A stretch of 64,000 nt of DNA from Selaginella moellendorffii (taxonomy: Eukaryota > Plantae > Lycopodiophyta): the NCBI RefSeq assembly GCF_000143415.4, contig NW_003314409.1, forward strand, positions 62,001 through 126,000, written 5' to 3'. This document shows positions 1 to 64,000 of this stretch, in pieces. A program made the position numbers and the translations under genes. The notes beneath the pieces are model-generated. The model had not been told where the DNA came from. It did not search any database and saw only the letters and a list, made by a program, of their open reading frames with translations. The first letter of the stretch is position 1; each line of letters begins with the position of its first letter.

Positions 1-1392
1 ATTTGAGAGTGGTAGCCATTCCTATATGAGGTGAGTGAAGTATTTATTAGAAATACCTCATTCAATTGTGCACTTCTAAGTCTTGGTCCACTTAGTACTG
101 TTTGCATGTTTTTATTTTAATTCTTTATCTAAAATGTTATTTAGCATGTGGCTTCATGCCATTGCTCTCCACAATCATGCATTGAATTTCTATCCTTGCA
201 TAATACTTCTCCATATATATAGCATGTGCGCACATGTGATATGGTTCATTAGGCCTGATATAGTGTGTGAGGTAAAACAAAGATGATGTGACATATGCAT
301 TTACCAATCACACGTGCATAAATCTAATAATATGGCGTGTGGCCTATATTAATGGCACATAAACCCATATTGTGGGCTTACGTGCTTTATGTACCATCAT
401 TCCCTTGCAGCGTGTGTGTTGGTTTCCTTTTATAACACAACGAACTCCATATTTTAGGGTGAAGAGCGTTCTCATGGCAAGCACAAAATCTGTAAGTGAG
501 GCAGAAAAGGAGACGAAGAAGGAGATAGGTGAAGATGTAGAATATATAAGTCTTCCAAACTCCCCGTACTATACTCCAGGTGATCATTTTTCTGAACAAA
601 CGGCAACATTAACAACTATCGAGAACGCTCCAGTAACGTCAGAGACAACAATCCAAAGCAAAACAACTGACCCGGAGAAGGATGATAGTACCGCTGAGAG
701 TACCAAAAAGGAGGTGTCCACTAGCGCTTAGGCTTATAATGGCGTGTGCCCTCATGCCATTTACTTGATCACCAAATACCTTTTTCCCTTTGCACTAGTA
801 TATCTTAATACCGGTCTGAGAAATAGAATGGCATGTGCCCTCAGGCCTTTTACTAAATCACCTTTGAAAGAAATGCAAGCCTCTATGTCGTAAAAAAAAG
901 GTACTAGAGAAATTCCTTAATAATATGAATGTTATTTAGTTTCATGAAAATACACTAAGGGTCAAATGAGTTAAATGACTTCTCCAGACTAGCAATGCCT
1001 CTTGCTACACCTTCACAATTAGATTCGTTAGAAAAAGATAACATTGAATAATATCTAAATGTTCTCACCATTAAGTTATATGTCTGGCTAATAGGATTGA
1101 CGTTCATCTTGGAAAGCTCACCACACGCTCAATGAACAAACAAATAGTGTGTGCGCGCATGCCATCGCTCTTCTTTAGCTTCAGATTCGGCTTGTTCACC
1201 TTGACAATGAGATTTATTATACAACCAGATGGACTCAGTCTGGACATAAAGTCACCGCGCTAGTCACCATGCCCCAGATATGTCTAGCCCCTGGACAAAA
1301 AACATATAATTTCACGTCATTTTCAAATACTTGAAAATTTGTACCTAGTCCCATTTTACTGAATAAATCCCACTTTAACGAAATAGAGCATA
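1..1392 (-). mobile_element. Left end of a second, inverted copy of the TIR element at 30370-40958 (continues beyond the window start)
   Basis: 1-1392 is the reverse complement of 30370-31761 (paired ORFs 83..286/31476..31679 and 372..731/31031..31390 give identical translations). Identity stops just outside the TIR (...CCCACTTTAACGAAATAGAGCATA), where the flanks differ. Confidence 0.9.
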
Positions 1393-2869
1393 GTTGAGCT
1401 CTCCAACAATCTTGACGTGCGGATGCGTGCAAACTGCTCCTTGAGCCAAGACCATTTCTCCAGGAGATAACTTATGCTACAACACTCTCCGCTTGACGAT
1501 CTCAATGTGGAAAGATCCACAAAGCTGTCCCACTCATCATAGTTGTAGAAGAAATCATCCTCATACTGCATCTGCAACCTTGCTCGATCCGCCATCACAA
1601 GCTTCTCCCTCATCTTGATCAGCTCACACTTGAGGCGGCAAAACAAGTCCAGGTCCTGAGGAACAACAATGGAATACACCTTTCCCGGGTACCTGTCTCG
1701 AAACCTGTGAAAGTACAGTGGACGATGTGGTGTTTCAGATCGCAGCGGAATGATAACTTGATGAAAGCAACAAAACCATCGAGCTCGCTCTTTGGGGATC
1801 AATTACCATTTCCTCCTTTGAAGCAATGAGCAGCAGGCCTTGATCGCATCCAGAAGTACTAGAGATAGTCTGAAAAAGCAAGTTTGACACCAGTTATTTT
1901 GGCACACAGAAGAAAAATAAACTCAAGTTTCAAAATTTATAGAGATCCATACAATCCAAATCAAGATCAATCCTCCACGAATTTAATACCGCTTTCAGCA
2001 CCTCCATGCTCTGCCGAAAAACGTAGCCACGGTATGCCACAATCGTTCACTTGAAAATCTGAAGATGTCAATCGAAGCATGCAAGCAAAAACATGAAGTA
2101 AAGAAGCGCAGGTGGACAACAAAGGAGATGAACTGAGCGAGGCCAAGAACACATATAAGGACTGACTGTAAGCACGTGAGGCCTCGCACAGTTTTTTCCT
2201 CCGTGCGTGGCTTCATATGCGAAAGAGTTTGGTGTGGTAAGGTATGTTGCGGAGCAGCCAGAAGCCCAGGGTGAATATAAGTACGTGAGGCCTTGTGAGG
2301 TTTTACCACTGCCCAAGGACTCCTGTGCATGGGCCCCGGGCGAGAGTCATTTGCAAAAGTGTTCTGCATGAAACTGGTGCCCTGAGGCTTCTGGCCGCGT
2401 CGCCCCATGAAGAGCATTTTTTATTTAATTTGTGTAGAGTGTGGTTTATTTTTGCATATTGAGTGTATCGATATCTTTTAGTTAGCAGATTATATTGAAG
2501 AACTGTAGACTACCTACAGTTAAGTGCATGGAGCAACAGATCATATAAAAAATGAATGCAGAGAATAACAAATCGGGATTTCTAGGAAGTTCGTGCGTGT
2601 TGTTAGTAATAATAATAATAATCATAAAAACCTGATGTTCAGCCAGTTAGAAGATTGTCTGAAAATTATGCATGTACTGATTCTTCAGCTCTTGAGCAAC
2701 TGATTGCTGCTGGCTCACTTTCTATATATATCAAAGAGATTTTTTTTAAACAATAAACATCTAAGCTGCTGCAGTTAAGCTGTGACATTGTAAAGTTTAA
2801 AAAGAAAAAGAAGAAAAAACAGAAAACACGAGCGTTTTACTACTACAGTTAAATCGGGATTTCTAGGGT

Positions 2870-5800
2870 ATGCGTGCGGCGCTAGGGTTTGTGTGGTGTG
2901 TGTCATTTCTCAACAATCTCATGGAGTGGAAAACGTTTTTCAGGGATCCCACTTTCTGGTGGGACAACAGGTTCAAGAAGAAAAACAAGTTCTTCTCAGA
3001 GTCCTACCTGGATTTCAAACATGTTTCTACCGGAGAGAGCCTGTGGATCGCCAACAGGAAAACACCAACCTGGGTCTCAGCAAAACTCGAGTCGCTCGCT
3101 GACCCAGCTGTAGGTAAGGCCACCACGGCCCGCTACAAATCTCCACATACCCCACCTGTAGCTGGCGATGAACGGGTGAGTTTAGGGAGGCTGATACACC
3201 GCGTGAGAGACTCAGCTGAGAGCAGATCCCTTTCTTTGGGAAAACAAGCCCATGAAGCTGTGCTCAAGAGTGATGAGCACAAAAGCAACATCTACTTGTT
3301 GACGGGATTGATCGATATGTACTGCAAGTGTGGCGAGCTTGAGGAGGCTCGCAAGATTTTCGACTCCATGGGAACCCGGAGTGTTGTGTCCTACAACGCG
3401 ATCATCCAGGGCTGCGGCTCGAACGGGCAAGCTGAACTTGCTCTGGAGTACTACTCTGCCCTGAGAGCTTGTACCACCATTCAACCCAACGATCGGACAC
3501 ATGTTGCGGTGATCAGCGCCTGCTCCAGACTTGCTACCGAATCCAGCGAGAAGAGGGAGAGAGCTCTACGCATCGGGATGGAGATCCATTCAATGCTGAG
3601 CAAGGAGAAGAAACAGCTAGATCTGTTCGTGGCGACTTGCCTGGTAGACATGTACTGCAAGTGTGGCGAGCTTGAGGAGGCTCGCAAGATTTTCCACTCC
3701 ATGGGAACTCGGAGTGTTGTGTCCTACAATGCGATCATCCAGGGCTGCAACACGAACGGGCGAGCTGAACTTGCTCTGGAGTACTACTCTGCCCTGAGAG
3801 CTTGTACCACCATTCAACCCAACGATCGGACTCATGTCGCGGTGATCAGCGCCTGCTCCAGACTTGCTACCGAATCCAGCGAGAAGAGGGAGAGAGCTCT
3901 ACGCATTGGGATGGAGATCCATTCAATGCTGAGCAAGGAGAAGAAGCAGGTAGATCTGTTCGTGGCGACTTGCCTGGTAGACATGTACTGCAAGTGTGGC
4001 GAGCTTGAGGAGGCTCGCAAGATTTTCCACTCCATGGGAACTCGGAGTGTTGTGTCCTACAACGCGATCATCCAGGGCTGCGGCTCGAACGGGCAAGCTG
4101 AACTTGCTCTGGAGTACTACTCTGCCCTGAGAGCTGATAACACCATTCAACCCGACGATCGGACACATGTCGCGGTGATCAGCGCCTGCTCCACACTTGC
4201 TACCGAATCCAGCAAGAAGAGGGAGAGAGCTCTACGCATCGGGATGGAAGTCCATTCAGTACTGAGCAAGGAGAAGAAACATCTAGGTCTGTACATGGCG
4301 ACTTGCCTGGTAGACATGTACTGCAAGTGTGGCGAGCTTGAGGAGGCTCGCAAGATTTTCCACTCCATGGGAACTCGGAGTGTTGTGTCCTACACCGCGA
4401 TCATCCAGGGCTGCAACACGAACGGGCGAGCTGAACTTGCTCTGGAGTACTACTCTGCCCTGAGAGCTGATAACACCATTCAACCCGACGATTGGACTCA
4501 TGTCGTGGTGATCAGCGCCTGCTCCACACTTGCTACCGAATCCAGCGAGAAGAGGGAGAAAGCTCTACGCATTGGGATGGAGATCCATTCAATGCTGAGC
4601 AAGGAGAAGAAACAGCTAGATCTGTTCGTGGCGACTTGCCTGGTAGACATGTACTGCAAATGTGGCGAGCTTGAGGAGGCTCGCAAGATTTTCCACTCCA
4701 TGGGAACTCGGAGTGTTGTGTCCTACACCGCGATCATCCAGGGCTGCAACACGAACGGGCGAGCTGAACTTGCTCTGGAGTACTACTCTGCCCTGAGAGC
4801 TGATAACACCATTCAAGCTAATGCTTGCACCTACACCTGCGTCCTTGTTGCTTGCGGGAGTGTGATGGCGACCAAGCTCGGGAGGGAGATTCACCAGCTG
4901 GTGAAGCATAAAGGGCTGCTGAAAAACAATCCAGTTCTGGGCTCCAGCCTGGTGAGCTTCTACGGCAAATGCGGTGATGTTGATTCTGCTCAGGAAGCGT
5001 TTGACGAGTGCCGAGCTCGGGACAACACGGGTCTCTGGAACTCTCTCATACAGGCTTACACTCTCCAGGGCCGATCGATCGAGGCCTTGGAGCGTTTCTA
5101 TTCCATGACTCAGGAGGAGGGCTGTAAAGCTGACGATGTGAGTTTTGTCTCGGTGTTGAACGCTTGCAGCCATGGTGGTCTGGTCGGGAAAGGAAGGCAG
5201 CTTCTGGATGAAATGCCCAAGCAGTATGGAGTCAAGCCACGTCTGGAGCATTATGTGTGCCTGATCGATATGCTCGGGCGAGCTAACCTCCTTGACGAAG
5301 CTGTGAGAGTTCTCAGAGCCATGCCTTTTGAACCGGATGCAGTGGTTTGGACGTCCCTGCTCGGAGCCTGCCGGAAGTGGAAGAATTACACGATCGGCAA
5401 ACTCGCGTTTGAGCGTCTTGTGGAGATGGATCCCAAGAGCGGCACGCCCTACGCATTGATGGCCAATATATTTGGAAACCTGGGGATGCTCAGTGAAAGG
5501 GCCGCTGTGGAGAGAATGAGAGGTGAAGGCAGCTTCAGGGAGCCCGGGAGAAGCTGGTGGACGGATGTTAGCTCAGGAAAAGTGCATTCTTTTTCTGTCG
5601 GGGATAGGAGTCACTCACAGAGCGACGAGATTGTGGCCAAGCTCAAGCAATTGTTGCTGAGAATGAAAGAGGAGGGGTACGTGAGCGATGTGATCAATGT
5701 TCTAAAAGACATACCCGATGAAGAGAAAGAGGATCACCTGTGCGGCCACAGTGAGAAGCTTGCGCTGGGGTGTGCTCTGGTGAACTCGCACCAGAAGGAA

Positions 5801-5956
5801 ACCATCAGAATTGTGAAAAATCTCCGAGTTTGTGACGATTGCCATGCGGCCACTGCTCTCATCTCTAAGCTGGAAAAAAGGCTAATCATCTGCAAAGATG
5901 CCAGTCGGGTTCATGTGTTCCAGGATGGCAGATGTTCCTGTGACAACTACTTTTGA
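2870..5956 (+). CDS. PLS-class PPR protein with E and DYW cytidine-deaminase domain (putative organellar RNA editing factor); N-terminal OSB-type PDF-like motif
   Basis: Intronless 1028-aa ORF. P-L-S triplets (LVDMYCKCGELEEARKIF, VVSYNAII), E motif (PDAVVWTSLLGAC), PG box EPGRSWW, HSEKLA and CDDCH Zn ligands, C-terminus CSCDNYF. Confidence 0.95.
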   Translation: MRAALGFVWCVSFLNNLMEWKTFFRDPTFWWDNRFKKKNKFFSESYLDFKHVSTGESLWIANRKTPTWVSAKLESLADPAVGKATTARYKSPHTPPVAGDERVSLGRLIHRVRDSAESRSLSLGKQAHEAVLKSDEHKSNIYLLTGLIDMYCKCGELEEARKIFDSMGTRSVVSYNAIIQGCGSNGQAELALEYYSALRACTTIQPNDRTHVAVISACSRLATESSEKRERALRIGMEIHSMLSKEKKQLDLFVATCLVDMYCKCGELEEARKIFHSMGTRSVVSYNAIIQGCNTNGRAELALEYYSALRACTTIQPNDRTHVAVISACSRLATESSEKRERALRIGMEIHSMLSKEKKQVDLFVATCLVDMYCKCGELEEARKIFHSMGTRSVVSYNAIIQGCGSNGQAELALEYYSALRADNTIQPDDRTHVAVISACSTLATESSKKRERALRIGMEVHSVLSKEKKHLGLYMATCLVDMYCKCGELEEARKIFHSMGTRSVVSYTAIIQGCNTNGRAELALEYYSALRADNTIQPDDWTHVVVISACSTLATESSEKREKALRIGMEIHSMLSKEKKQLDLFVATCLVDMYCKCGELEEARKIFHSMGTRSVVSYTAIIQGCNTNGRAELALEYYSALRADNTIQANACTYTCVLVACGSVMATKLGREIHQLVKHKGLLKNNPVLGSSLVSFYGKCGDVDSAQEAFDECRARDNTGLWNSLIQAYTLQGRSIEALERFYSMTQEEGCKADDVSFVSVLNACSHGGLVGKGRQLLDEMPKQYGVKPRLEHYVCLIDMLGRANLLDEAVRVLRAMPFEPDAVVWTSLLGACRKWKNYTIGKLAFERLVEMDPKSGTPYALMANIFGNLGMLSERAAVERMRGEGSFREPGRSWWTDVSSGKVHSFSVGDRSHSQSDEIVAKLKQLLLRMKEEGYVSDVINVLKDIPDEEKEDHLCGHSEKLALGCALVNSHQKETIRIVKNLRVCDDCHAATALISKLEKRLIICKDASRVHVFQDGRCSCDNYF
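3317..4815 (+). repeat. Coding tandem repeat, 333-bp (111-aa PLS triplet) unit, about 4.5 near-identical copies
   Basis: ATGTACTGCAA(G/A)TGTGGCGAGCTTGAGGAGG recurs at 3317, 3650, 3983, 4316 and 4649. Confidence 0.97.
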
Positions 5957-7138
5957 AAACATGTCAGTGCTCTTTCCCTGGTTTTAAACCCTCCGTGAGT
6001 CAAGCAGAAACATGGGCCGCTGAGTGAGCATACCTCGTCAAAGTACCGCCGTCAACTTGAACTTCACGGAGAAAAAGTTAACATTTAAAAGTTAAAACTA
6101 TGCAAAAGGAGGATGACATGTTGTCTTAAATTTAAATTTCTTTTTGGTAGCAGAATCGGGGAATGCTGACTAAACCTGCCAACAGGTGCGCCCAGATTCA
6201 GATAATAAGCCTTAGTATGAAGACTTGCTGGTACCAAACTCTTTGCTGATAGCAAGTACCGCCTCATGTTCCGGGAGCAAGGAGATCACAGCTTGCGGCA
6301 TGACCAACTTTGGGTTTGTGCTCCTAGAGCACGTTGAAGACGTGTGGAAGCTGGTGATGACGGCATTTGTTTCTTGCGACATCACCAGTTCCTCAGCGAT
6401 GTCTTCCTTCCAGATTTTTTGAGCTTGTCGCTGCTTGCTCTCTCCTGTGACGACTTCTTCCAGCCTCTGGTGCCCAACCTCAAGACTCTGTTGTGGATGG
6501 AGCGAGCCTTACACAGTGTGTGTGTGTGTGTGTATCAACCAGCAGATGCACAAATCGTTGAGAATCATAGGCTTAGTATGTAGTGTACTAGTGTACATGT
6601 ACATGTGTTTCACAGCAGTGGACAAGGTATGATACAATGAAAAAGGTAAAGTCAGGTATTTGTTTAACGGCCTCTTGGAGCAAATATGGCCTCATGACAA
6701 CCCATTACAACCCAGGATGAAAACTCCACATCAAAGCTTAAGGCAGCATCACTTGTGATCGCCTTCATCTTGCTTTAAACTGAAGTTATCGAGGTTCGTG
6801 ATTGGATAATGCTTGATGGTGCTGAGACTCAAATCATCTTTGTTATGGAAACAACCCCATCACCTCAAGGTATTGTTTTTTATCCCCATAATAGTGGCGC
6901 ACTGTTTCCATGTATAGTTCCCGAGGAGGTCCCAGTTCCCAGGATGGCCTTCGGTAAAAGGTTCAGGACGATACATCAGAGAGGGAAATACACTGAACTG
7001 GATCCTAAGGTTCAACTGGGAGAATGCTCTGCAATACACTAGTTTGGGGAGTACCTATATCTGATCTTATATAGGATCCGGCTCAGTTATCCTGGGAAGG
7101 TAATGAGTTCAGTGTGTCTTTTTTATGTACAGGTCTAA

Positions 7139-7356
7139 NNNNNNNNNNNNNNNNNNNNNNNNNNNNNNNNNNNNNNNNNNNNNNNNNNNNNNNNNNNNNN
7201 NNNNNNNNNNNNNNNNNNNNNNNNNNNNNNNNNNNNNNNNNNNNNNNNNNNNNNNNNNNNNNNNNNNNNNNNNNNNNNNNNNNNNNNNNNNNNNNNNNNN
7301 NNNNNNNNNNNNNNNNNNNNNNNNNNNNNNNNNNNNNNNNNNNNNNNNNNNNNNNN
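7139..7356. other. Assembly gap (218 N)
   Basis: Run of N characters. Confidence 1.
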
Positions 7357-8649
7357 TCACATGCAAATTTGCAGTTGGTATTTGGCTCTTTGATCAGAGA
7401 CCTAGGTCCAGAATCAGCTGGTTCATCACGAAATATGGTGACATTTTTCCCTCTGCTCCAACTATGATGAACAGTAGCTGAGGAGAGAGAAGCTAGCAAA
7501 GCATCCCGCTAACAAAACCACTAGCTGTCTCACGTGACACAACACCTCCAGCCATCAACGGGGTCAGAAAAGAAAGAAAGGATAGGAGCAAGTGACTATT
7601 TCTCCTCTTCCTCTGGAATGCATCCAAGTCATACTCAAAATTAGGAAACAACATCATCCTCAGCTTCCCATGTAGCATCATATGGAGAATAACCATTCCA
7701 CTGAACAAGAGTTGCTACACAATACCATCTACACTAACTAACCCTAACCGAACTCAAATAGATATAATTTTCTGCATTGCACTATGCAACAATGTTTGGT
7801 TTGCTTTGATATTGTCAATTTTTACATAAATAAAAAATTTATATGATGTACTCATTTTAATACATTTTTTTATTCATATGTACTTCTTGTTTATCTCTCA
7901 AAGAGTTCAATTAATGTTTTTTTTATCAATTTTATTCTTCCTATGGCAAGCTTAAAGCAAATAGTGAAGAATATAAGGAAGAAGTCCTACACTCTTGCAA
8001 TACTAAAATCTTGCAAACTTTCCTTTGAGAACATTATTACTAGTCAAAAAGTTCACTTTTTTTTAGTAGTCTGATGTGTTTGTCTTTATAGCATGTCCAT
8101 AAACAGAAAACAAGGAACTTTTTACTTGCTCCTCATAGTAGAGTATCACAGTGATAGAAGAAGTTTGAGCTTCTTCTCCATGCAATGGGCAACAATATAA
8201 TCAAGTGGCTGTAGTGATTGATACAACAGTTCTCCTGGATCTTGCTTGTCAGGCTGGCGTGGCTAAGACACTGATAAAGGTAAGTTATGCAAAGATTTAA
8301 TAAGGTTTTGCTGGATTGTCCTTACTGGGCTTACAGTTAGATCATGGGTGATCAGGAGCTCACAGTTTTGCACAAGATTTGATCAAACATGTTTCTTGCT
8401 TGAGCTAGGATTTTTGATCTGCCATGGGTTGTGATCAATGCATTCACAAAAGGTGCCGGAATGAAATCCAACAGCTTAAGCACTTTCAAAAGACACCCAT
8501 TCTAGGCATTTGCAGTGATCATTGCATTCCAAGAGACCAAAGTCCTCTTGCTCAAAACTTCCTGCTATGCTCATGATCACATTTCCAAGATTGAGCTCCA
8601 TGTTTCTAGAATTCTTCTGTGAATCGTCACTTCTTTCTCATACTGCACA

Positions 8650-10820
8650 GGTCACAAATCACCCAAGAAATCGCCTCATGGAGGCTGCAACACTCAATAG
8701 TTCTAGGACTGGCAAACAAGCCCTGTCCCATGGACAGCCACTGCTCCTTACGTGGGAATGTGCACATTACAGAGGTTCGTTTCTGTTTTCCAGTCTGTCT
8801 TTTAACTCCTCAAATGTCTTGATCATTATGAAGAAGGGAACCCATTGAGAAAATACAGTGTTGGGCAGACTGTTCGAGCTAAAATCCTTTCAAAACGCAA
8901 AACCAGCAGAAAGCACAGAAATGCTGCCACTTTGGATTTATCTCTACGTCTGCAGGTCTGTATGGTGGCCCTTTGAATTAGCTTACTTATCATGACTTGC
9001 AGGAAACGATGCTGCATGCTCAGTGATTACTTTTGAGACCGTAACCATTGAACAGTCGGTTATCAGATACGTTCAAGAAGTAAAGGACAACTGGGCATGG
9101 CTAGTCCTCTCACCCCATCTTAAAGGCTGCCTTTTTATACTGGACACGTCTGACGATCCCTCGGAGCTTGAACGTTTTTTAAAGAGCACTTCAAAGTCGG
9201 TGACCTGTCAGTTGCCATATAAGAAGTGTTAACCACGAAAGGAAGCAAGTGGATTTGTCTCTACACCCGAAAGCAAGTGACGAACAATTCAAGAAAGGCG
9301 ACCTGTTAGGCCGACGAATCACACGAGTTTTTGCTGGTGTTGGCGGACATACTGTGCAAGGCAGATGGGAAAGTTTCGGAAAAGTTCATGTAACGATACA
9401 TGGATTGATGACCCAGCCAGTTTATTTACAGAGGGACAGTTCGTAAGGTGCAGGGTCTTGGATTTAAAACGACCAGGGAGGGGAAAGATGGGCTTGGAAC
9501 TTTCAGTAAGTTGGTGGACGTGGTGGTTTTGAGTCCCTTCCGAGCTATCAAACACTACTTCCGCATTAAATTTTTTTGACTCTGCATCCAATGCTCGTAT
9601 TGTCAATTCCGTGTTGGAACTTAAGCAAGATATGAAGTGCAAGTAAGCAGAAACCTTGCATGCTGTGGACGTGACTTGTTTTTGTGTTGCAGGGTTTTGT
9701 CAAGAATGGACGGAGAAAGGTTTCACTTGAAGCTAGAATTCAACTGAAGAACCTATCGAACTCGTTTGTACAAAACCCTGCAGAAATGTTTCCACCAGGC
9801 AAGGTGATATCGGGAAGGTATGAACTTTTCTCCGTATGGAAGTGTTTGCTGATATCTTCTTCTTCGTCAGAATTTTAAGCATCGAGCCATTGTCTGGGCA
9901 CATTGAAATGTCTTTGACGGCAACAACGTCACAAGATTCAAGTGGCTGGAAGAAGTTTGGTGCTGGAGAGATCGTTAGTGGCCGCATACACAACATTGAA
10001 GCATTTAGGATCTTCATCAGCCTTGCCGAGAGCGATGTGGTAAGCTCTCTCTCTATCTTGGTTTCAAGTTCTTAGTCTGTGCTCCAGGTTGCTTGTGTCA
10101 TGTCTCTGAAGTGTTTTACGATTTTATTCAAGACTTGTCAACACTTTACAAAGTCGGCCAATGGGTTCAAGTAAAGATTCTAAAGGTGAGAACAAAAGCT
10201 TTAGTAAAACCACAGGGTTATGATTTCCCTCTAGGAAACCAAACGTATATCTCTTGGAATGAAAGCGTCATATCTGACCCCTGAGGATGGCATCGAGACG
10301 ATGGAGGAAGAAGCTATAAATGAAGAGCCTTCGAACACTAATGTGCTCATGGATAATGATGAGAGGGAGCATCAAAACGATGCCCACAGCTATGCATGTC
10401 GATCCACTCTCAACAAAGACGTTGAGGATACAGTGCCAATTGACTTGAAAGAGCAGAGTTACTTCTTGTTTATATTTACTCTTCTCATGTCCTGCTTCTC
10501 AACAGGGAGGCTGCAGCAAAAGAGAAGTTATTACAGAAGGACCAGCCTCCAGAGACCAAGGACGACTTTGAAAGGCTTGTAGCAGCGTCACCAAATAGTA
10601 GCTACGTGTGAATCAAATGCATGGCTTATTGGTTGTGTCTTGTGGACCTGGACAAGGTGCGAGCAGTGGCTGAAAGGTAACACTCTACTCGCATTTGATT
10701 CTATTTTTCTTTAGGTGTTACAATCCAAGCTTTTTTTTATAGGGCATTGGAAAAGATAATTTATTGAGAAGAAATGGAAAAGATGAACATATGGATGGCT
10801 TATCTCAACCTAGAGAATTC
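8650..10820 (+). pseudogene. RRP5: RRP5 (rRNA biogenesis protein, S1 repeats plus HAT/TPR C-terminus) fragment with frameshifts and stops, ending just before an LTR retrotransposon
   Basis: Spliced pieces give S1-domain motifs (GNVHITE, LEARIQLKNLSNSFVQNPAEMFPPGKVISGR, GEIVSGRIHNIEAF, LCHVSEV) and the HAT start PETKDDFERLVAASPNSSYV*IK...RAVAERAL...NIWMAYLNLEN. Boundaries approximate. Confidence 0.8.
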
Positions 10821-11449
10821 TCTTCTAGCATTTGAAGAGCAAATGGCAATTACTTTAGGTGGTTATAATGATCATGGAAACTACTATAGTAAGCATGCTT
10901 GTGTTTGGGGATGGAGATCAAGGGTATGGTAGAAGATAATGTTGGGGATATATTGTGGCAATTTGTTATTGACCACGTGGTCAAGGTCGGTCAAAGGGAG
11001 GCTCAAGGGCATGTTAGGGTAAGAAACTTAAACACAAAGGAGCTTTTGAGGTAGTTTGGGGGTGGTAGTGAGGAACCTCAAAAAGAGGTGTAATCTAGTC
11101 TAGGAAGACTAAATCGTTGATTTTTATGTTGGGTCATAACATTAGTATAAAAGGCATTGGTTGTGATGGCTGACCAAGCTGAACACTGAAATTCTATTGT
11201 CAATGGTAGTGCCGATGATAGTGTTAATGGAGTTGCAGAGGTTTGGACCATAGAAGATATTGTGCACAAGCTGCAACCTTGCGTAAGCATGTTGAGGCAC
11301 TCGAAACTGGTTATGGTGGCACTCCAAATAAGCCTTTCTTGGCAAATCAACTTAAGATTACCTTTTTTGGTGATGATGGTGTGTATGAGTGTCTAATTTA
11401 GCTAGCCAATATGAAGAAGTTCTTGGCTGCTAGAGGAATTCTAGATGCA

Positions 11450-13915
11450 AAGGCTTTAGTGGCTATTCCAATGGTTTTGCGTGATGCAGGTCTTTGGTGG
11501 TGAAATTAGCTTAAGGAGTTTTGTATTGCGGATAAGAAACCACTAGTGTCTATGATGGATGAGTTTGAGGTTCCTTTTTGTTTACATTTTGCCCTTCACT
11601 ATGATGTGGGAAATACTCACACCGAACTTCAACATTTTCAGCAAGGAAAAATGAAGGTTGGGGACTATATTGAGAAGCTGACTCGCTTGATTAGCCGTGT
11701 TTCAATGAAGGATCCAGATCAAAACAAATCCTACTTCATTGATAGCTTTCATAGTGAGAGCATGTAGCAACACTTGTGTCATTTTTAGCCTACAAAGAGT
11801 TTGGAGGAGCTCTTTGATGTTACTCGTTGACTTTGACAATGACAAGTATAAGTCTCACAAGCATTCGAGGAGTCCTTCTATTGAGAATCATTATGATGAT
11901 CATTGTGGACACAAGGATGGGAATAAATATCACAAGTTGAAGTCTATGGTGGCTATTTCGAGTACACAGGGGTCAAAGAAGCAGAAATTCTTTATGAAGA
12001 ATTATAGACAAGGTTGCCATTATTGTGGCGAGGGATATTATAAGGCTGATTGTCCACAACTGAATAGCAAACAACATGGCAACAAGAATGGCCCTTCTAC
12101 TGATGGTAAGCTAGATACTAAGAAGTTGCAAACTTTGCAACGCAAGGATGATGGGGATGACCATTCCAGTCGGAGGAAGAGGCTTTTGATCATTGCTCAT
12201 CAACTTAACTGTGTGTGGAACAAGATGGAAGTCAAGGACACTCGTGCATCAACTTTAATGTTAGAGGGCGTGTTCCGTGGCGGTCTAGTGTGGATTTTAC
12301 TGGATAGTGGGAGCAATGACAACTTTGTTTCCACAAAGTTTGTTGAGGAGCATGGCCTGGTGACACGAGGAGTTCTTCCATATACGGTTGAAGGTGCAAC
12401 TACCTCTACTCAACATTTAGATACTTGTGTAGAAGGGTTGGAAGTGTTGGTTGGCAAAACCACACTTATAGAGACTTTTTATCTCACAGATCTTCATTGT
12501 ATGGATTTTATTTTTAGGATGCTATGGTTGGTGAAGGTGGATCCAAAGATAAAATGGAGTATTAAGCGTGTCTCATTAGAGTATAGTGGCATTAAAGATA
12601 TATGGCTTGGAGAGGGAGTTCAACCCCCAATTGTTATGTTCTTTGTTACATCTTTGAAGTGGGCTTGTCGTAATAGAAAAACATTTTTCAGTTACTTGCT
12701 GTTTGTTCATGACTTGGGGGACCAAGCCACGTGTGGAGGAGAGCCAGTAGTGCGGACTATACTCGAAGAGTTCTTTGATGTTTTTCCCTCTAAAATTCTT
12801 CATGGATTGCCTTCATTATGAGGTGTGGAGTATGGGATTATGTTGGAGCCAGGGACAAAGCCAATTTACCAGTGTCCATTTCAATTGAATTATGCTGAGA
12901 AGCAAGAAGTTTAACAATAAGTCAAAGAGTTACTTGAGTTTGGATTTATTCAATCAAGTTTTAGTTTAGTGCTTCTGTTTTGCTTGTGAAGAAGAAGGAT
13001 GGTTCAAAGAGGATGTGTATTGATTACCGTGCTTTAAACAAAAAGACCGTGAAGGACAAAATGTCGATGCCACATGTGGATGATATCTTAAACAAGCTTA
13101 GTGAAGCACGAATGTTTGCTAAGATTGATTTGAGGAGTGGATATTATTAGATTGCCATGGATGATACATTTATTTCCAAAATGGCATTCAATACAAGTTT
13201 CGGGCACTTTGAGTTTACGGTTATGTTGTTTGGTTTGACGAATGCACCAGCCACATTTACTTGGTCGATAACTGAGGTCTTTGGGCATTATCTCCATGAG
13301 TTTATGGAGATTTTTTTGGATGGTATTCTTGCTTTCAGCAAGAATATGGAAGAGCATAAGGTGCATTTGCGCAAAGTTCTTTTGTTACTTTGTGATATCA
13401 AACTTTATGCAAAGAAGAGCAAATGGGAGTTTGCAAAGTCGGAGGTGGAATATCTAAGCCATATTGTGACATCTAAGGGTGTCAAGATGGATTCAAGGAA
13501 GGTGGTTGTGGTGGAAAATTGGCCCACACCGACTTCAGTAGTTGAGTTACACAATTTCCTTGGTATGGCTAATTATTATTGACATTTTCAGCATAAATTT
13601 GCAGAGGTGGCTATTCCTTTGACATGATTGTTGCACAAGAATGTGTCATTCAAGTGGAAGAAGCCACATGAGGATAGTTTTGTGGCATTGAAATAGTTGT
13701 TGAGTGAAGCTCTAGTGCTTCACATTGTTGATCCATCAAAACTTTATGAGGTGACATGTGATGCGAGTGGTTATGCACTGGGAGGAGTTTTCATGCAAAA
13801 GGGACAGCCTATTGCATATGAGAGTCGAACTTTAAATCCCATGAAGCAACGTTATTCCACATATGAGCAAGAGTTACTCTCCATTGTTCATGCTTTATGA
13901 ATGTGGTGGCACTAT
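11450..13915 (+). pseudogene. gag-protease-RT-RNase H (5' part) of element A
   Basis: ORFs 11739..12821, 13157..13582 (FGHFEFTVMLFGLTNAPATF, FLDGIL) and 13697..13900 (TCDASGYALGGV). Confidence 0.85.
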
Positions 13916-15045
13916 TGTAAGGAACCAACTCGCTGAGGTGTTGTAGGCTAAAGGAACCCCAAAAGCATGACCAAAATGACAAAGAGTTCATCAGATGGGA
14001 CCAAGTTGAAGATCGAGTCCAAGACCGACTCGGAGACCGAGTTCGAGATAGAGTCCGGAATCGAGTCAGAGGCCGGCCCGGGGACCGAGTTCGAGACCGA
14101 GTTCGAGACAGAGTCCGAGATCCAAAATCGGGTCCGAGGTCGAGTCCGAGGTCGAGTCCGAGGTCGGGTCCGAGATCGGGTTCGAGATCGAGTCCGAGAT
14201 TGAGTTCGAGACCGAATCCGAAGTCAGATCCGAAATCGAGTCCGAGATCGAGCCAGAGACTAAGTCCAAATACTAATACGGGTCAAGGGGTGAAAGCCCA
14301 AAGTGTGTGTCTCCCAGGGGGGGGGGGGGGGGGGCTGCAGGGGGTTCCAAAAGTATAGTAGGGATAGTGAGGTCCAGGAACCAGTTTTGAAGGGACTCTT
14401 CAGTGGGGCTCCCAAACCGACTTGAGGTTGGGACTGGGACTGAGGGGCCTTGGGTGGGAGTGAGCATGGACTTGGTTGGTGCCGGAGGGGCCATCCAAGG
14501 AAGTGCTCAAGAGCAGCTCCCACTCCCGAAAGGGAAACCGATTGCGGTGCTCCTGGCTCATGTGGAGTGGTGCCCCACTTGAGTACCATGCGGCTCATTG
14601 GTCCTCGCCCTTCCTAGGGGCTTGGGCCTTCCTTCGGGATGGAAGTGGGGGGGTAGAGGTACCCATACCGGGCCGCTAGGCCACGGTGTTTTGCCCCGGC
14701 GTCCCGAAGCAAGTGTTGCACTCAAGACTTGGGATTTAGAGGGTCCCATGATCAAGTCTTGTGGTACCAACCTGGAAGCTTGGTGTGCTTGGTTGTTTGT
14801 GCTTGTGGGGAGTGTAGCCGAACCTTAAGTCCAGTCTAACCTGGGGAGGGGGATTGGGAGTGATTTGGGAATCTGTGGATGGATGGCTAACACTCCATTG
14901 CTCGTGCAGTAAGTAGCTGAAACCAAGTAGGAGCTGGTACCGTAGGTGAGAACCTTGGCAAGGGAACTTAGCAAAAGCCAAGGCAGTGTTGGACGGATAG
15001 ACGAGGTAAGCTGGCAAATTGGAAAGGAAAAATTTGTGGCTTACA
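13916..15045 (+). repeat. 5' LTR of element B
   Basis: TGTAAGGAACC...GTGGCTTACA; highly similar to 20316-21455. Confidence 0.95.
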
Positions 15046-15048
15046 ATT

Positions 15049-15060
15049 TGGTATCAGAGC
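15049..15060 (+). promoter_or_regulatory. Primer binding site complementary to the 3' end of initiator tRNA-Met
   Basis: TGGTATCAGAGC 3 nt after the LTR end. Confidence 0.92.
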
Positions 15061-15105
15061 CTTTTCCTCAGTTCTAGCGAAGGATAGATGCGGATTGCTG
15101 GGAGA

Positions 15106-18100
15106 TGGCAAGGGCAGGGCGTAAGCGAACCCAGGCGGAGACGGAACCTCCACCGGAGCTGGAGCCTCCGATCGAACAAGAGGCTATGGATGAGGAATCC
15201 TTGCATGAGGAGGACTCTAGTGAGGAAACTTCCAAATAGGAGTCCGGTGGCGAGGTTCGGTCGTCCAAGGCTCGATTGGATGTGCTAGAAGGACAGTTGG
15301 CACAGACCAATGCCCTGCTGGAGACTCTCGTACGCAAGTTAAAGCGTGACGAGAAGCGGAAGAAAAAGAGAAAGACTGCGGATGCTGGCAGCGTAGAAGG
15401 TGCGAACCCTTCGGCAAGGACTGAGGCAGAACCAAACAAAGTCGAACAAACCGAAGTAGAATCTGTCCCTCAGGCAGTTCCCAAGTACAAACCAAAGCCC
15501 CCACCGGTCTTTAAGGGAGTGAATGACTATAAGGTGGTTGAGGATTGGTTTTACGATATGGAGGACTACTTCCGAGCGTTGCGATTACCGAGCTCGGAGA
15601 AGGTCCCATGTGCAAAACCATACTTGGCAGATAATGCCAAGTCTTGGTGGAGAACGACGGAGGCCAACAAAGGACCAGTGGCCACTTGGGACATGATGAA
15701 GGCGAGGATCCGCGCAACATACGTTCCTCCGAATGCCACTCTGCATCTGAGAGATGAGCTGAGTAGGCTGAAGCAGACTGGAACCATCCAGGAATATGTG
15801 AATGGGTTCATGGCAAAGAGGATACTTGTCACGGACATGGGGGATATGGATGCGTTCCATGCCTTCATATCGGGTTTGCAAACCTGGGCTCGCGGTGAGG
15901 TGATGTGCTGGAACCCGACCAACTACAAGGAAGCGTTGGATGCGGCCATCAAGGTGCATTTTAACGATAACCTGCGAAAGGGGAACACGATGGGGTCAGG
16001 ATCCACGTTTAGCAAAGGGGCCAAACCAAGGGGAACGTTTACCAGGGGGAAATTCAAGAAGAGTTTCTCTAAGAATGAGTCCTCAGGGTTCCGGAAAGGC
16101 AAATCCAGTGGCCAGTGAGCGAGTACGTGGGGGAGTCAAGCGAAAAGAGACAAACCCACGGATAAGAAGGTCAAGTCGTATAGCAGCGTGGGAAATAACG
16201 TATGCTACAACTACGGTGAAGCGGGACACTTTTCGACGGAATGTCCCTACCCGAAGAAGGCCAGAGACAATATGGCCATCAAGTCGGGTGAAGTCCAAAC
16301 TGAGGTATGTGATCCAGTCCCTAACTCAAAGTTACTCATTATACGAGCAACTTTGGTAGAGGGTCGTTCGCGACATCTACTAGCCCTCCGAGGGAAGCTC
16401 GGAGGTAGCTTTGTTAAGATCTTTATTGACACGGGTGCTTCGGATAATTTTGTGGCTGCAAACATAGTCCAGCAAGCTGGACTAACGGTGCAGTGGCTAG
16501 GCGAACCAAGGACTATAGATTTTGTTCAAGGTAGCCAAAGCACCGATGAGGTACTTCGACAAGCAAGAGTCGACGTAGGGACTTGGAAAGTAGACATGGA
16601 CTTCACTGTGTTGGACATGGCGGGATTTGACGTGATCTTCGGGATGGACTGGTTCAATCGATTCGTGGTAGCCCTACACGGACAAGGTAGGAACCTTGTG
16701 GTATTGGCGAATGCCCAAGGAAGAAGATCCAGGGTGGAGGCCCAGGATCTAAAGGTAGGGCAATGCAAGGCCAAAGATTCGTCCATGAACCTGGTGTCCA
16801 CAAGAGGACAACTCACTAAAGGGACTAAGGCTGCATTTTTGTGCTTACTCTCGGTGAGAAGTGACAAAAAGACTGGAACGGAAGAAGTACCTTTAGTGAT
16901 CCAGCGGGTGCTGGACCAATTCCAGGATACCATGCCAGAGGAGCTACCGGCGGGGTTGCCCCTCGCACGACCGATAGAACATAAGATTGAGCTGGTCGAG
17001 GGTGCTGAGGCGGTGGTTCGTCCACCCTATCGATTGAACGAAAAAGAACTCGCGGAGCTCAAGCGCCAACTAGAGGCGTTGGTGGACAAAGGGTATGTTA
17101 GGTTGAGCAAGTCGCCTTATGGGGCGCCGGTGCTATTTGTGAAAAAGAAAGATGGATCTATGCGCATGTGCATAGACTACCGGTTGCTCAACAAGTATAC
17201 CAAGAAGAACAAGTACCCTTTGCCAAGGATCGAGGACCTGTTCGATAGGTTGGGAAAGGCAAAATACTTCTCGAGGATTGACCTAAGATCAGGATACTAC
17301 TAGATCAGGGTAGCTGAGGAAGATGTTGAGAAGACAACCTGTCGAACAAGGTATGAGAGCTTTGAGTTTTTGGTGATGCCCTTTGGGCTGTGCAATGCGC
17401 CGGCAACGTTTTCGGTGTTGATGAACCACATCTTTGTACCCTATCTGGATCACTTCATGGTCGTCTATATCGACGACATCCTGATCTATAGCGAGACGCT
17501 AGAGAAGCATGCCGAACACTTGGCAAAGGTGTTTGAGAAACTAAGGGAACACAAACTGTATGCTAAAGAGAGTAAATGTGACTTTGCTCAACAAGAGGTA
17601 AAGTTTCTCGGGCATGTCGTGGGCCAAGATGGGCTCAAGGTGGACCCGGAGAAGGTCCAAGCAATCCAGGAATGGGAGCGACCATCGAATGTACACGAGT
17701 TAAGGGCATTCCTGGGGCTATGCAACTACTACCGAAAGTTTATCAGACACTATTTGAGAGTAGCCTTGCCCTTAACGGACCAAACAGGAAAAGGGAAGAT
17801 GGTATGGACAGTGGAATGCGAGGCGGCATTTGTCCACCTCAAAGGGAAGTTGAGGAAGGCTCCTGTGTTGGCATTACCAGACTTTGGTAAGGACTTTGAG
17901 GTAGAAACGGATGCTTCGGACTTTGCGTTGGGCGCAGTTTTGAAGCAAGATAACCATCCAATAGCGTTCTTCTCGAAGAAGTTGGACAAGGCTTAACGGA
18001 AGTGGCCTGCCCATGAGAAGGAATTGTTTGTGGTGGTCAAGGCGCTCAAGGAGTGGCGACACTACCTTGGGAGACACTTCAAGGTTTACACGGACAATGT

Positions 18101-19876
18101 GGCAACGAAACACTTCTTGTCACAGCCCAACCTGAGAGGGAAACAAGGTCGGTGGGCCAATGCCTTGGCTGAGTTTGATTGCGAAATTCTGTACAAGCCT
18201 AGGAAGAGCAACATCGTGGTGGATGCGCTAAGTCGAAAAGCGAGCTTGAGGTTGGCAATATCCAGCGCAACAGCAACCTTCTAGAATGATGTGCGGACAG
18301 CATATGAGAACGATGGTCTAGCACAAGAAGTGTTGCTGAGGAATCTAGAGGCACAGGAAGCTCACCAGAGAGGTGAGCTGCCAACGGAAGAGAAAACGGG
18401 CTATACAGAACGCAACGGACTCATCTATTACAAGCAAACGAGGGTGTATGTTCCAGAAGGGGAACTTAGGAAGATAGCCTTAGAAGAGTGTCATGACGGA
18501 CCTCTTGCGGGACATGGCGGAGTGCCCAAGACGATGGGCTTACTCAAGAGGAAGTACCATTGGCCAGATATGGCTAAGGACGTCCAAGACTATGTAAAGA
18601 CATGCCCAACATGTCAACAGGTCAAAGCCGTGACTAAGGCTAGTGGGGGCTTGTTGCAAAGCATCCCAATTCCAGATCGTCCGTGGAAATGTCTTACGAT
18701 GGACTTCATCACGGGACTACCCCCAAGCGAGGGGTTCGATGCGATATTCGTGGTGGTGGATCGATTTTCGAAGATGGCACATTTCATACCCACCACAACG
18801 GAAGTGGATGCGGAAGGTGTGGCGAAGCTGTTCTTCGAACAAGTGGTTCGAGTGTAGGGAAGGCTAGAAGAGATTATCTCAGATCGAGATAAAATCTTCA
18901 CCAGTAGGTTCTGGAGAACCCTCCTGGAACAGTATCGTACCAAGTTGAAATTCAGCACAGCCTATCACCCACAGACAGGTATGGGGTATTAAGTCAAGTT
19001 GATGGCACTAACACTTCTTGACAGATGAACAAACGGAAAGGGTGAATAGGCAGCTGGAGGATTATTTACGATGCTATGTCTCAGGAGACCAGACCGATTG
19101 GGTAAGTCATTTGGGACTTGCGGAAATGTGTTATAACAACTCACCACATTCGAGCATCGGGGTGAGTCCATGGGAAGTCATCAATGGGTGAGTTATTGAG
19201 GGTCCTATGGAACTCGGCGTGGCCGAGTATCATGGAGAGTTACCCGCAATGGAGGCATTCACAGCGGAAAGACTCAATATTTGGAATTTAGTGAGGGATT
19301 CCTTGGAATGGGCTCAACAAAGGCAAACCAAGTATGCGAACCAGAAGCGCCGGGACGTAGAGTTCCAAGCTGGGGAGAAGGTGTGGCTGAACACCAAGAA
19401 CCTCAGGCTACCAAGTGGGATCAGCCGGAAGTTGACCCAAAGGTAAAAATGCATGTATTCCTGTAAATGAATTGATCTTGAGTTCCTTGAGCAGGTTCGC
19501 TGGGCCTTATGAGATTGAGGCTCGAATCGGTAAAGTGGCTTACCGTCTCCGACTTCCTCAAGAGATGGGGAAAATGCACCCCGTGTTCCACGTGAACTTA
19601 CTCAAGCCGTACTTTGAGGATTCGCTTCGCAAGGACCAAGTAAGGCCTTTACATGAGGTTATCCAAGGGGAAGAGGAATACGAAGTCGAGGCCATCCTCA
19701 ATGCGCGCAGGAGCAAGCGACAAGGACGCGAGGTGAGAGAGTTCCATGTGAAGTGGAAACGATTTCCACACTGCAAAGCAACATGGGAACCGGAGGAGAA
19801 CCTAGCGAACGCGCGAGATCTAGTGGAGGAATTTCTGCAAGGCAGAACTCTATGTACTTATGCAAAGTTCAATTAA
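15106..19876 (+). pseudogene. gag-pol of element B (Gag, zinc knuckle, protease, RT, RNase H, integrase, chromodomain) with point nonsense mutations and two putative introns
   Basis: [40 protein letters not shown], integrase HHCC and MDFITGLP...VVVDRFSK, GPY/F motif, chromodomain EYEVEAILN...VKW...ATWEPEENL. Confidence 0.93.
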
Positions 19877-20035
19877 AAATATCAATTGGTGAAGTTAAGC
19901 AATGGCATATGTTGGGACCCGAAGGCGCACCGAAGGTAAGCTAATTAGCATGGGTTAGCTAGGTCGACCAGGCGTAGGGAGCTACGCCCGACTCCCTGTG
20001 GGGATGTCGAATCCGTAGACGTATTCTACGGAGGT

Positions 20036-20125
20036 TGGGTTCAAGTCCCAACCCCCTAGTAAAGCAAGGCTGGGTTCAAGTCCCAACCCCCTAGTAAAGC
20101 AAGGCTGGGTTCAAGTCCCAACCCC
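20036..20125 (+). repeat. 35-bp tandem repeat (~2.6 copies) in the 3' untranslated region of element B
   Basis: TGGGTTCAAGTCCCAACCCC starts at 20036, 20071 and 20106. Confidence 0.9.
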
Positions 20126-20315
20126 ATACTAGGGCGTGGTGAGGTGAGGGGTATAGGGACACCTATATTCTGTTGTCATGGGCTCTTGGCCCGGGAGGCT
20201 AACTTAGGCACACCGCTAAGTGGGGGGATGCCCCCGGAGATATGGTCAACAAGTCGTATGATCAAAAGAGAGACGTTCGATGTGGGCATCGAACTTCTTC
20301 TATGGGTGGTGGAGT

Positions 20316-21455
20316 TGTAAGGAACCAACTCGCCGAGGTGTCGTAGGCTAAAGGAACCCCGAAAGCATGACCAAAATGACAAAGAGTTCATCGGATGGGA
20401 CCAAGTCGAAGATCGAGTCCAAGACCAACTCAGAGACCGAGTTCGAGATAGAGTCCGGAATCGAGTCCGAGGCCGGCTCGGAGACCGAGTTCGAGACCAA
20501 GTTCGAGACGGAGTCCGAGATCTAAAATCGGGTCTGAGACCGAGTCCGAGGTCCAGTCCGAGGTCGGGTCTGAGATCGGGTCCGAGATTGAGTCCGAGAT
20601 CGAGTTCGAGACCGAATCCGAAGTCGGATCCGAAATCGAGTCCGAGATCGAGCCAAAGACTAAGTCCAAATACTAATATGGGTCAAGGGGTGAAAGCCCA
20701 AAGCATGCATCTCCCAGGGGGGGGGGGGGGGCTGCAGGGGGTTCCAAAAGTATAGTAGGGATAGTGAGGTCCAGAAACTAGTTTTGAAGGGACTCTCCAG
20801 TGGGGCTCCCAAACCGACTTGAGGTTGGGACTGGGACTGAGGGGCCTTGGGTGGGAGTGAGCATGGACTTGGTTGGTGCCGGAGGGGCCATCCAAGGAAG
20901 TGCTCAAGAGCAGCTCCCACTCCCGAAAGGGAAACCAATTGCGGTGCTCCCGGCTCATGTGGAGTGGTGCCCCACTTGAGTACCATGCGGCTCATTGGTC
21001 CTCGCCCTTCCTAGGGGCTTGGGCCTTCCTTCAGGATGGAAGTGGAGGGGTAGAGGTACCCATACCGGGCCGCTAGGCCACGGTGTTTCGCCCCGGCATC
21101 CCGAAGCAAGTGTTGCACTCAAGACTTGGGATTTAGAGGGTCCCATGATCAAGTCTTGTGGTACCAAGGGATGTTAGGAACCTGGAAGCTTAGTGTGCTT
21201 GGCTGCTTGTGCTTGCAGGGAGTGTAGCCGAACCTTAAATCCAGTCTAACCCGGGGAGGGGGATTGGGAGTGATTTGGGAATCCGTGGATGAATGGCTAA
21301 CACTCCGTTGCTCGTGCAGTGAGTAGCTGAAACCAAGTAGGAGCTGGTACCGTAGGCGAGAACCTTGGCAAGGGAACTTAGCAAAAGCCAAGGCAATGTT
21401 GGACGGATAGACGAGGTAAGCTGGCAAATTGGAAAGGAAAAATTTGTGGCTTACA
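20316..21455 (+). repeat. 3' LTR of element B
   Basis: Matches the 5' LTR; followed by TSD ACTAT. Confidence 0.95.
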
Positions 21456-21460
21456 ACTAT

Positions 21461-22978
21461 CTTTATGGTGTAGTGTTCATGGTGTTGATGGATCATAAAC
21501 CCTTTATATATCTTTTCATATAGAAGAAGTTGAACACTAGGCAAGCTTATTGAATGGTCAAACTTATGGAGTTTGGGGAGTTTCCTATTGAGCATCGTCC
21601 GGGAAAATCGAATGTAGTGGTAGATGCTTTATCTCGTGTTTGCCATATGATGGCATTACAAACACAATTTTGTCATCATTTGAGTAAAATGGTCAGCGAA
21701 TTTGGGCAGTTGGTTGAGCATGCTTAGGCTTAGGATGCTAAGGTGGTCTCATTGCAAGCCTAGATGGAAGCACCTTTTTCATTGGTGGATGGGATTCTTT
21801 ACTACAATGGCCATGTGTATTTGCTATGGGTGGATGTATTAATTATTTAAGTTTTATTCCACTATCATGATCATCCAAAGGTCAGTCATTTTGGGGGTAA
21901 GAAGACATATGAGTTGATTAAGCACAATTTCTATTGAAGGAATGTGAAGGTTGATATTCTCAAGTATTGTAAATCATGTGAGCTCTATCAACATATAAAG
22001 GTGCCACGGGAGAAGTCGGGGGGACTTTTGCAACCTTTACATATTCCTTAGAGCTGTTGGTATAGTATTTTTATGGACTTCATCACTTGTTTGCCACAAA
22101 CACAGAGGCAAAAGGAGCAAGTATGGGTTATAGTTGATCGTTTGATGAAGTATGTATGGTTGTTGGATCTTCAAAAAAGTGTCATTACCTTAGATTTGGC
22201 TACGGTCTATTTGGAGAAGGTTTTTCCTGATTTTGGTTTGCCAGAGGACATCGTTAGTAATCAAGATTCAAAGTTCACTAGTGGATTTTGGAAGAGGTTT
22301 GCAAAAGCTATGCAAGTGACTCTAAAACTCTCGAGTGGAGATCATCCTTAGACAGATGGGCAAATTGAGCATGTAAATTAAGTGGTGGAGGATATACTAC
22401 GTTGTAGCATTGGTCAAAGGCAGAGATAGTGGGATTTATATCTTCTGTTGGTGCAATTTCCCTACAACAATAGCCAACATAGTGGAACCAAACTAAGTCC
22501 TTACTTTGCCATGTTTGGAAGGCATCCTTGAATAGTAATAGAGTTGGAATTGCATTTGAATAAGGATGTTCAAGAAAAACTTAATTCAGAGGCGACTGAT
22601 CTGGCCATAGAACTTGATAAGATTTTGGTGGTGTGCAAATGGAATTTGCAAGCAGTTCAAGATAGAGTGGAAAAGTTTGCTAATGAGCATTGCCAATTTC
22701 GGGAATATAAGATGGGTGATCTCGTCTTTGTGCGATTGATCTTTCCGTTAAATGAGCAGCGGAACACATTAGTGCCTTTGCAGAATTCTCATCAGTATAC
22801 TGGTTTATGTAAAGTGCTAGAGCACATTGGTAAAGTGCCTTATCGAGTGCAACTGCCAACTAGGGTGAAAATTCATCCAGTATTTTATGTTAGCCAGTTG
22901 AAAATTGTACTATCTCAGAGTGATAAGCCCAATGCTTCCTTAATGTATATGGCTGTGGAAGATGGATTAGGAGCTTGA
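21461..22978 (+). pseudogene. RNase H end and integrase (3' part) of element A
   Basis: MDFITCLP...WVIVDRL, SGDHP*TDGQ.E, KIHPVFYVSQLK, with multiple stops. Confidence 0.85.
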
Positions 22979-23831
22979 ACAAGGTTCCCCAGAAAGGGTG
23001 ATCACCAATACAACTCGTCCTTGGGACAAAGACTTTGTTAGAGGGAAGAATTGTTAAATGCCAATTTTGACCATGTGATCAACATCAATCAAAGGGAGGC
23101 TCAAGGGTTTATGAAGGCATGTGAGGGTAAAGAACTTAACCTACCTTAGGTGGCGGTGTAAAGGAGCTTTTGAGGTAGTTCTGGGGTGGTTGGAAAGTGA
23201 GGAACCTCAAGAGGAAGCATAATTTAGTTTAAGAAGATTAAATTGTTGACTTTTCATGCCATGTCATAATATAATTGTTGTTCATGATGTGAGGAATGTC
23301 ATGGATGGGGACATAACACTGGAACTTGTGCCAAATGTCAATAATATACTAAAAAATATTCTTATGCTCTTTTGACATTTATGGATAATAGGCATTCTAT
23401 TTCTTGTGCTTCTCTATCACCAACAAATAACAAAAGCCCTCCTATTCTCTCTCCTCTACTCTCTTTCATAACATGCAATATAGAATTAATGGAGGATGAG
23501 TAGTTTATGTTTGTTTTTGCTGGAGTTGTAAATAGTATAAATGCGATGATCTTGGTGGACTTTGGCTTAGCAATTTCCTCTATTCAGTGTTTAATTGTTT
23601 GAAGTTTCATTATAACAAGTCTCTTGTACTTGACCTTTATGACTTGTGTTTACTAATCCAGTATAGATATTATGTAAGATGGATTATCTTCTTCTTCTTA
23701 GCCGTGATCTCCAAGCTAGATTGGAATGTTCTTTCTCCGTCCAGGATTCTCAAGAGCTGTGGAGGTCGCGCCCGGATTCTTGCAAGGAATACCTCGTGAA
23801 TCGCGAATGCATGTGAGATCCAGCAAAGTTT

Positions 23832-25760
23832 ATGGCATTGCTCTTCCCCAATTTCGTGATTTCCACAGACACCTCAGAGGATTGCTTGCTCTCCTGGGGA
23901 GCACTGCTCAAGAACTGCCAGGATCTGTCACAGGGGAGGCAAATCCACGCCCGCATTGCGCAGAGCGAGCACCGCCGCAACAAATACCTCGCGAATCTGC
24001 TTGTCCAGATGTATGGCAAATGCGGCAGCGTCGATGACGCCCGCGCAATCTTCGAATCCATAGAGAATCCTAAGCTCTTCTCCTCCAACATCATGATCCA
24101 GGCCTACGCACAGGCGAAAGATCTAGATCGAGCGCGCAGAACGTTCGATGGGATGCTCCGGCGAGATGCCTCGACGTGGAACTCGATCGTCACGGCATAT
24201 GCCGACAACGGGCATCTTGATAAAGCGCGAGAGATTTTCGAATTGGCTCCAGAGAAGAACGAGATCTCTTGGAATGTGATGATCACGCTTTGCATCCGCA
24301 GTGGAAAGATAGCTTCTGCCAAGGATTTGTTTGATCGGATGCCCGTGAAGACGATCGTTGCGCAGACTGCCCTCGTCACAGCATTTGCCAGGAAAGGGCA
24401 TGTGGAAGAAGCCGAGGCTTTGTTTGAGAACATAAAGGAGGAGCGCGATGTAGTGGCGTGGACGGCCATGATCCAAGCTTATGTCGCGAATGGGGATCTT
24501 GAGAAGGCCAAGGCTTTGTTCACGCGAATGCCCGAAAGGAATGTTGTGACGTGGTCGTCTATGATACAAGGCCATGTCCAAGAGGGGCAAATGGAGGAGG
24601 CCAGATACCTCTTCGAAAAGATGCCGCAGAGGACGGTGGTGTCTTGGACGACCATGGTGGGGGGATATTCACAAAGAGGTAATATTCGTGAGGCCGAGAA
24701 TCTCTTTGAAAAAATGCCCAACAAGGATATCGTGGCCTGGAACTGTATGATCACTGCTTATGGCCAAAATAGCGATCCTGACGCTGCTAGAAACGTGTTC
24801 GAGATGATGCCTCGGCCGAGAAACATCGTGTCTTATAACGCTTTGATCTCGGCTTACATCCAAAACAATTGCCTCGAGGAAGCGAGTGCACTGTTTGAAG
24901 GGATGGAAGAGCGAGACGTTGTGTCTTGGAATCTCCTCTTGAATGGGTATGCCCAGAGAGGGTATGTTGAGGAATCCAAGAGCATCTTTGATCGGATGAG
25001 TGAGAGGGATAGAGATGTAGCGACATACAACTGTATGATTGACGCATATGCCCAACAAGGGTATCTTGTGAATGCCAAGGAGTTGTTTGATACCATGCCA
25101 GAGCGAGACTTGATATCCTGGAACACGATCGAGAAGGCCTTTGCTAGCAACGGACATGTATACGAAGCCAAGTTGATACTCTATGGGATGCCCAAGCAGG
25201 ACATAGTTTCATGGACGTCCATGGTGGCGGCATATGCCCAGCGAGGCCATATGGTTGAAGCGCGGAAGTTCTTCAGCACAATGCCCCAAAGGGACTTGGT
25301 ATCGTGGAATGCGATTGTTGCAGCGCATGCCCAGTGCGGACACAGCGCTAGGGCCATGGAGCTTTTCAAATGCATGGCCGTGGAGGGGATCAGCTCCAAC
25401 GACATTGCGTTCATGAGCATTCTCGCTGCTTGCAGCCACGTTGGGAAGCTGGAGCAAGGCTGGAGCCTGTTCGTGTCGATGCAAAACGACTTTGGATTGA
25501 ACCCATCACGGGTTCACTACTCGTGCATGGTAGACATCCTCGCGCGCTCCGGGAAGCTGCAAGCTGCCGAGGAGCTCATCGCCACCATGCCGTTTGTGCC
25601 GGATCTCGTGGCCTGGGACACGCTTCTTGCTGCTTGCAAAGTCCAGAGGGATGCCCGAGGAGCGGCCCAGGCAGCCGAGGTTGCCACGGACTTGTCCGAG
25701 GAGAGCTCGGCTCCATACGTGCTCATCTCTGATATCCAACGAAACACTTCGCTATATTAG
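23832..25760 (+). CDS. PLS-class PPR protein dominated by short (S/SS-type) repeats, ending in E motifs (no DYW)
   Basis: 642-aa intronless ORF with repeated ~31-aa units (RDVVAWTAMIQAY, RNVVTWSSMIQG), HYSCMVDILARSG and PDLVAWDTLLAAC. Confidence 0.92.
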   Translation: MALLFPNFVISTDTSEDCLLSWGALLKNCQDLSQGRQIHARIAQSEHRRNKYLANLLVQMYGKCGSVDDARAIFESIENPKLFSSNIMIQAYAQAKDLDRARRTFDGMLRRDASTWNSIVTAYADNGHLDKAREIFELAPEKNEISWNVMITLCIRSGKIASAKDLFDRMPVKTIVAQTALVTAFARKGHVEEAEALFENIKEERDVVAWTAMIQAYVANGDLEKAKALFTRMPERNVVTWSSMIQGHVQEGQMEEARYLFEKMPQRTVVSWTTMVGGYSQRGNIREAENLFEKMPNKDIVAWNCMITAYGQNSDPDAARNVFEMMPRPRNIVSYNALISAYIQNNCLEEASALFEGMEERDVVSWNLLLNGYAQRGYVEESKSIFDRMSERDRDVATYNCMIDAYAQQGYLVNAKELFDTMPERDLISWNTIEKAFASNGHVYEAKLILYGMPKQDIVSWTSMVAAYAQRGHMVEARKFFSTMPQRDLVSWNAIVAAHAQCGHSARAMELFKCMAVEGISSNDIAFMSILAACSHVGKLEQGWSLFVSMQNDFGLNPSRVHYSCMVDILARSGKLQAAEELIATMPFVPDLVAWDTLLAACKVQRDARGAAQAAEVATDLSEESSAPYVLISDIQRNTSLY

Positions 25761-25813
25761 CGGTTCCAAAAGGAGCAAGGAACTTGCAAGGAAACTAAGA
25801 TCTGGAGCTACTT

Positions 25814-26494
25814 CTAGTTCCCTTTCACGACTTGAGCTATGGGCGTGAAGAACTTGACGAGCCTGTCCACGGTCTCGGCCTCCAACCGGAACGTCTTCTC
25901 AAGAACTTCATCCGCGATGCCACTCCCAAACATGGACAAGGATATGATCTGAAATCCCGGCTTCTCGCTGTTGAGCACCGCCAGCGCCGACGCTCTCCCG
26001 CGTCCAACGTTGAGCTGCCAGTGGATGAGACCCCTCGGGAAGATCATCACCTCCCCCGCGTGGTACACTCGCGCGAATACCCGGTTACCCGCGTCCACAA
26101 ACCCCGCATACAAGTCCCCGTGGAGGATATACACGAACTCGGAGGCCCGAGGATGTGTGTGAGGGGAGATGAGCCCGCGCTCCACAAAGTCGAGCTGGGC
26201 GAAGGAGAAACCTTGCGTGTGGAGTCCCGGGAACGTGTTCACGTCGCCTGGAGTGGCGATCGCTCCGGACGTGCTCTGGCTGGGATCCAGAGGAGTGAGC
26301 AACCCGCTGAAGACGAAGTCGTCGATCGTCACGTTGGGGTATGGCTTGCACGAGTAGTCGTTGTTGTTGAGCAGCGGACAATACAGGTCCGCGACGCAGA
26401 AGTCATGGAGTGGATCACGATCCGAGCATGAAACTTGCAGTGGCGAGAGGGAGGTCATCAAGAACAAGGCTGCGAAGCAAAACAACGCTGCCAT
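25814..26494 (-). CDS. Germin-like protein (cupin, Mn-binding), secreted
   Basis: Signal peptide, DPLHDFCVAD, germin boxes HTHPRASE and FPRGLIHWQ; intact 226-aa ORF. Confidence 0.95.
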   Translation of the reverse strand: MAALFCFAALFLMTSLSPLQVSCSDRDPLHDFCVADLYCPLLNNNDYSCKPYPNVTIDDFVFSGLLTPLDPSQSTSGAIATPGDVNTFPGLHTQGFSFAQLDFVERGLISPHTHPRASEFVYILHGDLYAGFVDAGNRVFARVYHAGEVMIFPRGLIHWQLNVGRGRASALAVLNSEKPGFQIISLSMFGSGIADEVLEKTFRLEAETVDRLVKFFTPIAQVVKGN

Positions 26495-27189
26495 TTTGTT
26501 GCCGTCGCCAAATCTACGTCCGGTTTATACAGAACTTGCCGCCATTCACTGCGAGTTAACAAGTAGATCGAAAGATCGCCTCTATGCAAATCGAAAGTTT
26601 TCCTAAGATGAAAGTGGTCGATGGATGTATTATTCTGTTATTGTTCTACAATAAATTTAATCACGACCTTGTGAGTGAGGCACTTCAAGACAATTTGCCG
26701 CTGAATGTCTGGATGCCCAGAAAGGCAATTTGCCTTTTTCTTTAAAAAGACATAGAGATTTAACTTAGAGGTAAGAGTGTTTACAGTTGCCAAGAATCTG
26801 ACTTGGGTTATTGGCTTCACTGAATTGCCTAAAACATTCTTTGGATGATGGGTTTCTATATCAAGATGTCAAGATATTGAATATCAACTCGAGAAACCAC
26901 TGGTTAAACAACTGAAACGAATCCAACTCTGCATGAGTCTCAACTGCCTAGTCAATGAGCTCTTCCAGCTCCACAGGAAGCTTAGTGTAATCATTATTAA
27001 CACTTTGCAACCTAGCATTAGACCAGCCACTACAACTTGCATCCTGACCAACATCCTTGCTCAATTGTTTTTCTTCTTCTGGTTCTCCCTGGGCTCAATC
27101 AATGTTCACTTCTTTCCCACTGAAACAAGCAGCACATACTTGGTTTATATAAAATTGATTCTTCTTTAAGTGGAGAAGAGTTTCAAGCT

Positions 27190-28130
27190 CAAGCAAATTC
27201 AAATCTTTATTTTAAAGGGACTCCCTACTCCTTTGTGCAAGTAGTTTTAGTTTTTTTGCCAATATCAAGTCCTAGTTAAGCATAGCTTTTGACATGGTTG
27301 ATGGTGGTTCTATATGTTATTGCTAGGCATTGAGGTCATGGATAATTTTGATCAAAGTATTCTCCTTTAAATTTCATTTTAGATTTTGTTAAGGTTGTTT
27401 CAGGCTTTATCACACTATATTCTTTTAAGTATATTTGTGATGCTTTATTATATTTTGGAATTAAATCACAGTCAATTCTTACATCTCCAAAGCCTCAGAT
27501 TTCTACTGCCTTTACTAATGTTTGAGAGTATCAAAACTTAGTTGGTACACTGATGTACATTAGTAATGTTATTCAGCTAGATATCAAATATATTGTTAAT
27601 TCCTTGAGGCAATACTCACAACTCTGCAAATTATTTATTGGAGGTAAAATTAATTCTTCAATATCTTCAAGGCGCTATTAATCATGGGATCATTTATATT
27701 TGTTTTGTGATATTATCAGGCTAGTGTAGTTGATGACTCTTGTTGATTTACAAGTGGCTCGTGTTTATTTATAAATTTTGGTGTTGTGGCTTGGTTTTCT
27801 AAATGTTAACATTAGATAGCAATACCTTCTACAAAAGCAAAATATGTTTGTAGTTAGTTTAGCCACTCGATAAATCATATGGCTTGATAGATTACTTATT
27901 GACTTGGGACATTTTTTGTCACTCCCCACATCTTTATATTGTGATAATCAATTTACTATTATTTTGGCTAAAGATCTTACTCTTCACTCAAAGTTTAAAC
28001 ATATTAACACTCTATCACTAAGTTTGATTTGAAATACGAAAGAGGAATATCATTATGGCATCAGTTACTACACAATATATGGTGGTTGATAGTTTTACAA
28101 AGCCTTTTTGCGACCTTTATTTTTGAAACA
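27190..28130 (+). mobile_element. Highly decayed Ty1/copia RT-RNase H relic
   Basis: Degenerate copia motifs by manual translation: VGTLMY (VGSLMY), TSG...VAWFSK...STKAKY, LYCDNQ, HSKFKHI (HxRTKHI), VDSFTKP (ADIFTKP). Confidence 0.7.
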
Positions 28131-29004
28131 TTATGATAGTTTTGACATTGCCACTGTTAATCTTGTGTTTTATCTGGCATTTCTATAAACAATAGATATT
28201 GTTTATAGAAAATGTAAAGTAGTAGTTATTAGAGATTAGATGACTAACTTTCCCCTATTATGTATTAGGGATTCAGTTTAATAACACCTTGCAGCAGTTG
28301 CTATTTTGGTTTTGTGAAATATGCAATAATCATTGATCTATTTGATTACTTATTATGTAAGACAACTTCTATAAATTATCTTTAACTTGTTTCCTTTCTT
28401 AAGTCTCATCCTTCACCGGATTCACTGTCAACCTGTTCCTCTCTCTATTCCTTAGCCTCAAAAGATGCTGCCAATTGACAAATAGATCACAAGGGGAAAG
28501 CCACATAGTTAATATATAAATTCACCCATGGGTTGAAGTGTTTATGAGTGTTTTAAACATGTGATCTTAGCAGGAAACTTTGCATGTAGATTCCGAAGCG
28601 TGGTTGTGTGTCCAAGGGTGTCAAAATCGAAGACATGTGAGGGCGCATTTCTAAGAGAGTTTGGTCTTGTGAGAGGATGTGCAAGGAATTCCTATGCCAT
28701 GACATGACACTCTTGCTGAGGGGAAGATGGTGTTGTCTTGCAGCATGCTGGGGAAACTCAATGACCCCAAGAGAGAGAGAGAGTATAAGAGGCAGAGTCT
28801 AGAAGAACCTGAACATGATGTTTCCTGGCTAAAGGCCTCTACAAGCATTTACAACAGGCTTGCCTACACACCTTCATGGCTGTTCTGTAGTTGCATGCGT
28901 GCTGACTAACCATAATTTTGGCCAAAGCTTTCGCAAAGCCCGGAGACCAGATGGAGACACATGGACCAGTCATGATGGGTTCAATTGTTCGACCAGCAAT
29001 TGAA

Positions 29005-29360
29005 CGAGCAAGCCGCTGAAAACGAAGTCGTCGATCGCCACGTTGGGGTATGGTTTGCACGAGTAGTTGTTGTTGGTGAGAAGCGGACAATGCAGGTCCG
29101 CAACGCAAAAGACATGCGATCCTAGCATGAAACTTGCTGTGGCGAGAGTGAGCATCAAGAACAAAGCTGCGAAGCAAAATAACCCTGCCATTTTTCTGCC
29201 GAGCACCAAGTCTACGTCCGCAGTTTATACAGAACTTGCCGCCATTCACTGCGAATTAACAAGTAGATCAAAAGATTAAGATGAAAGTGGTCGATTAAAA
29301 CTAGATTCCATTTGAGTAACATTGTGTTATTGCTCTACAATGAATTTAATCACGACCTTA
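29005..29360 (-). pseudogene. 5'-only germin-like duplicate including its upstream region
   Basis: MAGLFCFAALFLML...FCVADLHCPLLTNNNYSCKPYPNVAIDDFVFSGLL then abrupt loss of homology. Upstream DNA matches ~26500-26670. Confidence 0.85.
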
Positions 29361-29369
29361 CTGTTCCTC

Positions 29370-30045
29370 GGATGAATTCAGCCATGGGAACAAACTCTTC
29401 GACAAGCCTGTGCACAGTCTGAGCGTCCAGCCGAAATGCCTTTTGGAGAACTTCTTCCGTGACACTACTCCCGAACATGGACGGAGCTATGGTCTGAAAC
29501 CCGGGCTTCTCGCTGTTAGCACTGCAAAAGCCGACGCTGAACCCTCTCCCACATTGAGCTGCCAGTGGATGAGACCCCTCGGGAAGATCATCACCTCGCC
29601 CTTGGAGTAAACTCTCGCAAACGCCCTGTTGGCTGTGTCGATGAATCCAGTGTACAAGCGACCCAGGGTGATTTAGACGAACTCGGAGGCGCGAGGATGC
29701 GTGTGAGGCGGAATGAGGCCACCCTCCACAAAGTCGAGCCGAGCAAACGATGGAGTCCTGGAAAAGTCTCGACGAAGGCTGGAGTGACGCTGGTGCCCGC
29801 GGGGCCCAGGCTGGGGTCGGCAGGAGTGAGCAAGCCGCTGAAGACGAAGTCGTCGATCGTCACGTTGGCATACGGCTTGCAGGGATACTCGTTGCAGGGA
29901 TACGCGGATGGTCGAGGTCTGCCACACAAAAGTCTCAGACAAGATCGGGATCGGAAGACAAAGCTTGTAGAGTAGACATAGACGCGTACAAGACTGCCAA
30001 ACAAAACAAGAAAGTCGCCATATGGCTATGTCGCTGGATTTGGAG
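29370..30045 (-). pseudogene. Frameshifted germin-like pseudogene
   Basis: CKPYANVTIDDFVFSGLL in one frame; FARLDFVEGGLIPPHTHPRASEFV followed by a stop in another; FPRGLIHWQ downstream. Confidence 0.88.
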
Positions 30046-30374
30046 GGGATCAAACTACATAACTTTGCAGGGTCCAAGGTCCAGAATATAATGCAGCTTC
30101 GAAAAGCAGACGTGCTGCCACGTTGCTCCCAACTTTAGCATGCAAACGTTTTTTTGCTTTCTCATTGGCTTTTAACCTCTGCCTCGCGGCAAAGAGGCCG
30201 AGGATCTTTTGTTGAGTATGCCAACATTTCTTTTACAGCATGTAAAAGTCACGGGAGATGAATCCGTTATTCCACGATGCCTGGTTTGCATCGTAAGACG
30301 GATCGAGAGACCTCGATCCTTGCAAATTGATCGACGACAGTAGTAGAAGTGATCCTAGAAAATTAGCATTATGC

Positions 30375-30394
30375 TCTATTTCGTTAAAGTGGGA
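30375..30394 (+). repeat. Left terminal inverted repeat
   Basis: Exact reverse complement of 40935-40954; also present at 1368-1387. Confidence 0.92.
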
Positions 30395-31030
30395 TTTATT
30401 CAGTAAAATGGGACTAGGTACAAATTTTCAAGTATTTGAAAATGACGTGAAATTATATGTTTTTTGTCCAGGGGCTAGACATATCTGGGGCATGGTGACT
30501 AGCGCGGTGACTTTATGTCCAGACTGAGTCCATCTGGTTGTATAATAAATCTCATTGTCAAGGTGAACAAGCCGAATCTGAAGCTAAAGAAGAGCGATGG
30601 CATGCGCGCACACACTATTTGTTTGTTCATTGAGCGTGTGGTGAGCTTTCCAAGATGAACGTCAATCCTATTAGCCAGACATATAACTTAATGGTGAGAA
30701 CATTTAGATATTATTCAATGTTATCTTTTTCTAACGAATCTAATTGTGAAGGTGTAGCAAGAGGCATTGCTAGTCTGGAGAAGTCATTTAACTCATTTGA
30801 CCCTTAGTGTATTTTCATGAAACTAAATAACATTCATATTATTAAGGAATTTCTCTAGTACCTTTTTTTTACGACATAGAGGCTTGCATTTCTTTCAAAG
30901 GTGATTTAGTAAAAGGCCTGAGGGCACATGCCATTCTATTTCTCAGACCGGTATTAAGATATACTAGTGCAAAGGGAAAAAGGTATTTGGTGATCAAGTA
31001 AATGGCATGAGGGCACACGCCATTATAAGC

Positions 31031-32584
31031 CTAAGCGCTAGTGGACACCTCCTTTTTGGTACTCTCAGCGGTACTATCATCCTTCTCCGGGTCAGTTGTT
31101 TTGCTTTGGATTGTTGTCTCTGACGTTACTGGAGCGTTCTCGATAGTTGTTAATGTTGCCGTTTGTTCAGAAAAATGATCACCTGGAGTATAGTACGGGG
31201 AGTTTGGAAGACTTATATATTCTACATCTTCACCTATCTCCTTCTTCGTCTCCTTTTCTGCCTCACTTACAGATTTTGTGCTTGCCATGAGAACGCTCTT
31301 CACCCTAAAATATGGAGTTCGTTGTGTTATAAAAGGAAACCAACACACACGCTGCAAGGGAATGATGGTACATAAAGCACGTAAGCCCACAATATGGGTT
31401 TATGTGCCATTAATATAGGCCACACGCCATATTATTAGATTTATGCACGTGTGATTGGTAAATGCATATGTCACATCATCTTTGTTTTACCTCACACACT
31501 ATATCAGGCCTAATGAACCATATCACATGTGCGCACATGCTATATATATGGAGAAGTATTATGCAAGGATAGAAATTCAATGCATGATTGTGGAGAGCAA
31601 TGGCATGAAGCCACATGCTAAATAACATTTTAGATAAAGAATTAAAATAAAAACATGCAAACAGTACTAAGTGGACCAAGACTTAGAAGTGCACAATTGA
31701 ATGAGGTATTTCTAATAAATACTTCACTCACCTCATATAGGAATGGCTACCACTCTCAAATGGCGTATCGCCTCATGCCATCACCTCGCAATTTGTTATA
31801 ACAATCCGATGAATTCATATTCGGCTTGTTCACCTTGAACTTTAAGTAAGATTTGCTAGAACAACTAAGAATTTATACTTGTTATTTGTATCATCTCACC
31901 TAGGAATGGCGTAAGGCCACATGCCATCACGCCTCCTCTGATTCAGATTCGGATTGTTCACCTTGAAATAAAATACATTAGAAACTTAGTAAAGGAATAT
32001 TCATGAATCTCACCTTGAACCCGGGTTATGAATGCTCTTGCTGCATCTCTTGCATGGTCTGGCAAGGTGATGGTGGCACTCTGCTTCCGCATCCAACCAT
32101 GCACAACATTATCCACCGATATGCTCATGCTGGGATCCCTTGGATTCAGCACCCATCTCTTTTCTAGGCAATCGTTCGTATATCCGGAACTTGGCTTGAA
32201 CCACTCCACAGTTACATTGAAGGAGTTAGTTTCCGCGTCCTCCTCTGCATCAGTGATGTAGCGCCCCACCCATATCATTTGTTTTTCATTACTGGGTCTG
32301 ACAAGCACGACCATTCCTTTGCAGACCTGTACTGGATTGAATGCTGAATCCGGCTTCTTGTTCCTCGGCCCACAATAGTGATCCTCAACATCATTACTGC
32401 AAGCCTTTGACAGTGTATAACAAAGTTCCGATCCATAGACACAAGGGTCCCTTTTGCAACTCTCTTCCCACCATTCAAAATGTAAACCTTTTCCCCAACC
32501 CTGAAGGCCATTCTGAAAGTGCAGAAAAGAAGTTAAGACCATACAAAAAATGATTGGAGAATGGCCTAAATCATAACATACCAA
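31031..32584 (-). CDS. Element-borne spliced (possibly frameshifted) gene of unknown function; beta-rich domains followed by an acidic Ser/Thr-rich tail
   Basis: ORFs 32275..32511 (VAKGTLVSMD..IHCQRL), 31958..32584 (GMVVLVRP...IWVGR...VTVEWFKP...) and 31031..31390, linked by GT-AG-like mini-introns. Exon structure uncertain. Confidence 0.45.
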
Positions 32585-32877
32585 ACAACCTCAATAGCAT
32601 GAGGCCACATGCCATTATTCAAACAGGCTATTGACACCCACGTGAAATTTCGCATTCACAAAATTGGCATGAGCCCTCATGCCATCTTGATATACACACA
32701 GCTGCAGGCAAGTAAAAACATACATGACAATACGCTAGCCATGAAATTGCAAGGGCCCAAGATGGCATGTGGCCTCATGCCATTTCTAAATGTGGTCCTA
32801 AGCCATTCCATGGTGAACATACCAGGAAGCACAAGTGCCGAATATCAAGAGGAAGCGGTAGCCACACCAAAGACAGT

Positions 32878-32947
32878 GCCGCTCGCAACACCGCAACTAC
32901 TCGTAGCGCCGCTCGCAACACCGCAACTGCTCGTAGCGCCGCTCGCA
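32878..32947 (+). repeat. 30-bp tandem repeat GCCGCTCGCAACACCGCAACT(A/G)CTCGTAGC
   Basis: Two full copies plus degenerate GCCGCTCGCA units to ~33010. Confidence 0.85.
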
Positions 32948-33842
32948 CAAACTGCCACTCGCATAAACTGCCGCTCGCAATGGCGCTCGCAATGCCGCAA
33001 CCGCTCGTAGACGCATAAACCACAGCCCACAACGCCGCTTACACAAACAGCGCTCACTGCGCTCAGCGGAACCAAGAACACGGCGCACAAAAATGATAGA
33101 CCTAGGAATGAGTTCGAGAATTCAAAAATAACACACGCTTGAACGTCACATCAAATCCTCTGACAAACCAGATCTTATGATTCCTCTGACAAATTTCAAA
33201 CTGAGTAGCTTCTAGACTTTGCTGTCGGAGGTTGAACTTTGTCACATCATGTCCTTGCCTCGATCCAGCTGTGCCATGTCAGTGATTCGAACTTTGCCAT
33301 GCCATGTCAGCGATCCGCGCCAAGATTATTCGCCGTGTAAAGGAATAATTATACTGTGTGTGTCCGTCCATTTATGGCAATATAAGACCACACGCCATTC
33401 AAAGAATAATGCTCGACATAAGGCCACACGCCATTCAAAGAATAATGCTAGTCGAGCATTTTTTGGTGCATTTTTGGGTTCAAAATTGCATGAGCCCACA
33501 CGCTATAAAGTTTACCTGTACCAAAAATAGAAACAGCTTTATTTACTTGGGAATTTAAGTGGTTGAGGCATTTTTAAACTTACAAACACATGCCCTACTT
33601 ACATTCCTTTGGTTGCTTAAAATTCAAAAATATTATAAACCTTTCTTTTTGCATTTTCAATGTTTTCAATTATGGTTTTTGATTTTCGTAGGACCAGCCT
33701 AGTAATCTATTTGCATCCCGTCATGTTTGTAGCTAGCTTTCGTTTGTCCCCTTCGCTAGCCTGAGATACATCTGCTCGGCATCTGCCTCTTACAGCATTT
33801 GCCCAGAAAGGGCATCTTTCTTCACGCAGCATTTGCCACATG

Positions 33843-33868
33843 TTTAGGGTTTAGGGTTTAGGGTTTAG
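33843..33868 (+). repeat. Interstitial plant telomere repeat (TTTAGGG)3TTTAG
   Basis: Read directly from the sequence. Confidence 0.9.
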
Positions 33869-34786
33869 CAATTCAGTAGCTTGATAAACATGCAAATACA
33901 GAACTTGATGCAAAATCCTTTGATATGTCACAATGCCCCTAGGACCATAAACACATTTCAATAGAGAGGGTCCTTTCATTTCATAACTTCTTACGTAGAT
34001 CTTGGTGAAACCAGAGTTAGTGAAGTTAGTTTCTTGTGATCCCGCATCTGATTGTGATGTCCCTTTGCAGTTTCGATGGAAAGGTCAATGCACACCAAAC
34101 TGTAAAATCTTGGAGCAAAATCACGGTCGGATTTATGGCAAATGCCCCTGAAACATTGTAAGGCTCGTGTGGTCTCATGTGGTGTCCGATCGAGATGCTT
34201 CTTTGCAAAGTCAGCTACTGGGCAGTGTTTCCGACGCCGCGGAGTCTTATTTAGCTGAACATCTGCCATTTTTGGAAATACAAGATGCTTTGGAATATCC
34301 AATCATGCATGGTATAAATATAGCGAGGGTATTAAATGATATCCCAATCATGATCTTTCTTTTGGATTTCGCGTGAATGCAGTCCGAGGAATGATGACGT
34401 TGCGGATTTCTTTTGGATTTTGCGTGCTTGCATGCGCGCGGCAATCCAGAAATTAATGGTGGCGCCCAAGTCCGAGGAATGATGACGTGGCGGGATTACC
34501 AACCGTTGTGACATTTCGCGCGTGTGAGGTTAGGTTTTGCATTTTGCTTTGTACTCGCGCTCGCACACTCGCGCTCGCGCTCGCATCACACTCGCGCTCC
34601 CGCTCGCATCGCGCTCCCACTCGCGATCACGCTCACTTCTCTACAGGTTTCTCGTGTGCATCGGCGTCCACTCGCGCTTGCATCACACTCGCACTCGCAT
34701 CGCGCTCGTGTGCATCGGCGTCCACTTCAAGACACACCCAGTTTGTAACTTCGCCGCCAACTCCGCCGCCCACTCCGCCACCCACA

Positions 34787-37700
34787 TGCAGCCCACTTGG
34801 CGTCTCGGGAGATTACAGCACCACTCTCCAACTGTAAGTGGCAGAGTAGCCTTGCTGCTACGATCCGCTGCACACACAGTGCACATTCGCCAGCGAGTCC
34901 GGCCTCGATTGTCACGGCCTCCATTCGGCTTCAAATGGTAAGTCTTTTAGACCAAGTAGAAAATGGCATGAGGCCACATGCCATTCAGTAGCAACATTGG
35001 CATGCACCGATTGGGCTCTCGAGTGCAGTCCGGTTACAGATGGCGTGTAGCCTCACGCCATCTTAGGATGCAGCCTCAAGACATCTGATGCAGTGGTGAA
35101 TGGTGTGTGGCCTCACGTTATTTCCAGCTGCTAGCTTTTCATCTGTCAGCTCTAATTGTTGTGCATTTCTGAACAGGCGAGGAATTGCGTTCTTCTTCCA
35201 GCCACTGTCAATGTGGATGCAGAGAAGGGGGAGGAGCTCACCAGTTGGACTTTCGGGATGGAAGGCGAGGATCTGATGCTGTACAACACAGATGGTGGGA
35301 GAAAAGAATGCATGGGGATCCTCATCCAAGTGACAGACACTCCATGCAGTTCCATGCAAGAATATGGACTGGCACTTGTGGTAGAGACAGCGTCCGCCTT
35401 CAAGATCCACCTTGCACATCCTAGCGGCTTCCCGGAGGGGGGCAGCAGCTATGAGGAATTCCTAGAGGGAGCTAGGGAGAGGTTGTCCAGGAGGCCCACA
35501 ATTTCAAAGACGCTGCGGGTCTATGAAGATCACATGGAATCCACGGACCTCACCTACGGCGATGTTCAAAAACTATATTCCAACATTGAGCCGTTGAGAG
35601 TGCCTCCAGTTTGCGAAGCGAAGGGGAAGGGGGTCGATCTGGAAACTACCCCGAAGCAGAAAAGGGTGGTCAAGCTCAAGCCGACGTCCAACTCTGCTGC
35701 TCCAAAAAAGAAGCTACTCGGTGATGCCATTGCCTCGGGTTCGAACACTACACCCACCAAAAAGAAGAGCCGCAAAGAGCAGAAAGAGCAAGAAGAGGCA
35801 GCAAAAATCGTCGCAGATAATAGTACTTGTTACTATTCCAACAAAGTATATACAATCGACGTGAGCCGTATCGAGATCCAAAGCAAATACAACCACAGGC
35901 TAGTATCTGATGAGTGGGTGGAGAAACTGAAGCAGAAGATGCTGGCAAGTCCAGTAACACCCGACATCGCAAACGTGATCCCCTACTACCGAACAATGAA
36001 GGGCGAGACGAGGTTTCCAGACTTGATCAATAGGAAGGTGTTGGACGATCAGAACATCCGGTTCTATGCCATCTCCGGGCAGCATTCTAGCTTGGCGATG
36101 CAACAGATAGTTGTGGATATTATGGTGGGCGAGGAGGTGAAGAAAGTCTTCAAGACAAGAGTTGTCCGCCTGATAAAAGGCAACTCGCCCCTCTGATCTA
36201 TCATATACATCTCCCACGCGCAGAATGTCAAGCAAGAAACGTGCTACAAATTGGGTCTGCACGAGACATTGGCACGAACACGGAAGCTCTGGGTTCAACT
36301 GAAGAAGCCACAAAAACCAGGACAAGGACGTGCACTAGCAACTAGCGCCTGGCAGGTAAGCCTCGTTGCATGTGGCATAGCATGTGGCCTCACGCCATTT
36401 CCATTGCAGGAATTCTCGAGTCTTCTCTCGAAAACACTGGGGGTCAATGACACACTCAGCATCCATAACATTCTACTCGCGACAAAAGTTGTTTTTGACA
36501 AATGGGTAGATGTGCTGAGGAGGTACCATGACGGGGAGTTGCTAAACTCAATGGGTGTGGAGGACGGCCGGAAGCCCAATGATTTGAAGCTCAACGCCTT
36601 GCGTTTCTCGCGGTCTCTAGACGACGACGACCTTCTGACAGTGGCTAATGCTCTTCTACGTGATGAGGTAGTCTTCAACAAGACCAAAATGACTCCCAGC
36701 CATATTGTGACATACGAGGACTTGTGCACGACTCTGAGAGCTCGTGCGCTATTGAAGGATTGGATCTTCGAGCAAGTGGCCGTGGCGAGGGTGAGCATCG
36801 ACACCACGCAAGAGATGATGGAAGAGCTGGACTTGTCAAATGAAGACATCGACGAGTACGTGAAGGGGGCCCCCAAGTTCATCGATTTGCTGCGGGATGC
36901 CACGAAAAGTAAAGCTGAGAAGTTGGATCAGTATCCAAATTTCATTAAGAGGGATGTCGACCGCCGGCTTCAGAAACAGCTCGACCCCGCAGCAGAGGCC
37001 TATCGAGAACCTTACCGGGTATACGTGAATTCGGATGAGGATCAAAGGTGGAGGAGCATCGTTTCCCGCGGAGATGAGCAGGTCAAGAACATCTTTTGTG
37101 TGATGGACTTCACAAACGAGGAGATCACTCATGCAGACGAAGTCAGCTCCATCATTGACTTAATGGTGGGACTTGCGGAGGTGGAATCTTCAGTCCACTA
37201 TATGATCTACGACTCCGAATCCTATCACAAGTTCTGGAAGGCCTTGAACGAGGTGAAGGCTCGGTTGAAAGGCAAGGAGATGCGGGAGATCCATGGGATA
37301 ATGGCTAAGAAGAAGATACCGACGAATGTCCGCATCTTCACAGTCGCCCTTGTTATTGGTCCTGCAGCAGAGTGGGACTGGAGTGACTTCCCAGCTTCGT
37401 TCAACAAAGCCGATCGAATTGATCTGAGGGAGGTCAATTTACCCGTGCCTGAGGAACTGAAGACGGCTATGGAGCTTTCGAATCCAAAGAAAGCTCCAGG
37501 TGCAGCATGGGAAATGCTCAGCTGGGTCTTCAACGCAATAGCGGGTGACTCCAAGGGCAAATGCGTTGTCGAGTACAACTGCGGCGGACTATTCTTTCGA
37601 GCCGCACTACTCAAGGGTGTCCCGTGTGTTGCGGTGACAAACTCCATTGAAGAGGTGACTTCAATGGAGCATATAATTACAGTTGCCAAAGAAAAATAGT

Positions 37701-38786
37701 ATCTTCTCTACGAACCTGGTGAGTACGCACTTTAAGTTTAAATGTTATCTCACAAGCTCTGTATGCAGGAGCGTGGCCACCCCCAGATGCTGAAACGGCG
37801 TTAACAGCTACTGATGTTAGGCCGAGGTCACAACCTGCACAAGGTAAGGTCACGTGAGGCCTCACGCCATTTTGATTATAGATCGTTGTGAATATTCAGA
37901 CACGAGGACTGAAAAGCGCACTGGTGGCGCGTCGAAGAAGGACAAACAGACAAGCAATAGGAAAAAAGGAGGTACAAATTATATTTGCAATGGCGTGTGG
38001 TCTCATGCCATTCCTTGCAGGAGACACTTCTTCAAAGGCAAAACAGGCAAGCACCAGCCAAGCTCAAACTGACAGTGGTCATAAAAAGCGAAAGCACGTT
38101 GGACAGTCGTCGGGATCAGAGGCGTTTGATTCGAAAAGGAAGAAGGGCAACGAAAAGATGATAGGTAATGCCTCGCGGTTATGGCGTGTGTGCTCATGCC
38201 ATTCATTGCAGATCAAGGGCTGAGTGAAAGGAGCCAGTCACCACCTTCTAACTCAGATTCCTATGGCGGACTCCCCTTCCCCAATCTCAATGGAGAGGTA
38301 CAATGGATGAGGGATGCTTTTCAAGTCAGGGCCACGTTTTTCTCATCTCGTTGTCTTCGAAGGGTGCAAGAACGTGCAGAAACCATGTTAAGACAGTCGG
38401 GTGAGGATACGGTCCTAGGTCACGCACTAAAACAGGCTATGGATGTCTTGTATTTTGAGATGGAGACTTGGCCAGATGATTTTCCCAAGATGGTCCTGGA
38501 AAAACAAGCCATCCAGCCTGAGCAGCCTATGGAAGAAATGCAAGAGGGGGATGAGGAGCCAGAGAAAGATAATGAGCAGGAAGAGCAGAAGGACGAAGAG
38601 GAGGACAAAGAAGAGGAGGACGAAGAAGAGGAGGATGAAGAAGAGGAGGACGAAGAGGACTTGGATGGTCCTCACAATGGTGACGATCACAATAACGACG
38701 ATGATGATGATGACGACGATGGCCAGCCTGAGGTGGCCAAAGAGCAGCGAAGGAAGGTCATACAAGACAAACCATCAGGTAAATAA
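34787..38786 (+). pseudogene. Element-borne multi-exon gene: Lys-rich region, ParB/Srx(DGQHR)-like domain, degenerate beta-class DNA methyltransferase-like region, acidic tract; in-frame nonsense codons in this copy
   Basis: ORFs 35156..36196 and 36251..37699 are in the same frame, separated only by TGA at 36194. Motifs IDVSRI...YNHR.VS..WVEKLK...FYAISGQHS..A and NPKK.P...EMLSWV...GD...VVEYNCGG...AALLKG..CVAV. 38-54-nt GT-AG introns. Start and exon boundaries approximate. Confidence 0.6.
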
Positions 38787-39059
38787 TAGTACATCCATTC
38801 CTAACCTTTTACCATTTCTAACATTGTCCATGTAGGTCGCAGAAGAAATGGTAAGTAGAGATTATTCAGTTGAATTAAGATACAAACTCTAGCCTTTAGT
38901 GTCGAGGAAGGATAGTGCCAAGCAAGGGTCGAAACGTATGTCCAATCCTTCAAAATCAGCAGTGCGCCCAAGTGATATCGGTCCTAGCTCCTCAATAGCA
39001 GTTGATGGTAAATACAGTATAGTCGATTCAATGTGCTAATGAGTTTGTTTTTAGTAGCA

Positions 39060-40540
39060 CGGGAGGATACCATCTCAATCGAAGGGAGATATTTGGACAT
39101 GCATATGGATCCGCCAGTGGACTCTACTTGCCTGCAAGAGTCATCAGAGCTGGTGAAGGCTACTATCCATATCAACGCCAAGCAAGCTGACCACGCTCCA
39201 CTTGATGCTGCCCATACCACTGAGTCAATCTTGTCCACGTATCCAACTGACGGTGACCAGGCGCCATTGGACCCGCATGAGGCCGCCCCAGCCGCCAAGC
39301 CGGTCGTATCCTCATTTCCAACGTGTGCCCAATCGTCTGACTACGCGCCGTTGGAACCTCCCTACACCGCCCCTGCTGCCTGTTCGGTCATGTCCACTTT
39401 GCCAACGGAGGCACCAGCTGAAATGGCGTGTGATCACACGCCATCGGAACCACCCCATGCCACTGTTGAGCCAGTTGTACCAGAGTCTACAGCTGAAATG
39501 GCATGTGCCCACACGCCATCGGATGCGATTGACCCCACATTGCAGAGGAGAGTATTTCCGCTCTTCACATTTCCTCGACCAAAACCCTCTGAACGACCAT
39601 CGGGAGCACCATTCGCTAATATTGTAGATGGTAAAATTGACTTGTACCATTTTTTATGCTGACGCATTTCATTTCAGAGTCACGGCGAAAGTACTGTATC
39701 GTTTTTGATCTGAACGGTGTCCTTTTCTCCCATGAGCGTGGCTCGTCCTCAAATGTCACTGCACCCTCCAAAGCCTGCGGTCGCAAGTTGGTCAAAAGAG
39801 ACAGATTCACATTAATCACACGGGAGAAACTGCGGGATCTAATAATGACCATGCGACACTTAAAACAGAGGGCCGGGTTCAATTTGCAATTGGGAGTTTG
39901 GACATCCATGATGCGCCACAATGCATTAACGTTGCTACAGATGATGCACGATCAGACGCGAGTAATATTACCATTTGACTTTCTCCTAACGCAGGAGGAT
40001 TGCTTGACTATGGTCCATGTGAGGGGTAGCAAGCCCATCTTCGTCAAGGCAGAGGCTGTAGTGATGAACCGGACTGCTAGGTCAAGTGAAATCCTCATCA
40101 TCGATGACTCGCCGATTAAAACTGCAGCGAACACGCACACATATGCAGTGCACCCCATCTCTTGCAGTATGGAAACTAGGGAGAAGAAACCGTATGTTCT
40201 GGGGGACCTTGCAAAACGGCTTGAAGCGATGGTGATAGAGAACCGGCCAGTCCAGGAGGTGGCTGCAGAAATCAACCAAATGGCAGATGGAACGGTATAT
40301 CAGAAGCCATTTGATCGGACAGACACCAGTCATCATTTATGGCATGTATATTGTCTAGCCAAGCACTATCCGCATCTCCATAATCTGCTCAACCGGATGG
40401 GTTCTTCGACCACTGAACATGAGCGTGGTTCTCCTTGTCATCGTCGTTCAATTTCTTTCCATCCTTTTAATATTGGCTCAGTTGCTCCGAGTCTAGGTGG
40501 AGCCCAAGTCCCCATTCAATCTTTACTTTCCCCTTATTAA
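39060..40540 (+). CDS. Pro/Ala-rich exon spliced to an FCP1/NIF-type HAD phosphatase-like domain (element-borne; may be the 3' part of the upstream gene)
   Basis: YCIVFDLNGVL, GVWTSMMRHN, FLLTQEDC, KPIFVK, ILIIDDSPIK..N..AVHP. Donor GT at ~39631 and acceptor AG at ~39677. Confidence 0.75.
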
Positions 40541-40934
40541 TAAAACAACTTCGTAGACTTCCAATAACATGCTGTAACACTTCTAGTATAATGCAAATCC
40601 TCTCAAAGAATTGTCTTTTAATATTAATACAATGGCATGGAACCCCATGCTATAATAAGTTACATTTTTAAATAAATACATGCCATCTTAGACTGTTATT
40701 TTTTGCCTCCAACGGCTATACAATAATCTTGGAATTTCATCACTCTCCACACTATCAGGATTTAAACCCAATAGTAATGCCATCTCTTCTCTAATACAGC
40801 AGTGAGAAGTGATTGAGTAGACATTTCCTTGTTTAAAATAAAATGGCATGTGCCTCAATGCAGTTGAATTTTGTTATATTTATATACTATATAAAGGTTT
40901 GGAAACCTTATTTTACAAGTGGGATAATGACAAT

Positions 40935-40954
40935 TCCCACTTTAACGAAATAGA
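40935..40954 (-). repeat. Right terminal inverted repeat, overlapping hairpin AAGTGGGA-N10-TCCCACTT (40917-40942)
   Basis: Read directly from the sequence. Confidence 0.9.
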
Positions 40955-41248
40955 ATTTCATTATTGTCCTCTTGCAAGTGTATCAATTCGGAACCAATTT
41001 GTCAACGATTCCTCCTTCCCAAGACCAAGTCTATTCCAAACGGCGCGCGTCAACCGAGACACATTGTTATCCAACAAAAAATACACACGGAAACTTCGGT
41101 CCGAGTATATATACCCCTCTCAAGAGAGGTTTCTACACTCCCTCTTCTATCCAGTGCCAGTCCTCAAAGGTCAGACAGAGATCTTCGAAGCTCTCTAGAG
41201 TTCTGATTTGGCTTTTTTCTTTTTTAACTTGCAGTAGCAGTGTGTTCA

Positions 41249-41491
41249 ATGGCGATGAGCAAGACTCAGCTGGTTTCCCTTGGGCTTGTTGCCATATTTG
41301 TGATGATGCTGGCCATGGGAGTGGACGTGGGAGGAATCGCAAAGGTTGCTGCCCAGCGCTGCCAGAGAGGGTGGTACTAGTATGACAATGGCTGTCACCG
41401 CTGCCCGAAGAGTTGGTATTGGTATGGCGGAAGTTGCCACCGATGCCAGAGCGGCTGGAGCTGGCGCAATGGCCGCTGCTGGAAAAACTGA
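41249..41491 (+). pseudogene. Small secreted Cys/Trp-rich peptide with three 14-aa repeats; internal TAG at 41378
   Basis: Manual translation MAMSKTQLVSLGLVAIFVMMLAMGVDVGGIAKVAAQ RCQRGWY*YDNGCH RCPKSWYWYGGSCH RCQSGWSWRNGRCW KN. TATATATA at ~41105 upstream. Confidence 0.7.
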
Positions 41492-41564
41492 GATCTCCGG
41501 AATCATGGATAATGTAACTCGTAAGGTTTTCATGTTGCACCAGGAACTTCTGGGAAAACAAGAA

Positions 41565-42130
41565 GACCCGCGCAATATTCGAATCCATGGAGAATCCCAA
41601 CCTCTTCCATGATCCAGGCAAGAGATCTAGATCGCGGGCTCAGGAAGTTCGATGGGATGCTCCGGCGTGATGCCTCGATGTGGAACTCTGGCATATGCCG
41701 AGAACCTGCGAATCTGCGCTAGAGAAGAACGCGATCTCTTGGAATGTGATGATCACGCTTTGCATTTGCAGTGGCAAGGTCGCTGCTGCCAAGGATTGTT
41801 TCTATCAGATGCCTGCCAAGACGATCGTCGTTACAACATTGCCAGGATAGGGTATTTGAAGAAGCCGAGACTTTGTTTGAGAGCATCAAGGAGTGCGATG
41901 TGGTGTCGTGGACGGCCATGATCCAAGCTTATGTTGCGAATGGGGACCTCGGCTTTGTTTATGTAAATGCCTGAGAGGAATGTTGTGATGTGGTCGTCAA
42001 TGATACAAGGCCATGGGAGGAGGCCAGATACCGCTTTGAGTAGAGGACAGTGGACTATGGTGGCCAAGAATCTCTTTGAGAAGCTGCCCAACAAGGATGT
42101 AGTAACTGTATGATCACCACTTACGGCCAA
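41565..42130 (+). pseudogene. Deleted and frameshifted paralog of the 23832..25760 PPR gene
   Basis: Near-colinear DNA similarity to ~24040-24780 (CGCGCAAT(A/C)TTCGAATCCAT..AGAATCC, GATCTCTTGGAATGTGATGATCACGCTTTGCAT, GACGGCCATGATCCAAGCTTATGT). Confidence 0.88.
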
Positions 42131-42849
42131 AACGGGGAATCCTCATCTGTATGGCACCTACATCTTCCTAGAGATATAAAAAACCCCTTCAGATGTACAG
42201 CCCACAGTGTGACACTGCTACCACCTGGAAGTCCTCTCTTCACTGCTGGTGCCAGTTTAGACCAGTCCAAGAAATAAAGGGGGAAAAAAAAGATCTTATG
42301 GCACTGGAGGTGAATCAGAGTTTCCCACTCTTACCTTAGGAATCTTGATAAATATTTCCAGGGCTTTTCGACTGGGATCAGGTTGCCAGCAGGGACCAAT
42401 CAGTCTTGGGCATCCAGCTCGAGTGAAAGCGAGTGCTATCTAGCCGGGCGCGTGAGTGTACTCGCTTGTCGTCGTTCTCTCCTTCGATGGCGCATCCTCG
42501 TAGCTTTATCAAAATTCTAAAAATTTCGTGACCCAAACCTGATGTTTGGATTCAGGAAACTATGTTTGTCCAACATAGTAGGGCGATTGAGGAACTCATA
42601 GTTTAAATAGACACAAGCATTTCTACTCTAATCAATCCATCCAGCAAAATACTTAGTTAAATCACAGGAAGACAAACTTGCAGCAAACTTCCCGCTTCAA
42701 GGAAGCAGATCAATGATCTCCCCACGACGCATCAATCACCAGACGAACGAGGTGAGCAGTTGATCCCCTTCTACTCTTCTATAACCAGTGGCGCTAGATA
42801 CTCGCTCTCGGATCTCCAAACTTTGAGACCTCGCCAAGATCAAGCTCGA

Positions 42850-42925
42850 TCCTCTACCCTCCACAAAGTCGAGCCGAGCAAAACGAAAAGCCCTCCGTGG
42901 AGGTCTCGACGTTGCAAACCTTGTA
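42850..42925 (-). pseudogene. Short germin-like fragment immediately downstream of the DnaJ stop
   Basis: CCCTCCACAAAGTCGAGCCGAGCAAA matches the 29722-29747 region (ARLDFVEG). Confidence 0.6.
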
Positions 42926-42926
42926 G

Positions 42927-44163
42927 CTAAGCTTTTTTTGCTTTCCCCTTGGCTTTGAGCCTCTGCCTCGCTGCTTCAAACTCTTCCTCGGATGGTTCCT
43001 GAGGCATGGCATTCTTCTCTTTCTTCTTGCCGCCATACTTCGCCTCTAGCGCAGAAGTCAGTGAATCCATCCGTTTTTGACGGGACTGTATGGCTGCAAG
43101 TAAGTTTTCAGGGGGGTTCTGCCGTCTCCTACAAAAAATGGCAAAAAGTAAATTTCCACTTAAAAACAGCTGACATACTCGAAGGGATCGGCAGGAGCCG
43201 GCTGCGTTGCAGTCTTCTTGGCCCATTTACGATATGTGTTAGTCGACTTTAACTCCCCTGAAAGAAGGAATCGAGAAAAAGATAAGACTTCAAAGCTCGC
43301 ATAGATAAAAAAGGCTTACCAGAAGCAATTGCTTCATCGATCACCTCCATAAAACGATGCGAGTCAAGCTTGGGCTCTGAGCACATGAGCATCCCAAAGA
43401 CTCTGCATAGAATCACATCTGAGTACGTGCACATACAATCTAGAGATCTTTTCACGTACAGGTTCATGTTGCCTTTGCATTTTGTGTACAACTCCTTGAG
43501 ATCTTTTTTCTCTGTGTCAGAGCCTCTGTATGCTGCTGCAAACGCCTCGATATCTTCTTCAGTGACAGGCTAATGTATCTTTGATAAGAACCAATCTAGA
43601 GAAATGGCAGAAAACTCCACACACCTTGTAGATCGTCCTAAAGTACTCATAGAGTGATTTGCCACGATCCCCCAATAACTCCTGCAAGAGTAGAAAGATA
43701 AACAAGGAAACGAGAAGAGAGAAAAAAATGGAGAACTTACAGCGTCTTCAACAGATCCAGTTTCGTCGTACACAGCTCTCTTTTCAGGATCACCCAGGAC
43801 GGCAAAAACATTCTGGAGCGACTGAAATTTTTCATTGGCGTCCTACACAGAAAAAACCAGTGAGGAAGAACCTTCTTCTTGAAAGCCAAACCTTGTCTTC
43901 CGGATTCTTGTCCGGATGTAATCGCAGAGCAAGCTTGTGATAAGCCTTCTTGATCTCCGCCTGGGAAGCCGTCCGCTCAACCCCAAGGATCTAACACCAG
44001 CCCATAAAATGCGAAACTAAGCAAAGAACCGATCGCCTACCTCATACAAGCACTGGGGGGAGCTGGCGCCTGCGTCATTCTCCACCGCCTCGCCTCCATC
44101 GCCGCCATCGCCTCCATCGCCTTTGGCAGGAGCTGCCGCGCCCTTGCGCTTTCTCTTCGCCAT
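42927..44163 (-). CDS. ATJ6: Chaperone DnaJ protein, ATJ6/DNAJC9-like (multi-exon)
   Basis: J domain LYE|[53 protein letters not shown]...[10 protein letters not shown]; short GT-AG introns. Confidence 0.9.
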
Positions 44164-44217
44164 TTGAGCAAGGGTTGCCCGCCCACCGTCGATCTCCATT
44201 CCATCCTATAGCCACGA

Positions 44218-46839
44218 TTAAACGCATCCCAGCCGCCCGTTTACAAACTCTCCCGCCAAATTCAAATGCCCGCAGCGGTAGAGATGCGAGAGGAGAACGT
44301 ACGGCGAGGATTTGCTTGGATCCACAGCCATGGCGCGCTCCGCCGCTCGCTCGGCAGTGGAGACATCGCCATGGACTTTGCAGCCGCTGAGAAGGGTCGT
44401 CCAAGCGATGGAAGCTCTTGTTCTTGGCAGGAAACTCACCAATCTCTCGGCCTCGTCGATCCATCCCAATCGCCCAAAGAGATCCGCCAGGCAGCCCCAG
44501 TGCTCCACATTGGGTTCCATGCCGTGATCGCCTCTCATCACGAGAAACCACCGCCAGGCTCGCTCGATCTCTCCACTGTGGCTACACGAGAAGAGAACGT
44601 TGGTGAAGGTGATCTCGTCAGGCTCCATTCCTTCCAACACCATCCGCTCGAACAGCCGGAGAGATTCGTCGTAGAAACCATGCTGGCCGGAGACACCGAT
44701 CGCAGCGTTCCATGCCGCAGCGTCGCGCTCTGACAAGTTCTCGAAGACCATCTTCGCCTGGAGCCAAGTTCCACACGCACCGTAGAAGCAAACCAGCCCG
44801 TTTCCCAAAACTCTGGAGCTCGGAAGACCACGCTCGAGGATGTGGGAGTGAATCGTCCAGCCTTCTTTCTTCGCCCCCATTCTCGAGCAGGCGTGCAAGA
44901 GGTTGACGAAAGTGATCTCGTCCGGAGCTACACCCTCCAGTCCCATTCTCGCGTAGAGCTTGAGCGCTTCGTCGGCATAGCCAGCCTGAGCGTAAGCCGC
45001 CACCATTGTAGTCCAAGCCATCACGTCCTTGTAGGAGATTCTCTCGAAGGCTTCTCTCGCCTGGATCATGTCCCCGGACTTCACGTACATGTCGACCACG
45101 GCAGTTCCCACCAGAGTGTCAGCCTCCATCTCGGTGCCGACTATACAGGAACGATGGATCGACTTTGCGGCTTCCAGCGGATCAAGCTCCAGAGTGTTGC
45201 TGCTAGAACATCCGACTATGATGCTCACCATCGTAACTATGTTGGGAGTGATTCCTTCCACTTCCATCTGCTGGAACAGCGACACTGCCTGTCTGATTTC
45301 TTGCTGCTGGATGTAAGCTCCTAGCATTCCTGTCCAAGTGACGAGATTCCTGCTTCTCATCCTCTCAAAAATGGCTCTTGCATCTTCCACCATACCGCAT
45401 TTGCCGAACATGTTGATCAGTCCATTACAGACCACTGTGTCTCGATCGTAGCCACCTGAGACGATAAGCCCGTGAAGACACCGAGCTTCTCTTGTGCTTC
45501 CCAAGTCTGCGCAAGCCGAAAGAACCGTCCCGAAAGTAATCTCGTTCGCTGGTATGCCTTCGAGTTCCATGCGATGGAACAAAGCCAGAGCTTCGCGCGG
45601 GTGTCCACAGAGTCCACAAGCCGCGATGATGCTCGTCCAAGTCACGACGTTCCTCTCCGCGGTGGCCATGCTCTCAAAGACCGTTTTTGCGTCGCTCAAG
45701 CTCCCACACTTCGCGTACGTGTTGATCAAGCTATTTCCCACTGTAAGTTGCTGCTTCTCGAGGATCCCACTCGTTAGCACCAGGCTGTGGATCTCTCTGG
45801 CTTGCTTCAAAGCTCTGGCTTCAGCGCAGGCCCCGAGGATCGTGATGAACGTAACATCATTCGGTGCTACTCCCATTTTCTGGAACACTTCGTATGCATC
45901 GTGAAAGCGATCGAACTGGGCGTACGCTGCGATCATCGAAGTCCATGAGACTATGTTTCTGGAAGTAATCGAATCAAACACCGACCTTGCATCACCCAAG
46001 CTCCCACACCTGGCGTACATGTTGAGGAGCGTGTTCCCGATTGAAACATCCAGCTTCATCCTGCCATCACAAAACCGAGCGTGAATTCTCCTGCCTTGGG
46101 ACAAATCCTCTAGAATGGAGCAAGCACTAAAGACCGACACAAAGCTTACCCGGTCAGGCTTGAATCCTTGTTTCTCCATCTCGTAGAACAAGTCCACCGC
46201 CTCCCTGTAATGCCCGTGCCCGGAAAATGCTGCGATGATACAATTCCATGAGACAACATTCCTGCGATTCATCCCATCGAAGAACCTCTTCGCGTCCACC
46301 AAGCTTCCACAATTGCTGTACATGCTGATCAAGGAATTCGCGAGATTTAGCTCGAGCTCCACCTCTCCCGCGACGATCTGGGCGTGGATCTTCTTTCCAG
46401 TCTCTAGAAACTCGGCACTGGAGCAAGCTCCCAGAGTGTTGATGAAAGTCACGCAATTCGGCCTCACATCCATCGCGTGGAACAGCTCGATCGCCTCTCT
46501 CTCGAGCCTGTGACGAGAATACAGCCCGATGATGATGCTCCAGGAGAAGACATTCTTCTCCGCGATTCCATCGAACGCTGCTCGAGCTTCTGCCAAGCTC
46601 CCACACTTGCCATACATCTGGACGAGCGTATTTCCCAGAAGCGTCTCCGAATCTATCCCTGTTCTTGCGAGCTCGGAATGGATCCGTCTACCTTGCTCTA
46701 GATCGTCGCATTGCCGGAGGAGCCACACACTTGTGTCGCGATTGAGCCGCAACCCGGAAAGATCAATCCGATTGAGGTCCAGCATCTGGAGCGCCTGCCG
46801 CTGCATTGCCGATCCAAGGGATCGACGCATTGGGACCAT
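44218..46839 (-). CDS. PLS-class PPR protein, E-type C-terminus
   Basis: 873-aa intronless ORF with PLS triplets, HWGCLADLFGRLG, AWTTLLSGCKVHG and SPYVLLSHLY. Confidence 0.93.
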   Translation of the reverse strand: MVPMRRSLGSAMQRQALQMLDLNRIDLSGLRLNRDTSVWLLRQCDDLEQGRRIHSELARTGIDSETLLGNTLVQMYGKCGSLAEARAAFDGIAEKNVFSWSIIIGLYSRHRLEREAIELFHAMDVRPNCVTFINTLGACSSAEFLETGKKIHAQIVAGEVELELNLANSLISMYSNCGSLVDAKRFFDGMNRRNVVSWNCIIAAFSGHGHYREAVDLFYEMEKQGFKPDRVSFVSVFSACSILEDLSQGRRIHARFCDGRMKLDVSIGNTLLNMYARCGSLGDARSVFDSITSRNIVSWTSMIAAYAQFDRFHDAYEVFQKMGVAPNDVTFITILGACAEARALKQAREIHSLVLTSGILEKQQLTVGNSLINTYAKCGSLSDAKTVFESMATAERNVVTWTSIIAACGLCGHPREALALFHRMELEGIPANEITFGTVLSACADLGSTREARCLHGLIVSGGYDRDTVVCNGLINMFGKCGMVEDARAIFERMRSRNLVTWTGMLGAYIQQQEIRQAVSLFQQMEVEGITPNIVTMVSIIVGCSSSNTLELDPLEAAKSIHRSCIVGTEMEADTLVGTAVVDMYVKSGDMIQAREAFERISYKDVMAWTTMVAAYAQAGYADEALKLYARMGLEGVAPDEITFVNLLHACSRMGAKKEGWTIHSHILERGLPSSRVLGNGLVCFYGACGTWLQAKMVFENLSERDAAAWNAAIGVSGQHGFYDESLRLFERMVLEGMEPDEITFTNVLFSCSHSGEIERAWRWFLVMRGDHGMEPNVEHWGCLADLFGRLGWIDEAERLVSFLPRTRASIAWTTLLSGCKVHGDVSTAERAAERAMAVDPSKSSPYVLLSHLYRCGHLNLAGEFVNGRLGCV

Positions 46840-46916
46840 GGAAAATCCATAGGGAATGAAAGAACCCTAAGAACCATAGAGCAAAGAACCAAGAAGAATG
46901 CTCGCCATGCCTTTGG

Positions 46917-49900
46917 ATGCTTCCTAGGAATCGATGCGCTAGGCGATGGATCAGCACAGAGGCCAGCAGCGATGGCGCGCAGGGCTACCGCTCCCTGGTG
47001 CGCCAATGCGCGAGCGCGAGATGCCTGGTGGCGGCGAAGCGCGTCCATTCCCAGATCGCCAGGGCCGGGGTAGCTCTCGATCGAGGCACATTTCTCGGCA
47101 ATCTCCTCGTCCAAATGTATGGCGCCTGTGGAAGCGTGGCCGGCGCCATGGCCGCCTTCTCGGAGATCTCTCACAAGAACGTCTTCTCCTGGAATATCAT
47201 GCTCGCGGCGTTCGTCCAGAGCAAGGACATACACAGCACGAGGTTTTTCTTCGATACAATGCCGCATCGCAGTGTCGTGTCCTGGAACACGATGATCTCG
47301 GCACTTGCCCATCACGGGGATCTGGAAGAAGCTGGAAATCTCTTCGATTTGATGCCCGATCCAGACACGGTTTCCTGGAACACAATGATCCAAGCATACA
47401 CCAACGCTGGAAAAATTGATCTCGCTATAGCAATGTTTTATGAGATGAACAACAGGGATATAGTCTCCTGGACTGCCTTTCTGTCAGCAAATGCCCAAGG
47501 AGGGGATTTGGAGGAGGTAGCGCGGACCTTTGCTGCGATGCCGGCTTTCACAACCGCTTCTTGGAATGTGATGAGCCTCGCTTTCTCGCAGCACGGGCAT
47601 CTAGAAATCGCGCTCGAGCTCTTCGATCAGATGCCACAGCACGATATCATCTCCTGGACAGGCCTGATCCAATCCCTGGCAAATGATCAAGGCCGCCTGG
47701 ATGACGCGAGAGAGGCCTTCGGGCGAATGCCGGAATGGGACGATTCTTGCTGGAGTGCGATCATCCTGGGATGCATCCACAATGGCGATCTGGATGCCGC
47801 GATGGCACTCTTCGATGTGATGCCGTCCCAGTCGAGTAGCACCATCGCTTGCAATGCAATGATCCGGGCAAGGGCACAGCAAGGCGACGTCAAATCCGCC
47901 AAGAACATCTTTGATCGATTGTCGCAGCACAATCTATTCTCATGGAATTGCCTACTTGCGGGATTCATCCAATGTTGCTGTGATCCTTGGCCGCTCTTTC
48001 ATAAGATGCCCCAGTGGAACATCATCTCGCTCAACACAGTGATTGGCGTTGGAGTGGATCACACATTCTTCGCCCAGATGCCACAAAGAGATCTCGTGAG
48101 TTGGAACTCAACGATCCAAGCGTGCATCGCGAGTGGCAATGTAGAACTCGCGCAGCACACACTTGACAAGATGCCACAGTGGGATATTCTCCCCTGGAAC
48201 GCTATGGTCCAGGCATATACCCAGTGTGGAAACGTGTCAGCCGCGGAGGGAATCTTCCACGCCATGAGGCAACGCAACGTGGTATCTTGGACGTCCATGC
48301 TCCAGGCATATACCCAGGATGATATTCTCGAGGGTGCAAAGCTCTTGCTACACAGGTTCCCACAGTGGTCCACGGTGCCATGGAATCTCTTGATCCAAGC
48401 ATATTCTCGCGCTGGGGATATCCTGGAATCAAGGAGCTCGTTTGACGAGATGCTACAGAGGGACGTGATTTCGTGGTCGGGGCTTGTGGTTGGCTATGGT
48501 GCCGCGGCGAATCTTTCTGATGCGCTGGAATCTTTCGAGAGAATGCCTCAGCACGACCTCTTTGCGTGGAATTCGATGCTCCAAGTCTTCCTCGACAATG
48601 GTCAGCTTGAGCGAGGGATGGAGTTTTTGGATCGAATGCCGGAGGTGGATGTCACTGCGAAGAACGCGGTGATTGCCGCAACTGGAGATCTTGATGCCGC
48701 GAGAGAGTTGTTTGGAAGGATGATCCACAAGAATGTCGTGTCCTGGAACACGATGATCACTGCGTTTGCACAGCACAGCGATTCGAGGAACGCGAGAGCA
48801 GTGTTTGATGAGATGCCCGAGAGGAATGTGGTGTCGTGGAATGCGCTGATCGCGTCCTCTTGCCCCGAAACCCACCTCGTTTTCAATCAAATGCCACAGC
48901 ACAACTCCATGAGCTGGAATATGTTGATCCAGTTCCAGGCCGGCGAGGACCCATCCTCCGCAAAGCTCGTCTTTGGTCAATGTCCGGGAAGAAGCTCCGC
49001 GTCGTGGAATGCCTTGCTTCGAGCATATGCCGCGAGTGGGCATATCCACTCTGCGAGACAAGCGTTTGAAAGGATGCCCTTCTGGGACGCGATCTCCTGG
49101 AATTCCATGATTTCGGCATATGGAAGCAACGAAAAATGCGTTGATGCGAGAAACCTTTTCGATCAAATGCCAGTGAAGGGTGTTTTCTCGTGGAACTCGA
49201 TGATCTCTGCGTATACCCAGAACGGGCATAGCAAAGAAGCTCTGTGCGTGTTCCGGGAAATGGATCTGGAGGGCGTGAGAGCGGAAGAGATCACCTTTGC
49301 CACCGCAGTGGATGCATGCGCAGGGATTCCATCGCTGCGAGATGGGGAGGCAATCCATCGCTGCGCCGCGGATGAGGGCCTCGATTGCGATGTCGTGGTG
49401 GGATCAGCCTTGATAAACATGTACAGCAAGTGTGGTCGACTGGATCGAGCGAGGGGCTTCTTCGAAAAGATGGCGGTGAAGAACACAATCACTTGGAACA
49501 CGCTCATCACAGCCTATGCCCGGAATGCTCCCCCACAGCAAACTTTGCAGATCTTTCAGGAAATGCAGCAACACGGGATCGAGGCCGACGATGTCACAAC
49601 GGTGTGTGTGCTGCTCGCGTACAGCCATGGCGGGCTCGTAGCGGAGGGACTGAGCTGCTTTGTGTTTCTGGTGGCGGAGCATGGCATCCGGGCGACGATG
49701 GAACACTACAAGTGTGTCGCCGATCTCTTGTGTCGAGCGGGGCGAGAGGATGAGGCTCGAGAGCTGATTCGCAGCATGCCGTTTTACCCGGACTCTCTGG
49801 CGTGGATGATCTTGGTGGGATCATGCAAGAGCTCCTGGGAGGTTGGAGGAGCTGCGGCTCGTGCATTTGAGCTGGATCCAAGTGAAGGCTCGCTCTACGT

Positions 49901-49937
49901 CTTGCTCTCTAATCTCTGCAAGAACAGTGTATCTTAA
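46917..49937 (+). CDS. PLS-class PPR protein with a long run of short (SS-type) repeats, E-type C-terminus
   Basis: 1006-aa intronless ORF with ~31-aa units (MPQHDIISW, MPERNVVSWN), then HYKCVADLLCRAG and SLYVLLSNL. Confidence 0.93.
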   Translation: MLPRNRCARRWISTEASSDGAQGYRSLVRQCASARCLVAAKRVHSQIARAGVALDRGTFLGNLLVQMYGACGSVAGAMAAFSEISHKNVFSWNIMLAAFVQSKDIHSTRFFFDTMPHRSVVSWNTMISALAHHGDLEEAGNLFDLMPDPDTVSWNTMIQAYTNAGKIDLAIAMFYEMNNRDIVSWTAFLSANAQGGDLEEVARTFAAMPAFTTASWNVMSLAFSQHGHLEIALELFDQMPQHDIISWTGLIQSLANDQGRLDDAREAFGRMPEWDDSCWSAIILGCIHNGDLDAAMALFDVMPSQSSSTIACNAMIRARAQQGDVKSAKNIFDRLSQHNLFSWNCLLAGFIQCCCDPWPLFHKMPQWNIISLNTVIGVGVDHTFFAQMPQRDLVSWNSTIQACIASGNVELAQHTLDKMPQWDILPWNAMVQAYTQCGNVSAAEGIFHAMRQRNVVSWTSMLQAYTQDDILEGAKLLLHRFPQWSTVPWNLLIQAYSRAGDILESRSSFDEMLQRDVISWSGLVVGYGAAANLSDALESFERMPQHDLFAWNSMLQVFLDNGQLERGMEFLDRMPEVDVTAKNAVIAATGDLDAARELFGRMIHKNVVSWNTMITAFAQHSDSRNARAVFDEMPERNVVSWNALIASSCPETHLVFNQMPQHNSMSWNMLIQFQAGEDPSSAKLVFGQCPGRSSASWNALLRAYAASGHIHSARQAFERMPFWDAISWNSMISAYGSNEKCVDARNLFDQMPVKGVFSWNSMISAYTQNGHSKEALCVFREMDLEGVRAEEITFATAVDACAGIPSLRDGEAIHRCAADEGLDCDVVVGSALINMYSKCGRLDRARGFFEKMAVKNTITWNTLITAYARNAPPQQTLQIFQEMQQHGIEADDVTTVCVLLAYSHGGLVAEGLSCFVFLVAEHGIRATMEHYKCVADLLCRAGREDEARELIRSMPFYPDSLAWMILVGSCKSSWEVGGAAARAFELDPSEGSLYVLLSNLCKNSVS

Positions 49938-50504
49938 ATTCTAATATCTTCCACAAAAACTCATGAAGTAGCTGTTTCAGCAAATACTTCGTACATCGGT
50001 CGGTCTCATGCTTCTTGGCTTGTACGGTTTCTTACTTGTATCGGTTTTATCGGTTTGACACTGCAGGATTCTGTCTAGAAACTGTAATTCTCGTAGTGCA
50101 AGTAGGAAGCATCGGTGCAGAGGCAAGCACCCAGAGCCCGTGAAACGGCGTTTTTTTATGGTGTTTCTGGCCTCAACGAGACCGATTACCGCAGTTGCCA
50201 TAGCACTTAGCACGACCGTAAGTGATGTGTGGGGCGTCTCCAACGCTGGTGTAGATGAAAGAGTCCCTGCCCGTGTCATTGAGGAGATGTAGACGAGATG
50301 ATTCTGATTGGTGGCGGAGAAGCGATCTCTTTCTGTCCTCGGTGCAGTGATGTAGCTCTTGGCCTGCAACCATGGAAACCAGCCAGGCAACAGCCAACGG
50401 GCATCGAAGAAGCCATCAAGAGCAGCTAAGACCAACTCAGATGAAACAATATCCGAGCTGGAGCACACTGGAGCAGCACTTCTGGGGCGAGCGTCACTCT
50501 CGCC

Positions 50505-50880
50505 ACACCCTTTCGCCCAGCTTGGCTTTGTGGAGCGCGGACTCATCCCTCCTCTCACACATCCCCAGTTTGTATACGTCTTTTCCACGGAGTGCACGCC
50601 CAACGTCATCGGTGACCACAGACAAATTTGAAATTAGATGGTAATTGAGCACACCGCTGAAGACGAAGGCGTCGATGGTTAATTTGGCTTGCACAAATGG
50701 TAGTCATTGCTAAGAGCAAGATCACAAAGAACAAGGCTGCGGGCAAAAATGGCGAGAAATCTACAAAGAAGAGAAACTCTTGGTGGATCACCATATACCG
50801 CGATTTAACACGTAGATCGTGCTGCCATGATATTTCTTTTTGGATGAAAGTGGTCGTCGCAATTAAACAAGTACATACCA
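50505..50880. pseudogene. Rearranged germin-like relic with its two halves on opposite strands
   Basis: + strand PFAQLGFVERGLIPPLTHPQFVYV (~50510-50585). - strand signal region and IDAFVFSGVL plus GLP upstream motif GATGAAAGTGGTCG (~50645-50860). Confidence 0.7.
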
Positions 50881-51692
50881 TATCAATTTTGGTTTTGGAT
50901 TATCACATTCTAGTGATAACGTGAGCTTTGTGCATATAATATTGTACCAGGACTTGCCAGATGTTTTAGAATTTCCTGCTTACCTCAAGGGAAAGCCGGC
51001 TGGAGGAGGCACAGAAAGCCTATGCTGGACGAAAACAGCTTTTACAATGCTTGCCCCATGGCAAGAAGCCAACATTCAAGAGGCCACAATACTATTATGT
51101 TGGCAGGGAATTTGTTTTTTCCTTTCGTTGTTTCGCTTGTCTAATTGTTTTGTATCTTCAGGAATTCTCCACTGGATATGATTCCACATGCAATCAACTG
51201 GAAAGGACTTCCAGCGCCGCTATCCTTCTCGTCCCAGTCCTCATTCTTTTTCTCCATCTCCCGTCCCTCGCCACCCATGTCTGCCCCATGAGTTTGATGA
51301 TGGTCCTCCATCTGAGGAGGTAATATTTAATTTCTCTGTATTTTTGTGATTAGTGTATGTCTTTTTCGTTTCTGCAAACATTAGCTTCTTCGGCACGAAT
51401 GCTACAGCTTAGCTTGTTGAGAAATGTACAGCCCGAATATTATACTAGCTATCATAAAAAAAGCATTTTGATCACTGTCTCGGCCGGTCGCCAAAACGCT
51501 TCAGGATGCCCGGAAAGATCTCGCAGCGCTGGACATGGAAATCGCGGAGCTATGAGAGGTGACGGGTGACTTTAGCAGCGAGGCATACGATTCGATTTCT
51601 TTGTTCTTGGTCATAAGCTACATTAGCCGTAGGCGAAAGAGGTTATAAGAAAAAGTTAAAAAGATTTAGAATTAACCAAAATTGCTGGGGAG

Positions 51693-52808
51693 TCAAGCAC
51701 GTCCTTCACAGGGATCGTCCTCGGGCAGAGACCTGTCCGACTGAGTGTAGAGTGTGGAACGCACGGTTTCCTCTACAGTCCGGTAGGCTGAGGAGCCACA
51801 GATGTTAAAACGAGCCATGAAAGACCGACATAAGAGCATTACCAGACACGACGAACTTGTGCACGACATTTCCAATCGCTTGAATCTCCTTGTGGTGTGC
51901 AGTCACGAAATTGTTCTGTCGCACACACCATCACACAGCAGTGTCAGACAAAGCGCGGCTTGAAAGCTTTGTTTTCCTTCCTCTCTGGTTTTCTTTTTCT
52001 AATCTTTGTCGCACGCACGCACGCACTAACCATGTCGTTCCTGCTGGCATCAACAATTCGGTCCAATCGAGCTTGGTGCTTGACAAGGAAGTGGCGCACG
52101 TAGTTGAAGTACAGATACCTTACGCCCTGCCAAAACCATTTCGACATGAGATCACGCAGGGAAGGGCACGAAAACTGCGAACACCAGAGCTTACATAGTT
52201 GTTTGGTAGCTGGAGCCACATCAGGAATGCGAGCTTTGCATGATGGTAGAAGGGAAACCTGGAAAGAATCGAGAACTCGTAAATATCCAGAGAAAAAAAA
52301 AAGTACCATGATATCAGCTTGTCTGTAAACTTCTCCACGAGATTGAAGCACGCGTACACTGCGAGTCAGAACAAAGATTTAAATCATGCCAGAGCAAGAC
52401 GATATAGACTTCCTTTCCTTTTTTATTTCGCTCACGATTCATACCTGACCAGTAAACAAGCCATTGCTCTTGATCCTCTTGACACTTCTTCTCGAGCGCT
52501 TTGAAGCTCAGGTAGAAAGGAAATCCAAGCCCAAACGCGACACTGCCACAAAGAAAGTAGAAAAAGTGAGAAGAAAAAAGAAGGCCCACTACACCTGGCA
52601 GCTCGGACGAAAATGCTGGACGATCCAGGCGAGCAAAGCAAGCGCATCCCTAGCTGGAGCAAGAAACCGAGACAAAGATTCTAGGTCATTCACGGCGATC
52701 GATGATCATCATCCAAGAACGCGCCAGAAGCTGCGCCGCGATGATGGATCGAGTGCGCAAGCAAAGATTACAGGAGCCTACCTCGCGGCTGATCGCGGAG
52801 CTCGCCAT
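51693..52808 (-). CDS. HVA22K: HVA22-like protein k (TB2/DP1/HVA22, REEP family), multi-exon
   Basis: MASSAISRE|..RLLCSP.., GLGFPFYLSFKALE...EQWLVYW, FPFYHHAKLAFLMWLQLP, FLVKHQARLDRIV. Confidence 0.88.
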
Positions 52809-53033
52809 TGCCGATCAGCGCCGCCCTAGCCCTTGAAGCCTCTTCCATTCTCCATTCCACCGCCCCGCAGATACAAACCACCAAAAAGAGAAAATGATAA
52901 TTTTTAACCATAGGACATAGTGTCGTTAACTTCGGACATACATTTATTTCTAGCTAACAAAAATCGCTCTAACGACATTGCATGGGACGATTTCTTACTT
53001 GAAAGAAACACTCCACCAGCTCGCTTTCTCCTC

Positions 53034-55231
53034 CTAGATGTTTGGAGACCAGTCGAATGGAAAGTAGTTCACTCGGACGTTGGAATCCTCGAGCAGGCTG
53101 AGGAGGTGCTCGGCTTTGGTCGGATTGATGTGCTTGGCGATCCAGTGCAGCACTTCCCTCTCGTTCTTCCCGAAATCGCTGCTATACCTGGAGCGGATGG
53201 AGAGTGAGTGAAATGGAAATCGATACAAGTTTTCCCAGTTACCACTTCATGATCTTGCTGAGGGACATGGTCCTAGCTTCCGAGTCGATCGTGATCCCAC
53301 CGCTGTCAAAGAAGTCTCGCGCGGCGATCCGCAGCTCCGCGTCGATTCCTTCCGGGGAGTAGCACCGGATCGCTGGGCTGCCCTGGGTTCCATACGAGAG
53401 TGCAAAGTGGATCAGTGGTTCTGGCTTTTCCAGTCCGACCTGTTGATACGAGTAAGCTTCGATCGCAGAAGAATCAGCTGGAGTTACCTGGAGACGCGGG
53501 TCTTTTGCGCCAAAGATTTTGGTCAGTGTGTATGGCGGTCTCTGATTCGCACGAAGAATCCCGTTCTGAATCGCCGAAAGAGAGTATGCATACCCGCCAA
53601 TCACGTACTGGATTTCTGCGAAGTAAGTTCGTCTTTCCAGCGCTCCATTGGGACGGCCATACAGGATGAAGGAATGGATGACCATCGCATTGTGAATGTT
53701 CAGGAAGAAGGACAGCTTCTCTTCTCTGGTAAGCGTTGTTAAATCGATCCGGTGAAGCTCTTCAGTCAGTTTCACATATCTATAAAACGCAAGAAATCTC
53801 GTTAGCATAAAGAAACTTTTCTCGGCAAAACCAGCCAACCTTCGGAACTCTTCACTTGTCGCGATAGCATAGTAGTTGACATGCTTTCCATCGTCGGAGA
53901 TGTAACGATCATAGGTTGCAAGGATCAGAGTCATGAGCTTCTTGGCAACGTCGGCAGCTGGTTTCGGTTCCAAGTCGTTTGTGGCACCGAAAAAGTTGAG
54001 GCACTTGGTAGCAATAGCAGGATCATGTTCGAAGAAGCGGTACAAGTTGTTACCATCCTCAAACAAGTTCTCACTAAAAAAAAAAAAAGAATAAGGAGAA
54101 AAAGAAAGAGAAAACAAAGTCACAGAGACGTACTGTGCAACGTGATGGAAGAAGTGTTTTGCTGCAACTTTCCTTCCAAATTCAACAGCCTGCAAAACAT
54201 ATATATAGGTAAGCAACGACTAGAAATCTAATGAAGAACACACGAACCTCGTCTTTTTCACAGTACTGATCTTCCGCAAAAACCTCCACTGCATCCGAGC
54301 CTAGAAAGCATTTGCTGTAGAGACGAAGCTTGAGGAACCTGTCTTTGAGCTGGACCTTCTCTCTGAGTTTCTGGACAACCTCCGCAAACTCGTCTGGAAC
54401 CGCATTTTCCGATTCCTCTTCAGAGTGAACCGGAAGACCTGGAGCCGATTCTGGGCATGGATTCTCCTTCACCTTTTGGATTTTCTCATCGAGCTCTCCG
54501 TTTTGCTGCAACAGATTGAGCTCCTCCATACCACCCACAAGCTCGTCGTTGAAGAAAAGCTGTGGAACAGACGATGTTCCAGTCCTCTCCTCCAGATCCA
54601 AGCCTCGCTGAGGGAACAAATCCAGGTTGATCTCTACGAACGGGAGGTGCTTTGTCCTCAGGAACGATCGGACAGCCTTGGAGTCCGGGCAACCTGACTT
54701 GGAAAAGAGCGTAATTCTCCCCGTCACGCTCATCTCATCCTCGAATTCACTGATAGATTTCCCCATTGGCTCTTGCTCATTCGGAACGTTGGGCTTGAGA
54801 AAGCTTAGCGTGGGCCACCGTTGTTTCTTCTCGTCCGGCTTCACTGGGTCCTCGCTACTATGTGTCTCCACTGCCTGTTCCAGATCTTCTTTCTTCCCGG
54901 ACAACCTCCGGATCACCTTGGAGACGACGATCCCTCTTTCTTTGACGAAATTCTTCAAGGCGGCAGCTTTTTCCGGCCAATCCACCCCTCCCTTCTTTTC
55001 ATCAGCGACCCCTTCCAACGATTCCGAAAGATTCACCTCCTCCTTCCGAGAATCCAGCTCTTCTTCCGGCAAATCTTTCAGAGTGCCCTCCTCTTCGTTC
55101 TTCGAGCCAGCATCCCCCGCGGATTCTCCCTCGGCCACGAAAAAGTCCTTGGCGACCTCTGTCTTCTCATCTTGCGCTGGCGCTGCCGCCGACCCCGCCG
55201 CCGCATCGTCTTTCACCTCCGCCGAATCCAT
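53034..55231 (-). CDS. Glutaredoxin-DEP-DUF547 domain protein, multi-exon
   Basis: Grx (GCPDS, SSVPQLFFN), DEP (CFLGSDAV, FEDGNNLYRF), DUF547 (EKLSFFLNIHNAMVIH, EPLIHFAL, LSKIMKWYSSDFG). Confidence 0.9.
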
Positions 55232-55610
55232 GCCGCGTCGATCAGGATTCAAGAACACACCATTTCAAGAACGCCGATGCCTGCACAAATCCTGGATCTC
55301 CGAGACTCGCACAACAGTGCCATTGGCAAAATCTTACCTCGCCGCAACGCGAATCGACCGATCGTGCCTCAGATCCAGAGCCCGGCCACAGGACCGAGGA
55401 GAAAGACAGGCGCTGGCTTTGCCGCCTAGGGTACTACCACACAGCCAGCTCCTCGCCTAACTGAGAGAGTACATAACGGCAGAGAGTCGCAGGCTCGAAT
55501 CCCTTCCCCCAGAGATATTTGGGAGCGCGGGAGAATTAAAAGTGACCGTTGATTGGTATAAACTGGATTCGAACCTCAAACCTAGTCTACTAGGGCATTC
55601 GCTCCAAGTG

Positions 55611-56988
55611 ATGGCGCTGCGCCTTCGCCCGGCCTTGATCGTGGTAAGCTCATCGTGATCTGAGGAGAATTATCTCAATCTCTGTCCAGGCCAGGCGTGC
55701 GTAGCTATCGCTAGAACGTACTCGCAGCACCAAAAGCTGGCTGGATTCGACAGGAAGTTCTTCTCGACGACAAGGATTCGAGCGGCGATGAGCTCTCAGG
55801 GGATTCCTACAGTGGATGTGGCTTCCGTGGAGATTGAGGTTCTGGGAAAGCGCGTCTCGGTCGCGGGAATTTCTGCAATGCCAGAGAGTGTAGTCAGGTA
55901 AAATATTTCCATCTCTATGTTGTAGCGCTGATCCGATGATACGATATAGCGCGGCAGTGGAATCTATCCCATTCCAACGGTGGCTTAAGACGATCACTGG
56001 TCCGGCAGGCATTCTCTCCTTGAGTGACGAACGAGGTACTCGATGCTCTCTTCAAGGAATAACCATCCAGGTGAGCTAAAATACTTCATTGCCACGGAAA
56101 CAGCTGAGATCTAAACGTGACGGATGCAGAGCGTAGATATGTTTGGAAAGCGTGTGGGATTTGTGAAATTCAAAGCGGACATCGTGGACGAGAAAACTGG
56201 AGCAAAGGTATCTCTTGCCGTGTTTTCTTTCTTTCTTTCTGCTGATTAAAAACTATACAGCTTCCTGGGGTTGTTTTTGGTCGAGGTGGAGCTGTGGCTG
56301 TACTCATGCTGCTGGAGTGCGCAGGGGAGAAACATGTCGTTCTCACCGAGCAAGTAAGAAGTTTCTGTTTCATTCGCTGCTATCTCATGGAAAAAAAACA
56401 AATCTCAGGCTAGAGTTCCAGTGGGTCGTGTGATCCTGGAATTACCAGCAGGAATGTTAGATGACGACGCAGGAGATTTTGTTGGAACGGCTGCGAGAGA
56501 GGTATCTGTGCCTGCATTTCGTTTCCATCTCATCTTTGCGGTTACAGATTGAGGAGGAGACAGGAATTCACATAAAAACCTCCGATTTGATCGATCTAAC
56601 CGCACTCCTCGACAAGGAAACAGGACAGAAGATGTTCCCATCACCGGTAAAATGTTTTCGTTTATAGTGCTTGGTTTTTTATTCCTGTGTCCTTCCTCCA
56701 GGGGGGCTCCGATGAAGAAATAACACTGTTACTGTACAGAGGTCACATAAATCCAGAGGTACCACGACCATCGAAGAATAAGAATTTAATACTCTTTTCA
56801 CGCAGGCTCTCTCGGCGCTTCAAGGACAAGAGCAAGGCCTGGTTGAGCATGGCGAGCTCATCAAGGTTCATGTGGCGCCGTATCGAAAGCTATGGAGGTA
56901 CACTGCCGACGCCAAAGCTCTTGCGGCCATTGCCATTTACGAGATGGCAACCAAGGAAGGAATTTTGCCCGAGCTCTCGAGCTTGTAA
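55611..56988 (+). CDS. NUDT14: Nudix hydrolase 14-like (ADP-sugar pyrophosphatase) with transit peptide, multi-exon
   Basis: VDMFGKRVGFVKFKAD, PGVVFGRGGAVAVL, Nudix box ELPAGMLDDDAGDFVGTAARE|IEEETG, FPSPGGSDEEI, TADAKAL. Confidence 0.92.
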
Positions 56989-57224
56989 ACAAACCTCTAA
57001 ACCCCTCTTGCCATTTGCCACGATTGTGGTGTGACTTCCCGCCATTTCCTTTGGGGCCGGTGTGGGAAGGTAATAACATAAGAAATTGCACTTATTGTTT
57101 CTAGCTTGGAATAGTGATTTTCCACGTGTCATCTGCCTACAAAACTCTGCTAGGCAAATTTACTTTGCTATGTAAAAATAATCCTAAATAATAATTTTTT
57201 TATTAATTAATATTGTAAGGTTTG

Positions 57225-57226
<2 letters not shown>

Positions 57227-57290
<64 letters not shown>

Positions 57291-57292
57291 AT
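57227..57292. repeat. (TA)n followed by (TATG)n microsatellite
   Basis: Read directly from the sequence. Confidence 0.95.
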
Positions 57293-58522
57293 AACATGGG
57301 ATTAAATTTGATCCATCCATTTTTGTATATAAACAATAGTCTAAACCCCAATTAATATATATCATGAATTAGTGGAGGAGAAGGGCATTATAATTTATCC
57401 CTAGAGGGTAAAGCATTTTAGTAATGTTTTGCTTTCATGTTTGGGATCATGCTTTAGTTCTTATTCCTTTCTTTCTCTTTTAGATTTAAATTTATATTAG
57501 TTTTTGCAAGATCAAGAATTTAGCTATTACTATGTTTAAATTTGTTCTTCCTTTTGATCTTTATTGCATTCCCTTTTTTTACCATACCACACTATCATTG
57601 ATCAAGGAGTATGTCATTAATGTTGCTTTACTGGATCAAGCTTTTAGTGTTGTGGGGTAGAATTATATTATTGTGTTTATGTGAGATGTGATTAAATACT
57701 TTTTTTTGTTCTTGGTGTTTTGCCATCTTCTATTAATGTGGAATATAATTTGACATTGATTAGCAAGTTATGGATGATGTAGTGTGGTTTTTGGAGAATG
57801 TTAATCCTTCAATTTACCATCTAATTATTTTTTTCATCTGCAATATTTCCTTTTCTTCGATCATTTATGATTTTTATAATTTTAGGTTGGCTATTTTTAT
57901 CCTCTTCATACTAATTTAGATGTTGAGTATATGCATGAAGTTAAAAATCTTGTTTTTGTTTTGTTGGTAGAGTCTTTTAATCAATTTTGGTGTCACTTTG
58001 GCCAGAGTTTCAAGTTAAATGTGTGTCTTTATTTATGAGTGTCATTATTAAGGTTTTTATGTACTTAAGAGCTTTTGTGTACCATTGCTACTAAGAAGTT
58101 TATGGACACCAAATATGAGCTTCCAAATTAAACACCAAATGTAAACTCATGAATTTAGAGTAACCTTAAATATCCCTTAATTGATTGAAAACAAAAGTGC
58201 ACTTTTATTCATAGGCTCTTTTCTTTTATATTTGAATTCTTATAAATTGTCTTTTGAGTCATTCTTTTTTGTTGTTTATAAATTGCTAAAAATTCCTTTT
58301 TAGATCTTTTTGTGTTCTATAATTTTTTTCCTCAATAATCTTAATATATGGTGTGATAACCAATATATAATATGATTAACCTAGCTAACTATTAGAGTCA
58401 CCAAATATAAACTCTTGAATTTAAACTTTCTAAAAGGTTACCCATATTAATATTACTTAAACCTAATGATGCTTAACCCCAAGTATCCCAAGACTATTCA
58501 CCAACTTAGAAAAGAAGATGCC

Positions 58523-61500
58523 TGTAAGTGACTATATTTTTTATTTTACTTTAGTCATATAATCACATCTTTGACCACATGGAGGAATTTCACTCACAAC
58601 CTCTATAAATTCTATTCCAAACTTAAGAACTTGTTGGCCCCAAGAATGGCATTTATGCCACTCAACTTTTGCACTTGGTCCAAGTGCTCTACATATCCGA
58701 TCTCGTGATTAACACTCAAAGGTACCACTAATATATCAACCCATTACATTAAATCTATGCCCATTTACCTTTATCACACTAGTAGTCTAACACCACTTGC
58801 GTCACAATCCCATCTCCCAAAGACTGGGTTATCCATCCATGAATGATCATCCCTTAACCACACCTTAGCACCCTTAGAGTGCTCGAAGATATGGGGAAGA
58901 CCTTTCCTTAATGTTGCTTCTTTTGTCCCCACCAAATCCCTCTTTATCCATGGTTGTGATTACTAACACCACCACTGGGTCAAGGCCCAAAGGCCCGACC
59001 ATTAAATCCCACTATCCTCTAGGAATTCCTCATCATATGATCATATCCTTAGTCATTACACTAGAAAATTATTCCTCTTCTTTTCCACACTTTAGGACTT
59101 TAGGATAACATTTCAAAACACTGTGGCCTTATGCAAGCCTTGTGGGTACTTATGAGACACAAATCCCTAAGCCCCAAAGTGGAGCCGAAAGGGTGCCACG
59201 TGGTAGTGGCCGAAGCAAAAGCCAAACAAGCGTAACACATTTGGACTAAAAGGCTCCGACTTGCAAGGTTGAGAGTGGGAGTGGAACTCCCAACGGAGTG
59301 CTCAAGGAACGAGCATGAAGAGAACAATAAGTGAGGCTCCAAAAAGGGACCCAAAAGGACCAACACATGACACGTGGAAGTGTCCGAGATGGACCTAAGA
59401 TGGAGTCCGAGATGGACCCGAGTTGGAGTCTGAGGTGGAGTCTGAGATGGAATTTGAGATGGACCCGAGTTGGAGTCCGAGTTGGAGTCCAAGATGGAGT
59501 CTGAGATGGAGTCTGAGATGGAGTCCGAGATGGACCCGAGATGGACCCGAGTTGGAGTCCGAGGTGGAGTCCGAGATGGACCGAGATGGAGTCCGAGATG
59601 GACCCGAGATGGAGTCCGAGATGGACCCGAGATGGAGTCCAAGATGGACTCGAGATGGAGTCCGAGAGGGAGTCCGAGAGGGAGTCTGAGATGGAGTCCG
59701 AGATGGACCCGAGATGGAATCTGAGATGGAGTTCGAGAAGGACCCGAGATGGAGTCCAAGGTCAAGACCGAGACTGGGACTGAGACTGAGACCAAGACTG
59801 AGACCGAGATCGGGACTGGGACCGAGACCGAGACCGAGGTCGAGGCCGAGACCAAGCCCGAGCCCAAGTCCGAGTCCGAGTCCGACCGAGTCCGAGTCCG
59901 AGTCCGAGTTCGAGTTCGAGTTTGAGAGGGTGAAAGCCCAAAGCGTTCGTCTCCCAGACCCTGGGGGTTTTGGTGAGCTCCAAAAGTATAGTAAGGGGGA
60001 GGACTGTAGTGGAGCCAGTTTGGCCAGGAAAGGCCAATTTGGCCCAGGAAGGCCAGACCCAGTGTTGGGTGATGAACTGACCACTGGGAAGTCCAAGACT
60101 AAAGTGAATACGGACCAACAAGCAGGGTAGCTTGGTGAAGTGTTCAAGAGCCGGCTTTAGTTCCCCCGGGAGATCGATTAGCCGATGCTCCCAGTCCAAG
60201 TGTAGGTGGCACTACCTACTTGGATACCTGGTGTGGCTCAACGGAACTTCGCTCTAAGCCCATGGCTAAAGCACCCAAAGGCAGAAGGTGGGGAGAGTAC
60301 CCACGAGGCTTGCGTAAGGCCACAGTGTTCCGAAATGTTGTCACAAAGGCCCAAACTATGGAAAGGAAGAGGAATAGTCCTCTAGTATAGTGACCAAGGA
60401 TACAGTCGTGCGGTGAGGAAGTCCCAGAGGACCATGGGACTTAGTGGCCGGGCCTGTGGGCCCTGATCCAGTGGCAGTGTTGGCGAACACGGCCAAGGAC
60501 AGAAAGGGACTTGGTGGGGACCAGAAAGGAGATATTGAGGAAGGCTATTCCCCATGTCTGTAGGCATCCTAAGGATGCTAAAGAGTGAATCTGGGATGAC
60601 CACTCACGGACGGATGGCCTAGTCTTGAAGAGACGGGATTGGAATGCAGGTGGTGTTGGACCACCGATGTGACCAAGGTGATTGGACATGGCCTAGCGTA
60701 ATAGGCTGGTATGTTGGTGGTGCTTTGGGGTGTTGGTCATGGGACTGGACACGTGGAGCACTGGGACCAAGTGCAAAGGTTGAGTGGCATGGATGCCATT
60801 CTCAGGGCTAGCAAGCCCCAAGCCTTGAGTGGGACTTATGGAGGTTGTGAATGAGACTCTTCCAAGTGGTAGAAGGTGTGGTTAAGTGACTAAAGTAGAA
60901 TGGAAAAATTTAGTCACTTACAATACTCTCCCCACCTTTCGCCTTTAGGTGCTTTAGCCATGTGGCTAGAGTGAGGTTCCGATGAGCCACGCTAGGTAAA
61001 TATGGGTGGTATTACTTACTTGGATGGATTGGGAATATTGATTGTTTGATCTCCCGGGGAAGCTAGATTCGACTCTTGAATAATTCACAAAGTTACCTCG
61101 CTTGTTTGTTTGTATTCACTTTAGCATTGGACTCCTTAATGGTTATATCATCACTCAACAAATGGGTATAACCTTCCTTGGTCACATTAGACTTTCCTAG
61201 CCAAATTGGCTCCACTAGAGTCCTCCCCCTACTATACTTTTGGAGCTTACGAAGCCCTCTAGGGTCTAGGAGACGATGCTTTGGGCTTTCACCCTCAGAT
61301 TTGGACTCGGACTTAGACTCAGACTTGGTCTCGGTCTCAGCCTCAGTCTTAATCTCATTCTCGATTTTGACCTCGGACTCCATCTCAAGTCCCTCTTGGA
61401 CTCCATCTCGGGTCCTTCTCAGACTCCATCTCAGACTCCATCTCGGGTCCATCTCAAACTCCATCTTGGACTCCATCTCAGATCCATCTTGGACTCCATC

Positions 61501-61718
61501 TCGGGTCCTTCTCGGATTCCATCTCAGACTCCATCTTGGGTCTATCTATAACTCTCCATTTCAAGTCCATCTCAGACTCCATCCTAGGTCCATTTCGGAC
61601 TCCATCTCAAACTCATTTTGGACTCCATCTCAGACTCCATCTTAGACTCCTTCTCAAGTCCATCTTGGACTCCTTCTCAGACTCCATCTTGGACTTTATC
61701 TCGACACCTTCATGTGTC
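58523..61718 (-). mobile_element. Older, diverged LTR (family C) on the minus strand, split by insertions at 59151 and 61719
   Basis: 58523 TGTAAGTGACTA is the reverse complement of the LTR end TAGTCACTTACA. 58523-59150 and 60923-61718 are reverse-complement, AT-drifted matches to 59151-60922. Confidence 0.85.
59151..60922 (+). mobile_element. Solo LTR of family C (~1.77 kb)
   Basis: T(A)TGAGACAC...CACTTACA; flanks GTACT/ATACT (5-bp TSD, one mismatch); no PBS follows. Confidence 0.88.
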
Positions 61719-62640
61719 TGTGAGACACAAAATCCCTAGGCCCCAAAGTGGAGTCGGAAGGGTGCCACGTGGTAGTGGCTGAAGCGAAAGCCAAACGAGC
61801 GTAACACATTTGGACTAAAAGCTCCGACTTGAAAGGTTGAGAGCAGGAGTGGAACTCCCAACAAAGTGCTCGAGGAACAAGCACGAAGTGAGCAATAAGT
61901 GAGTCTCTAGAAAAGGGACACAAGAGGATCCGAGATGGAGTCCGAGATTGACCTGAGATGGACCTGAGATGGAGTCTGAGATGGACCCGAGATGGAATCC
62001 AAGATGGAGTCCGAGATGGAGTCCAAGATGGAGTCCGAGATGGACCCGAGATGGAGTCCGAGATGGAGTCTGAGATGGACCCGAGATGAAGTCCGAGATG
62101 GAGTCCGAGATGAACCCAAGATGGAGTCCGAGATGGACCCGAGATGGAGTCTGAGATGGAACTGAGACCGAGACTGAGACCGAAACTGAAACCGAGTCCA
62201 AGTCCAAAACCGGGACTGAGACCAAGTCTGAGTCTAAGTCCGAGTTCGAGTCCAAATACTAATACAGGTTGTTGGGTGAAAGCCCAAAGCGATCATCCCC
62301 CAAGGGGGGGGGGGGCTTGCATGGGGTTCCAAAAGTATAGTAGGGAGAGTGTGGAGCCTAATGGAGCCAATTTGGCTAGGAAAGGCCAATTTGGCCCAGG
62401 AAGGCTGCACCCAGGTGTTGGGTGATGAGCTGACCACTGGGAAGTCCAAGACTAGAGTGAATATGGACCAACAAGTGGGTAGCTTGGTGAAGTGTTCAAG
62501 AGCCGGCTTTAGTTCCCCCAGGAGATCGAATGATCGATGCTCTCAGTCCAAGTGTGGGTGGCACTACCTACTTGGATACCTGGCGTGGCTCAACGAAACT
62601 TCGCTCTAAGCCTATAGCTAGAGCACCCAAAGGTGGAAGG
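61719..62640 (+). mobile_element. 5' part of a family C LTR, interrupted at 62641
   Basis: Starts TGTGAGACACAAAATCCC; colinear with 59151-60288. Confidence 0.88.
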
Positions 62641-64000
62641 TGTGAGACACAAAATCCCTAGGCCCCAAAGTGGAGCCGGAAGGGTGCCACGTGGTAGTGG
62701 CCGAAGCGAAAGCCAAACGAGTGTAACACATTTGGGCCAAAAGCTCCGCCTTGAAAGGTTGAGAGCGGGAGTGGAACTCCTAACGAAGGGCTCGAGGAAT
62801 GAGCACGAAATGAGCAATAAGCGAGGCTCCAAAAAGGACCAACACATGACACATGGTAGTGTCTGAGAAGGACCCGAGATGGAGTCCGAGGTGGAGTCCG
62901 AAGTGGAGTCCGAGGTGGACCCGAGATGGACCCGAGATCGAGTCTGAGATGGACCCGAGATAGAGTCCGAGATGGACCGAGACGGAGTCCGAGATGGACC
63001 CGAAATGGAGTCCAAGATGGAGTCCGAGATGGACCCGAGATGGAGTCCGAGATCGAGTCCGAGATGGACCTGAGATGGAGTCCGAGATCGAGTCCGAGAT
63101 GGACCCGAGATGGAGTCCGAGATCGAGTCCGAGATGGACCCGAGATGGAGTCCGAGATGGACCCGAGATGGAGTCCGAGATGGACCCGAGATGGAGTCCG
63201 AGATGGACCCGCGATGGAGTCCGAGATGGAGTCCGAGATAGACCCGAGACCGAGACCGAGGCCGAGGCCGAAGCCGAGATTGAGACCGAGTCTGAGTCCG
63301 AAACCGGGACCGAGACCGAGTCCGAGTCCGAGTTCGAGCCCGAATCCAAGTCCGAATACTAATACAGGCAGTTGGGTGAAAGCCCAAAGCGATCGTCCCC
63401 CAGGGGGGGGGGGGGCTACGGGGGGTTCCAAAAGTATAGTAGGGAGAGTATAGGGGTTGGAGCCCAGTGGAGCCAATTTGGCCAGGAAAGGCCAGTTTGG
63501 CCCAGGAAGGGCCAGTTGGGCCCAGGAAGGCCAGACCCAGTGTTGGGTGATGAGCTGACCACTGGGAAGTCCAAGACTAGAGTGAACATGGACCGACAAG
63601 CGGGGTAGCTTGGTGAAGTGTTCAAGAGCCGGCTCTAGTTCCCCCGGGAGATCGACTGGCCGATGCTCCTAGTCCAAGTGTGGGTGGCACTACCTACTTG
63701 GATACCAGGCGTGGCTCAACGGAACCTCGCTCTAAGCCCATGGCTAGAGCACCCGAGGGCAGAAGGCGAGGAGAGTACCTAGGTGGCTCACGTAAGGCCA
63801 CGGTGTTCCGAAATGTTGTCCCAAAGGCCCAGACTGTGGAAAGGAAGAGGAGCAGTCCTCTGGGGTAGTGACCAAGGACACAGTCGTGTGGTGAGGAAGT
63901 CCCAGAGGACCATGGGACTTAGTGGTCGGGCCTGTGGGTCTCGATCCAGTGGCAGTGTTGGCAAACACGGCCAGGGGCAGAAAGGGACTTAGTGGGGACT
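62641..64000 (+). mobile_element. Family C LTR, innermost insertion, continues past the window end
   Basis: Starts TGTGAGACACAAAATCCC; contains a GAGATGGA(GT/CC)CC array and a poly-G tract. Confidence 0.9.

Follow-up and report, generated by a model that had tools for sequence, protein, structure and literature searches.

The window, the whole 64-kb stretch of DNA that was analyzed, holds one copy of a multicopy DNA transposon in which a long plus-strand gene, here called the helper gene, is divergent from the remnant of a presumed transposase gene. The main features are as follows.

30373..40959, no strand assigned: multicopy DNA transposon copy, ~10.6 kb, its exact ends inferred
30368-30372 and 40960-40964: candidate target duplication ATTAT, from a duplication search
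30375..30397, plus strand: left terminal inverted repeat arm, 23 bp, 96% complementary to the right arm
40932..40954, minus strand: right terminal inverted repeat arm, 23 bp, pairing with the left arm
31927..32511, minus strand: remnant of a gene, likely for a transposase, with N- and C-terminal pieces out of frame at 32396-32400
34935..40540, plus strand: helper gene, ~1,640 codons and 10 inferred introns, from frame, fold and homologs
~35840-36230, plus strand: ParB-like part (by eye), then a helical region
~37000-37696, plus strand: beta-class N6A/N4C methyltransferase fold in a predicted model, then a low-complexity region
from 39680, plus strand: NIF phosphatase-like domain (E 2.9e-6)

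The transposon and its genes

Read depth in the DNA-like runs X4 and X5 was flat throughout the element and fell at both ends. Alignments at the left end started at 30373 for the X5 contig and 30371 for the X4 contig, and an element end was duplicated at window positions 1-1392. Helitron-type ends were not matched by the element, and a Helitron was rejected. GingerRoot elements, described as having 100-150-bp inverted repeats and ends TA..TA or TG..CA (PMC6839031), were rejected given arms of only 23 bp, as were Replitrons, whose direct terminal repeats do not fit the element (PMC10288648). Local duplications were also visible, comprising a ~60-bp unit at 30558-30619 and 31905-31966 and a 36-bp duplication at 33382/33418, the latter absent from X4 and X5.

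Other copies of the element carried at least 2.8 kb of extra sequence at 32396-32400; record 17 of X4 (4922 nt) aligned only via its own positions 2866-4893, and records 25 and 26 of X5 ended at this point. The transposase gene has likely been internally deleted in the present copy. Its C-terminal piece scored 0.91 to 0.94 against unnamed eukaryotic clusters in the Atlas, with a weak lead (0.84; 12% of members) to DUF7869, a domain linked to Sola transposases. Because the transposase core is deleted in this copy, Sola membership is putative. Terminal inverted repeats, a Sola1 feature, were present as the 23-bp arms. Sola1 elements have a 4-bp AWWT target duplication (PMC3845634); none of the boundaries tried for the present copy alone had an AWWT pair, the best candidate being ATTAT/CATTAT.

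The helper gene of this copy contains in-frame stops at 36194 and 37697, and position 36194 reads C in X1, X4, and X5. A structural model with a mean pLDDT of 65 was used for fold assignment, the single-sequence fold (pLDDT 35) being unusable. In the VIA structure comparison, the top 18 rows were all DNA methyltransferases or putative ones (Z 7.8 to 9.8, the next unrelated fold scoring 7.5), led by M.BceJIV (Z 9.8, rmsd 4.4, 178 aligned) and M.PvuII (Z 9.6). Foldseek placed CcrM on top (probability 0.99, E 0.023), with no match at E<=0.001 among the best 1000, and Atlas leads to N6_N4_Mtase scored 0.83 to 0.84, both agreeing weakly with the VIA result. The predicted model has a beta-class amino-methyltransferase fold, in which a catalytic DPPY-type motif was invisible by eye. 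The putative ParB-like domain was spotted by eye from a hydrophobic strand followed by GQH, a pattern characteristic of such domains; it gave no match in Pfam or PDB sequence searches. When the open frames of the element, from which the transposase core was absent, were scanned against Pfam, NIF alone scored above cut-off, and neither three word-based protein searches nor single-sequence PDB searches returned anything. Two of five phmmer matches (P0003 and P0005) were rejected as repeat artefacts, and a metagenome scan gave a single 14-residue match, which was left unused.

The best homolog of the helper middle was SELMODRAFT_409495 / LOC9650508 of Selaginella moellendorffii (EFJ30523.1, XP_024528744.1; E 2e-12, ~25% identity), from a cluster of four records. 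Its product of 449-451 aa differs from the helper in having neither the ParB-like nor the NIF part, and is possibly that of a domesticated host copy. It ends near the TAG at 37697.

Putative short introns of the helper gene

The original prediction described five tiny GT-AG introns in this gene, each housing one copy of a 22-bp palindrome (consensus ATGGCRTGTG-NN-CTCAYGCCAT). All five segments run from GT to AG, namely 34938-34988 (51 nt), 36356-36409 (54 nt), 37844-37881 (38 nt), 37972-38020 (49 nt), and 38165-38211 (47 nt), and each holds one palindrome, ending 4, 11, 11, 9, and 9 nt from the intron's last base, respectively. As introns, 36356-36409 is supported by homology and three others by reading frame, but 34938-34988 probably forms just the 5' portion of a longer intron of 239 nt. 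The putative introns are listed below, with the position of a candidate branch adenosine counted back from the acceptor.

34938..35176, plus strand: likely first intron, 239 nt, with palindromes at 34963, 35040 and 35100
36356..36409, plus strand: 54-nt phase-0 intron, palindrome 36377-36398, CTCAC adenosine at -18; exact 18-residue gap in XP_024528744.1
37844..37881, plus strand: 38-nt phase-1 intron (56 nt via acceptor 37899), palindrome 37849-37870, CTCAC adenosine at -18; restores the frame
37972..38020, plus strand: 49-nt phase-1 intron, palindrome 37990-38011, CTCAT adenosine at -16; from frame
38165..38211, plus strand: 47-nt phase-1 intron, palindrome 38181-38202, CTCAT adenosine at -16; from frame
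37719-37768, 38779-38835, 38851-38899, 39008-39054 and 39631-39677, plus strand: five motif-free phase-1 introns, 47-57 nt, four with CTNAY at -15 to -17

Comparison of intron position with a homologous protein showed that XP_024528744.1 lacks exactly the 18 residues of 36356-36409 and is joined at the same point. The homolog's two annotations differ by two residues exactly at this junction, which, together with the matching junction, suggests an old shared intron in a comparison made at the protein level. Since the homolog ends near TAG 37697, and the 40 listed differences between copies do not include this stop, three of the four motif introns could lie in a 3' part that is translated on its own or has decayed. 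If 37844, 37972, or 38165 were kept in, a stop would follow after 4, 33, or 19 codons, respectively, and removal of these three along with six other introns yields a single 1,636-codon frame with two internal stops. Each junction had 12 to 24 frame-keeping GT-AG alternatives with mostly weaker donors, and for the 38-nt intron acceptor 37899 is an in-frame alternative. Six solutions left the frame open at the 5' end, and of these ATG 34935 with intron 34938-35176 was the simplest; three small introns in series also left it open. The segment 34938-34988, in which the motif has the opposite orientation and no CTNAY site is present, is likely the 5' part of the 239-nt intron or an alternative short form.

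Several broader elements of the original prediction were not confirmed. Only four of the nine introns downstream of 35192 contain the motif, and short introns are ordinary in this window, where 48-60 nt is normal for host genes; a DUF547 gene has five introns of 48-60 nt and a neighboring gene three of 48-86 nt, all assigned by frame. Nor do the minus-strand copies 31906 and 31760 occupy coding-region introns, as had been proposed; they lie at and behind the stop codon (31929-31927), between AT-rich intron-like stretches.

We scanned three raw RNA runs and five contig runs for spliced joints. No joint skipping any proposed intron was listed in these eight runs, in which RNA depth on the element was practically nil and hence uninformative on splicing. 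For the three raw runs (~12 in 100 of each sampled), depth on the element was near zero, with most reads partial and of 90 to 95% likeness. Contigs from X1 and X12, whose RNA status is a guess, were unspliced across all or most of 34938-34988.

Pairwise, the intron flanks mostly had only the motif and splice consensus in common. Over their last 31 nt, the introns at 37972 and 38165 match at 90%, and those at 36356 and 38165, which differ in phase, form the one loose pair alignable end to end. Intron 36356 contains a doubled left half-site, and no half-site occurred in the eight inferred host introns.

Palindrome distribution and a likely branch-point overlap

Beyond the seven copies in the introns listed above, the palindrome occurs in the element at these positions.

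30597..33506, no strand assigned: twelve palindromes in the non-coding left half, at 30597, 30913, 31002, 31522, 31600, 31760, 31906, 32594, 32664, 32762, 33413 and 33485
39423..39519, plus strand: two palindromes, at 39423 and 39498, read as protein within a low-complexity exon; each has the symmetric form, without a CTCA arm
40632: a single further non-coding palindrome

At a threshold of >15 bits, 22 copies were found in 30370-40960 and none in the remaining 52,018 bp of the window, a host count that leaves out the duplicate element end at 1-1392. Thirteen of the 22 copies went into the motif profile, so that only nine are independent finds. Shuffling the element 200 times gave a mean of 0.025 palindromes and a maximum of one. 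Within the 64-kb window, the motif is restricted to the element, and an Rfam search with it returned nothing relevant.

Both copies originally reported in coding sequence were present, and these are the only ones of the 22 (depletion p=3e-5). Copies per kilobase amounted to 10.3 in introns, 2.9 in other non-coding DNA, and 0.37 in coding sequence. Intron enrichment relative to other non-coding DNA was mild (7/20, p=0.011; p=0.085 for the four coding-region introns alone), and 13 of the 22 copies lie outside both introns and coding sequence. Sites spread through the middle of the element without massing at its ends and are unlike the terminal repeat. Ten site clusters were spaced more evenly than random (CV 0.37, p=0.027); the maximum gap between sites, 1,478 bp, is in line with random placement of 22 sites (p=0.33; clusters p=0.087) and does not cover the deleted 2.8 kb.

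All 22 positions are well conserved across the 22 copies amid unrelated flanks, and at the sole listed variant inside the motif (35104) the other copies have the consensus base. Chance alone would pair positions 6/17 of the arms in 10.6 of 21 copies, and 11 are paired; most oriented copies have a T.T mismatch at positions 9/14. The half-sites vary independently, as expected of DNA half-sites. On either side of the element, most asymmetric copies share the direction of the gene lying there (8/10 left of 35000, 5/5 right), a bias with p=0.007 when the cut was chosen post hoc and 0.04 with the cut at 34000.

A point missed by the original prediction is that the CTCAY arm lies at the branch-point position. 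Its adenosine stands at -18, -18, -16, and -16 in the four coding-region introns, which contain no other CTNAY. Branch-site candidates lie at -15 to -17 in four of the five motif-free element introns and at -14 to -23 in the host DUF547 introns. Random placement and orientation would give this arrangement with a joint probability of 0.005 (wide window) or 0.0002 (narrow), values that are too small because introns 37972/38165 and 36356/38165 resemble each other, so that the four may not be independent. Use of the CTCAY adenosine as the branch point is suggested by its position, and, as the arm is the only branch-site candidate, the fixed distance between motif and AG would follow. Neither a transposon motif doubling as a branch point nor this element turned up in the literature listings surveyed.

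A putative docking site and its alternatives

Three readings had been offered originally, in which the introns let binding sites sit at intervals through a coding region, the palindrome is an introner-like unit, or its RNA hairpin controls splicing. The first fits best, given the exclusion from coding sequence, mild intron enrichment, and restriction to the element, with binding itself putative; the other two fared poorly. We lean toward the palindrome being a double-stranded DNA docking site for the predicted ParB/methyltransferase-type helper, with the CTCAY arm likely doubling as a branch point. A helper dimer would bind the two half-sites and, as with ParB and VANC proteins, would then spread or act over ~1 kb, thereby marking, protecting, or un-silencing the element. 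Within the 5.6-kb helper gene, sites would survive mainly in ordinary short introns. Overlap with the branch point would allow a 22-bp site to fit a 40-55-nt intron and would fix its orientation and distance to the AG. Introns likely came first, with sites arising in them later as the branch site mutated or was copied over by a site.

A bolder version is rather doubtful. It holds that one 22-bp word serves a ParB-type clamp with a methyltransferase fold as its parS-like loading site and is at the same time the U2 branch point of the helper's introns. Splicing would lock sites at ~kb intervals, site loss would break the helper mRNA, and occupancy or marking could feed back on splicing, amounting to self-protecting, self-regulating chromatin marking of bacterial origin in a land plant.

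VANDALs are Mutator-like elements, and Pfam scanning of the element's open frames, in which the transposase core is unseen, found neither a VANC-family protein nor a Mutator-type transposase. The palindrome resembles the VANDAL/VANC arrangement, in which a short motif peculiar to the element occupies introns as well as intergenic and terminal non-coding DNA, is scarce in exons, and lies beside an accessory gene that the element encodes; VANC21 binds its motif, including motifs in introns (PMC5735166). Location in non-coding parts and scarcity in exons hold here as well. VANDAL motifs differ in being 8-9 bp, non-palindromic, and tandem, the accessible text mentioning no branch-point overlap (PMC5735166), and VANC21 binding was demonstrated, whereas that of the helper is presumed. 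The closest gene design is that of Sola1-1_Ec32 from Ectocarpus (PMC12477816), likewise a giant (>10 kb) DNA transposon, whose second gene lies on the other strand from the likely transposase and combines a methyltransferase fold with a ParB-like part; here the transposase is a presumed one and the ParB-like part a putative one, seen by eye. The present element differs in its land-plant (likely spikemoss) host, an extra C-terminal NIF domain, and a catalytic motif that is not visible, and the accessible part of the Sola1-1_Ec32 account mentions neither a dispersed palindrome nor a link to introns. There, ParB and N4C/N6A-methyltransferase accessory proteins of algal transposons, and the binding or methylation of their own element, are proposals only (PMC12477816). 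Such helpers have so far been algal predictions with no target sequence given in the accessible text (PMC12477816), and the present element adds an example from a land plant, with a sharply defined candidate target and what may be a domesticated copy in the host, making binding and N4C/N6A marking directly testable. If true, the overlap would show how an element can keep cis-sites inside a long coding region in a compact genome, and how splicing can conserve a DNA-level signal.

The binder may be another protein or none. It is unlikely that the palindromes are sites for the transposase of the deleted minus-strand gene, like the TnpA sites of En/Spm, with the helper unrelated and the branch-point overlap still holding. 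Binding of subterminal motifs by transposases is established, and the motif is element-specific and dense around the minus-strand gene, but the sites run through the element middle and do not resemble the terminal repeat. Transposase and helper alike are candidate binders. Slightly less probable again is a motif read by no protein, a local duplication or gene-conversion repeat purged from coding sequence and kept in introns where it supplies a branch site. The visible local duplications (30558-30619/31905-31966 and 33382/33418) and the doubled half-site in intron 36356 would suit such a repeat, but 22 conserved positions amid unrelated flanks, the two retained coding copies, and the consensus base found elsewhere at 35104 would not.

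The two remaining readings place the function in RNA or in the intron itself. We consider it quite improbable that splicing of the helper mRNA is regulated by an RNA hairpin that masks or uncovers the branch point. The candidate branch adenosine does sit inside the 3' arm, where a stem would cover it, the asymmetric copies mostly point with the gene, and sense-strand folding reaches -10.5 kcal/mol for copies 37990 and 38181; however, the arms do not covary (11/21 against 10.6), which argues against a hairpin, as do the T.T at 9/14, better folding of the antisense strand at 36377 and 37849 (-7.7 and -7.3 against -5.3 and -5.1), and the 13 copies outside introns and coding sequence. Very improbable is an introner-like unit, made of the palindrome with flanking GT and AG, that generated the introns. 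Symmetric proliferating introns are known in fungi (PMC8469720), and introners, introner-like elements and the symmetric stwintrons of Hypoxylaceae likewise are short introns with a common symmetric sequence, but those are entire introns, almost identical to one another, that recur at numerous unrelated loci of the host, whereas here only a 22-bp core is shared, in one element and mostly outside introns. The loose full-length alignment of 36356/38165, across different phases, and the 3' similarity of 37972/38165 would favor an introner. Against it, similarity did not extend over whole introns, the 5' parts being mostly unrelated and unalignable; no copies occurred in host DNA (0 in 52,018 bp; 0/8 host introns); apart from the splice consensus, nothing like a target duplication was seen; most introns have no motif; and the 36356 junction, belonging to the one testable intron, is matched exactly in the distant, ~25%-identical homolog.

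Palindromes and introns of the helper gene

With a profile trained on 13 copies and a cut-off of 15 bits, 22 copies of the palindrome (oriented consensus ATGGCRTGTG-NN-CTCAYGCCAT) were found within 30370-40960 and none in the remaining 52,018 bp of the window, the second left-end copy at 1-1392 left out; shuffled sequence yielded 0.025 copies on average. The original prediction, that the tiny introns of the helper gene each house one palindrome, was partly right and overstated. With nine GT-AG introns removed, 35192-40540 reads as 1,636 codons, interrupted by two internal stops and closing in a NIF domain. XP_024528744.1 lacks exactly the 18 residues of 36356-36409, and this homology argues that the intron is real; because the JGI model of this homolog has two extra residues at the junction, the homolog may also have an intron there. 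The introns at 37844, 37972, and 38165 are required for an open frame, with alternative junctions, one of which would lengthen the intron at 37844 from 38 to 56 nt. The proposed donor at 34938 is used in the simplest start (ATG 34935 with intron 34938-35176), where the acceptor is 35176, and this is one of six open solutions. No spliced reads were found in eight runs, at almost nil RNA coverage, and two contigs, RNA by guess, passed the 5' segment unspliced.

A similar intronic arrangement claimed for the minus-strand gene did not hold, as these copies sit at and behind the stop codon, outside coding-region introns. The two palindromes reported in coding sequence were present, both without the CTCA arm. 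Asymmetric copies (30597-38181) flip orientation near 35000 and run mostly along each gene, also outside introns. A unit of ~60 bp that combines the palindrome with an acceptor-like site and a short acidic coding stretch occurs three times:

Occurrences of the palindrome-bearing unit (one inverted)
30558-30619
31814-31838
31905-31966

In the low-complexity C-terminal half of the helper (37719-39677), 8/8 introns are phase 1, which would permit in-frame exon duplication or skipping.

Probable branch-point overlap and competing readings

CTNAY is the branch consensus. All four coding-region introns with the motif carry its CTCAY arm on the sense strand, the adenosine at -18, -18, -16, and -16, and contain no further CTNAY; random placement gives 0.005 to 0.0002, values that are too small if the introns have a common origin. 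CTNAY lies at -15 to -17 in 4/5 motif-free element introns and at -14 to -23 in host DUF547 introns. The palindrome would thus lie close to the AG because its CTCAY arm occupies the branch-site position. As the likeliest reading, we lean slightly towards the palindrome being the DNA site of the helper; it would have been accommodated within the gene by introns that were already there, coinciding with their branch points. Copy density per kb fell from 10.3 in introns to 2.9 in the remaining non-coding sequence and 0.37 in coding sequence, with depletion from coding DNA (p=3e-5) and an excess in introns (p=0.011; p=0.085 counting only the four coding-region introns). Spacing of the ten motif clusters is fairly even (p=0.027), and the largest gap between sites, 1,478 bp, is unremarkable (p=0.33).

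A hairpin in the RNA that covers the branch point is improbable: the arms vary independently, positions 6/17 pairing in 11/21 copies vs 10.6 expected and positions 9/14 being mostly T opposite T. Because of this independent variation, two DNA half-sites appear to suit the motif better than a selected stem. Sites of the transposase are an unlikely reading, though the least so of the alternatives. A neutral repeat is a shade less likely again. An introner-like origin we judge very unlikely. Five further helper introns of similar size lack the motif, and host introns did not carry it at a similar rate (0/8 inferred introns of 48-86 nt). The interest would lie in the motif's probable dual use and in the occurrence in a land plant of a ParB-methyltransferase-type helper, neither of which was found in the literature searched.

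The helper protein and known systems

A phmmer search with the helper gave five matches, three of them real; the best named protein match was from Selaginella moellendorffii. As a caveat, the Selaginella homolog stops near the helper's TAG at 37697, although another homolog record, P0010, extends ~100 residues further. In a structural model built with eight homologs (pLDDT 65), residues 199-429 match beta-class N6A/N4C DNA methyltransferases, with CcrM as the top Foldseek match (probability 0.99, E 0.023) and the methyltransferase fold supported by the best 18 matches in VIA (Z 7.8-9.8). The upstream stretch looks ParB-like by eye. The low-copy S. moellendorffii gene SELMODRAFT_409495 / LOC9650508 (homolog records P0002, P0007-P0009) is homologous to the helical and methyltransferase parts and is possibly a domesticated helper copy. 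At 39680-40426, an NIF/FCP1-like phosphatase domain (Pfam E 2.9e-6) is fused to the helper and reads DLNGVL where DxDxT is usual.

The closest functional precedent is VANC21 of Arabidopsis, which binds its motif in introns and in intergenic and terminal non-coding parts of its element, with no binding in the exon probes tested (PMC5735166). The accessory gene of Sola1-1_Ec32, as described in PMC12477816, has the same design as this helper, the ParB-like part by eye. By analogy the element would work like VANDAL/VANC and be built like Sola1-1_Ec32, yet it is assigned to neither because neither a VANC-type domain nor an AWWT target duplication was found for it and its transposase was unseen.

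The transposon copy and its surroundings

Ends of the element
30375-30397 and 40932-40954, inverted terminal arms, 23 bp
Flanking 30373-40959, candidate target duplication ATTAT

Across the element, depth was flat in two DNA-like runs and fell at both ends, and ~70% of its sampled words were present in four small runs, consistent with a multicopy repeat. The minus-strand gene is interrupted midway, at 32396-32400, where at least 2.8 kb present in other copies is missing, so this copy has lost the core of the likely transposase. What is left of the C-terminal part is similar to unnamed eukaryotic clusters (0.91-0.94) and gives a weak lead to DUF7869. Relative to the window, 23/32 differences in run X1 (RNA by guess) are A>G or T>C, and the window's stop at 36194 is C in X1 and in the DNA-like runs X4 and X5; on this bias and this stop, the copy is decaying. 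The segment 40429-40804 at the helper gene's 3' end is flipped in X4 and X5 vs the window; other copies therefore differ in where the gene truly ends and in how the motif copy at 40632 is oriented. A reverse copy of the left end (30370-31761) lies 29 kb away at 1-1392, 100% identical with another flank, and points to recent transposition or duplication.

The window contains PPR-DYW genes, a decayed Gypsy element, and short introns; intron lengths of S. moellendorffii group with fungi and not with other land plants, according to PMC6157073. Three telomere-type TTTAGGG units lie between the element's two genes (33845-33866). Just upstream of the helper gene, a 40-bp patch (34831-34870) resembles the 3' end of large-subunit rRNA (Rfam LSU_rRNA_eukarya positions 3338-3373, E 0.31) and includes a GTAAGT donor-like site; hundreds of RNA reads align solely there, with loose ends on both sides. 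At 7400-10900 lies a gene interrupted by many stops, its pieces presumably resembling the rRNA-processing factor RRP5.
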